A stretch of DNA of 62,610 nucleotides, filler included, from Choristocarpus tenellus KU-1152 (taxonomy: Eukaryota > Protista > Phaeophyceae): the NCBI GenBank assembly GCA_964200185.2. It is 13 parts of 13 records of this genome, joined end to end, with 100 filler letters (N's around TTAATTAATTAA, not from the genome) between each part and the next. Parts side by side here need not be neighbours in the genome. Positions count along the whole stretch, not along the records: positions 3,578 to 7,758 come from CAXNAD020015815.1; 12 more parts are not named here. One strand, written 5' to 3'. Shown here in pieces: positions 1 to 62,610 of this stretch. The position numbers and the translations under genes are program-made. How positions within the stretch are numbered: position 1 is the first letter of the stretch; each line of letters starts with the position of its first letter. The notes below the pieces were generated by a model. It was not told where the DNA came from and ran no database searches. It saw nothing but the letters and a program-made list of their open reading frames with translations.

Positions 1-57
1 GTCTTTTGGGGTGATTTTGAGGCCACAAGTGGGCACGTAGAGGGTCAAAACGTCGGT

Positions 58-1230
58 ATGGCAACCCCCCCGTCGACCCCCCCTCGTAGGAAGGGTGCCC
101 AAGTGTCTCTGAATACCAGGGTTGCGCTTGTGGTGCGGCACGCCCTCACGATGGTCCCTGGTGAGCATAAACTGCCACAACACGTTGGGCCGGCCCTCGC
201 AGCAGAGTTTGGAGTGTCCGAGCATTACATGCGAGGGCTCTGGGAGGATGTCACCAATAAGCTCACCCATGGCCACACGCTTGATTTAGGTGTGGCGGCA
301 CATAGTGGGTGGCCTTTGGAGCTCACACCGACCAAGATGGCCACAATACATAGTATCAACTCCAATAATCGGTCATCTACAGTGCGTCAAGTGACAATGA
401 AGATTACTGCCAAGGGGCTGAATTATAGCACGAGCATCATAAACAGGTGGTTGGACGATATGGGGGCCATGCTGAAACACCGCTGGATCAAACCCAAGCT
501 TAAATCGTGGCAAAAGGTATTGATGGCTGATGGGGAAAGGGTTAGGGTATTTCCGCATGAGGATGATAGCGACCTTCCAGGATCCCCTACTGTGCAGCAC
601 AAGATTCATATAACACAAACCGTGATCAATGCAACCAACGCCCACCCAGATTCGCCTCACATGTTTGATGGAAAGCTTGGTGTTTGGCGAGTGTGTGTTT
701 CAAAAACGGTAGACAGAACAAGCAAAAACCATAAAAAGGGGGATGTGTATGAGAAGGACTGCACTTTAGACCATTTGTGGTACAAGATGTGGTACACGGA
801 GGAGTTACTGCCTGCAATCAAGACCAAGATACCTTGGTTGCAGGGGAAGCACATTGTTGTTCAGCAAAACGGTGCCACCTCCCACACGGGCAAGGGCAAT
901 TCAGAAATCTTGTCAGGGGCAGGGAAGACTGAGGGACGGTTGATTAGGCTTGTGATGCAGCCATCTAATTCCCCCGACCTCGATATCATGGGCCTGTGCT
1001 TCTTCAGGTCTTTGAAATGCCGGGTGATGGGGGAGCGGTTTTGGGTCCATCGAGGAGATGGTGAAGGTCATTAAGAAATAGTGTGAGGAGTATGATGAAA
1101 CCACACTTGAGAGGGCTAGGCAGCTCCTTTTTGTGGTGTACAATAAAGTACTTAGATACAAAGGGGGGAATGAGTTCAGTGTGGAGTATGCAGGGTAAGG
1201 AAGAGGCAGTTGTCTGGTGAGCTTGAAAGC
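58..1230 (+). pseudogene. Degenerate Tc1/mariner transposase (plant/oomycete DD39D-like type)
   Basis: ORF 58..1074 has FDGKLGVW, VVQQNGATSH (cf. QQDNAxPH, catalytic D replaced by N) and QPSNSPDLDIMGLCFFRSL (cf. QPPNSPDLNVLDLGFF). There is a frameshift near 1040 and stops further 3'. Confidence 0.85.
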
Positions 1231-1375
1231 ACGGTGAAGGTAGACATGGGGGCTTTTTCTGTGACTGATAAAATTGTGGTGGATGAGGAGTAATAATAAT
1301 AAAAAGAGTTGAAACTATCCAGAAATTGGTCAAGGATTACAAATATTTTTTCAGAAACGAATTTCATCAACATCT

Positions 1376-1631
1376 GAGTCAAAGTATCTTAGAGGGTAGA
1401 GCCGTGTCCAATTGGGGGCCAAAATCCAATTTTGCAATTTTGATTCAATTTTTGCTATCAGGTTTGTTAGGAAATGTCAACATGCTAGTTCCGGACAAAC
1501 CTTTTCATACCATACACATTTGACCTACTCCGAAACATTTTTGAGTAGGTAAAATGTCAAAAACCCATTGGAAGCCAAGCCCCAAATGGACAAACAGGGA
1601 AAAACTCGTACCCTCTAAGATACTTTCACTC
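1376..1631 (+). mobile_element. MITE family A (~256 bp, Sola2-like), complete copy
   Basis: TIRs GAGTCAAAGTATCTTAGAGGGTA ... TACCCTCTAAGATACTTTCACTC; 4-bp TSD ATCT at 1372-1375 and 1632-1635. Confidence 0.95.
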
Positions 1632-3477
1632 ATCTTCAAAGGTTATGGACAACGCGGCATAGACTTATGGCACGGAGGTAGTATATATGTGCGGTACAGA
1701 TCCTCGCCATTTTTTGTTTGTTTTCATGACTTGTGCGTCTTGGACCGAATCTCGTGTTACCAATATACCGTAATCCTTATAATAGGTTGACCATGTAGTT
1801 CAGACGAATCGTTTGTGTGTCATTTTGTCTTAGATGTGTATAGTGCATCGTTTTGTAAGAGATCAGATAACCGACAACTGATGTCAGTTACATTGTCCAC
1901 AACCAGCTATTACTTGACATCTCGTGTATACCAGGTTTGTCAATCCTCGCAAATATACTGTACATGTACGTTGGTGGCATTTAGATGAGTCAATAATATA
2001 AGGTATTGCATATCTCAACTCTTATTGTTTGCATGAGTGGACACATGCGGTGGTGAAGAGACTGTATCACTGGGCACATTAGCACCCGAGTGGTAGGGGT
2101 GGTTATTCATTACATCAAATCACGTTTTTATGAAGTGGATTTATTGATCATGAAATAATCTCATCACAAAAAGATTCGATATAAGTGATAGAAATTCCAG
2201 GTGCGTCATATTTGTTCTGCTTTTTTTCGAGTGGCATGATCCCCCTGTCATGATGTAATGGCCATACAGTCACCTTGAATCGTTTTGGAGAGTTGAGTCA
2301 CCAACATCGTACTTCCAAGTTGTCTGGAATATTGTAGTCATCATGAGCAATATTTGAATAGATGTGTCAGAATGTGAGGAAGGAGAATGGGTGCACACGA
2401 TTGATCTCATGGTCTGTTGTGTTGATATTGATCAGATAGCACATGCTTGTGTTTTCACGCATTGGAGTGTTGATCAAAAACATCGCATGGCACTCGTAAA
2501 GCACTGTCAGATCACAATTGCGAGTGAAACAGTTTATTGATATCATCTAGTGTTTGCTCCTCGTATCCCCATTCTAAGTATCCTCTTTTTATACAAGATA
2601 CAAGAGACCTATTTGCTGGTCACATACACCTCTCGCCTCGTCTTATTCTGAGACCTTGTAAGGTTGATTCGTATGCTGATCAATAACCATCAACTTAGAC
2701 TAATGATATCCTGATCAGATATTCATTAACGCCTCGTTTATATATTACGCTTCATTTTGTATTGATGGAGTCATGTATTATATTTGCGAAACAGTATACC
2801 AACAGCAATGCATGTTTCCCATCTTGTTCCCAGAGGTCACTCTTGGTTGACCTTGAACCATGTTTACATGGCTTCAGGCCGATCAGAATGGGGAGTGATG
2901 TGGAAAGCAGGTCTGTTTTTATACTGTCAATGCTGTATGTCATACACCATTGTATCGTTATATCGATTGAGATTCCTTATCTGGAATCCCTGGAATCTCT
3001 TCAAGAGACCAGTTCCGCAGGTATGGGAGTGGTCTTCATTCATAGTTAAGACATGAAAGATTCACTTTGTTATCACGTCTTGATATTTCTGATGATCCTC
3101 TCTCGCAAGATCCTCAGTCAGTCAGTCTCCACAGTTTTATGCAAGCAGTCTTGCACTTGTACAACCTTAACCTCGTGCTCTCGGGTATGGTTCGTCTTGG
3201 TCCGTCTAGTCTGTCTTGCCCGGTGATTCTCTTTACCGCCCTTACCTGAGTGAACCATGCTGCCACAGAATCACACAATTCATATCGTTCCATTTATACT
3301 CCGAGGATGTTGATGGTGATACTTATTGTGCAATTAATAATAATAGAATAGTGGCGTTCATCATCATCATCATCATCACAATAATGATACTAACAATGGT
3401 AACAGAATATTTGCTTTGCTCACGAATTCTGGATTATTATTATTATTTGCACATTCCTATTTTCTTATTCCTCTATC

Positions 3478-3577
3478 NNNNNNNNNNNNNNNNNNNNNNN
3501 NNNNNNNNNNNNNNNNNNNNNTTAATTAATTAANNNNNNNNNNNNNNNNNNNNNNNNNNNNNNNNNNNNNNNNNNNN
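3478..3577. other. Artificial contig-joining linker (first of 12)
   Basis: 44 N + TTAATTAATTAA (stops in all six frames) + 44 N. Identical linkers start at 7759, 12557, 20190, 23278, 26564, 29828, 32880, 44079, 51553, 55017 and 58877. Confidence 0.98.
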
Positions 3578-3690
3578 TCTCCTGGCAGCAGACTTCACCA
3601 CAGCTCCGACTCCGTCAGGCAAGGACTTGCCGTGACAGGAGGCAAAGAAGTTGTGTACTACGGAAATTTCCATCCGCTCTAAATACGCTT
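3578..3690 (-). pseudogene. Sola2-type DDD transposase fragment
   Basis: Minus strand reads MEISVVHNFFASCHGKSLPDGVGAVVKSAARR up to the contig end, matching the FFxxxHGKxxxDGxG motif. The DNA is homologous to 50258-50300. Confidence 0.7.
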
Positions 3691-5462
3691 CCTTCCATCT
3701 CTTCTAGGCCATCGCGGTTGATAAACATGGAGAGGAAGAGGTCCATCATCTGGTCCGTTTTGGATTTCTTCCATGAGCGAGCGGCACTGGTCTTGGGCAG
3801 TCTCTTGAGTGGGATTTAAGCGAGGTTACGATATGGGTTGGTGGGTTTGTTTCCCTTTGACACTCGAGTTTGATGTTGATGATGCAAACATCGGTAATGC
3901 TGCCACTTTGTTCGGACGAGGGGGCGTGCACAATATTAGGTCATGAAGTGTTTGATGGAGTAGGGCCGTGTTGGGTGATACTCAACGTTCAGCACGTCGA
4001 CATTGAGGTGTTGGATATATCGCGAACCGAAACCGCCCCGGTTAGAATATCCTGAAAAGGTGTGCCCCATGAATGCGGGCACTCGTGAGCCACATGAAAA
4101 GGTTATGAATACATCCCATGAAGCATGTAGGGCGAAGTAAATTGAGGTAGTTTGTTGTACGGCAGAGTTTGATCTGGTTTTTGTAAAACGGTTGACAAAT
4201 GTTTGGTGGGTGTCACCCCTGAAAATATTCGCATATATATGTTCTACAATTGACGTGTTCTGTCGTACGGTAAACTATTGTGTAAAATGGGTTTTTGGTG
4301 GAAGGGATACCGAACGTTTCATGTAGCTCTACATATATCCCCAGATGCACATACCATTGTTTGTGCCTCCTTCTCTGCTGGGGATATGAGACTGTGCTTG
4401 AGTTGTTGGAAAATCGAGGACGATGGATTGGATGAGTGTGCCTCTAAAAAAGTCATTATTATGTGGACCGCCGCAACTTTTGCCATACTTTGTGGTACGG
4501 TAAAGTATGCCAAGAATTACACGAGGCGAGTGGGTGAAGGAAGGGCGAAACATGTGTTGGCATAGTTTCAGGATTTTATGGGCCAGAGATGGTGTTGGGG
4601 TTGAGGCAAAGGGTTAGGGTTGGGACAGGTGTTAGGGTTGGGATTGGAATTGGAAACAGAAAGGATTATCGTTTATTTCCGATACATATTGGAGTTGACG
4701 TATTGGAGAACATGATCTTCGTCGTTAGGTTTCGTCCTGCTCTTGAGGGGAGGACGTGTGCGTCACCAGTTCCGAGCTACGGTGTAACTGGTGAACACCA
4801 CGCGTCTCTGATTTCGATGCAAATGTGTGATTTCGGAAGGATATGGAGACCATATGGTTCGCTATGTCTAGTCTTCAAGCGCTAATCCCTCGTTCCTGTA
4901 ATTACAGAATGCACAGGCTACGTTGGAGTGTGTCTACCTGCAATAGAGGCCTGGCCTTACCCTTGGGATGTCCTGGGGTCTACCCCTCTGGAGTCCACGA
5001 GTTCATTCCAGTTGTTAGCCAGATCCCCTAGTGGCTGACGGGTGGCCATCCTGCATCTGCGGTGTAATGGGTATGGTCCTCTCGAACTGACGAATCCTCT
5101 ATGTGTGTCAAGGCCCGTTGGTTTGTTGTTGAGTGAGTGAAGGAGTGTGGGGTTAGTCGCAAATGTGGTTTGGCGAAGGTTTTTTGTTATGCACCATAAT
5201 ATAACTATTCAAATTATATTACAATATATGAAATAAAGATGCAAATTAGACGTTTTGACCCTGTCGAACTAATGAAATAGAGGATGGAGAGTTGTATATA
5301 TATATACAACTGTAACTCTTTATTTGTTCTAGTTCTACGTCATCACAGTCATACATATATAAGTAAATTTCAATATATTAGCGAAGAGAGCAAAAATCCC
5401 CTTTTTAAATTCCCTATTTGATTCTCAAGAAAAAGGAACACTCGAACTAGCCTGTTTGGAAC

Positions 5463-5716
5463 GAGTGAAAGTATCTTAGAGGGTACTGGTTTTGCCTTGT
5501 TTGTCAATTTGGGGCTTGGCTTCCCATGAGTTTTTTAATGACATTTTCCTACTCCAAAATGTTTCGGATTAAGTAAAATGTATACATTATGAAAAGTTGT
5601 ATCCAGAACATGGATATTGACACTTCCTAAGAAACACAATGGCCAACATCACATCAAAATCACAGCATTGGAGTTTGGCCCCCAAATGGATGCTACCCTC
5701 TAAGATACTTTGACTC
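5463..5716 (-). mobile_element. MITE family A copy
   Basis: GAGTGAAAGTATCTTAGAGGGTA ... TACCCTCTAAGATACTTTGACTC; the flanks (GAAC/AGTC) do not form a TSD. Confidence 0.93.
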
Positions 5717-5991
5717 AGTCCCAATATAAAATAATATCTTCTGGGGGTCCAACATTCAGTAACGTCGGCTATTCTTTTATTGATTACTGTGAAATTGTTA
5801 TACAACCGATCAGCACTTCCCAATCACATTGTATTCCTTGAAGCAATTGTTCAAAGTGCACTGCACAAAGGAGACCCCCCGCTTTCGGGATACCCCACTT
5901 TTGCTTGGGGAACCCCCACTTTTGTTGGGGGAACGAACCCCCGCTGTCATATTTTTTCCCTCTTCGCGCACCTATTTTTGAAAACCTAACC

Positions 5992-6250
5992 GAGCCAACG
6001 TATCTTAAAGGGTAGGGCCGCGTCCATTTGGGGGCCAAGACCCAATGTTGAGGTTTTGATGTAATTTTGGCTATCGTGTTAGTTAGTAAGTGCCAATATC
6101 CTTATTACGGACACATCTTTTCATAACGTATACATTTTACCTACTCCTGAACAATTTGAAGTAGGAAAATGTCATTAAAAAAAAAATGGGAAGCCAAGCC
6201 CCAAATGGACAAACAGGGCAAAACTCGTACCCTCTAAGATACTCTCACTA
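5992..6250 (+). mobile_element. MITE family A copy
   Basis: GAGCCAACGTATCTTAAAGGGTA ... TACCCTCTAAGATACTCTCACTA with the full internal sequence; no clear TSD. Confidence 0.92.
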
Positions 6251-6744
6251 AAAACAAAAGAGGTCATAAAGACCATACTTTCTTGGTCAAGGGAGAATAG
6301 GTGCGTATCCCTTGTACGATGATCGAACTTGTCTGCCACTATCCCTGTGCACTGTATGTAACGGACGGCAGGACTTCTTCTCCGTGCAAGGTGATCAGGT
6401 GCGTACGACTCGAGGATGATGTAACCTGACCGCAACATACCATCCTCTCTGGACCTGACTCGATACGCAAAACATTTTCTCTCTCTCCTTCTGTAGGTTT
6501 CCCCTGTCCCATTTGCAACGTGCCCACCCGATGTAGACATCACGTGATCAAAGGAGAGGCTTAGTCCAACCACCGAACGCCGCCATGCCTCCAAAGGGAA
6601 CCAAAAGGTGAGTCCCCCTACTAGAACCGTGCGCTCTTTGTGCAGCTCATTCGGGAGCGTTTCTGAATGACCAATATCGCAAACACCATCAAGATTTAGC
6701 GCCTTTGGCGGATGTTGATGTTGCGACTTTCTTCCGTTCACATA

Positions 6745-6990
6745 GTATGTTTATAGTTTTTAATGACTTCTTTTTTGCGCTTTGTCATTTCTTTATATAA
6801 ATCACCAAGAAGTTCATAGGATCTATAACTTTCTGGATGATTTTTACTCTCTAATATCTGACTTGTCCTAATCAAGGATTCCTCTGATTTATTATGATTT
6901 TTAGATAAAGTATAAAATCTACCCAAGTGATTTAATACTTTTCCTGTTTCTATATGCGATACTCCATAGTTTTTCTCGTAGTCTAGTAAT
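6745..6990 (-). pseudogene. Bacterial-type tetratricopeptide-repeat protein fragment (Rickettsiales-like)
   Basis: LLDYEKNYGVSHIETGKVLNHLGRFYTLSKNHNKSEESLIRTSQILESKNHPESYRSYELLGDLYKEM contains two TPR-like units (YGxxHxETxxxLxxLG; HPESY..LGDLY) in AT-rich intronless DNA. Confidence 0.7.
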
Positions 6991-7059
6991 ATTACAGGCA
7001 AAGTTACTGTTGATGAAATTTTGAGCGAATTTTTTAGTGATTTCTGTATTGGAAAATAA
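6985..7059 (+). pseudogene. mnmE: 3' end of tRNA-modification GTPase MnmE/TrmE
   Basis: Reads SNITGKVTVDEILSEFFSDFCIGK-stop. The terminal ITGxxxxxEILxxIFxxFCIGK is diagnostic of MnmE. Only the last ~24 codons are present. Confidence 0.88.
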
Positions 7060-7221
7060 CTTATGATAAAAAATTACGATCGAGACATTACTCAGATAAT
7101 TAATAATTAGTAAGACTAATTTAAGTTGTCAGAGAAATTAGACATCTTTCCGAAATAATTTCCTAGACTTCAGGGTATAAAAATTGTATTTGAGAGGTTT
7201 TAACAAATCTTCAAATAAATT

Positions 7222-7473
7222 ATGACAAATTCTAAGAACTACCTAAAAACAGCTAGAGTTCTTTTGAACCTTGGTGCTAATCTAGCAATGCTAGATCCAG
7301 ATGGCTTAAATTGCTGTGAAATTGCAGAATCAATTGGTAATGCAAAATTACTAGAATTAGTAAGTCTAAGCATACCTGTAGAAATTATAATTGAAATTGA
7401 TCTTCCTCTGGATACTAAAGTACCAATTGATATTGCAGGTGAAGATCTTCCTATTACAACGGTAGAAGCTTAA
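7222..7473 (+). pseudogene. Ankyrin-repeat protein C-terminal fragment (bacterial endosymbiont-like)
   Basis: LKTARVLLNLGANLAMLDPDGLNCCEIAESIGNAKLLELV fits the ankyrin consensus (xLLxxGAxxxxxDxxGxxxLxxAxxxGN); AT-rich. Confidence 0.7.
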
Positions 7474-7858
7474 TTTACTGATCTAAATATCTACTAGCCC
7501 ACGCTGCAAGCACAGATGCAACATATCTACTATGTATTAGCATGTGGGTAACGTCATCATGTACCCAAGCGGTTGTATGACCCCGTAGTCACGACCCCTA
7601 ACCCAACCACTGTCGCATAGCGTGCCGTAGCCAACACGCCCATCTGGGGTCGAGCCTTCCTCAACAACCGGCCGTTGTTCATGATATGTAACTATGCAAA
7701 AGAGAACTCTTCCAATAGAGTCTTTGCTTTAAGTTGCATGGATTTATTTATTAGCGGANNNNNNNNNNNNNNNNNNNNNNNNNNNNNNNNNNNNNNNNNN
7801 NNTTAATTAATTAANNNNNNNNNNNNNNNNNNNNNNNNNNNNNNNNNNNNNNNNNNNN

Positions 7859-7887
7859 CCCCCCCCCCCCCCCAGATACTTTGACCC
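7859..7887 (-). mobile_element. TIR family B end (poly-G TIR related to MITE A)
   Basis: Poly-C + AGATACTTTGACCC at the contig start, the reverse complement of GGGTCAAAGTATCT-G(n). Confidence 0.75.
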
Positions 7888-8014
7888 GAGTCTAGATTTG
7901 GCAGACAAGAGAGAAAAAGAACCACCCGCAACCTAGACACGCACTACCACCAGGATTGGATCTAACCATAGAATGCATTCACAGAAAAATGGGAGATTCA
8001 GTCAAACGCCCCGT

Positions 8015-8130
8015 TTGTCAAGGGTATCAGCAGATAACTCAGCCCCCACCACGTATAATAACCCCATTTTTTCGCTGACGCTCTCACTAAGGCCTTACCC
8101 AGGATCGGTCCAGGAACCATCATGCATCAG
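8015..8130 (+). repeat. Second decayed copy of the gag-like ORF segment found at 10490-10610
   Basis: Both copies encode ADNSAPxxxNNPIF and share CCCATTTTTT(T)CGCTGACGCTCT. Confidence 0.8.
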
Positions 8131-10399
8131 AGGCTGGCTGGGCTGGAACCTCTCCGAATCATTGATTCCAGACGGAATCCGTGCATCAGGCATGACTCGA
8201 TTCCTCACGAACTCTGTGAGTCAGACATGTTTGCGGACCTGGGGTAATAAAAGAACAACATGACACAATATTGGGAATGTTAGTGTATAAAGGCGAGAAA
8301 TAGCTACCTAAGCAATATCTATACCATGGTGGTCAGCGACCACCCGTTTATGATCAGAGGTGTATGGTGCATCCTTTAGAGCCACAGATACCATCATGCC
8401 ACCAAGTTAGAAGGGGTAGAAGAGGTAGAAGGGGTAGACGGTGAAAGCGCTCCAAGACCACCCAAGGAGATGAGGAAACCATGCAGAAGAAGGTCAGGTC
8501 ATAGTAGAGAGCTATCAAGAATCCTATGCGATGAGGTAAATACTGAGAGTATTCTCTCCAGTTTGAAGAGATAAGGTAAGACCTCCAAGTTACAACCCGC
8601 TCCAAAGCTTTTACCTCCCCAGGATATATATCTCCGACCCACAGGCCTATAGATGGCGTGATGCCTGTAAAGGACCCCTGACATACTCCGACAGTGAAAA
8701 GGCCCAATGAGGATGGTGAATATCAGGTCAGCAGATGAAGTTATACTAGCAATCTATAGGAATGGTTACGACAGAGATATAAGAGTGAAGACGAGGGCTC
8801 TCTTCACCCATTAATCTCCTTCGAGTTGACAGACACGCCGTAATACATCTGAAAACCGTTGTTTTATTCTAAGTTACAGATCTTACTCTGCAACTTCAGC
8901 AAATTGAACTTCCCCGTTTTTGTTACAGGAGAATAGCGCGAGCATTTCTTCTTGTGTTCTAACAAAGTGCGAGCACTTGCACACGAATATTGCGAGCATT
9001 TCTTCTCGTGTTTTAGCAAACGCGAATATTTGTGACAGACGTATAGTGCGAGGATTGTTTCTCACGTACTAATAAGTGCAAACAATATACGATATTAGTA
9101 AAACATAGGTAGCCTTACAGAATGAATGCTGATTTCATAGAAGATACAGAGTAAGTTTCGGACGTGTTCGTCACATTACAGAAGAAAATGTCAAAGTCCC
9201 TAAGAAGTTGCAGAATAAAGGTTTATGATTGGAGTACGTATAGAGCAGTTGCATAGAAGACCAAAGAAATTGGGTGGATGATGAAAATAGTAAGAGGACG
9301 TTTAGTGAAAACACTTTTACCCCTTTTACCAGTCCTTTCTATCTTGAACAAAACTTTGAGTCGAGCTTTGAGCTAAGCACTGAGTGGAATATCAAGAGAG
9401 AAGGCTACCTGACACCCTACAAATTGTTACCAAGGGCAACGCCCGCATAGCGTCGTTTTAAGGGTGTGGATTTGAGTTACGCATCCTTTGGAGGTGAGTT
9501 CAGGGGCACGCTGTAACGTGGAGGTCCTACCGCCTCTCTCCAAACTGGAGAGAATACTTCGTATTGACCTCAACACTTAGGATTCTTTGTAGCTTCCTAC
9601 GTCCGCCTGGATTCTTTTCTTTTCCCACTAGGGTTTGTGGTGTTCATTCGTCGTCTACGGACTTCCTTCTTAGGCTTGTCACCTTCATGGGTGTGATAGC
9701 TTCTGTGGCTCCGAGGGAATCGTCCTTCTATAGCTGTAAAACGGTGGCTCTGATCGCCGCATCATTCGCCTATAGTCATAAAATGAGTGTTCTTTGACCG
9801 CCATGGTCGAGACGTTGCCTAGGTAGTTAATTGTTCTGCTTTCATCTACTCACACACCCCTGTTATCTTTTGGTTTCCATCTTGCCATTGTTTATCCCCA
9901 GGTTCGCAGTCATGTCTGGCTCACAGTATTCTCGAGAGGTTGAAGTCACCCCCGACCTACGGGATCTCCAAGGAATCGATGATTCCGAGAGATTCCAGCC
10001 CAGTACCACACCTCAAGGCAATTCTGGTCACAGCCGTGTCCACACTGCTGTGAACGTTGAGGCAGGCGCAGAGAGCACGTTCGTTTTCGGTCTTCCACTC
10101 GTGGCAGATCTCGTTCCAGGTTGAGATCCCGGGATAGGCGCTCTCATCGAAGCGGATGGAGGACCAGAGAAGAATGCAGAGGCCGCACCCATTCACCTCG
10201 ACGTCACCGTCGGACCAGTCATTATTATTCTTCACACAGGTCTGTATCACCCAGACCATTTCGGAGGAATAGCCTGAGTACAATACGTCGGTCCAGAGAG
10301 GTCGAGGCGCAGTTGAGAAGAGAAATTCATGAGTTTCTTACACAAGCTAGTCGAATGAGTCCCAATACGGCAGGCAGCAGCGAGACAGAGCCTCTCGCA

Positions 10400-12182
10400 A
10401 CCTCGACATGCGTTATCAAGATTATGCTAAAACCATGAAACGCATTCATAACAAACTCGGAGACCCTGCCAATGGTCCTGTCTTTCTTGGAGTACCTGCA
10501 GATAACTCCGCCCCATCCATGTCAAACAATCCCATTTTTTTCGCTGACGCTCTTACGAAGGCTTTAGGAAAGGTTCAAGGAGGATCGTGGGCCTTACCCA
10601 AGGACCATGCCCGCTATCGTAATGTATCACATGTGAAGTGATGCCCTTACCCCTTTCTGCATCAAGCTTCTTGAGCAACTATTGTCTGACTCTCTTGTAC
10701 CAACAGTGATATCCTAAGCGACTAATCTACAGTGGAAGTCCCGAGCGTCACCGGACAACTCCTTCGGGTTCCTCAGCAAGACATGACAGCGATTGAGTGG
10801 GTTCGTATCCTGGTGAGAGAATGCACTCTTTCTTATAGTCAGTCGAAAAACGTCGTAAAGAACGCAATGAGTTATTTAAGGATCGAGAGGGGGGAATCTT
10901 GGAAAGCTGCAGCCAACTGTCTTGTCTTACACTATCGAGCATACACCGTAGATTCATGGATGCCTCATGTTTGCGAGACAACTTTCTTTTGGAGGTATAT
11001 AGCTAAAGACCAACTCATTGATCTATGCGAACGAGCTCTTCCTATTCTTCCCAATGTTCTAGATCAGATTGGAGTACAGTCGATGGCATTTTCATTTCGA
11101 AAGGAGATTCGGAGTCAAATCCGCTCACTGGCAATTTCCCAGAATAATCCTTTAGGAGATGAAATGGTACAGCAGGGAATAAAAGCAGAACGGGTCTTTG
11201 ACGATCTAATCGAAGAATTGTCCAATCGTAGCGACCAGTACGCATTTGTCCCAACCAATCAAAATGCTACAAAATCTGCGTCGTACACCTCTGCTTTAGG
11301 TAGCATGGCTAATGCTCGTGCTATGTTTGCAAGCGTGTCCGACCCTTTGTCTGCCCCAGTTGAAACCCCGATAGGCAGACAGGAACTAGAATTGCCCCAA
11401 CATAGCAGGACATCCTTTTGCCACAAGAGATGCCAAGCCAGAGTCCACCACCACACAAAGAGGTGGTCAACAGTGTCCTGGCGACCCTCGCACCGATGCT
11501 CCAGGGGGTTTTGTCCCAAAACCCCCTGCCCACTGTCTGATCTGCGCTGACAAACCTACCTGCTTCTGCTCCTGGGAAACATGGGATCCCGTTCGTTTCT
11601 AAGAGTAATGCATCCACACCCGTTCGACCAGCAACACCCGCCACCCAGTCTGTGCCCCAATCCACGTCTTCTTTAGCCACAGAAAGAGCAAGCGATGCAG
11701 GTCGACACCATTCGGGTAAGGATTTACTTTCACCATCTGCTTCCCAAGATTAGGTTGTCGAGTGGCTCAAGGCACATCGAGTTTGCTTCCACCACGCTTT
11801 GAGCCAAAGTATCTTAGAGGCTAGGATCACGTCTATTTGGGGACCAAAATCCAATGTTCCGATTTTGATGTAATTTTGGCTATGGTGTTTTTAAGAAGTG
11901 TCGGTATCCTTGTTCCAGACACACCATTTCATTACGTGTACATTTTACCTACTCCAAAATATTTTGGAGTAGGAAAATGTCATAAAAAAATCCATGGGAA
12001 GCCAAGTCCCAAATGGACAAACAGGGCAAAACTCGTACCCTCTAAGATACATTCACGTTTTCGGTCGCGACTGCTTCAAGTCTATCGGCCGCAGGTGCAG
12101 GTATACCCACGACGACTCCATAGTACCTAAGGGTTACTTCGCATATCTTTCCCAAGACAAGCAAAGTACTACCCCAGCGAAT
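10400..12182 (+). pseudogene. Decayed gag-like retroelement ORF ending in a CCCH zinc finger
   Basis: Broken frames 10408..10641 and 10732..11550. Removing the MITE at 11801-12057 restores WLKAHRVCFHHAFGRDCFKSIGRRCRYTHDD (C-x8-C-x7-C-x3-H). Confidence 0.5.
11801..12057 (+). mobile_element. MITE family A copy inserted in the CCCH motif
   Basis: GAGCCAAAGTATCTTAGAGG ... TACCCTCTAAGATACATTCAC; imperfect TSD CTTT/TTTT. Confidence 0.92.
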
Positions 12183-12556
12183 GAGTGAAAGTATATGAGA
12201 GGGTACAGTATTTGCCCTGTTTGTCCATTTGAGGCCTTGAATATTTAGGCGATGAAGGGCTTTTTCATGTATTTTTGTTCGTTTTTTAGTTCTAAAAAAG
12301 TGTAAAAACGTGTGCAGATTGCGATTTAGAAGCAAATGCCTTCATTGTTTCACTCAGATGGGCATAAATATGCACATGAAGATTTACTGTTGTGTGTTAT
12401 TTGGGCGTTGGTATCATGGATGAAGTGTTTGGTGGCGGTCCAAGACAAGATACATTTGGATCCATCGGTGTTTTTTGTAAGTGTTTGAGGGGATATGTGT
12501 ACTGAAAAGATCTCCTGCTGCGGTGCGCCTGTGTTACTCTGGATTGACCCCGATGT
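12183..12556 (-). mobile_element. End of a longer element sharing the family A TIR but with a different interior
   Basis: GAGTGAAAGTATATGAGAGGGTACAGTATTTGCCCTGTTTGTCCATTTGAGG, followed by non-MITE sequence to the contig end. Confidence 0.75.
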
Positions 12557-13265
12557 NNNNNNNNNNNNNNNNNNNNNNNNNNNNNNNNNNNNNNNNNNNN
12601 TTAATTAATTAANNNNNNNNNNNNNNNNNNNNNNNNNNNNNNNNNNNNNNNNNNNNGGGGTGAAGGCGATCTCGGGTTCAAATTTTGGGAAGATTTCAGG
12701 TTTGAACGGGGGGAGGGGGGGAGGGGGGGAGGGGGTGGGGGGCATACCCGAAAAAGGTACAGAAAAAAGGTAGAGAAGGGTAGTTAGTTTAGTAGTACTC
12801 CTGAGCGAAAGGCTGACAGAAGAAGGCATTATTTTTAATCTACATACCATGGAACGTTCTGGTCCATTTCCCCACCTCATAACACACACACACACACACA
12901 TATTTTGTACTTGAACATTGTGGACACTTTCATTGAGAAAGGGTTGGACGGATTGCCCCCTGGTGAAAGACTTGACTAGGAAAGCAAATATACCTTATTT
13001 TGACAATAAGTTGACAGTTCGTACTGACTACATATCGAGCAGTCAACAGGTTGGTATGACAGTAGCAACTACAACTGCTGGTCTACACATATTCCGAAGA
13101 TGGATATGTCTGAGTGATGGTCATCAATTTCTTTCATAGTCATGCTATGCTGCCACCCCCATCACTCAGACATTTACTCTCCCAGGACATGACTATGCCA
13201 TAAACAGTGATCAGCCGTACTTGTACCCCTGTGACTGCATAAACCGGACGGAAAGGTGGTGTGTA

Positions 13266-13335
13266 ATCACTACTATCACTACTATCACTACTATTAATAC
13301 TATTGATACTATCAATACTATCACTACTATCAATA
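13266..13335. repeat. 9-bp minisatellite (ATCACTACT-like), about 8 units
   Basis: ATCACTACT x3, then the variants ATTAATACT, ATTGATACT, ATCAATACT and ATCACTACT. Confidence 0.9.
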
Positions 13336-14012
13336 GTCAAGAGCAGCGAAAGAGGGGTCCTCAAATAAAATAAAAGATCGCTAGAAAAATATTACCTGTA
13401 TTTTCTACTCTTACTCAAGGTATACTAGTTGTAGAAAGTAACACAAATGATTCCGAAAATAATAATAAAAAAGAATGGTATACAATTTTTGAAAACCGTT
13501 CTCAAAAAAATGATGCTGCATTCTGCTGAACAGGGAGCTAAAAATAAAGGATTATCTTGATGTCTTGCAAAAAAAACAAAAAACAGAGGACAAAAAAAAT
13601 CTGCTCCTTAATGCCTTGACAACTGAACAAAATCCTGTGCATTCTCTCCCCTGAGCCCAATTCCTCACCTGCAATGCATCATGCCTGCCACATACTTGGA
13701 GGGCACTCAGTGAATAATAATAAAAAAACTAGAGGAGCCTCGAGGACGACTGTCTAGATAGAGAGGGGGAGAGAAAGCCACCTGATCGTAAGTGTATGAA
13801 TTAATACTATACCAATACCTGTGGTCAATACTATAAAATACATGAGCATCGACATCATTGAGGACCGCCTACCCAAGGTTATGACTGTCATTTCATCGGT
13901 CCAACAGCATTTGGTGTAGCACTGGATGAAAAAACCCGGATAGTTCCTCCCAGACAGCCCCCTTGACTCTGTTGACTCATGTACAGTACTTGGCGTGTAG
14001 ACATGGACTTAC

Positions 14013-14254
14013 CCAACGCCTTCCCAATGTCTCGTACAGTCACCAGTCGACCACCACCAGATAGTGACATTTCCTCCAATAGCTTGCGTATGTCGCTGCA
14101 TGTTATACTCAAGGATAAGCCCTTCACATAGTCTGCAGCCACCAGCACCGTGCCAGTTGAACTAGTACCACCTTGGCATGGCATTTTTTGGTTTAGGGAT
14201 ATAGTGGGATGTGGAGGCCTATGAAAAAGAGATGGAAATAAGAGAAAGCAATGT

Positions 14255-14300
<46 letters not shown>

Positions 14301-16041
14301 GCAAATAGCTGCTAGAGACCCTGAGAGGAGGAGGGTGGGGTCTCCACGAAACCAAATACTGGTGGAGGTTAGTCTGTAAGACTGAGTTTCTCTGCTGTTG
14401 TTGTGCTTGAGTATACTGCAAGAGTATAAAAAAAGATAACTGAAAAATAGAGGGATTTTGTTGGACAGTTGCACACAAAAGTCGCTTTGCACCGTAGACT
14501 CTTCTAGCATATACCTTAGCTTGAAATGAAGGGGAGAGATGCCTCCTATTAAAAACTCCATCCTTGAAACAGATTCTGACGTATGATGGTAGCAACAAAA
14601 AGGCAGTCCCACAACGATCGAGATGCCCTGCACACCTTGAAAAAACGATGTGCACCAACATAGCACGCTTCAACCAGCTGCCGACCTCCAAATAGTTAAA
14701 GACTAATGTGTGTATGCATAGTACTACATATCGATAAGGCAGTGGAGTCACTCTGGTACTGCAAATTGCGTGTGACAAGGTGTAATGCTCCGTGCCCAAA
14801 GCTCAAACCAAGAACATGGGCACACTTTTGAAAATAATCTCCCCAAAACAGTAATTGGCTTGCGTTTAGGTGTGGCTGGGGGAAACGAGATATGTGCACT
14901 ACAAAATTGGATTATTCTCCAATCCCTGTGATAGGGACAATATCTTTAGATGGAAGTAGAACTGGAGTGTCAACTCAGGGAGGATCAATGACTACATTAG
15001 AAGGGTAGCCAGGCTGTCTAACTTCAGGCACAATCCGGAAAAGAACCATCAGTCGTACTTGTGACCCACATTTAAAGGATATCGTGGGAGGACGGGAAGC
15101 TACGACGCCAAAGACGCGGGATATTCAACTGCTTCTCAAGAGCAGGACTTTCACATGAAGATCATAGAGGGGCAGTGAATTTCATCTGCGACATCAACAC
15201 ATTTGCCAGAGTAGGGTACTTAACATGTACTTGATTGGATCAGGACTACCAGGGGAAGCTGAACACATGTGCCACCCGTACCATGTGGCCACCCGTACCA
15301 TGTGGTCTTACTTTGTAATGGCAGTCTATTTGTCCTTGGCGAACTCCTCCATGTGCTTGGGAAAGCCACGCTATAGCCGAACTCCTGGCTCTCGAAGGTC
15401 CGTCTGTCTGATATCAGTTCCATTTCAAGCGCCAGGGCATCTGCAGATGCATATCGAAGGTGGTTGTACTGGGTCAGGCACATGAGTTCACTTTCTGGGC
15501 ATTTTGACATTGCATTTGGCTCCCAACAATGCTCGAGTCTACTTACCTTCTGGAGAGGGCGATCCACATCACAAGGCAAGACAGAGTTTTTAATCAAAGT
15601 AGCAGATTCTAAGTCAGGCGAAAGCACATGGATCAAAGATACACCTTATACCGTGTGAGATGGATCCAATACGGTCGAGTCGAAGGTGCAATCCAAACAA
15701 AATGATGTATAATCTGGAGTGTGTAAGAATCAGCACAATGGATAAGGACTGAAGGATTGGCGACTAGGTACTCGAGGGACGGTACCTTGAGGTTTTCCTA
15801 GCAACATTGTGAAGGCTGTAGAAAAAGCAAGCTGAAGGGCTTCACGGCGGTTCACGACCTCAGGCATCATCCTGTTTGGGTCGGTTCCTCCATCTCCCTG
15901 TCCTTCCAGTGGTCGGTAACTGCATGAGAGCAGCCTTGAACGAGCTCGAGGGATAGAAACGTCCACTTTAAATGAGCGGGGTGGAGCGAAGGCAACTGTG
16001 ACTAGAGGAACCGCCACGAGTCCGATCAGATACACAAGCAT
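14013..16041 (-). CDS. Nucleus-encoded thylakoid-lumen protein, PsbP-domain-like (first three exons; 3' part not resolved)
   Basis: Exons 16041-15786, 15440-15312 and 14171-14013 are all GT-AG, phase 1, and join in frame. The product has a signal peptide (MLVYLIGLVAVPLVTVA-FAP), twin-arginine NRREAL, a hydrophobic stretch and an ALA cleavage site. It continues RRTFESQEFGYSVAFPSTW...VLVAADYVKGLSLSIT...VTVRDIG (PsbP-like). Confidence 0.75.
14256..14298. repeat. (CA)n microsatellite (intronic)
   Basis: Uninterrupted CA run. Confidence 0.95.
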
Positions 16042-16100
16042 GTCAATAGTTGTTATGATAAGTCAAGCATGTCAATAGTTGTTATGATAAGTCAAGCATG
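16035..16100. repeat. 29-bp tandem duplication overlapping the start codon of the lumen-protein gene
   Basis: CAAGCATGTCAATAGTTGTTATGATAAGT x2 + CAAGCATG. Confidence 0.92.
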
Positions 16101-16587
16101 TATTGTTTGTAGTGTTGTAGTTCAATGTATTTAATACTACTACAACTTTCTTCTTGCAACCCTAACCCTAAACTCCACTTTTTCCTATCTCACCACTGTA
16201 ATCAACACCAACACAAATGGTCCTGCTTGATCAGAAATAGATCTGGTGTTGAGACAACGAAGGGTGAACCCCTCACCACGTTGTTTCTGATCATTCCCTC
16301 TGTCTCAAACTCCCAAAGGGGATGGTTTCCACTAGGAAAACCGGAAAATCCTCCAGGGATGGACAGGCTCTTCCTCCAGCAGGTGTACCTTGTTCAAATA
16401 TGGACGGAGCGTTGTAATAACGAAGGGTCAACAACCAATTGCCTTTCGGGATAAGGCACTTCCTCAATTTGTCCTGTCCTTTGGTCAGCACAACTTTTTG
16501 CAGATGTAGACGTCGTATTTAGCTCTCTATCGTATCGCCCTCATCTGCAGCACCCATTGCACGCCCCTTCGTCTCGATAAACTACAG

Positions 16588-17363
16588 TGGAGAGCGACGA
16601 CGAGGCACCGGAGGAGGTCAGCAAGGTAGTAGCGACAGAACAGGAACAACGGCGAAAAGAAGCCGAGATCAAGGCTCGAAGGGCCGCGCCGAAAAGGAAG
16701 AGGGTTCGGAAAAGCAAAGACAAAGTGGGACCGTCTGAAACAGGGCAAGACGAGGGAGAAGGCGAAGGCAGCAGTTTGATCCTTCCGCTGGAAGTGTTGA
16801 AGGCTGTAGGTTCAGATGATAAGAAGCGTAGGAAGGCTGCGGCGACAGTGGCGAAGAAGCGAACTCTGACAGTTGAAACCTCCACCAAGGTCAAGAAACA
16901 ACCGAAAAAGCCAAAGCTTGCAGCACAGTCACGCAGGTGCGCATTTCCCCGTTCGAAGTCCAGATTTTGTCCTATTTACCATTTTTTCCCTCCGTAATCG
17001 CAAAGAGATCTGGGCTGAGCGGTGCGTCCTATGAAAGGGTCGTATTCGATGTTGGGATCCTGCACCTTGCCCATTCACCTTCCATCACCTCCTTGCAAGG
17101 CAGTTTTAGGGCTCGAGATAGTCCGTAAGACTTCAAATGTTTTTTAACAGTATCTGATATGCACTGTTTCGCGCTACCTCTGTCCTATCTCCAGAGACAA
17201 CCTTCAGCTAGTGGTGCTGAATGAAGACGGTGGGATTTTTGAAACAACTGAGGATAAGAAAGCTGCAAATATCTTCCTAGAAAAGCACATGAACCGTCGA
17301 AAAAGAGTCAACCACGCGCAGATGGTCAGCCGGGGCAATATGGAGCCATCTCCCTACTTTTGA
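16588..17363 (+). CDS. NOL7/U3-snoRNP-associated-like nucleolar protein (last two exons; first exon not located)
   Basis: Exons 16588-16936 and 17195-17363 are joined by a phase-2 GT-AG intron. The product reads ESDDEAPEEVS, then a K/R-rich region, then RDNLQLVVLNED...AANIFLEKHMNRRKR...PSPYF-stop. Confidence 0.6.
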
Positions 17364-18236
17364 CGTTGTTAGAGTTTTTAGATCCATTGTGAAATATGTG
17401 GTCAAAATATGTCCATTGGCACAATGGAGGTGTGTTGGCAGGAGGTCTTCCTTCTTGTCCACTTACTCCACGTCGCAAATTGCTTTTATCTTGATTGGTG
17501 ACTTTTGAAGCCATCGACACTTTAATATGTAGACATTATGTCTCCCCTCAGCTGGCAGTGTGCATGAGTGTGCCTACAAGTTGATACATACCCAACAATG
17601 TCTAGACTTGCGTCAATGCAGTGTCATTGCCAGCTATATTGGTAACTCAAGGCTTGATGCAATGCCTGTGTGATATAAATATAGGGATCCTTCTTTGCCA
17701 TCAAGAGTGAAATAAATGCTCTTCTAGTTCTCTTGTTATTGGACCATGTTTTGACCCCAGGACGCGTACGTCCTAGTGTAGGAAACCTTGACTGACTCTC
17801 TTGCATGTGAAATGCGAGTGATGAATAAAATGTTGCACAAAAAACTATTTTACTTTTGGTGTATCATGTGAGGGTGTCCTCTGTTCCTCCAAGGGACACC
17901 TGATACCACAATTTTTTCTTGTACCTAAAGGCACATTCTATTGCGTGAAGTATGGTGTACACATTATATACATTGTATGGTGTGTGGACTACTACACCGT
18001 GTCCTTGAGTATGCAACCAACAGCTCAGTGAATTGGCCTCACTTTGCCCTTAACGGTTTTAGACTATTAATAGGTGGGATGTCATTGAACACACTTTTGT
18101 CACAAGCCAACTGCATAGTTGACCTTGAACCTTTAGTATATGAACACTGCATCAGAAACTGATGTATGAAGATTGTGCTTCACTGATTTGAGCTGACCTC
18201 AACACCGATGAGTCAAAACAAATGATAACTACACAG

Positions 18237-18475
18237 GTATTGGTCGTTTTGCATTGTAAGTCTGTTTTTTAATCTCAGTTAACCGTATATTTTCTATGGA
18301 TGAAGTTCTAAGTTTGACTTGAGGGCGTTTATTTCTCTGTTGTTTGAAAAATTTCCGACACAATTCAGAAAACATCCTGTACATTTATTTTTTTCAAGTC
18401 GAATTTTGCAAATATTTGTCAACATCCTTAAAATGCAACTCTCGGTACCTCTCATTTGCTTTGTGACCGAAATTC
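18237..18475 (+). repeat. Dispersed repeat C (other copies 55410-55641 and 57166-57393)
   Basis: The three copies share TTGGxxGTTTTGCA ... ATTTCTCT ... TTCAGAAAA ... AATTTTG ... ATCCTxAAAxTGCxACTCTxGGTA. Confidence 0.8.
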
Positions 18476-20755
18476 AAATGGGCATCCAGTGTCTTGACTT
18501 TGAGGCACTGAATACACAATGTGAACGATCCTTGCTTTTCTTTTTCTTTTTTCATCACACACCATGTGTGCATGCATCTTGTGCACAGCACACTGTTTCT
18601 GTACTTCCTCTCTACTTTCTGTTGACTACCTAGTTCATACATACGTACTTCATTTCTGTGTGAGGTCGGTGTTGGCACCAGATTGTGTGATGCAATACAT
18701 GTATTAAATATCCCACTGGTTGAAAACGCTATCCAAATGCAAGTAGACTTATGTTCTATCCTGAGGGAGCAGGTGCATTTTTTAACATGGTGGAGTGTAT
18801 CCACCATACTGTATGATAGTCCTCTAAACCATGTTTTTTCCTAACTCAACACCATTCACAATATATGTGTAGATACATTGTAGTTGATGGCCAAAACCTG
18901 ACAAGCTCTGAGCTAGCGTACACCATACTGAAGGGACTTTATTGGTAAGAACGAGTTTTCGATGTGGTAGCAATCAGATTCCAATGGAACATGATTCAGA
19001 TAGGAACTTTCAATGTGTGCAAACCAAATAAAATGTGTATCCATATGATGGAGTCCATCCCAATAACACACTACCCAACACATAGACTGTCTACCTGAAT
19101 GTACAGAATATAGGTGGCACATGTGGAGAAGAAATGGTGTTTTTCCAACCTATTGCTGCTGATTGTGGTACTGTTGAAATGATACCTCTTGCAACACCGT
19201 AAGATGAACATCTGTAGAGTATCATCGTTAGATAATAACCTTGGCAAGTAGTTGTGTTTATCCAGACAAGGCTCGATCTATGTGGTGTTCAATGAGTAAA
19301 CCAACAGCATATGTATCCCAATTATGCTATTGCAGAAAGACGCAAAAAATCCACTACTGTATCAAAAGATGTTCTTGCTCATCCCCCCTCTCACCACAAG
19401 GACAATAGGTATCCCCCAACAGCTGAGGTAAGCAAGGTTGGCATGGCAACCCATGCAAACCTTGCTGTAGTGGTGAGGATGCCTTTTGTTCATTGAGCAT
19501 ATAGTAGTGGTTAGAAGCGCTCTCCAAAAATGTCTTTCTGGATAACAAATGATAACATAAAATGAGTGAGACCTGTTTGTTTTGACACTTTGATTTGTAG
19601 GCCTGCTACAAACCTCCTTCCTGATCATCACGGGCAAATTGGTTAAAGCGTTTCCAAATAACCATACTTGTTTGGCAATAGCGCAGTCCAGTCTGAAACC
19701 GATTCTCAGTAGTATGCATAAGGTTGAGCCGAACTTCACCCGGAATGCCTCAGATACCATCCAACAAGCCTTATCTTGTCAAAGTCCCACTTCAGCGCAA
19801 AAGGGATCTATCTCCTCTTGGCCAACGTCAACATGAAATTAAAAGAAAGCTCTGGTCTGTTTATACTGTTGAACTTTCACTGTGTGGTCGGTTACATACC
19901 ATGAAGATTTGCCTAAGTGTATATTTCAGCATTTGTTACGTACGAGTATGTTGGCACTGTAACAAATATCATTTATCTTTGCCACTGCAAGAAACGATTT
20001 GGAAGAAATTTGGATGGTACGGTAGTGCAAAACTTCTCCATAAAGATGACTTTAGTTAAAGGGGTTCTTGTGATACTGGTTTGGCCTTTTCCCTAACATA
20101 TCTGCAAAATGTCGGAGGGTGTAATAATATATGCTTCCTGGATGAGCTGGCTACCCACATGGTAGGAGGGAGAGGAGCGGGAGGATATGNNNNNNNNNNN
20201 NNNNNNNNNNNNNNNNNNNNNNNNNNNNNNNNNTTAATTAATTAANNNNNNNNNNNNNNNNNNNNNNNNNNNNNNNNNNNNNNNNNNNNCCCCCCCCCAC
20301 CCTGTCAGATACGCCGATCTGCATTTATCTCGGGCAAGTTGTTGGACTTGTAACACATCACATGACAACAACAGGGAGAAGGAGAAGAAGGCTACCGTAT
20401 CTAACGGTAGCTTGTAGTAAAAAAAATCTTTCAGCACATTAAAGAAAAAAGAAAACATCAGCTTTTTCAATTTGCTGCACATTCGTTGTACCCCTCCTCC
20501 CCCCGCCACCGCGAGAAACTGTGTATGTCACCTGAAGCAAGCACGGGTGCCAACACTGGTAAGCATGTTACCGGAAGTTCAAAAGACACACGAACAACCT
20601 GCTTGAACTAACTACTGGACGAACGAGGTATCATGAACAACAACACTCCCGTATCCTCTGTTTGCCATTTGTCAATCATTCATTTGCCAACGTGTGCGCC
20701 CCCTCGCCACTCTCCCCCCCGCCTCCTCTCCCCGCCCCCCGTCCCAATCCTCTTC

Positions 20756-22802
20756 TTACTCCTTTTCGTCATCCCCTTCATCCTCCTCTTCATCCTCCTC
20801 TTCTTCCTCCTTGTCCTCCTCCACGTCGATGATATACTCTGGCTCGTCTTTCAGCGCAGAATCACCGGCGCCCCTCCGCTCCTTGCGACCTTTCCCCTTT
20901 CCACCCGTGTGGGAAGAGGGACACTTGCGCTTTCTAGTGGTGATTGACGTCAAGTCCAAGTCCGAATCCCGCACTTCGAACTCAAAAGAATGCACTACCG
21001 TAAGACCCGGGAGCATGTTGAATGGTGATCAGTACTACGAACGGTTCGTCATTCGATACAACAATGCCCGACTACGGTCTTTATCATAGGAGACACTTTT
21101 GAACGTTCCTGTACAAGGTGCTGTGACCGGCACACATGTCGCTTACTGCTGTCTACACGATAAAACACGTTGGCGGTTTGACTTGCCTCGCAAGCAGACG
21201 GATGCATAGCCCCTGCTTGAGAGAAGTGAAGCCGACAAACTCCTCGGGACTCAGATAGCTCAGTGTGACTGCGTTGCGGTCAACCTGTGGTGACGAGGTC
21301 TCATATGCTTCCTTCAGTACCTCGAAGGACTCTGATTGAAGGGACTTTACGCCTTGCTGCCAGTTTTGTAGAGTTGTTTTCAGCGGGGGAGTAACGCCCA
21401 CCTTCGCGATGGGCAGAAAATGAAAAATATGATGCACCCAGCCAGCCAGGATGAGGCATCATTATCACTACGCCAACGGGGTATGTGTTAGTGGGGGGGG
21501 GGTATTATTCAGTGGCCTGGCCTAACGATAAAACAAACAAGAACGCTTTTTATTGTTCGTGTGTATACAACACAGACACAGCATGTGGTTGCCCACGAAG
21601 GAGAGGGTTTGGTTCACAAAATGACGTATCGTGTGTTATTAAGTCAGGCAACACCGCAACAGTCCGGGTAAAGAGTGGACCTTACCCGGGGAAAGGGGGG
21701 AGGGGGGAGGGGGTATGATACTCAGCGGCCTGGCCTACCTAGTGCTGAAAGAAAAAACTGTTCACTTCGTCTGTGATTTTGCACATACACATACTACATG
21801 GTCACCCGAAAATCAAGCATTTGGTTGACAGGGTTACTAAACATGGGATAACAATCTCAATTTAGGTTGAATAGGAGGACACAGAGAGATCTTCACAACA
21901 GCTGGAACCCAACAAGAGGAGGAGTAGAGCACCACCATCCCACCAACGTCGACAACTCCCTCACCTTTTTGTACATTTTGCAGATCTCTACTAGTGACAC
22001 TTCTTTTTTCTTCGTCTGTCACTTGATACCTTCTCCGAGCTCGTGCTGGAAATATACCTTATTTTTACAGGGTGCGCTCAACCACACTCTGGGTCGCGTC
22101 GTTGAATGCTATAAGCGTGGCGGTGCAGTGGACGAACAGGGCAAGGGGTAGGTGGGAAGCGGTCGCGGGACACATGCGGCAGGCAGTAGTGAGCAACATG
22201 TTGCTGCTGACAGAAACACCATGAGGGATAAAAAGATCAACAACGAAAAGATCAACAACAGGCTGACTGACGATGAACCAAACAAAGGAAACACGGCAAC
22301 AACTTGGTAGATCAGAAGAGTCATCAGGCGATCATGGAACAACGACAACACTCCATCACCCACCGTTGGCAATTAGCCTCTCTTCTGATTGGTTGAACTC
22401 CATGTAGACCCGCATCATGAAAGCGCATTCGGGATCAAACTCTCTCTTCAACACCATTATTCTATGGTTTCCGTCCAGTGTTCGTCCTTGAACGGCAAGC
22501 GCAATGTTGGCGGTGAGCTGGTCCCCGTTTCCTAAGCAGTCTCTTTGGATGACGACGGACGGAGCGAACTGCTCAAGCGAGCCTTTTTCACGGATAGACT
22601 TGCTGATGCGCGCAAGGCCACGCTCGCTCAGGGGACACACCATTTCCATGCATGTGATGTTGCCGAGTTTCATCTTGTATGTACCGAGGTAGTGATGTTC
22701 GAGGAGCGAGGACATACCCTTCAGATTGCTGCACGACGCTATCGATCCGTGGGCAGCGCCATCGTCGGGCAGGGGAGTCGTTGTTGAGCGAATGTTGGAC
22801 AT
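20756..22802 (-). pseudogene. Multi-exon ParB/Sulfiredoxin-domain pseudogene with an acidic C-terminal tract
   Basis: Exon 22802-22364 encodes VCPLSERGLARISKSIREKG...APSVV...TLDGNHRIMVL (ParB-like). Exon 22108-21965 has a 1-nt frameshift and stops. Further exons start at 21401 and 21108, and a D/E-rich tail lies near 20756-20830. Confidence 0.6.
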
Positions 22803-23377
22803 GGCGAAGATTGGGAGGGTGTGACGGGGATAGATAAGTAAGAGCTGCTGGTGGTATGTGCGGAAGGGAAGGAATGGAAATGAGGAGTGAGGGCTGGGAG
22901 TTGCTGCTTTATTTCTTATGGTCGGCCGGTCCCCAAGGAACTCAGATTTCTCTTTCCGTTGATAATTGTGTTATAAAAAATACGAATATCGAACATATAC
23001 GATTTTATATTTAAAACAGATAGAGAGTATCAGTTTCTTGTGACCTTTTCGTTTCGGAGCGTTTCAAACGTATTAGATCAATGAAATATGTGGTTTGTAT
23101 TTTTATTTGTTGATATTAAGAAGAGATATTAATTACCAACGAATTATGGATGCAAATGTATGCATTCAATTGCCAAAATATCTAATGTTAGTAGCATTTT
23201 GAAGTGTTAGCTGCTAGTACTTGTGAGCAGTGTTGTCGTGTTGTCGTAGCAGCGGAGTCCCCCAAGATGCTGTACATNNNNNNNNNNNNNNNNNNNNNNN
23301 NNNNNNNNNNNNNNNNNNNNNTTAATTAATTAANNNNNNNNNNNNNNNNNNNNNNNNNNNNNNNNNNNNNNNNNNNN

Positions 23378-23434
23378 TGGTCCAAATGGACACCCTGGTG
23401 TAGCCCCCCCCCCCCCTCCCAGATACTTTGGGTA
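23378..23434 (-). mobile_element. TIR family B end (long-spacer type)
   Basis: CCAAATGGAC-ACCCTGGTGTAG-C(n)-AGATACTTTGGGT at the contig start. Confidence 0.8.
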
Positions 23435-26305
23435 ATAACAATTTCGAAGAAACTTGATGGTTCTAACATATCCGGAGTATTGGCTCAGAGCAACATGTTA
23501 TTCACGAGATATTCAAGAAAGAGCATTGCCTCTTTTAAACACCCGTGGACCATGTGTCACCCTTTGACCGGAACCATCCACACTCAATGCTATTCTTACC
23601 AGACTAAACGAAACCTGTGGAGAGATGCATTTCGTGCCCGTGCAGAGTGGAGTATTACCAGGCACGAAAAGAATGTTGCCATAAAAAATGCTGAGGATAT
23701 TCATGCCATGTTGGAAGAGCATATCGCACATGCTGCAGAGATTAGTATGTCTGCATCACAGGTAAGCACTGCGGAGGATAAAGGGTGGATTGCCAAGGTT
23801 TAGTAGAAGATTAAACATCTTACATCATCATGGATGAAACCGTGAAGAGTCTCTGGGTGGTACTGAGCATTGTCCTCGAACCTTCTTAAACTTGCTTGAC
23901 GCTAACTTTGTCCATGATGTTGTGAGCTCCACCAGGCAAAGGTCACTGCTCATTTAGCATTGAAGGAGCTGACAAAGATGGTGCTACCAAAAGGAAATGC
24001 AGTGGGAAAAATGGAGCGGAAGTTAGCTCTTTTCGACCCCAAAAATGTGGAGGGACAGGTAGGTGCCTGAGGAGTTGTCCAGAATCCAACATCTAAGTCA
24101 TACTGTGTACATGATGCAGTTAATACGGATAACACTTGCCTAATGCTTGGGGTGGTTTTCGTCTGGTATCTTTCCTGATGTGTTGTGGGGTGCAATCTCA
24201 TTGGGTGTTTGGAATCATTATAGAAATTTGTGTCAAACTTTACAAATTGCAACTGACTCATGTTTTCTTGCAGTGATGCTAAAATCTGAAGTAGAAAAGG
24301 CAATGAGATGTTTGTGTGTAATACCTTCTTTTTGCTTTGTTCTATTGGTTTGATATGTTCACCGTCTGACATCTCAATCATTGCCAAAACATTAGACAGT
24401 TTCTAGACTCCCAACCTGATGTCGAGCCCGCATTGCTACCTTTCCAACCATGCTAGTGGGATGTGCTGTTTCGTTCTGGTATGGCAGTGCGAACCCCCAA
24501 GCTGCCTTATCTTCCAAGGGATATGCAATTGCATCATTCTCTCATTGTGATCATTCACCGTAATGCATCTTCTGGTATCATCAGGGTCACTGTTGTTGGT
24601 AAGGAAATGCTCACTTCATCTCATGCCCTGCAGCCAATTCAATGTGCTTGTTTTGTGGCCAATCCGTTCAGGGTCGATAATTGAAATCATAGTATCTCTG
24701 ATGACCCTATTGAATAAGTTTAGACCTTAATCTTGGCATTGGGCAGGATTTCCTTTGCTTTGCTCTGTATTTTATTTGAAATCATGCATGTCTGCAACTG
24801 TACGTTCTGCATTCTAATTGAACCATACACTCTGAGTTGCAGCATCTCCTAACCTTAACCCTAATCATACCGAAGAATCAACCATCAGCTAGTGCAATAT
24901 AGCCCAAGCCCTAGTCCGATGCTACTCAACATACCATGTCTACCCCTGCCACACCTCAGGAGAAGACAAGGCGGTGGAGAAGATCTCGATCACCTTGAGT
25001 GCCCCCGAGGTAATCAATATGTAAATCTTGAATTTAAGTACCAGTAATGATACAGGCAAGGAGTACATTTTTGTGCTTTAGTGCACTTACTAGTACGGTC
25101 ACCAAGAGACAATGTGGGGTGCGTCTGTCCATAATACATAGATTCCTGAATCTGTAGTTATGGCAGTAATAGTGGGAAGATTTTATTATGGATTCTCACA
25201 TATTTAATCATGTGGCGGGCCCTAAGTGTAGGGCATAATTTTGATTCGATTTCCTCAACAACAACCCCTTCTTAAAGATGCAAACGATTATCAAGGAGCA
25301 GGCAGGGAAGCATAGAGGGAGAGAGCTGGCTACATCCATTGAGATGAAAGGGGGGTATGCTGCAATTCGCCGAGTTCAGGAAGCTCGCAGGAAGGAACTG
25401 GTGCAGGTCAGGAAAGACCAGCAGAGTTATGCAGGTTTAATTATAGCTTGCGTGGAAGATGTTACATTATATTATAATACATAACTCTGGAATTGGCCAA
25501 AGAAGTACAATGTACGTGGGTCTAGTATGACTGAGCATAATGTATGCATCAACCCTAACCCTATGCATCAACTCATGTTGCGGTGTTTTGAAGTTTGAAT
25601 TATATACCAGAGAGTTGGGGCATGCTGGAAGCAATATTATGCTAGAGACCTAGATCAGATAGCCTAGATCATGAAAGGATGCTGAGCTTGGATTTTGCAT
25701 ACGCTAGGGCTTGAAGAGGCATTATCAACGAAGGTCTAGCCCTAGCCCTAACCCTATCCTCAGCCCTGGTTTGAGCAAGCACAAATGGCAACATCATAAA
25801 ATGAAAGGTGCGAAGGGGGGAACATGCTTAACCTGTTGTACCAATTAAATATTGGTGGTCTTGTTACTCACCAGGTCCTGGTATCAGCTCTGAAGCTCGA
25901 AATGTTCCGGGGGATTTGCACTGTTGGGAGAATCCTCTTCCACCGGCAGCGTGCAGGTTAGCCCCCAGGGCTAGGGGAACTTGAATAGCTTGTCTAGTAT
26001 GCCTCACCACAGTGGAATCTTCCTTGTATCTCATGGTAGCAGGACTGAACGTTGCTTTGTGGAATAATGAAGGGAGAGGAATTTGTTGAGAGCTGGCTTG
26101 ATACCAGTCTGAATTTAACTTGGGTTTCCTTTTCCGCCACAGAACATTACTTGATGATGTACTGGTGTTGTTAGTCAGATATGTCAGCAACGGAGAGGAT
26201 TGGAAGAGAGGTCTAGGTTCAGATGTGTCAACTTGATTCGCTGAAATGAAATGTTGAAGACGGGATGTACAAGTGTTGTGTGCAATATCCTCAAGCAATG
26301 ACTTA

Positions 26306-26563
26306 GAGTCAAAGTATTTTATAGGGTAGAGTCGCGTCTATTTGGGGGCCAAAATCCAATGTTGCAATTTTGATGTAATGTTGGCCATTGTGTTTGTTAG
26401 GAAGAGTCAATATTCTTGTTGTAGACACACCTTTTCATAACGTTTACATTTTACCTTCTCCGAAACATTTTGGAGTAGGTAAAATGTCATTAAAACCCGT
26501 GGGAAGTCAAGCCCCAAATGGACAAACAGGGAAAAACTCATACCCTCTAAGATACTTTCACTC
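26306..26563 (+). mobile_element. MITE family A copy (ends exactly at the contig end)
   Basis: GAGTCAAAGTATTTTATAGGGTA ... TACCCTCTAAGATACTTTCACTC. Confidence 0.94.
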
Positions 26564-26663
26564 NNNNNNNNNNNNNNNNNNNNNNNNNNNNNNNNNNNNN
26601 NNNNNNNTTAATTAATTAANNNNNNNNNNNNNNNNNNNNNNNNNNNNNNNNNNNNNNNNNNNN

Positions 26664-26819
26664 AGAGCAGATAAAATGTATACCTTTTGAAAAGGTGTGT
26701 CCGGAACAAGCATATTTACACTTCCTAACAAGCATGATACCCAAAATTACATCAAAATCACAACATTGGGTTTTTGCCCCCAATTGGACGCGACTCTACC
26801 CTCTAAGATACTTTGACTC
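26664..26819 (-). mobile_element. MITE family A partial copy at contig start
   Basis: Internal sequence + CTACCCTCTAAGATACTTTGACTC. Confidence 0.9.
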
Positions 26820-27136
26820 TTATTATACCCTTTAACACTTTCCAGATGTGTCAGGGGGGAAACAAATGAAAGCTACCCATATATTAGTATAAGTCATACG
26901 TATATATCAATATATATTATTACACCTTTCACATTTTGTAGAATGTGTAAGGGGGGAAACCAATGAAGACTATTTACATGTCAGTATATACCCTAAAGAA
27001 GTAAAATATGTTACAAATCAATATACATCTGGAAAATGTTAGAGGGGAAAATATAATACGCACTACTCCATTTCTGCTACATCCTCCAGTTCCTCTCCCC
27101 CCCACCATGTGTGTAGTCAGCTCATCCAGAAAGCAT
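26820..27136. repeat. Dispersed repeat D (related pieces at 20078-20189, inverted, and at 51495-51552)
   Basis: The unit ACATTTTGCAGATGTGTCAGGGG..AAxxAATGAA recurs. CCTCTCCCxCCxACCATGTGxGTAGxCAGCTCATCCAGxAAGCAT is shared with the reverse complement of 20133-20187. Confidence 0.7.
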
Positions 27137-27199
27137 CCCACTTGCTTGCCAAGGTGCCCTAAACTTTCCACTGCGAAGGTGTTAGGTTATAACTACAAG

Positions 27200-29720
27200 G
27201 ATCAAAAGAACCCTCATAGTGGGTGCGCTGTCGCACCTCAGCTGCAGCAGCAGCTACACCGTTACTGATGGATACGGTGCAAGATAGGAGGTTGCCTGCA
27301 CATCTGAAAATGTGACATCAAGCAGAAGGCCTTTGTCCTGGTAGGGAGCTGTTCCATTGTCCGCCAGTGCCCCTGCACGGAAAACTCGATCCATGCGGAA
27401 ATTTCTGTCTAGCGTGAAGGGGCTGCCGTCCTCTGTAGTTAGTGCAAGCGATACCAATCCCCTTGCATAGTTGGCTTAGGCGTTTCACCATGGGTGTGTG
27501 CTGTCGAACCTGTCCTCCTGCCCTGGGGCAGGTACGGTCATGTCTGGTGTCGACATTTTGCCTCCTGCACCCCACCACTGGGCACCCGTTTGAGAGGGCC
27601 TCCTCCCTCCCTTGGGATCTGCTAGCTGCAAGATTGGATTCTAGAGGGAGGATTTGGCATGCGGGCTCTAGGGGTTGGGTTGAGGCCCATGTGTTTGCCC
27701 CTTGTTCACACTTGCTCCGGTGGCGTCCTAGGGAGCTCTCCTTCCCCTGGTGTACTTCACAGGCTGGCCGGCTAATTGTGTACGGAAGGAGTCAAAACGG
27801 ATCCTGTTTAGGAGGTGTGTGATCTCATGTTGAGCCCTCCTCGTCATCCTGGCGTCATGGGCTGTGTTGAGAAGCTTGGCGCATGTAAGTCTCGTCGCCA
27901 AAAGGTAGTAGTTGAGTTATACGGTGAGCAAACACTGAACTATTTATTGTCCGCTGGATATTGTTCACTGGGTGTCCAATATCACTATATTACTACCATT
28001 GTCCCACCATACCACTCGTAAGGGCCCATTAGTCCGCCATAATGTACCGCTATGCACGTCGCTACTTTGTATTGTACCGAACCAAAGATAAACGTACATG
28101 AAACCTATGTTATATACTTGTATCACTAGGTTATTCGACAGGCTGCCAGGATGTGGACCTCTGGGGCAGGTGCAGGGGATGTTATTAATTCCCCCCCAGG
28201 TTACCCAGTCCTAGCCAATGATTTCGTCAAGATCTTCTGAGAGGTACCTGTAGAAAGGAGGGTGTGAATGGACGATCCTGAAGCCTGTATTGTGAAGCTC
28301 GTGCAAACAGCTTGTGAGAAGAACTCGCCATAAGGCCCTTGCTGCCTTGCTAGGAGGGTGGGGAGAGTAGCCACCAGTGATCCTACGAAAGCTGCATGTT
28401 GGCGGTGTTTCATAGAGGAGAGGCCCAGATCCCCCACACTTGTGGGCACCTGTGCCTGTAATTGTTGGAGGGTCTCTAGGCGGAGAGACCCATTGTACAC
28501 CCTCCCTCCCTCCCTAAAGAAATCAGTCGCCTCTGTTGAGTCTGCTACCTCCATTATCTTCTCTAGTGTCCAGAATGAGGTGTTATCTGCTTGCTCCATG
28601 GTGGAGCGTGCCTGGAGGGGGGGAGTGACCCTCGCAAGATAGCCTAGGCGGGAGGATAGGGACCAGGAGTTGAGAAGCCATGCCACCTGTTTGTCCTCCG
28701 TCTCGCTGAGGTGTGTGGCCAAAGTTCGTGTCCCAGAGTTCTCCATCACGTCAGTCATATGGGATTGGATAAAGCTATCTGTTCCCACAGGAGTCCCCAA
28801 TGTGACAAAATCATTGGGGTTCTGGGCTAGGTTGATTCCTGCGGCAAAACGAAACTCCGGTTCTGAGGGCATGGGTTAGTGGCCCTGGGGGAGGTGCGGC
28901 AAAGGTCTTGCCAGTATTCAAGTCAGTGCCTACCTCACGGAGGTCAGTTTTTTACTGCTCAAAAGCAGCTATGGTGTTAGGGCCGATTACCTTTGCAGAT
29001 ATGGACGTGTCGTCCAGATAGCTACGGGAGGAAATCCCTTGGGATCCAAAAGCAGATTGGACTTGCTGTAGCGCCTTATGTGTTGCCATGCAATCTTAGA
29101 GGGGGCCAAGGGGATCTCCCTGTTATGCCCCTGATCTTGATGGAAGGATGTTCATCCCTCCCTCCCTCATCCAGGGGGAAAAGAAGGTTTCGGGTTTCCC
29201 CACATATACCTTCGAGACATAAGGGAGGAGTCCTAGTAGAGTCTCTGGGAGAGCCTTGATGAAAGCTGAGCGGCACACGCTGTCGAAAGCGTTTCTTCCG
29301 TGTAAACTGATGACCTATTCTCCACACTCACCCCTTAGGAGGATATATAGGAGTGCACGCTCTACACCATTTGGGACCTCAACGCCAAATTGTCCTACTC
29401 TTCTGAAACATTCCTCCAGGTAGGGCCGCCAGTCTGAGCAGAAAGCTGAAGCACATGCCCTTCTCAAGGAAGACCCACAGGCGACCAGGCAGCGCTTCTC
29501 CCCAATCGTGGACAGTCGGAGTTTGCGTGAAGTGTCCAGAACTCCAGAGGTAAAGAGTCCGGGGAGGTGTAGGCCAGCTCCCATAGTTTTGCAAACGCCT
29601 CTGCCACTTCTTCGTGACCAACATCCGTCGTGATGGCTGATCTGAGGTGGCTAGGGCGCATCCCATCGGGACCTCATGCAGAGTTGCTGTTTGACTCATG
29701 AAGGCCGTTCGAAGGGAAGT
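27200..29720 (-). mobile_element. Decayed CRE-like non-LTR retrotransposon (RT + Zn knuckle + restriction-like endonuclease)
   Basis: Minus-strand motifs in order: QFGVEVPNGVE, a frameshifted QGDPL-type motif (~29100-29130), SYLDD (29023-29009), VTLGTPVGTDSF, YLARVTPP, GDLGL, HDRTCPRAGGQVRQH, and FRMD...LLLDVTF. Confidence 0.85.
27866..28126 (+). repeat. Dispersed repeat E inserted in the LINE (second copy 54552-54743)
   Basis: Both copies share GTTGAxAAGCTTGGCGCATGTAAGxCTCGTCGCC ... GTATTGTACCxAACCAAAxATAAACGTACATG ... CTTGTATCA. Confidence 0.8.
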
Positions 29721-29827
29721 GATTGAAAGTATCTTAGAGGGTACGATTTTTGCCCTGTTTGTCCATTTGGTGCTTGGCTTCCCTTGGGTTTTTTATGACA
29801 TTTTCCTACTCCAAAATGTTTCGGAGT
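29721..29827 (-). mobile_element. MITE family A partial copy at contig end
   Basis: GATTGAAAGTATCTTAGAGGGTACGATTTTTGCCCTGTTTGTCCATTTGG. Confidence 0.9.
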
Positions 29828-32321
29828 NNNNNNNNNNNNNNNNNNNNNNNNNNNNNNNNNNNNNNNNNNNNTTAATTAATTAANNNNNNNNNNNNNNNNN
29901 NNNNNNNNNNNNNNNNNNNNNNNNNNNGGGGGAAACAGGATTGGATGCCGCAACAACTTCACAGGTTGCAGTAGTGTAGCTGATCCCTTCCCCTCCGACA
30001 TGAAACCAACCAATCCGGCATTGTGTTGCTTGATCAGATTAAGACGATCCTCTCTGTTCTGATTCGGGAGTATGACATCAAGTTGAAGGGCGACCTGCCC
30101 AAGCCGGACTTTGAGGCTTTGGTGGTGGGACCCAAGGGGGACTGCAATGTTTCCTACACAAGGCGCTCATGACTTGTAGAGTAGGTAAATGGAGAAATAG
30201 GAGAGGGGGGGGAAGGAGGGGAAAGGGGGGGGGGGGCACATCTGTGTTGACAGGAGAGAGGATGGATGCAAAGGCTTGCATCGATGTTTCGATGTATGCT
30301 GAGCTAGGGGTTTGGGGAAGGGCATGGTGGTGAATTATGGGCTGTATCATCGGTGCATGTCTCTGAACAAACTGTGACCCTTGGGCCGTATCAAAATGCA
30401 TTCCTCTTGCCTTGCCTCCTGGAGTGCCTTGGCGTCTACTTGGTAGTAATGTTTGAATGCCCCTGCTTACTGATGGTGAGCCAAGATCAATGTTGGTGGT
30501 GTGGGGTGTAGTGTTGCTTTCACTATTGCTGTTGTGCTTAAGAGCATTGAATTGGACTCTTGATATGAGTTTGTAGCTGTAGTATTGATTGGCTGTTGGG
30601 GTTTTCTACTCTTTTTGGGAAGGCGTTGGAGGAAGAGTTGGTTTTGTATGACTATTAATGTCATGTCTTTCTGTTGCAAGTGGGAGGATTTGTTGGCATG
30701 GGCCATGGGGGGGCGGAAGGGCCTTGGTCACTATTGCAAGTTCAGATCTATGCTGGAAGTTTTCTTGTGTTTCGGACTTGCGGGTATCAGAGATAGTGGC
30801 ATTGATTTTGTGGACACTATTGGGGAGCTTGAGCCTGTTTGATGAGGTTTTGAAGGGATGTGCCTAAGAGAGAAATACATTACTTCAGTCACAAAAAAAT
30901 CTGTGTGCACTTGAGAGCACTTCCAAGGGAAGGAAACAAAGGTTGAAATGTTTGTTATCTCGCTCCAGTTTTGAGGGGAAAGTTGCTGTTCCCACCCTCT
31001 TTTTTGTTGTATAATTGATGCTCTCTCATCTATGCTGACGTGTGATTTTGGAAGGTCTTCCTTTTTTTATTTTTCGGTGGTGTTCAGGATCAGGCCATTT
31101 CATTTAAGGACCTGGCTCTTAGAAGACAATGAGGTCATTTCGTTGAGTGCTTGTTGCATGGGTGAGTTAGAGTGGAGTTGGACAGAGTAGGCTGGCTGGC
31201 TTTGACTGTGTCCCACTGTAACCCTATTCTCCTGTTGGGTGAAGGGGAGCAGTCTTGTGACTAGGATGAGATACTTGGCTTCTGGGTTGTACTGTAAACA
31301 GATGGCTTATTAGCTTTGCACGTAGAGGGAGTACTTTGCTTCTAACTAACAAGTTTTGCTCTTCGTTTTTTTGTGACTTGGTCTATCTTTTGGTGAAATG
31401 AAAAAGGAAACTAGGAATGGGTGTAGCCCACATGGTGTGGGTTGTTCATCTCTGTGGGGGTCACAAAGGCAGGTATAAAAATCACAAAAACAAAGACTAG
31501 AAAACCTCCCTGTGTTGCTTTTTTTTAATATGTCAAACTCTATTTTTTTTTAGGGCTTTGCCAACATTTGTATGGCATATGTTTTTTGAGGGGATAGAGG
31601 CTTACAGTGAGTGGAAATATTTATGGGTTGAAAATATACCTTTGAAGCAGGTTGAGAAAGCGTTTGATTGGTTGCTTCATAGCACCTTATATAACGGGAA
31701 TAGAACTTGAGCGATCCAGAGGTTATGTGATGACAAAGGTTGGTCATGAACTGGGACTAGCTGCATTTGGGAGGGGGGGGTGATGCATTTTTGTAATACT
31801 GCGCATCACATTAATTGGTCATTGTTTAATCGTCACGAACATCAAGTACTTGTGGCTTGCATTAATAATTCAGGAGTGAAGTGGATATTTTAAAACAGCC
31901 CACATAAGGACAATAACGCTTCTCATAAATGTACAAAAACTATTAGGAATGAAGTCCTGAGTGCATGATCAAAATCAAAATAGGACCATAGGTAGAGTGC
32001 AAATGGTATTTTGGAAGGGACAATCTAATAGCAGTGATAAGTGCTTTGACAAACGAGAGGTACTCAGGGTTCCATTTAACAGATCCTGTTAGAAATTAAT
32101 TATAAGCAAAATTCAGCTTTTCCTACGAATGATTATGGGAAATTTTCAAACAGCAAGAGTTATCTACACTCTTGAGAATATATCTTAGTGATTCATCCAT
32201 AGAAACAAGGACGAATTTCAATAGATGGAAAAGTGGTTAATATTCGGAGCGGCCAAAACCTGACTGGCTCTCAATTAACTGTGCTCATTCTCATGTCTCC
32301 ACTACTTGTTCAGACACTGAT

Positions 32322-32506
32322 AACAGCCGATTTCAAAAATTGAGGGTGGGCTTGACCCAAAATTAACTGGGATAAAGTTTCGATTTTTTTTAATTATTAT
32401 ACAATTTATAAAAAATCGAAACTTTATCAATAACAAAAAACATATCGACACTTTATCCCAGTCAATTTTGGGTCAAGCCCATCCTCAATTTTGGAAATCG
32501 GCTGTT
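32322..32506. mobile_element. Palindromic MITE family F (185 bp, ~57-bp TIRs, 4-bp TSD TGAT)
   Basis: AACAGCCGATTTCAAAAATTGAGGGTGGGCTTGACCCAAAATTAACTGGGATAAAGT and its near-perfect reverse complement; TGAT at 32318-32321 and 32507-32510. Related ends lie at ~32569 and ~58681. Confidence 0.9.
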
Positions 32507-32979
32507 TGATGCACAGGAGGATCCATTCATCTTCTGGACTGAATTGTCATCTCCATACATTCCTATATAACAACCGATCATCAATATTGAGGATGGGCAA
32601 GACCCGGAATGGTGCGCGGAAAGTGCGTATATATTCTTGGTCAAAAATATTTCGGTGCTTGTGGAGGGTACTGCTACGATTTGGAAGTGACCTCGACCAA
32701 GTCAAAGGTTCAAGGATAGACGGGCCCCCCAGGGGGGGAGCCGGTGACGGTTTGGCATGCTTATATGTATCATACACTACATAATGTATTATCCAATACA
32801 TACACACATGCGTCTTTTTCCACTAGTTAGAAATATTTATTCAAGGGTGATGTGGTTTATACAAGAAAGGGATAGATAGNNNNNNNNNNNNNNNNNNNNN
32901 NNNNNNNNNNNNNNNNNNNNNNNTTAATTAATTAANNNNNNNNNNNNNNNNNNNNNNNNNNNNNNNNNNNNNNNNNNNN

Positions 32980-33055
32980 TTTAAGGGCCATTTCCCCGGG
33001 TCAAGCCCAAAATGCACCCCCTGGGGAGACCCCCCCCCCCCAGATACTTCGAGCC
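32980..33055 (-). mobile_element. TIR family B end (diverged)
   Basis: CCCAAAATGCACCCCCTGGGGAGA-C(n)-AGATACTTCGAGCC at the contig start. Confidence 0.7.
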
Positions 33056-34521
33056 AGTAGTTTTCCTCTCGGATGAGTAGGACATAAGGAGGAGTGAAAA
33101 CCTACTTGTGATTGTACTCTCAACTATCTTGAGCTTGTTGGACAGGTATACATGCTACATTCCTTTGCATCCTCTTAAAGTACTAGAGATGGATTTTTTT
33201 TTGGCCACTAAAACAGGGCAAGGAAAACCGCAGGAAAATGGATTATTTTCACAGGGTTCATCCAGTGGGTTACCTATAATAGTAATAGTCCCTCCCAAAA
33301 ATCATTTGGACTGGGTCTCACATAAGCAGAGTTCAAGCGTGGAGAACTGTACCAGTTGTGACAAGAACTGGACATGCCATGTACTCTCCAAATGACCAAC
33401 AAGGCAGCAAAAGACTTGTGTGAACCATACTCTAGCTTTATCACTGAGAAACAATTTCCTAGAAACAAAACCAGAAATACCAACATTAAGTGAATGTTGA
33501 TTTACTGGATCTGCTATCTAAAGAAAATAGATTGTATACAGATACCTACAGTAAATTTATACATCTACATATTCGATAGTACTCACCTCGAGGAATGGAG
33601 CAGGGCATCTCAGCTGTGTAATAACCTCCCGTGGGACCTCTATTTCCTTCAACCTGATGGATAAGAACGCTTTTAGGACACGAAATCCCACGCGCCCCCC
33701 CCTGCACCTAGTGTGAGTTGAGGGGGTAGATTGGCAGGAAAGAGCAATGGGGGAGTTCTAAGATACCAACAAAAAGTTGACAAGATTGTCCTAGAATTGG
33801 GGGTATAGGTGTGGCATGTATCAAAAACGAAGCTTGCTCCAATGGAATGACCTAGATGTTGGTTGGCGAGATGGTGGAGTCAGTGCAGTGCAACAGGATA
33901 GGCAGCAAACTGCAGATAGTCTTGAAATGGACTGGATTTCAATGAAATTAGTAGTCTATGATAGAGAGTAACTTGGATACAGTGGTAAAGATTCAAGTCC
34001 TGTACTCTGTATGTAATTATGTCAGGAAATGTTTTACAAGAAGATACAGTTGTGTGTTTTTGATTGAAGATCAATTAATGAAATTTCAAGGAGAAAAAGA
34101 TGTAGTGCAGCATATTCTCTAATTGTAACAAGGCAGGCTGGGTTTGATACACTATTAGTCATCAATTATCTCACAGCTACAACAATAAGGACATGCAGGC
34201 AATACTCAATAATGTTCTATTCTAAGTTGGCCGGGGCACAATAAACTTGTCGATATGGTCAATTTGCAGTTTGAAGAGAACTAGAGAAGTGCGATGTTTG
34301 AACCACGCCAAAACACACATTAACACACACACACAAACGAGAAGCAAGATTCTCACCCTTTTTTCAATTTAAACATCATTTACACCAATAGAATAGCTCC
34401 CTCACATCAAGCCAGTAAGATACCTTTATCTAGCAACCTTTCTTAAATCCACAACCTTGGCTTGATACCCTATGATTTCCTCCTGCTCATACATGACTTA
34501 TTCCCAAATGTGTCTAGCTTA

Positions 34522-35277
34522 CCTATTCTTTCTGCTATCAGAAGATTGTGCAAGTGCAGACTCTTCAAAGATCCCTCCCTTCTCATCAGACCTTCCCACA
34601 GCTTCAGCACCCATTTCAGCAAGAAGTGGCAAGTCATTCCATTGTTCTGTGGGCTGAAGCAGCAGTTCATCGTCTGCAAGCCACACGCATCCAAGTTGGA
34701 CTGTCTGACCCTTGCATTTACCACAAATACGCAGGCAGAGGTCACTCTTGACACCAATCCCCAATCTCCTGTCTAACACTCTCTTCTCAGGTTTCGACTT
34801 GAAACTCTCGGTCTTGCTACTGATCTCCAGCTCTCCTCCGATTGCTTGTAGATAAGGCTCTTTGAAAACTCTGTTGCCGTTGAAACTGCCACCGCTATGA
34901 GTATCCATTGTTGAGACTGGGAAGAAGAAGTGGAAGGGATGCGAGGCATAATATTCTCCCCGTAGTGGGATCCAGGGAAGAGACTGTAGCTCCTGCTTTT
35001 CCTCATGTGGCTGCTGGATTTGGAGGGGCTCAGAAGGAGCTGGGGTAAACAGGGACGGCAAGCTCATACGTTTGTGTTGCTCATGGAGCGATTGCACCTG
35101 CATTGAGAAGTCCTTCCTGTCTTCACTAGAGCTGCAGGTTCTCTGTACATCGTCGCCTGACACATTGCATCGAGCTTTCTGACCACGTGCTAGTATGACA
35201 GAAGCAAAGACTGCGAATTGAACCACTCTCAGGTGGGAGGCAGCTGCAACATTCCTTGGCCTGTTTAATTGAAACAT
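34522..35277 (-). CDS. Probable large exon, possibly a downstream part of the IQ/C2-like gene
   Basis: 252-codon open frame ending at AG|GTAAG. It contains DLCLRICGKCKGQTVQLGCVWL, a C2-like strand pattern. Confidence 0.45.
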
Positions 35278-37017
35278 AGGTGTTCAGGTTCTTCAGTTGG
35301 TGATGTTTGTAAAAAATGTGTGATTGACTTTTGGTGGTTAGTGCTGTTCTAATACACTGTAGCCGATCAAAGTAGTAGTGGGTGGAGGCAGGTATAAGTC
35401 TGCTGGAAACAGTGTGCAGCCTAAGGTGGCATGGGTCCTTCGACTCTATCTGATCTTCGAGGATTTTGAGCTGGACAAATCTATTGGGAAGAAACCGCCA
35501 CTGAGGGGGAAGATAGCTTCAAAGTACTAATGTTGACCTTAAATATGCCTCTGCCAGGAAGGATCATTTGTGTGTATCTACACCTAGGGTAAAATTGATG
35601 TCAGTCTTGTCAATCCTCATGAACAGGCTGATCCACATGATAGGCATATATGGAGCCCTCACTACTTCGTAATCTGTATCTTCTTCATAAAGGCTCAAAC
35701 AATATAATAAGGCATGAGGTGCATTGTTTTTCTGATTCAAGGCATGTTGGAAAAATGTTCCAGGTGACATGCTTGGAGTTATTGTTGGTGAAGAAAATGC
35801 TAGAGGGCAAGAGACACCCTAAACCAGGGCGATGGAGCACTCTATCCCATCAGTGCTTGGAGCCAGCATCTCAAGCAGCCTTTCGGAGCAAATCTCCCTC
35901 TGTTTGCCACTGGAGGGAGCTGCCTTTGGTGAAACTCTTATGTGAAATCTCTAACCTGCCAAGACGAAGTTTGTGCTGCAGCTTCCCGTTCCAGATGGTC
36001 CAACATTCAAGCATTTCCAGCCCTGCATCCGTGTAAGGTCAGGAATGGTTAGGAAAATCTATGCACGTGTTTCAGAAAAAAGACGTACCCTCGATACCCA
36101 GCTTTGTGATCCATAAGATAGTGTATTATACACAGAAGGCAAGGGAAGTTGGAGCTTTCAAGGACAAGGTAAAAATGGAATGAGTTTCATGCAAAATGGA
36201 TATAGTACTTTAAACCGCTCTAGAGTACTTGGAACAGTACTAAGGTTACGGGAGTAACATTATATTTTCTCGAGAGTCTCCCAGGTTGCTGAGCACTGCT
36301 GGCAAGAGAGATGGACTTTGACTTTGTCAGAGCTGCACTTGGAAAGAGCAGACTCTATTCGATGAGACTTGCAGATCAACGGACACCACCAAGCAATCAT
36401 AAATTTGTTGATCGTAATAATCAAATACTTCAAAGTACATTGTGACACAAGGTAGGTATCCTAGAGGGGGGATCAGGCGTCCATTGGAAGCCTGTGCGAC
36501 CCCGTAGTGATTTCCATGTCTTGTGAGTGAATGCGTCACATGTGAGCTCAACTTTCTTCACCTAGATACACTTTTCTATCCCCTTTCCAAAACCAAATAT
36601 AAACAAAAATCACCCCCAAAACAGGTATCAAACTGGGAATTCCTTACAACACCTCACCAATGGACAACCTGGGCTGAACACCCCCCTCTCTAACATTCCA
36701 TGGCCGTTGTCTCCCTAAACCTTTCCCAAACACTCTAAAACGCAAAAGCCCATGTCTGCCTTGCCCATGCTTCGTTGCCTAGCTTGATAAACGTTTTTGT
36801 GGTGTTCTTTAGGGTATGTGAACATTACGCAAACACGAAATATTTCCCAAACAAATGGATGTGCTCAGCTCCTTTCAGTGGTAGTCCATTTCCCTTCTCT
36901 TCTCCGTGCTCAGCCTTCAACACACTGCCACCACAACGCAGTAGATAACTTAAGCCATCACTAAGTTAGGGTTCAGAAAATGACCATTTACTTCAAAATT
37001 CTGTAGCACCACCTATC

Positions 37018-40000
37018 TCAGAAAATACCTGGGACATTGAACAGACCGTGAACTCCCCTCACCATAACCTCCACCCGGGGCTGAGGCACCTTCTGCACAG
37101 CTGTATTAACAATGCGCCTGACAGCACGTTCTGCAAATCTGGGGAATTCAACCAGAATAGAGGGAAGGATGGAAATCAAGACTTCACGACAGAAAGAGAT
37201 CTGGTTCATAGGGTGAGGTTCAGAAATATGACCATGGAGTGTGGCGACTGTGTATTGTCCCCAGATTTAACCAAATGTGCTCCAGTGGAAGTTACATGTG
37301 TCACTTCTTTGATGGTTTCAAAGTCATGATAAACAAATTGCTACGGTTAATCTCATATACTTGTAAGACCTTGTGAGTATTTTAAATGAACCAATGTTTG
37401 AAATTGAGGAGGTTGAATTGAGGTGGAGGGGGGATCTTGCGGACCTCCCAACTGAAGGGAACACGGCACTTTATCACCATGTACGAAATGGTGCATGGTG
37501 GGCAATAGGATTATAGAGAACCTTGTCGTTGTTTAAGTTGTATGCCATCATTCAAACACATGACATACTTTCAATGACCATACAGTCCCACCAGCCAACC
37601 ACCAAAATATATCTTTAAATCCTGATCCGGCGACAGAGCAGGACCCTTTCAGATCCAACTTGATCCTATTGTGTTTTTTTAACCTGTCCTAACGTTCGCA
37701 GCAGTCGTTGCTTAGGTAAATACCCCGCTCCCCTTTTGCATGCGCACCTTTGATTCAATTCAATTGTTATCTCACTTGTAACGTTGCTGCCAAAGTGGTT
37801 GCACTGGTACCTTCCTTGCCCTTGCCTCTAGTATCACAACAGCCACTGTGTCCGAGGGGATGTTGGAGGAAGATGACCCTGCAAAACTCTTACTCAGAAA
37901 TTTCCCATGATAGCTTTGCACTCCATTGATGCAGTGGACTGGTTTTGGGCGCCGTTGACGAGGTGGTACCATGAGGTGCTTGAGACTGAACGAGCAATAT
38001 CATGGGCCAAGGAAAACAGGTGATTCTGCTGAAGTTGTTGTTGTTGACACAGTTTTTTTGCCAACAAAATATCTCCCCTGAGGAGGGGTGCATCATGACA
38101 ATTAGGAGGATTTATTCTGAAGTATTTCTCAGCTTTGGCAGGCCAATGGCTGGCTCTTCAAATTCATATCCCTGCCCTTTATCTCAATCTCGCTTTGTCT
38201 GTCCACAGCTTAAAATCCCCGCATCAAAGTACCTCCTACTTCACAGTACCAAACCTACAATACATAACGGACCCTCATCTCTCAACTCCCAACCCAGCCA
38301 ATGTCAAGAATATATTCTCCCATATCTGAGTCAAAGTGTCTTAGAGGGTAGAGCCGCGTCCATTCAGGGCCAAAATCCAATGATGTAATTTTGATGTAAT
38401 TTTGGCTATCAAGTGTGTTAGGAGGTGTCAATATCCTTGTTCGGGATACACCTTTTCATAATGTATACATTTACCTTCTCCAAAACATTTTGGAGTAGGT
38501 AAAATGTCAATAAAAAAACACGGGAAGCCAAGCCCCAAATGGGCAAACAGGGAAAAACTCGTACCCTCAAAGATACTTTCACTATCTGACCCAACCATAA
38601 TCCAACTCACAAGCGCACAGCCTTAATCAATATGCACCTGATTGGAACATGCAGCTCTGTCCAGTCATCTTGGAAAAGATCTCGCTCAAAGAAATGCACA
38701 CTTGCAAGACAAATCTCCTGGTTTCCTTCCTTCATCCTTCCTGCATGTACCTCTCCTGATTGCCTTTCACGGCCTATGTCCACCCTAAGGCAGTGTGTCT
38801 TGCCCCCAGGGTCCAACCCCTCTGGATCCTCCCTATGGTCTGATCTTGACCCCAGTTTCATTCCTTGTTCTGTCTGAGGCACCGGGCTTTTGGTGACTCC
38901 TGGGTTCAACAGGATATCTGGGAGGCTTAGTGGCAACATTACCTGAGATACCTGTTTGTTTGTTGTAGTTGGCTCAGCATCCGTTACAGCAGTCATCAAC
39001 CTCTTTCCTCCCCTCAGGGATTCAATAGACACGGTATTAGATTGAGGAAGTTCATAATCTGACCCTGCAGTAGTAGCATGACGTTTATGTGGAACAAACA
39101 AAGACAAGGGCATGGCAACATGACCAAACCTTGCCGACACACAGGAAGAAGTCTTACCAACAGTATGACCGAGCAAGTCCAATTTTCTACCTCCTGGATT
39201 GGTACTTGCATTAGAGGGGTCGACTTCATATCCACTGAGCTTAGTGGAGGCAGCAGACTCCCCATTCCAGGTTGCCCTGAGGCATAAGCCGCGACCAAGC
39301 TCTAAGGTAGCACTCCGCCTTGGGCATCCTCTCCAGGATAAGAGAGGACTGTTGTATGGATGAAGACCGAGAATTCGAAGCTCAATCCGAGCTACCTTCA
39401 GGGGGGCGTAGAACACAGTGAAAGGGAAACAGAGTGGTAAATTGGGGTGGGAAGCTGTGGGGAGAAGAGGGAAAATGGAGGTGAGGGGAGCAATATAAGG
39501 GGGGACATGGAAAGTTATCGAGGATAATACAGATCAACTCTGGGGCAGGGGGTTGTGAAAATTGGTGTATTGTCTTTTGTATCGACCTGGCCAGGTATGG
39601 AGTCGATGATCTTGCACAGAATGCCATCAACTACCTCTGAGACGAGCATTCGATTCCTTGTGCACTCAGGCTTTTCAATGTTAAGGAGAAACCGAAGCAA
39701 TCCTAACTTCCTTGGTCCCTTAGCACAGTTGGTCGTAGAATTGGTGCTGGATACTTCTTCTTGTCCGGTTACTGTTGGACAGGAAATTACTGCTGTCTGT
39801 AGGAAAACAATTTTGTGGGGAAAAAATGCTCCCAGTGAGGGAACACAATAGGTAATTCCACTATGGCGACTAATTTGTAACAGGGGATTGGTTGGGTAAT
39901 CTTGTGAGAGAATTTTGCACCTCCCTTGCTGAGGTGCAGAACAAGAAACTGGAATTTCGTTCGGGGAATTGAAATACTAATCTGTCATAGCTTTTCTGCG

Positions 40001-43000
40001 GTTAGGTTATGATACAGGGGATATTGCAGGAGGAACAGGATCATGTTGGACACTATGACAGCGAGGTTCCAGTATAGACATCATAGTCTTGTGCCGACCT
40101 GTAAATCGTTCATTACTTCAGTGCTAGGAGAATCAACCAAAGAGTACCATCTATGGGAGGGTCCCTCAGCTTGCCTACCTATTCTCCATTAGGCAACATC
40201 TGTTTGAGGAGGGATTTTTTCTCCATATGTCACCAATACAAAAACGATGCTGCTGAGAATAGTTCCAACTTGACTTGAACCAGAAAAAAAAAATGTGTTA
40301 GAGCTCTAATCCACTATAGTGTGGGCAATCATTGTGCTGAGTGAGAGAGAAGGCATATTCATGCAAGTCAATATTTAGCACAGCGTATTACACCACTTCT
40401 ACAACACAAAATTGCCTTCCACCAAAATATAGGATACTCTTTGGAAGAGACCAATGTGCAATCACCAGAGGCAAGTTTAGTGCAAAGATATATTTCATAT
40501 TTGGAATGGCACCACGTAGGAGTTAAATGTTATGAAATACAGACTACATTCAGGAAACTTCACCTGTAGAGACCCGAGGACACTAAGTATATCACCAGCA
40601 TGGAATGAAGTTTGTCCCCATGGGGAGATCTTAGCCCTGCCAGATACCATAGCGGCCCAGACTCTCATCTTGTCCTGAATGTAGCTTTCTCCTTGCTCCC
40701 AATCATTGTTGCCAACACCTTTGCTATGTATCAGTGCTTCAGCAACCCCTCTTCCTTCCCCCTCCCTACCAATATCACCATCAATCTCGACTGGGGTGCA
40801 AGCTGCACTATTAACGCTTATGACCAAGAGTGGACCTAACCCCCCCTCAGCAGTCCCTGTCTCTCCATATCCGCTTTGACTGTCATCAGGTACATTCCTA
40901 GTGCCAACAGTGGCCGCAATATCACCAATAGGAAGGTAGAATACTGCTCCTTCCCACCTAGGAGTCGGCAAACCCCTTGGGAGATCCAGGGTCTGGCCAA
41001 CCTTCCTCCCACACCAGATCACGTCACACTGTGGGACTAGTGCCGCCACCATCGGATGTGGTGCCCCTCCCACCCCAAGCCCCTCTTCCCGTCTTCCCTT
41101 TCCTTCGCAGATTAACCCTATAGATTCAATAGAGATTAGCTGGAGCTTCAGAGTTGGGGGTACCGTAACATTACGAGGATCAATAGAACTCGAGACATGG
41201 TTTATGCTCTCTTCTGCGTATTCCCGTGAATTCCTCACCAAACGCTCTTCCTGTGCAAGCCATTCCCTTGCAAGGAGGGATCGGAAACCCACCAGTTTAT
41301 TCCTAGCTCTCGGGTCCACTGCTGCAGAAGTTTTTGCCACTGTATCCATGAATGCGTTTGTATTCCCACGTTGTAGTGACACATGCACCATGATCTCACC
41401 TCCACAGATGCATTTTGAGCACCCTCCATTACCAAACTCTTGACATCGCATGTTTGGAGACGTGAGTCCTTCCACCCAGGGACAGTGAGCAACTAGTGGG
41501 AGTTGGAGTAGTCCTTCCCCTTCCACGAGGTGCTTCTGCGGCTTGAGCCTCCTTCCCTTACCTTCCCTGTCTTTGATTATAATTCTAGTGTCAGTCCTGG
41601 TCCTGTCTGATGTACTTGCTGTATCTGTGGTCGGAACAACCATGCCAGCTTTATATCTGCCCACCTCCTTCTGCCCTACATGTCCTGATACACAAGATCC
41701 AATCCCTCCCAGCAGCTTTTGAGCATCAAGCTTGGCAAGGCCCAAGAATCTCCCTCGGGCATGGAAGGCTTGAAGGTTTTCAATGGCAGCCTGTTCCGTG
41801 TACATGAGCACAGAGGCTCTTGCCATTTCTGCTGCAAGTTGGTGACGCTGGGCCATTAGGTGTAAGACACGGCGGCGAATTAGACAACCTCGCCATGTGC
41901 GCTGAAGTATGAGAGCAGAGGACTCCTCAAGGGCCAACTGATACTCTCGTTCTGCTCTGTATTAACAAATAGAAAATTGCAGTTGTCTGGTGATGGATGG
42001 GCACGGGCAAAAAAGAGGCTCAAAAACGGGTAGAAGCTATATGTTAAAGGAAAAATAAACTAAAGCTTTTCTGGGATACTTAATACGGCAGTAGAAAGAG
42101 AGGCGGAAAGTGGAAGCTCTAAGGTGATGGTACTGCACTCCCTACTGCAGCTGTGGGATGAAGGGCTTTTCTCTTACAACACTGTTGCTGCTGGCACGAC
42201 AATCATAGAAGAGCAAAAAAAATGCTTCAATCCAGGGCCTTACCCACTGTCTCTACCTAACTCCGTTCGTTGTTCCTTTTACCCTGTCAAACAGCCACTG
42301 GTGCAGCCCAATTTGAAGAGTGATATCTGAATGTTTTGCAAAATTCAAAGGCTGGGGACCTTCCCAGCATAATCTGTGGGCCATCACCACACTAATTGAC
42401 ACTCTCCCCGAACAAGTCACCTCTATCTTTGTGTTTTCCCTTTCGTCTGTTCCAGGACCAAACCTCTATCTTTATCCTCCCACCGTATAGAAAGTAGTCC
42501 AGAAGGGATTCGACCTCACAACCTCTGAATTTTGTCCCACTATTACATACAGTTAAGCAATGAAATCTCAATTCGACAATATCAAAGGTTATGGGATCGA
42601 ATCCCAGCTGGACCACTTTCCGGACTCCATATGCTAGGAGGAGAAAGACAGAGTGAGGGAGGGGTGCAGGGACAGACTCAAGGGGAAAGTGAGAAGATTA
42701 AGATGGCTGAACAAGGAGAGCGTGCAATTAGTGGGGGTGATGGTCCACGGATTATGCTGGGTAGGTTCCCATTGTCTAGTTTTTGTCAGACTTGAGATAC
42801 CCTCAACATGCACACCTCAACCACCTTCCTTCTCCAAGTATCCTCAACAAATCCCCAGCCCTCCCGCCCCTATTCCTGTCTGGTGTCTCCTTCTTTGCTT
42901 TCCTTCTCTTCCTGTTTCCATTCCTGGCTCCACCCCCTTGCTATATCTGTCCTGTACTCCACCATCTCATCCTCCTACTCCGCCACACTCAAAACTCAAG

Positions 43001-43196
43001 CCATCCACACTTGCCTCTCTTTCCGATTTCTCTCTAGGCACGCAATGGCCTGCATCCTCTTATACCAGTCAATCAAGACACGCTGGAGAAGTCTAGCAGC
43101 CCTCTCTCTCACAGTGTCAGCAATTGCTGACACCCAGACTGCCCTCCTAGACGGTAAAGGATGTATCCCAGGCGGGCAAGATGAAATATCCTTCAC
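37018..43196 (-). CDS. Large multi-exon protein with IQ motif(s) and C2-like modules (partial)
   Basis: In-frame GT-AG exons ~41956-40564, 39796-39587, 39395-38638 and 37985-37776, plus likely exons near 43196-43010, 42616-42400 and 37200-37030. Motifs: IQ SALILQRTWRGCLIRR; C2-like PQCDVIWCGRKVGQT..PTPRWEGAVFYLP. Confidence 0.7.
38328..38583 (+). mobile_element. MITE family A copy (intronic)
   Basis: Both TIRs are present (terminal C lost); TSD ATCT at 38324-38327 and 38584-38587. Confidence 0.94.
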
Positions 43197-43612
43197 AAGA
43201 TAGCTGGCGATCTCCCCTATTATTCCTTTTGGTATATGGAGGGTAGTGGTGTAGTAGTTGGAGGAGGATCAGTCCTTGTTCGAGGAAGGAGTACAGGGGT
43301 GCAGTTGAGGAGTCAGCAAAAGGTTTGGCATGCTAAGAGGATTTAAGTTGGCCGGCAGGAGGAAGACTATGTTTATTTGGGTATGCGAACGAGAATGGTG
43401 GGGGAAGGGTCAGCTGTGATAAGAGTATGAGAGGACAAGGCACTATGTGCTTTTCTTTTGCCTGGTTTGTGTAGAAAATGGAGACAGGAATGGTCTGCAT
43501 TCAGTCAGGCAAGACCAATTTCTTGGAGTCTAGCGGAGATATGTTTGGATAAGGTTAGCGACATGATGTTCTCTCTGATCTGCTTAGGGCAACACACCAT
43601 ACATCCAGATAC

Positions 43613-43872
43613 GACCCAAAGCTTCTAAGAGGGTAGGAGTTTTGCCCTGTTTTTCCATTCAGGGCTTGGCTTCCCACGTGTGTTTTATGCCCTTTTTCGA
43701 TTTCTATGTGGACACAGTTACCAATAATGTATATGACAATGAAAGGTGTGTCCAGAGCGAGGATATTGACTCTTAGTAGTATCAAACACGATAGACAAAA
43801 ACCATCAAAATCGCAACATTGGATTTATGACCCCGAACTGACACGGCCCTACCTTCTTAAATGCTTTGGGTT
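43613..43872 (-). mobile_element. MITE family A, diverged subfamily (GACCC end)
   Basis: GACCCAAAGCTTCTAAGAGGGTA ... CTACCTTCTTAAATGCTTTGGGTT; TSD ATAC at 43609-43612 and 43873-43876. Confidence 0.88.
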
Positions 43873-43981
43873 ATACACCACTCATATAAAACAGGGAAAA
43901 GCGTATCTGCATCTGCATCCCTGCAGCAAACTCTAACAAAACTATGGCTGACAGGCATGCAAAAATGTGCACTCAGCCAGT

Positions 43982-44078
43982 GGGTCAAAGTATCTGGGGG
44001 GGAAGTGTCGGCGTCCGTTTTTCACCCTTTTTTCTATTTTCAATTCTTTGGTGTGATTTGGTCGCACGTGTCGGTTTT
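43982..44078 (+). mobile_element. TIR family B end (short-spacer type)
   Basis: GGGTCAAAGTATCTGGGGGGGAAGTGTCGGCGTCCGTTTT running to the contig end. Confidence 0.8.
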
Positions 44079-44192
44079 NNNNNNNNNNNNNNNNNNNNNN
44101 NNNNNNNNNNNNNNNNNNNNNNTTAATTAATTAANNNNNNNNNNNNNNNNNNNNNNNNNNNNNNNNNNNNNNNNNNNNGGGGGGGTGGGGGT

Positions 44193-44224
<32 letters not shown>

Positions 44225-44268
44225 AACGAACGTACTTCGTAGAGTGGAGCAACTGATCCTTCTCTCAC

Positions 44269-45729
44269 CTACTTGAACTGACTGCACAGCTGGAGCAGCA
44301 CCAAGCTTCTAGACAGAGACAACAGCAGGGGCAGTTCCTCTCCCCCATCTCTCCCGGCTTCACGCAGCAGCAACCTGCACGCCATAGAAGGGCATGGAAT
44401 GTGGGGCTTTGCATGGTCCTTTCTCTCTGTGTGTGTGTGTGTGTGTGTGTGTTTACGTTATGCCCAGGCGGCAAGTATTTCAGTTGGGGCAAGAAGATAG
44501 GGAGAGAGGGAGAAGAACTTGATGGGCCAATAACTACAGTTGGGGAGGTCACATCACACAGAAGGGAGAGAAAAAGAGGATCAACCAAACCTTTCGAGGA
44601 TTTAGAACAAACACCAAACACTTTTGATCTCCCACGGCCTCCTCATCTCTCAACGTTGACACTATGCACCAGACCTATGTCTTAGGGTACTGATCTCTGT
44701 ATTTGACACGCGAAGTTTGGTCATCTATTCTGTAGACACAAGCCTAGCCTCTCAAATTAGATGCGCATTTCTCATTCTTCCCTTGCTCCCCGAGAGATCG
44801 GGGTTACATTGAAGGGGCCAACGGTACCCTGGCTCAAATTCCAAGGAGAGTAGATGACAGATTGTAAGGGATACGTCGCTGCTGAGGTAGGTGTGACGCA
44901 CCGGGTAAAACTGTACTCCACTGCCAACACCCTAACATAAAGAACACAGTCGCCCCATACACACACACGTTTCCACGAGACTTCAAATTATTCAGAGATT
45001 TTCATTAGTCTGCCCAGTGAGCATGACCGGGATCCACGCAACGCCCATGAGCCAACCATAATGAAACCGTTGGAAGCCCACAGGCTGACCTCGTTAGAAT
45101 ATATTGGTACCAGGCCAGCCCATGACCCCGGTCGTGCTGAAATATCAAAGAACAAAAAAAAGTTCGCTGTAATGGACAACAAAACTATTTCGCTACCTGT
45201 CCGGCATGGTGGAACATGAATCAGGCTGACCAAAAGGTCAAAACACATCCTTCCAATACATATATCTGCATACTGTATATATACACACACATATATCAAA
45301 CAAATGTTGGAACAAAGGCGTTCTCACATATTCCTTCAGTCATCCTCTCCTTTCAGTATTGCGATTTCTTTCTTCCAGGGATAAGGCTAGATAGAGAGTC
45401 GTCCTCGCATTGTATGCGTTTTGGGGTAGCGGCCACAGGGCAGCCCACAGCCCGACCAATATACGATCTTAGACGGCCCTGATCAGACATATCAGAAACC
45501 ATTAGAACCTTGACTGACCGGCGAACAGAACAGGTTCTAATACCTGGCGGAACTAGTCTAGATTCAAGGGAAATGAATGAGACCAGTCCGGTTCATGGGA
45601 CTGGACTGACCCCTTCAATCTTTGCCTGGCCTAATGAAAACGCCTGAAACCTTTTTTTAAAGCAGAATCTCCTACGGATTCTATTTTTCACAAACCGGCT
45701 TTATCGCGCGCGCTACGAGGTGGGTGTCG

Positions 45730-45763
<34 letters not shown>

Positions 45764-46097
45764 TGTAATTCAGTGTCCACAGGCAGCAGGCAGGCAGGCA
45801 GGCAGGCAGCTGACTGCTACCGTTGTGCATTGTGCCCTAATTCAGATACATTTTTTTTTTAAATCAGCACGATTATTTTTTTCTTCTTTTCTAGTGATCA
45901 ACACAATCAAACACGCTCGTGGCAATCACAAACATCGCCTGTATCCACAGCAACACCCGGGCATCGAATTCGGAAGAGGCCTAACCTTCACGATATACTT
46001 GTGGTTGTCAAATCTTCTGTCTCTTTGAACAACTCCACTGCATTGTTTCTTACGAAAGAGTCGCAGCCTTGACTACATACATACATACATACATACA

Positions 46098-46133
<36 letters not shown>

Positions 46134-48737
46134 TATACAAACACATAGTATCAACTCTCTCGCAGTTTCAACACGCAGTCGTTTTTCAACCCAACCAAGC
46201 CCTTTCCTTCAACACAAGATTGAACAAGACGCACTCTTAAAAGCCCGTTACAGATCAGCTCACAGCAGAGAGTACGGAATGTTAAGACCCTTCCCCTATA
46301 TTCTGTAAGCTGTTCACCCCTCATGTGCCGCCTTCCAATAGACAGGGATTATCAAGAGACAAGCAAAAAAAAATAGTACATTTCTTCGTGGAAGCTGTCT
46401 ATGAGGGGCATGATATGTGCGTGTTTTCCCCAAGTCACAGTCCCTCCAACAATAATGAGAGCAAGGAGTACATCGCTTAGATCCAAAGACACACACACTA
46501 CAGTAGTAAGTATCCTTTGCATTCAAACCGTGTTTTTTCAAATTCAAAAACAAAAACTGGACAAGCACAAAAAACCCGACAAACCTCAACCTGGGAAGTA
46601 TCCTTGACAGCACATGTAATGCTCCAGGCTTCCCCCCAGAGCACGTTTACGGACATAGAACTGAGAACAGCACAGGCAGCAGCAACCAAAGCAACAACCT
46701 GAGAGTTGAGGTAACAGGACATTAACAACAACATGGTAGCTGTTTCGTTAGTCATCGCGTGCTACCTCATGTTAAAAGTACTACTAAGGTATACTCACCG
46801 ACATTGTTCAGGAGTTGTCGAGGTTAAGGTAAAATGAGGCAAGAAAAGGACCACATCGAAAAATGAATGTACGTTTGGTGCTGTAGAACTATTACACCGC
46901 TTTATCGCGATATAGAAAAAAAAAAAAACATACAGTAACATTATCAACAAAATAAAAACAAATGTATTAGCAGCCAAAAAAAAATTAAGACGATTCAGGG
47001 GCAGGGGACATTGCCACAGAAGGCAACACCGACCCAAACAAAATGACCCCATGTATGTAACTGAGTTGACACGCAATTGCCCTGAAGTATGGAACATTTA
47101 TTAGCTCAAGTGCAATATCACATAGTGTAGTATTTTAAATAAAATATCAAAAAACAGCAGCATCGCCAAACATTTTCTTGACACCATACAGATTGGTTTG
47201 TTCTGAGTTTTCCTTTACACATCAAGGACCACGCTGGACTCAGGACCAAGTTATGCAGCATGCCCTTCATTCTCAGAGCTTGACAACAAAAAAGGGGGCC
47301 GTGACCGTAACGCATGTTGGAGGATGTGTACTACAGTACTTTGTGCCTTCACCATCAGAAATCAGCAGCAGACCAACAGCAAGCAAGAAGAATTTTGAAG
47401 TGCATCCCATTTGCAGCAGTAGCTGTCACAAAAGGAAACACATCTAAAAAAGTGACTGGGATGATATTGAACTAAGAACACAGTAATCTCTGTTTCCAAC
47501 TACACAGATACGAAACTCTCATATCCAGGTACCTCATACTACATGTAATCCTGTACGCAACTGCTCAAACGCATTTGCATGGTTTCACTCCAACGGAAAT
47601 GAAAAGGACAATTTTAGCACCAGGTCAGAAAAATTACTCTCGTATGAGGTGGTGGCATTATGAAAGTATGAGGTGAGGAAACCCAAAAGCATAGAAGCAA
47701 AAGGTTGAGGGGGGAAAGGGGGGGGACATGGGGCAGAGAAAAGTCACATCAAAAGAGCTCACTTGGGCAGGTCTTGCAAGGTGCTTCCATCATGCCAATC
47801 TGGAACTGATTCGGGTTGCTGTAGAAGTTGTCCAGCTTCGAGTCTGGCACAGGGTCATCCTTTACACAAATGAGACAGCAAGCCTTGCGTATTTCAACAA
47901 TCAAGGGAGAGGCGAGAGAGGTGAGAAGGGAGTGAGTTGATTGAACTTAGATAGAGCCCCAAGACAATAGTTAGATAGGATACAAGGCCAAATGAGCGTG
48001 GATCGTAAAGCTCAGTAAATATATGTGCTATGTTCTATGATTATATAGGAACAAACACAAAATACAAAAATATGTTGGATAGAACTATTGGACCAGCCAC
48101 GTGGTAGTGAAACGGTTGCGATGGATATGGCGGGCCTGGTTAAAGTGTCAGCTCCGTCAATTGTAAACGATACCAACCACCAACAAAGTCCGGCTGCATG
48201 TTGGTGGTGCGCTAGGCTACAGGCACATTGACAGGGCAACCAAGTCTGGTCATTTATAGTCCGTAAAGGGTGACCGAGGAGGCATTTTTATTTATGCATA
48301 ACTAACACTCAATGAATACACGATACAGAGCTAGTAATATGTTAAGAACAGAGACCAGTTGTTCGAGGAAGTGGGTGGTGGGGGTGTTCGTTGCGTCGAC
48401 TCCATGTGGTGCCAACAGTCATCCACGAACTCCTGCGTATTCGCTCATTGGGGTCACCGACACTCCATGCATGATGATACTTGGATTATATCACATTCAT
48501 ATAAGTGTACTAGAAAGGTCGAGAATTTTCCCACTCCCACACCTCACACTATCGTCTTTGTTACCGCGTCAACAAAGTCAAGGCGATACGCAGTGGAGGT
48601 AAGGGATAGGTTGGAGAAGGTCAAGCTTAGCATCTCCACCAAGCATCAACAAGACTTTTGAGGAAAAAATATCAAGGTCGCGATAGCGATTTCATTCATT
48701 CGAAAATTCTAAGGTGTCGGTTTCCCTTTCTCACCAT
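44269..48737 (-). CDS. PLAC8-family Cys-rich protein (3' end truncated by the contig)
   Basis: Exons (48737-48735 ATG, tentative), 47859-47763, 46698-46591 and 44374-44269 splice in frame. Product: DDPVPDSKLDNFYSNPNQFQIGMMEAPCKTCPSCCFGCCCLCCSQFYVRKRALGGSLEHYMCCQGYFPGCCCVKPGEMGERNCPCCCLCLEAWCCSSCAVSSS. Confidence 0.85.
46073..46137. repeat. (TACA)n(TA)n microsatellite (intronic)
   Basis: Direct reading. Confidence 0.95.
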
Positions 48738-50009
48738 CGTCTCCTGATCAGCAGCAGTGTTGGGGTATGACGGTGTGTTTTGTAATGTAGTGAGATGTTC
48801 TTTGGTCTACTATCCTATGTATTACATGGACATGTTTCCTATGTGGAATATTTTCTTTTTCCTTGTTGGTGGCCAATAGGAAGTACTTCTAATCTATAAT
48901 AGTATCTCAATATACGTTGTTGGGAAACATTCAGGAAATTTGGATATTTTTCAATATGCAATATATTTAATATATAGAGGTTATATTACTACTAAGATAT
49001 CTGGGTTCGTTCTCAAAATGAAGAAGAAAAACATATTAATGTTGTTAAGTTTAAGAAACTATCAACTTATTTCTGTTGACATAAGCCCAGAATTCACTCC
49101 CCTTCATTTACTGGATTTTTAGAACTGACAAATCGGGATGGGTTGTTAAAATCGACTTTTCTGAAACGTTTTGGGAAGTTATTCTTAACCGATCACACAA
49201 CGAAATGAAAGACCGTTTTTCAAAAGGTGTTGTAATGATCATATGTTTTGGAGAGGTCTACGAAACGAATCATATCTAGATGAAAAAACATTATATGAAG
49301 AGATATTGTAGATATTGTATGAGAGGATTTATAAAACACTTTTTCAAAAATATAGTTTTTTTCAGGGTTGGGACAAAGAGGTTTTCGAAAAAGGTTTTCA
49401 GACACATTTCGGCAGGTTCTCCCACCTAGTACAAAACTAGATGAGAAGCAGTTTTTGTCGACATATTGAGAAGGTGTTGGGTGATGTGATTTCTAAGTCT
49501 CACCATCTACCTGTACAGATATTGACAATCACCAGAGAATTATTGGAGACTTCAAGAGAAGAGACTGCCAAAACAATAGGCCGTAGACATTGGGCTGTTG
49601 TGGGGACGGATGGTGTCATGTGTCCGTACACCTCGTAGCTCCAGATATGGGGCACATATAGCATCCACTGTATATATACTGCGTCCTCATTTCAGGTACC
49701 CACAATTAAGTGTGAAGGGTCGACAAACTAGCCTTGATCATCTGTGCTCAATGATGAAAGGATAAAGATCCCATGTGAAGGCCTCGTCACAAGCAGGTAT
49801 TGCAAATCCCTTGTGAAATACACACAAACACGCACACCCCTCCACACACCTCTCAAGGTCTAAAAAGGTACCTCTATTCCTTCCCTTCATTCCCTGGGAC
49901 CCCATTGGTCCAAGCTCCCTCACAAAGTTCAGGACATGACACAAATTTGACTTCTTCAAGATGTACTCTGAGTTATTTTTCTGAATGAGAGACTTCAACA
50001 ATAAAGGAA

Positions 50010-51140
50010 ACCTTGAGGGCCGGACATGGGCTCACGGCTTCATGTTTGTCAGTGTTGACACCGCACAGGATGACGCCTTTGTCCAGGACACACTGTGGAA
50101 TCTGATTAATGACCACTTCAAGCCCTTGGCCAGACAAAATAGGTAGGAAGTCAAATCTTCTTCGCATCTTCTCAGAAGAAGGATGTGGGGGTCAGTTCAA
50201 AAACCGAAGCCAGATGAACTTGGTGGGATAGGCATACCGAAAGCTTCACAACACAGTGATGTACAACTTCTTTACCCCCTGCCACAGCAAGGCTTGTCTG
50301 ATCCGATGTGAGCTGTGTCCGAGAGTACCACCCAAGAATTAAGGTTCGAGGTGTATGTATGCTGGGAATTATGTCTGTAGTCAACACCATGAAGAAGACT
50401 CAGGACTGGTGAGTACCGTAATGTATACCCCTCAGAAGATGCGGACACAAGATTACGGAAGGTACCTGCTGTACCCACTGGGAAGACCATCCTTTGCAAG
50501 GGTGAGTATCTTTGTGGGGACCTAGTGATATTATTTTGTGTTGGTGTGAGTGGCCCCGTAGATTTGTTCAAGAAGTCCAATTCTTTTTTTAAAATACGTA
50601 CAAATATACACAACCTTGAGGTCGGACTTATCTTCCATTTCCTTTCTAACCTAATGGTTTCTGAAAAAGCATTCCTCTCTACATCCTGTGTGCAAACATT
50701 CCACAGTAATTAACCCGAATTGCCTCAGAACATATTCCATTTTCTATCAGTTGTGCGGGAAACCACATAAATATTATTTACACTGACCTGGCAGGGACTG
50801 CTGCTATGCCTTCATCACATTTGGATCCATCTCGCCCTCCACGGGTCTGGATTGACAGGGACTGCATGCATGGAGCTCGGGTAAATTTGGAGGCCACCCT
50901 CCTCCTGAGGAACACCATTTGATTGCAGGAGACAGACTAGATCGGCAAAGATCAAGTAATCCCCAATCACATGGCGGGACGGCACGATCCACATGTTTCC
51001 CCTGTTGCACAACTTCAACTCCTTCCACTGGTTCTGTGTTCAGGACAAGGATGAAACTGACTCGACTTGTGTTATATTTTCTGAAAAGTCTTGCCACTGC
51101 AGCAAAGTGTACGGGGGGGATGATGATACACTTGTGCAAG
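50010..51140 (+). pseudogene. Decayed Sola2-type DDD transposase
   Basis: Motifs in order: GFMFVSVDTAQDDAFVQ; after a frameshift, LRIFSEEGCGGQFKNR (cf. FSDGCAGQYKN); MYNFFTPCHSK (cf. FFxxxHGK); and a C-terminal LHNFNSFHWF...FSEKSCHCSK. Confidence 0.72.
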
Positions 51141-51451
51141 TAAGTCCATGATCCAGTAGATGACGCCTCTTCAACAGATTAACCTCAGGTTGTCATCGTG
51201 GGCTCCTTCGTCTGATAGGGTCTCTGGAGTCGGGTCTAACAGAAGGAGATCAGGACAGATGTTGAGACTACAATGTGGGAGACAAGATCGAGGCTTGGGG
51301 CACCAGGAAGCTCACCTTACAGTTTATTTGTAAAGGGAGAGAAAATTATGGCGGTTGTGGAGGACTTCAGGTTGGTAAAACTGACGTAGGAGAAAAAATG
51401 AGCCAAATGTTCTGTTGGAACGCTTGTTCAAGATGAGACATACACAAATTG

Positions 51452-51492
<41 letters not shown>

Positions 51493-52089
51493 GTTTTATT
51501 ATTATGCCCTCTAACATTTTGCAGATGTGTCAGGGGAAACCAATGAAAACTANNNNNNNNNNNNNNNNNNNNNNNNNNNNNNNNNNNNNNNNNNNNTTAA
51601 TTAATTAANNNNNNNNNNNNNNNNNNNNNNNNNNNNNNNNNNNNNNNNNNNNCACACGTTCAGTCATCGGAGTAGAGACCACAAAGGCCCTTGTAATATT
51701 AACCTTGTTCATCTATACTAAGCTGTTCTTTGTCCTTCTCTACAGACACCAAGCAATCTCGCCGGGTTTATCACCTTTACCCTCTTTGATGATTTTGGGG
51801 ATACTTTAACATGAATTACCTTGTCACGACTTTTCAGGTTATAAGAGAGGTTTCGGCGTTTTCCTGCCAATTCTCTCTTATATCGAGCAAATTCGCATTT
51901 TTTTTTACTAGTTGAGTAAGGGATTTCACAAACAGCCATGTCTAAAGTTAAGCAAAATATAACAAAGGCACAAAGCTGCTTGAGACCAGCAGTACACACC
52001 ATAGCAGTTTCTTGTCTTTCAGTATTTTACAGTATAGTACATACAGTTTATCACATCATCAAGTTTAGGCGACTGCATTGTACAGATGT

Positions 52090-53190
52090 AATGATGCCCT
52101 GCGCAGCTGGATCCAACTACAACATACAGGGTAATATTCCTGGTCCGCCACACTATACATGTCATAAGTGTCACGTTTGTAGCGGCTACCTTCATGGCAA
52201 TTGTAGTATCCTGGATCCTTTTGGGGCCAGCGAAATGAAAAAACATGTGCAAATTGTGCGTGAGCCCTACCAAGCACAAGGCTTCGAGACCTCCAGCCAG
52301 CGACAACACAATGTCGAAGCACCACGATAGGAAGAACAAGGGCAAGAGGAAGGTGGTGCCAAATAAATCTACAGAGAAAGTCGCATTCTACAAGCCTCAC
52401 AGTGCTGACAATGGTAAACGCCTGAGCATTGCAGAGAAGGTGGAAGCGTTGACACTCCTGAAGAACATGACGGGAACTGCAGTTGCTGAAAAGGTTGGAA
52501 TCGGTCACAGCACCCTCTACAAGTTAAGGGAGGCGACAACCATCATGGAGAAAGGGCGGACGCCGAAGCCTGACACCGAGTCTACAAGGGGTGCCAAACA
52601 TGTTGAGGTGCATCAGTGCGTGGATTCAAAGTCTGAAAGTAAGTTGTTTATGATCGTGATTGAAATGTCTTTCTGCATTGTCTACTGATTAGGATCATGA
52701 TTGATTTTTTTTTAATTTTGTTTCTGTCGTACTGTAATTGTCCGTACTGTATACAGTAGTATCACGGGTGGACATTTTGCTCATAGAGGTATGTCCCACA
52801 AGGTGTCCCTATATATTAATGAAGATCTCTCCGATGCTCTTGACGACGCTCTGCACCTCAAGCCTAGTGGAAAACAGTCTCAGGCTTCCATCAACTTAGT
52901 GAGAGCGTGGACCGGTGTGGAAGACAACGATGAAGTGGCCAATGCGATACTAGAGGACACGAAAGACCAGCTGTTCGAGGAATCCTTGTACCAGTCAGAC
53001 AATGACAGCTCGGGTCACAAGGATGGCAGTGGGTTTAAGGGAGGGGGCAGCGCATCGGAGACCGTGAGGAAAGGAGCAGCCTCTTCAGTGTTCTCGATTA
53101 CTCCACCGCTGTACTCTCAAGTAGCTGAGGATTTTGCAAGCTCAGAAACAACCGCCGAAGAGTGCAGCATGAACGATGCTTCGTACTAAT
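52090..53190 (+). pseudogene. Internally deleted pogo/Tigger-like transposase (CENP-B-type HTH) preceded by a Cys/His finger
   Basis: GKRLSIAEKVEALTLLKNMTGTAVAEKVGIGHSTLYKL...RGAKHVEV, with upstream CAAG...HKCHVCSGYLHGNC. No DDE core is visible. Confidence 0.7.
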
Positions 53191-54945
53191 ATATCCCCTG
53201 AGAACAAAGCTGACTTAAATCGGCGCAATCACAGCAAGGGCAATCAAACCAGCGGACATCCCCGATTTTTTTGGCAGTCACGATTTTTTTATCAGCAAAT
53301 ATGTTGTTTTACTCGGTGCTTATGATGGAGGGTCCATGGCTGTGCAGCTGCATTTGCTCCACGGTGGCGTTTTGATACAGTCTGCATAATATATCCTTGT
53401 AGAGTGCAATTGAATACGTAGGGCAGGGCATCGAACAGAGATTGGCTTTGAACGTTGATTTGATACGTCTGTCCAGTTATCCAATGGCTTACGGATGCTT
53501 TTCTTGGGAAGGTGTACTATACATATGAGTGAATACATCGTATTGAGTGTAATTTACGAAAGTTACAGTACTATGTACATATGACACTGATATACTGTGG
53601 ACCCAAGTAATCTGGTAAAAATATAAACAGATCTCCACAGAGATAGTAGTATGCAACATAATATATGTATCATTGAAAACATCATAGCCTCATCCCTGAT
53701 CCTGACCCTAACCCTTACCTTAGTCCCCAAGAATGTTGTTACAGGGTGCACTCCCATGTGTGCAAATATTAAGAATTTCCGATGGATTATAGGCGGTCTA
53801 AGGAACCTTCAACACTTGACCGATATTTTGGTCAGGTCTGAGGGGCTTAATATGGCATAATAATGTGTTTCTTGGCAGTTTGGACAAATCCGAGTGGGTT
53901 AATCAAAAACGTGTAACACATACATATATATTATTATTTCCCCTGACATGTTCTGGGGATTTTCACGTAAGAATTTTCCGACGGATTAAAGGCGATCTAA
54001 AGATCATTCAACAAATGGAGATTAGAGAAAGTAAATATCATGTACAGAATACAATGAACCACAGAGAGGACAACAATATATATCATGACCACCATTTTTT
54101 TGCGAAACAATGGGCCAGAAAGCAACCAAAACCAGCAGTTCAAAATGTGCAGATTAGACTGTTGTTTTTGTCATTTTATGGAAGAAGAGAGAAGAAGAGA
54201 TAGGTTTACACGATTCCCCTTTGCTGAAAGTGATGATATGGTTGAAAAGAAGAGTGACATTATTATAGACGGTGGAGCTTGGATTAGCACCTGTTTTGCT
54301 TCTAGAAGGAATCACTAACCCTGAACACTTGCAACGCTTCTAGAATGCATCATCGATATATTAAAAAACGCCTCGAACATGTAAACATCAAAACCCAGAA
54401 GCGATTCTCTATAAATGTCCTGTTAAGATATGAACCATATTTCTGAATGCTTTTGGTTACATTACTAAGTTGTGCATTTCAACTTTATGTCTACATCCCT
54501 TGTTCTTCCGTTGAACCCTGTCCCTGTCTGTATTGCGCTTCAGTTATCCTGGTTGAAAAGCTTGGCGCATGTAAGGCTCGTCGCCCAAAGGTGCTGGTTG
54601 AGTTACATGGTAAAACATACACTAAATTATTAATTTTTTGTAAGGTGTCCAACACTGGCTCATCATACCGTTTGCACGTTATGACTCGTATTGTACCAAA
54701 CCAAATATAAACGTACATGCCTATGGTATATGCTTGTATCAGCACATACAATGTAAGGATAACACTGGGTTATTCTACATCCTCCCCTTGCTGAAAACAA
54801 GTATTTACTCTCAAACAATCACACCAACAGAACGAAAAACCCCCTAAACACATGTTACGTTACATGTTCATTAACAACTTCACATGCTATCCAAAAACTC
54901 GTATTGGCAAGTTCTTGGTCAAAATATTTGCCCTCTGGTTGGCAG

Positions 54946-55016
54946 TGGTCAAAGGTATCTGGGGGGGTGGGGGGGTGGTTTGTGAGGGGGCGTCCGGTTC
55001 GGTCAAACAATTTTTT
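54946..55016 (+). mobile_element. TIR family B end (diverged)
   Basis: GGTCAAAGGTATCT-G-rich run to the contig end. Confidence 0.6.
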
Positions 55017-55116
55017 NNNNNNNNNNNNNNNNNNNNNNNNNNNNNNNNNNNNNNNNNNNNTTAATTAATTAANNNNNNNNNNNNNNNNNNNNNNNNNNNN
55101 NNNNNNNNNNNNNNNN

Positions 55117-55190
55117 AGTGCACTTTTCCTGGTTATGGTCCAAATGGACCCCCTGGTGTAGGCCCCCCCCCCCCCAAGATAATTTGGGTC
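55117..55190 (-). mobile_element. TIR family B end (long-spacer type)
   Basis: CCAAATGGACCCCCTGGTGTAGG-C(n)-AAGATAATTTGGGTC, nearly identical to 23378-23434. Confidence 0.8.
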
Positions 55191-56278
55191 TCTTCTTGTG
55201 TAAGGAATGGCATGCCACCACGGACTGGATTGCTTAAGAGTTACGTGAGCAACGCACCTTTGGGTATACAGACGTTTGCAGAGTTTTAGATTCTGCACAT
55301 GTGGTGCAAGCAAATTGTGGGATAGTACTCTTGTCTAGCTCCTACCGCCTATGATCCTATGGCTACGGCAGCTGTTGTTTTGAGCAGAAGTGAAATGAGG
55401 GGTACGCAGGTTTTGGCTGTTTTGCACTTAAAGCCAGTTTTCTATCTTTCGCGATTCACCTATATATGTGTGTGTGTGGACGACTTGTTAAGTTTAAATT
55501 GAGACTGCTGATTTCTCTGTTGTTTGAAGCTTTTCTACACAGTTCAGAAAACTTCCTATAAGCATTCGTAAAAAAAGCTGAATTTTGCACACATTTTTCA
55601 GCATCCTCAAAATGCAACTCTGGGTACTTCTCGCTTACTTCAACTTGGTGTTGATTCCCTTTGGTTCCTATGCTACTTGCAATTACTGCATTTTTCTAGT
55701 AGGTGCTATTCCTCTCCTTTGCATTATGTACTTCAGAGTGTGTACCGTCGAAGTATACAAAACTTTCACTCAAGTAGTAAAGAAAATCGAAAATTTGGTA
55801 ATTTTTGCGTAATGTATGCATGTATATATCTTTGTGAGTGAACATGCCCAGAGAATCTGTGTCTAGTGCAGGTTCTCATGTGAATAAGGTGCGGGAGGCC
55901 GGGAATCATGAGAGACAAAGGAGGGCGCAATTGGCAATGCTCCAGGGGAGTATTTCCCACTGCTGTTGGTGGCAAAAAGCATTGTCCAGTCAGCACGCAA
56001 TATCCTGCACTTGTGTGTGTAGTACCATTTCCCATATATTAGGAAATGCGGAGTCACAATATATTCGTGACTAAAAGTGAGCCATTCATCTACGGGAGTT
56101 ATATGGGGGTGTGGATAAGTCTAAATCACTGCGGAAAATACACTAGGAGTGATGGTTTGGTGATGTTTTGTAGTCTTGGTAGAGAGTCAATATGTCACAG
56201 GTGATGGGTCTTAATGGCGGTTTCACAAACGCTATTATGACCTTAAAGTAGTCAGATTTTGTATATTTGTCTATATAT

Positions 56279-56541
56279 GAGTCAAAATATCTGAGAGGGT
56301 AGAGCCGCGTCCGTTTGAGGGGCAATATCCAATGTTGCAATTTGGATGTAATTTTGACTATCGTGTTTGTTAGAAGATGTCAATAATATCCTTGTTCCGG
56401 ATATACCGTTTCATAACGTAAACATTTTAAATACTCCAATGGATTTTGGAGTAGGAAAAATGTCATTAAAAAAAATGTGGGAAGCCAAGCTCCAAATGGA
56501 CAAACAGGGAAAAACTCGCACCCTCTAAGATACTTTCACTC
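56279..56541 (+). mobile_element. MITE family A copy
   Basis: Both TIRs; TSD ATAT at 56275-56278 and 56542-56545. Confidence 0.94.
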
Positions 56542-57499
56542 ATATTTTGAAGTCATTGTAAGGCTGTAAATAGGTCCAACTTGTTTGTTCAGTCCTTTTT
56601 ATATTCCTCAATCAAAACAATAGAGGGCAAAATCAAAGTGAGAGATCCAGCATATTTGGAGATATTTACATTGAGGCGTCCTCTATGAGACTTATCTTCA
56701 CCCTACAGGCTTGTGAATTGGAGCTACATATCCCATCATGATAAGCTTGCGGAGTGTATTGTAACATGGAGGTCCTATCGAGATAGAAAAGGTTAGCAAA
56801 GCTCGTTGAGCCCACAACAAATAGCCATGGAACATACCGAACATAATCAATATACCAAGTGGGATGATGTCTGAGGAGTTGACTAGCCCCAATGCGCTAG
56901 GATGCAGGATGAAGCCCCATCAGTCGTCAAAGTGCAATTGAACGGAACATACCTAGTGCCACAAAGGATTGACTACTGCTAGGCAAGTAATAACCATGGC
57001 AGCAGACATCGTTGTGTTTGAGGTTGAGCTGTATGAGTAAAAACATCCAGAAATTCCTCTGGTGTACGGAAATTATGAGATGTGTTGGAGGTTGTTGGGG
57101 GTTATTCGTTGTGGCAATTCCCATTTCCGATTGGGGTTACAAAAACGTATACGAGACGTATCCAGGTATTGGCCGTTTTGCATTTTAAGGGACTGCTGTT
57201 CATCTTTTGCAATTCGCCCTTATATGTATGGATAAAGAGCTAAAATCGACTTGTGACTGTTGATTTCTCTACAGTTTGGAAAATCTTGACAGACTTCAGA
57301 AAAGTCCCCCTACACATTTGAACAAAAAGTCCAATTTTGTGCAAAATTATTAGTATCCTTAAACTGCTACTCTGGGTATCTCTACCTTACTTCGGCTCTA
57401 CACAAAGGATGTGTCACTACATTTTTTTCTTAATATTTCGGTCTTAAAACTGCGTGTCTTGACGTCATGCATGCATGACGTGATCACACCTTTGTGATC

Positions 57500-57830
57500 A
57501 CATTGTTGTGGTGGTCAATTTTTGTTATTGTTTTTGCTTTTGTTGTCGTTTGGCCAATGAAAAGGCCTCAACGCCTATCATGTTTGCCCCCAACCTTTTT
57601 TTAAGTGGAGAACAAAATGTGCGAGACCTGTGCTAATAATGTGTTAGTAAATCAGAAGTCACAAACACAAGTGTCAGAACCGACAAAGACAAAGCAAAGA
57701 TGGAAAGGACCAAGCAGGTGGGTCCTGAGGTGCTACTCGTGCATCTTGGATGCGTTCTACATATAATGTACTTAACCATCCATGCAGGTGTGGAGGCGCG
57801 CTAGTTGTTCTCTCTTTCGAGTTATTCCTG
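57500..57830 (+). repeat. Dispersed repeat G (inverted homolog at ~60205-60520)
   Basis: Both copies share TTTGGCCAATGAAA ... AATGTGTTxGTAAATCAGAA ... GTCCTGAGGTGCTACTCG ... TGTACTTAACCATC. Confidence 0.75.
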
Positions 57831-58976
57831 TAAAAACACATCCGTGTCAAAGGCCGTACCCAGCCTCAAACCAGTCTCTGTGCACTTGCCATCATCCATC
57901 CACACATGCCTGCATTTTATCTCGCAATTGGCCGATGATGACAGAACTTGTTCTGTCAGGTGTTCCAAATTTGTCAAGCACAGCCCACAGGAGATACAAA
58001 CAATAGACTCATATCTCATATACTTTATGTAGATCAATAGAACACACGAATAATCTTGTTTCTCCCACAACGTTCGAGCTCCACCTTCAAATATCACAAT
58101 TTGTTTTTAGGCATTGTTGGTGTCTCACAGCGGTGACGATTTTTTCGTGGCTTCAGGACGGACCTAGGCCTCGCTGTTCTCACCAGTTACCCTCTTTCGT
58201 CTTTCATCCTCAACACGAAGCATTGCAGGGGCAATAACCTTAGACCCTCCTTTTTCTTTCTCCATCGTCACAGTAGCCTTCATCATCGTGAAGGTTTGCT
58301 GGACTTTGTCCTCCGTCCTTGCTTTCACTTCCCTTATTTCGATCTCCACCTCGACTCATTGTTACGTGACGATGGTTTCAGAGCGTCAGTAGTAGCCTGT
58401 TTTTGCTTCAAGGACAGCAAACACAATTTTGGCAGAAACCTGCTCGGTGATCCTTCTCGCATCCTGAACCATGTGTGCTTTACCTATGCTGGTGATGCCC
58501 TGGTTGTTGTTTTTTTTCTGAACTGCCTCCTAGTCGCCCATACACCTTCGTGGAGTTGCTCATTCTCAATACAACTTTTCTCAGCAGCGACAATGACGAT
58601 TGAGGTGCGGTTTGCCGTAAGAGAAAGCTTAGAAACCCCATTTATAATGTTTCGAAACCCGCTCTAACACATCTCCCTTTAACAGTGGATTTTAAAAATT
58701 GAGGATGGAGCGTACTATTGAGGATGGTTTTGACCGAAAATGGTTCGGAAAAAGTATCGATATGTTTTTTTTGTAAATGTTGCGGCACTTATATAAGGGC
58801 CCCTTTTTGAATGGGAATCCGTGCTGAAGGTGGTAGTAGTACAGTGTGTGGAGGGCGGCAATGATTTCGTTTGATCNNNNNNNNNNNNNNNNNNNNNNNN
58901 NNNNNNNNNNNNNNNNNNNNTTAATTAATTAANNNNNNNNNNNNNNNNNNNNNNNNNNNNNNNNNNNNNNNNNNNN

Positions 58977-59016
58977 CAAAATGAACAGCCGCCACCCCCC
59001 CCAGATACTTTTAGCC
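58977..59016 (-). mobile_element. TIR family B end (short-spacer type)
   Basis: CAAAATGAACAGCCGCCA-C8-AGATACTTTTAGCC at the contig start. Confidence 0.75.
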
Positions 59017-59940
59017 ACTATCTGGGGTGGATCATCGCTTCGCAACAGCCAACTCCCCCTGGACTAATGGGATAGGGGAGAGAATGATGCTTGAGGTGAT
59101 CAGGATACTGAAGGCAATGCTAAGCGAGGGGAAATATCCGGTCAGCTACTGGGTAAATTATTTGCCTGCTGTGCAGTGGATGCTGAACACAGAGTATCGG
59201 GAACGTACAACACTACGCCATACCACATTATGTATGGTTGGGAACTACATACTGCTCTATCAACTGTGAGTAGCTCGCAGGAGGGGATATGATCGCCTGT
59301 ACCATTGAATCAAGAGCAGATGCAGACCTTGAATGGGGAGCTACAGGTAGCCCAGGAACAGCTGCACAAGGGGTCCTGGGGCGGGTCCAGCACAATTGCA
59401 CACGGCAATGCAGGGCAGCTAGTCAGAGTGTAATGCTAAGCTTTGCCGTAGGGGACTTTGTAATGGTGGCATGAGTACATAAGAAGGGCAGCACACCCAA
59501 GCTGGTAAGCACATGGACTGGGCCATGGCGTGTGGTGAGTGAAAGTATATTAGAGGGTACGAGTTTTGCCCTGTTTGTCCATTTGGGGCTTGGCTTCTTC
59601 TCATGTTTTTTTATGGCATTTTCCTACTCCAAAATGTTTCGGAGTAGGTAAAATGTGTATGTTATGAAAAGGTGTGTCCGGAACATGGATATTGACACTT
59701 CCTAACATACACAATGGGCAAAATTAGATCAAAATCACAACATTGGATTTTGACCCCCAAATGGACGCGGCTCTACCCTTAAGATACTTTGGCTCTGGTG
59801 GTCATGGGACAACCACATGTTTATGAGGTGCAGAATATCATCTACTGCGACGTGCAACAGGTACATGTGTCGAGGTTGCGGTTCTATGCAGACAAGGAGC
59901 TGAACGTAACTACGGAGATGAAGCAAACATTCCATTACAT
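59017..59940 (+). mobile_element. Ty3/Gypsy integrase remnant
   Basis: ANSPWTNGIGERMMLEV...WVNYLPAVQWMLN; FAVGDFVMVA; KLVSTWTGPWRV [MITE] ..HVYEVQNI...VHVSRLRFYAD (GPY/F-type motif). Confidence 0.88.
59537..59795 (-). mobile_element. MITE family A copy inserted in the Gypsy integrase
   Basis: Both TIRs; TSD TGGT at 59533-59536 and 59796-59799. Confidence 0.95.
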
Positions 59941-61043
59941 GCAGAACCCCAGTTCCCGTGGCTGAACTGTCCATAGGCCACATTGACAATGGAGGAAGAA
60001 AACGGGTCAAAGGCTATTGCAACTGCAATGCTTGGCGAGGAAGGATGAGAGATGAAGAGGGTAGCTGGGGAGCACTGCAAGGCTGAGGTCTGTGCTAAGG
60101 TCCAGAAAAACTCATCAACGCTGGGAGAACCAGCGGTGTGTAAGGAAGAGATAGCCACGCTTAAAGTTGGACCTCGAAAGTTGAGGGAGAAAGAAGACCA
60201 GGAAGAACTCAAAAGAGAGAAGAACAAGTGCATCTCCACACCTACACAGATGGTTAAGTACAATATGTGTAGAACACATATGACATACGCGAGTAGCACC
60301 TCAGGACTCATGTGGTTGCTGTTCTCATCTATACTTTTGTCCTTTTTTGGTTCTCACAATTGTGTTTATAGTTTCTGATTTACCAACACATTAGCATACA
60401 TCTTGCGCATTTTTTTATCTCTTTTTCCAAAAAGTAGGGGACAATGATGAGGGTTTTCGGGCAATTTCATTGGCCAAATGGGAAAAAAACACAAAAAACA
60501 CAATAAGCAGACAATCACAGAAAAGTGCTTACAACGGCAATATACGACTTTCATTCCCAGACCTAAACGTATTTTATATTTTAACTTTCACTCGTCAAGG
60601 TTCAAATGTGTCAATATCAAATTTGTGGATAAAAGAATTTCCACGCATCTATGTCTCCACGTATTATTATGTGTTATTTATGATTTCAAAACAAGAAAGT
60701 CCAGAGATGATTTGAAAGAGTACCATCTATTATTATTTACTGGAACATAGCTTAACTACATATATATACACATTTTTTACTGTTAGATTAGTTTGTAGTA
60801 TTACTGGATTGCTGAAATCTTAACCTTGATTGTGTTTACTTGGTTAACCATACTCCCACAACAAAAACACATAAACTCTGCTAGGGCCTTCGCTACATCT
60901 AGCTCTTGACTCCCAGGGTCCAACCACCTGCTTTATCCTATATATGCACGAAACTCAGACCACTGCTCCCAACCTGTCTCATAGCACTTCCGAGTGGAAG
61001 GTGCGATCGATCCTCCGGCGTACAGGACTGCAAGACAATCAAC

Positions 61044-61301
61044 GTGTCAAAGCATTAAAGATGGTAGGGTCATGTCCGTTATGGAACATAAATCCAATGT
61101 TCCGATTTGGATGTGTTTTGGCTAATGTTTTTGTTAGCAAGTGTCAATACCCTTGATTCGGACACACCTTTCATATTCGTATACATTTTAGGTAACTATG
61201 TTTACACAGAACACGAAAAAAGGGCATAAATAAACTGCGGGAAGCCAAGCCCTGAACGGACAAACAGGGCAAAGCTCCTATCCTCTTCAATACTCTGGGT
61301 C
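61044..61301 (+). mobile_element. MITE family A, diverged subfamily copy inside the DIRS-like element
   Basis: GTGTCAAAGCATTAAAGATGGTA ... CCTATCCTCTTCAATACTCTGGGTC; flanks CAAC/AAAC. Confidence 0.85.
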
Positions 61302-61524
61302 AAACGCATCATCTCTCCTTCCCGACCCAGGGACTGCTCCTGCCAATTGACACATGGACAAAAGTGTTGGATGTTAGACTGAATCTTATCCCTATCTCAT
61401 CTTGATATTCTATCTCTCAGATCATTCGCCTTTCCAGGAATTTCCTGCTGCAAACGACCTAATTCCAACGCTCCCATCACCCTCATCAAGCCTCCTGCGC
61501 TCCTATCCCTTTCCCTCCTATACT

Positions 61525-61784
61525 GAGTCAAAGTATCCTAGAGGGTAGAGCTGTGTCCGTTTGGGGGTCACAATCCAATGTCACGATATTTTGATGTATT
61601 TCTGGCTATCGTGTTTCTTAGGAACTGCCAATATCCTTGTTCCAGACACACCTTTTCTTAATGTATACATCTTACCTACTCTGAAATATTTTGGAGTAGG
61701 AAAATGGCATAAGAACCCCGAGGGAAGCCAAGTCCCAAAAGGACAAACAGGGAAAAATTCGTACCCTCTAAGATATTTTCAGTC
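61525..61784 (+). mobile_element. MITE family A copy inside the DIRS RNase H region
   Basis: Both TIRs; TSD TACT at 61521-61524 and 61785-61788. Confidence 0.95.
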
Positions 61785-62610
61785 TACTTACTGAACCAAT
61801 GCACTGCTGATTTGTTGTCCCCTCTTAACAGCACTGGGTCTCCTTTCTTCTTTGCCCTACCTCCTCACTTCACTACGAGTACCACGCATTCACTACCATC
61901 CCCTACAGCTCCAGTACGTCGATTGATACACCCCCTCCCTCCCCTTGTACTACATTTTGTGTAATGTCCTTCCTCTTACACTCCATGTAATCATACCTCC
62001 ACCACGTGCCCATTTCTATATATTATCCCTCTACTGCTGTAAAGCACGTGTCTGAGAACCAAAGTTGTCACTGGTGGTCTCACCACAAAGCCCAGAAAGG
62101 GTGAACTAAAGCTTTTCCCTTTTTCTTCCAACCCCCACTCTACCACCCACCTCCACCAATACAAGTCTTCCCTGAATTCCCTACCTATCCTGACTTGTTT
62201 ACTTCCTGCCCACACTTCTGCACTCTGTTTTCTCTGACCCCTACCTTGTGTTATCCTGCCCAGCCAGCTCGCATCCTGGTGTAACCCCAACAGATACACC
62301 AGTCACCAAAGGAAAAATCGGGTAGGTTGGATAAAATAAGACGTGTGAAACGATTTTCCATCAGTACCCACATATCCATACCCTTGCTACCGGCCTCGAC
62401 TCTGGCCACTCGTCTAACAATCCGTTCAATCTCCTAAAAAAATATTCTGGCAACGCAATTGTCATGGCCTTTGTATCAATCTTCCACCCTACTACTATCT
62501 GTGTGGTATGCCACTCTGTCAGCTTTTTAGCTGACAAGATGGGGGGTTCCCCTACCTTCCTAGAGCCTAGCCGTTGTATATGCCCAGTTATTAAAGAATT
62601 TGTTGCCAGC

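Follow-up and report, generated by a model that had tools for sequence, protein, structure and literature searches.

Mosaics of organelle-derived DNA in nuclear genomes (NUMTs and NUPTs) consist of short, scrambled and non-contiguous pieces of endosymbiont-derived sequence that fill a chromosomal break by end-joining repair. The pieces are truncated at both ends, target-site duplications are absent, and a few bases of microhomology may be present at the junctions.

Comparable insertions have been described for DNA from Rickettsiales. The nuclear genome of Volvox carteri contains an insert of ∼9 kb of Rickettsiaceae (Megaira-group) DNA with four syntenic genes, which has been verified by PCR across strains (PMC4324946). 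In arthropods and nematodes, nuclear transfers from Wolbachia, which belongs to the Anaplasmataceae, are mostly non-functional and often fragmented or rearranged; they are commonly seen as an AT-rich block in a host contig, for which assembly artefacts must be excluded (PMC4299567). Algae commonly harbour members of Candidatus Megaira, and a strain from an alga, with a G+C content of 31.75%, is rich in ankyrin (ANK) and tetratricopeptide repeat (TPR) genes (PMC10132079).

The locus described here is a short AT-rich block in one of the contigs of the window (the whole stretch of DNA that was analysed, 62,610 nucleotides including filler). It is flanked on both sides by eukaryote-like DNA and may represent a further nuclear insertion of this kind.

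Anatomy of the AT-rich block

The block extends from position 6741 to 7495 and is delimited by a sharp step in base composition. Its G+C content is 0.291, compared to 0.449 in the left flank (3578-6740) and 0.479 in the right flank (7496-7758). A 3-mer Markov log-likelihood contrast of Rickettsiaceae/Megaira loci versus the host flanks places the best bacterial-like segment at 6751-7498, with a score of 143 bits. Together these analyses position the left border at 6741-6750 and the right one at 7495-7498. The coding pieces within the block share a donor-like composition, with GC3 values of 0.14–0.24 versus 0.25 in the homologue, and neither the TPR, the mnmE nor the ankyrin piece is interrupted by an internal stop. 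Predicted promoters and terminators in the block do not exceed the shuffled expectation. Blastn searches in plasmids returned no match to the block as a whole, nor to a second AT-rich stretch.

The left part of the block is a fragment of a TPR protein gene (6741-6989, minus strand), contained in an open reading frame of 87 residues that spans 6741-7001. The Pfam profile TPR_12 matches this reading frame with an E-value of 1.6e-6 and 28.6 bits, the gathering score of 30.1 being slightly above, and a phmmer search against 1.84 billion representatives yields 1272 matches with a top E-value of 3.5e-37. The fragment represents the final TPR units in a GerE/NB-ARC/TPR protein of ∼1050 residues. The homology begins at residue 5 of the reading frame, equivalent to approximately residue 940 of 1052 in the relatives, so that the N-terminal part (more than 900 residues in full-length relatives) is absent, as are approximately the last 35 codons. 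The missing part includes the NB-ARC NTPase and GerE domains, and the upstream position is occupied by the tail of mnmE on the opposite strand. Lacking these domains, the fragment is best regarded as a remnant and not as a functional member of the family.

The adjoining piece, at 6988-7060 on the plus strand, is the 3′ end of mnmE, the gene for a tRNA modification GTPase. It comprises the last 23 codons (6988-7057) and a TAA stop codon (7058-7060). The encoded peptide ends in FCIGK, such that the conserved C-I-G-K motif at the MnmE C-terminus is directly followed by the stop. All profile matches run to the very end of the protein: positions 426–448 of 448 in NCBIfam NF003661 (E-value 1.6e-6), 424–446 of 446 in TIGR00450, and 192–211 of 211 in Pfam MnmE_helical. 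Likewise, the MnmE chains of PDB entries 9hip and 3gee are matched at their exact C-termini. The NCBIfam profile scores of 27.7 and 17.3 bits fall far short of what is required for a whole protein (380 and 252.6). Since stop codons are present in frame upstream of 6982, only the tail of the gene is present, and the N-terminal folate-binding domain and the central G domain are absent.

The TPR and mnmE pieces meet head-to-head at 6985-6991. Nucleotide homology to L002, a Megaira-like contig that carries a relative of the TPR piece, stops at 6988, while the MnmE profile and PDB alignments begin at 6985-6988; the two pieces may overlap by 1–5 nucleotides.

Downstream of mnmE lies a spacer of 161 bp (7061-7221) with a G+C content of 25%, in which each of the three plus-strand frames is interrupted by stops. 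A six-frame scan of this region reveals no open reading frame and no recognisable coding fragment. The spacer may be either donor intergenic DNA from the 3′ side of mnmE or a further piece.

The spacer is followed by an open reading frame of 83 codons on the plus strand (7222-7473, GC3 0.14), with an in-frame stop immediately upstream. It is probably the terminal (3′) part of a longer gene with ankyrin repeats. Its putative layout comprises the second half of a repeat, a terminal repeat and an acidic/hydrophobic tail of 36 residues, ending at the stop codon. In a phmmer search, residues 5–47 match 160 PDB chains with a best E-value of 4.1e-5, and among the 60 chains listed nearly all are ankyrin or DARPin structures. 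The Pfam profile Ank_4 gives a weak match (E-value 0.09; 13.6 bits versus a cut-off of 22.7), and a single-sequence AF2 model is uninformative, with a pLDDT of 42. Searches for relatives of this reading frame found nothing in a word-indexed protein search, in plasmids and phages by tblastn, among 2.9 million viral contigs or in metagenomes. In all, two unrelated gene ends at the minimum, and probably three, make up the block.

The flanks contain no Pfam domain, no long genuine open reading frame and no bacterial signal, and Rfam, tRNA and Pfam scans of them gave no taxon-informative match. The left flank carries two MITE-like elements of ∼255 bp in inverted orientation, copy A at 5464-5715 (plus strand) and copy B at 6000-6249 (minus strand). 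The two copies are 84–86% identical and each has terminal inverted repeats, which in copy A are located at 5455-5485 and 5694-5724. They form an inverted pair of 236 nucleotides with 84% complementarity, and the mean column identity of copy B to copy A is 86%. The end of copy B is separated from the block by ∼490 bp. The contig piece is 4.2 kb long, and the host-like DNA to the right of the block amounts to only 263 bp.

The original prediction had described an AT-rich block at 6745-7495, in which a TPR fragment on the minus strand is fused near 6985-6990 to the end of mnmE on the plus strand, with two MITE copies in the same contig of which the nearer ends ∼500 bp upstream. This anatomy is borne out to within a few bases at the block borders, and the truncated, oppositely oriented pieces indeed meet at approximately 6988. 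The ankyrin-protein tail that had also been proposed is plausible from the PDB matches, but its evidence is weaker than that for the TPR and mnmE pieces.

Relatives of the TPR fragment and the putative donor

The TPR fragment has an affinity with Rickettsiaceae and, within these, with Megaira. Among 15 billion sequences, no protein match exceeds an identity of 72–75%, the range observed for P0001 and P0151, two proteins with which the fragment forms a clade (support 99/93; all tree supports are given as UFboot/SH-aLRT). With P0001 the BLASTP alignment covers 83 residues at 72% identity, corresponding to residues 179–261 of the 296 in that protein. A more inclusive clade of six rows joins the fragment to a Rickettsiaceae metagenome-assembled genome (MAG; support 100/94), in which a homologous locus, L003, shows 75% identity over 65 residues. 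A clade of eight rows (97/83) adds a plasmid protein of Candidatus Megaira polyxenophila, to which the fragment is 48% identical at residues 955–1029 of 1080. The Megaira plasmid and the Rickettsiaceae MAG are the only named members of this clade. At the DNA level the fragment is 81.7% identical to L002 over 240 nucleotides.

The genomic surroundings of these relatives are those of mobile DNA. The contig of the nearest relative has a G+C content of 30%, and the gene adjoins an IS982 transposase; its counterpart on a Megaira plasmid, found in the alga Cryptomonas, is 93.9% identical. Another member of the clade adjoins conjugative tra genes. P0001 is a shortened copy of the ∼1050-residue protein beside a transposase, and split TPR reading frames are present on a Megaira plasmid as well.

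The scan of genome contigs for relatives of the fragment was based on an alignment of four close sequences. The comparison with the L002 homologue gives a dN/dS of 0.17 at a dS of ∼0.9 (the L003–L004 pair was left out of this comparison, being misaligned). Nearly all of the divergence therefore appears to have accrued under selection in bacteria. Combined with the lack of internal stops, this value suggests that the DNA left a living bacterium recently and has spent little time as a dead sequence.

The donor is most likely an undescribed member of the Rickettsiaceae related to Megaira, an intracellular symbiont living in protists and algae. The assignment is based on one 83-residue piece, which belongs to a plasmid- and IS-borne repeat family able to move between co-resident bacteria. 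The block is bacterial and Rickettsiales-like, as originally predicted, and the closeness to Megaira, which the prediction had named, is seen in the TPR piece. For the tails of mnmE (24 aa, too short for a placement) and the ankyrin gene (83 aa) no taxon-informative relatives were found, and a degenerate DNA pattern for its C-terminal region (ITGKV...EFFSDFCIGK followed by a stop) has 0 matches in metagenome contigs. That all pieces stem from a single donor may be assumed from their shared composition.

Origin of the block

On balance we think it rather likely that symbiont DNA was genuinely inserted into the nucleus here. In the assembly it lies within a single contig, between flanks of 45–48% G+C that carry MITE-like repeats. 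Symbionts that lyse in a host cell would release their DNA, which could then be captured when a chromosomal double-strand break was repaired, in the manner of NUMTs, NUPTs and Wolbachia inserts. The captured pieces would form a mosaic filler between eukaryote-like nuclear stretches. The product of such an event is most likely a non-functional scrap that preserves, like a molecular fossil, the trace of an infection, either present or recent.

A different history would also end in a real integration, namely one in which a decayed, IS- or plasmid-rich region of the donor already had the pieces side by side and they entered the nucleus as one insertion of 755 bp. Rickettsiaceae with many mobile elements hold many gene fragments, and the surroundings of the TPR relatives (IS982 transposases, tra genes, Megaira plasmids), the already shortened and transposase-adjoining P0001 and the split TPR reading frames on a Megaira plasmid all fit such a region. 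However, no donor genome with the same arrangement was found, and the metagenome scans for the mnmE tail and the ankyrin reading frame were null. In addition, mnmE is normally a single-copy gene, so that a remnant of 23 codons would require an earlier partial duplication. We consider a mosaic that pre-existed in the donor unlikely.

Somewhat less probable still is an artefact, in which DNA from a live, co-sequenced symbiont was joined to host DNA by chimeric library molecules or mis-assembly and nothing is integrated. Inverted head-to-head junctions are typical of amplification chimeras, for instance from whole-genome amplification, and the junction at 6985-6991 is of this type. The fragments are intact and unameliorated, as they would be in a living bacterium, and the contig is short. 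Exact-product look-ups of four reading frames of the contig in public assemblies gave no match, nor did the junctions turn up in any second, independent assembly. Against this, an artefact requires three or four false joins at the least within 755 bp, two of them between host and bacterium and the others internal, all of which must have been supported well enough to enter the consensus. No repeat common to the block and its flanks that could mislead an assembler was found, the only matches being chance ones of 14–16 nucleotides. A living bacterium, moreover, would not carry an mnmE of 23 codons except as the remnant of a duplicate.

That the block shows neither decay nor any amelioration of its G+C content fits a recent insertion and an artefact with live symbiont DNA equally well.

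An origin from an AT-rich giant virus, phage or organelle genome is very improbable and was rejected. Giant viruses are AT-rich, carry numerous genes for ankyrin and TPR proteins and do become endogenous in algae and in amoebae, but neither 2.9 million viral contigs nor 50,697 phage records yielded a relative of the TPR or ankyrin pieces, and a PHROGs search returned noise only. In the tree the TPR piece falls within Rickettsiaceae sequences, and mnmE is a bacterial housekeeping gene. Least credible, and likewise rejected, is a derivation from genes of the host itself, intact or decayed, such that an MnmE/GTPBP3 homologue targeted to an organelle and host genes for TPR and ankyrin proteins would have supplied the pieces: a CIGK-type motif also terminates the mitochondrial MnmE homologues of eukaryotes and both repeat types are common in eukaryotes, but the block has a G+C content of 29% and GC3 values of 0.14–0.24, far from the flanks, its mnmE consists of 23 codons fused to an inverted TPR piece, and the TPR piece is 82% identical in DNA to a Megaira-like contig.

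Within the favoured reading of a nuclear insertion, a more specific scenario can be proposed tentatively: a very recent integration from an unsequenced lineage of the Megaira clade, into a host lineage that may not be a known carrier of Rickettsiales. If true, the block would be the first evidence of this host–Rickettsiales association, and the scrap would provide a marker that could help to date the infection when followed across strains.

Comparison with known nuclear inserts

If the insertion is real, a Megaira-like symbiont lineage that is absent from public genome collections lives in this eukaryote or did so recently, and the block adds to a short list of Rickettsiaceae-to-protist or -alga nuclear transfers, of which Volvox carteri is the documented case. 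The block also marks the assembly as one in which symbiont contigs and more inserts may be sought, and its junctions can be used in PCR surveys of strains. The class of event is well known, and the block would be a further case of it. As no function is predicted either, its value is that of a natural-history marker and not of new biology.

The TPR fragment resembles the GerE/NB-ARC/TPR (STAND-like) proteins of ∼1050–1280 residues encoded on Megaira plasmids and Rickettsiaceae mobile elements, matching their last TPR units with 48–75% identity and nesting among them. Unlike these proteins, it retains only ∼83 of ∼1050 codons.

In its organisation the block is similar to NUMT and NUPT mosaics, but its putative donor is a facultative bacterium and not an organelle. 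With the Wolbachia inserts it shares a Rickettsiales origin and a fragmented, apparently non-functional content, whereas those inserts derive from a different donor family, reside in animal hosts and are in many cases far larger (PMC4299567). The Volvox insert consists of Megaira-group DNA, to which the block is probably related, and in both cases truncated genes abut each other (16S adjoining murB in Volvox), frameshifts or premature stops are absent, and host repeats are located near or inside the foreign DNA (PMC4324946). In contrast to the longer, syntenic and experimentally verified Volvox insert, the block described here is 0.75 kb long, is non-syntenic with pieces on opposite strands, and is known from the assembly alone. 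The Volvox insert too has been read as the trace of a past infection (PMC4324946), the same interpretation that we favour for this block.

Composition of the block and its flanks

The DNA analysed is the piece at 3578–7758 (CAXNAD020015815.1). Between roughly 6740 and 7495 its G+C content drops sharply from ~0.50 to 0.27–0.32, with exact counts of 0.291 for 6741–7495 versus 0.449 for 3578–6740 and 0.479 for 7496–7758. A 3-mer Markov contrast, which sets a model from fetched Rickettsiaceae and Candidatus Megaira loci against a model of the flanks, returns 6751–7498 as the top bacterial-like segment of the piece (143 bits); the second-ranked segment, at 5198–5434, scores 34 bits only and is without coding signal. 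Since the G+C counts and the Markov segmentation agree, the AT-rich block is real, and its borders match those of the original prediction (6745–7495) within a few bases.

By their sequence, the flanks look like eukaryotic non-coding DNA; none of their open frames contains a Pfam domain, and no tRNA or Rfam matches occur in the piece. The two MITE copies described earlier on this piece are confirmed to the left of the block as MITE-like elements of about 255–270 bp (5455–5724 and 6000–6258), which are inverted, ~300 bp apart and 84–86% identical, each with terminal inverted repeats of roughly 30 nt (TTTGGAACGAGTGAAAGTATCTTAGAGGGTA type). Between them lie two copies of a 21-bp unit (5893–5934). 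The segment left of the first element, 5198–5434 (26–32% G+C; no ORF, Pfam signal or plasmid match), could be ordinary AT-rich host DNA or a further non-coding scrap. A short degenerate telomere-like array at 4591–4643, with AGGGTT units in an 18-bp period, may be an interstitial TTAGGG-type remnant. On the minus strand an open frame at 3578–3697, cut by the piece edge and without a Pfam match, ends in HNFFASCHGKSLPDGVGAVVKSAARR; its HGK..DG.G motif presumably resembles uncharacterised transposon-associated eukaryotic proteins. At 6586–6614 an ATG in GCCGCC-ATG context opens 23 nt (MPPKGTK) followed by GTGAGT, which looks like a putative first exon with its splice donor; were it a true first exon, this would put the block into intron 1 of a host gene or barely within such a gene. 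The final 80 bases of the piece (7678–7758) are AT-rich again (26% G+C), but are cut by the edge and too short to interpret.

Anatomy of the coding pieces

The minus-strand ORF running from 7001 to 6741 is a TPR fragment according to Pfam TPR_12 (E 1.6e-6; 28.6 bits, slightly under the gathering score of 30.1), phmmer and BLASTP. An exhaustive phmmer search of 1.84 billion representatives yields 1272 relatives (best E 3.5e-37). By BLASTP, the best phmmer match, the 296-residue protein P0001, is 72% identical over 83 ungapped residues (P0001 179–261), so that the fragment lacks the homologue's final ~35 residues; the ORF stop (6738–6740) lies within or borders host sequence. At the other end, protein homology starts at ORF residue 5 (nt 6989) and nucleotide homology to its homologue stops at 6988. 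Full-length relatives comprise 1050–1280 residues with GerE, NB-ARC and many TPR_12 matches, and the stretch matching the fragment always consists of the last TPR units (e.g., 941–1003 of 1052). Judged from these alignments, the window holds ~83 of the ~1050 codons of such a gene.

The mnmE tail, on the plus strand at 6988–7057 and followed by TAA, reads NITGKVTVDEILSEFFSDFCIGK. It matches the ends of the NCBIfam MnmE equivalog NF003661 (E 1.6e-6, profile positions 426–448 of 448), TIGR00450 (424–446 of 446) and Pfam MnmE_helical (192–211 of 211), and aligns with the exact C-termini of the solved MnmE chains 9hip and 3gee. The plus-strand mnmE end of the original prediction thus stands, only the tail of 23 codons being present; upstream the frame is interrupted by stops. 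Because the mnmE match starts there, stops lie upstream and the TPR piece is on the opposite strand, the leftward TPR piece and the rightward mnmE piece diverge from a head-to-head junction at 6985–6991, where they may overlap by a few bases. A spacer follows at 7061–7221 (25% G+C); each of its plus-strand frames is interrupted by stops, and it shows no recognisable content.

The ankyrin ORF (83 codons, plus strand, 7222–7473) is the least secure of the pieces. The ankyrin tail proposed earlier is supported by a phmmer search in which the ORF matches 160 PDB chains (best E 4.1e-5), almost all of the 60 listed being ankyrin-repeat proteins, either designed or natural, whereas the Pfam Ank_4 match is weak (E 0.09) and no natural homologue was found in protein, plasmid, phage, viral-contig or metagenome searches. 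In the listed chains, residues 5–47 align to the second helix of one repeat, the loop and a complete further repeat; where DARPin alignments were printed, the C-terminal capping repeat is part of the match. As an in-frame stop lies directly upstream and the start falls mid-repeat, the ORF is best read, plausibly, as what is left of the 3' end of an originally longer ankyrin gene, with a 36-residue tail. A single-sequence AlphaFold model (pLDDT 42) is not usable.

Relatives of the TPR fragment

Among 72,556 plasmids (tblastn), the top match of the TPR piece is a protein of Candidatus Megaira (Megaera) polyxenophila (48%, E 6e-16), followed by plasmids of the Holosporales symbiont Paracaedimonas (37–39%). 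One genome per GTDB species gives a single relative, a 1054-aa protein from a MAG filed under Rickettsiaceae (26–31% G+C), with 60% identity along the full length of the fragment, rising to 75% within a 65-aa stretch. The MAG locus L003 (CAMDPW010000049.1; 26–31% G+C) bears the title 'Rickettsia typhi isolate ZH-03apr19-290'; its isolate code is environmental-looking, and the species name seems to be a taxonomic placeholder and not to denote genuine R. typhi. Nearest overall are P0001 and P0151 (72–75% aa, 81.7% nt over 240 nt). The contig of the nearest relative is metagenomic, with 30% G+C, and carries an adjoining IS982-family transposase. A Megaira polyxenophila plasmid, from the alga Cryptomonas gyropyrenoidosa, has a transposase that shares 93.9% identity with it.

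A maximum-likelihood tree that combines six named sequences with the 40 best segments (83 columns, giving shallow resolution only) groups the TPR piece with P0151/P0001 (UFboot/SH-aLRT 99/93). The Rickettsiaceae MAG joins this group in a six-row clade (100/94), and the Megaira plasmid protein belongs to an eight-row clade around it (97/83), with Paracaedimonas, Neochlamydia and cyanobacterial sequences outside. This clustering bears out the Rickettsiales-like origin first suggested. Searches with the mnmE and ankyrin tails yielded no relative that would place them taxonomically; a degenerate mnmE-tail pattern gave 0 matches in metagenome contigs. Their composition is donor-like, with GC3 values of 0.17 (mnmE) and 0.14 (ankyrin), where the TPR piece has 0.24 and its homologue 0.25.

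Another member of the TPR clade adjoins conjugative tra genes. In the Rickettsiaceae-like loci L002 (1201–2658), L003 (187–4304), L004 (1135–5267) and L009 (151–10557), the large GerE/NB-ARC/TPR gene repeatedly has a small ORF after it, then a divergent S24-peptidase/HTH (LexA-like) gene; in one of these contigs it lies beside a conjugative tra cluster. The set has the look of a cargo module conserved among rickettsial mobile elements, its architecture being of the STAND-NTPase kind. The TPR family travels on plasmids and integrative elements of Rickettsiaceae and is therefore a somewhat weaker taxonomic marker, yet every named close relative is rickettsial.

Origin of the block and known cases

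The three coding pieces (83 + 23 + 83 codons) contain no internal stops or frameshifts, and the block is still bacterial in composition. Between the TPR piece and its L002 homologue, dS is ~0.90 and dN ~0.155; the ratio of 0.17 implies that this divergence arose almost wholly under purifying selection, in bacteria. The donor would thus belong to a lineage well separated from all those sampled, and the block DNA appears to have spent little time as neutral sequence.

The most economical reading, which we consider probable, is that DNA of a Megaira-like member of the Rickettsiaceae was recently inserted into a eukaryotic chromosome and is dead there. The overall interpretation put forward originally is partly supported: the rickettsial origin and mosaic anatomy are upheld by homology, tree and composition. 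By analogy with NUMTs and NUPTs, filler DNA of end-joining repair has just this look, with short and truncated pieces patched together in different orientations; fragments of symbiont DNA may have been captured as such filler. The scrambling may also be older than the transfer, with the pieces already adjacent in the donor: in the donor family, TPR genes are found on plasmids and close to IS elements, some copies of the gene are shortened or split, and IS-rich Rickettsiaceae hold many gene remnants. An assembly or library artefact joining live-contaminant DNA to host sequence is unlikely, as the assembly would have to be falsely joined three or four times within 755 bp, with no shared repeat; it retains some weight mainly because a live contaminant would also give intact, unameliorated DNA and amplification chimeras produce inverted joins. 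A viral origin is rejected, as the TPR and ankyrin pieces have no relatives in viral contigs or phage genomes, PHROGs gave nothing and composition is against it, and so are organellar and host-gene origins, given the rickettsial relatives of the TPR piece and a composition unlike the flanks.

Megaira often lives in association with algae and ciliates. A divergent strain from a brown alga, with 31.75% G+C and expanded ankyrin and TPR gene sets (PMC10132079), fits the content of the block (ankyrin/TPR, low G+C), a fit that is no evidence of identity. Insertion of symbiont DNA is a known class of event, as with Wolbachia DNA in the chromosomes of many animals (PMC4299567); the donor lineage, and possibly the host, may be new. 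In the rickettsial insert of Volvox carteri, a truncated 16S gene abuts a truncated murB, premature stops are absent and there are host repeats close by (PMC4324946). The block resembles this insert in its truncated genes free of premature stops and in the host repeats near it.
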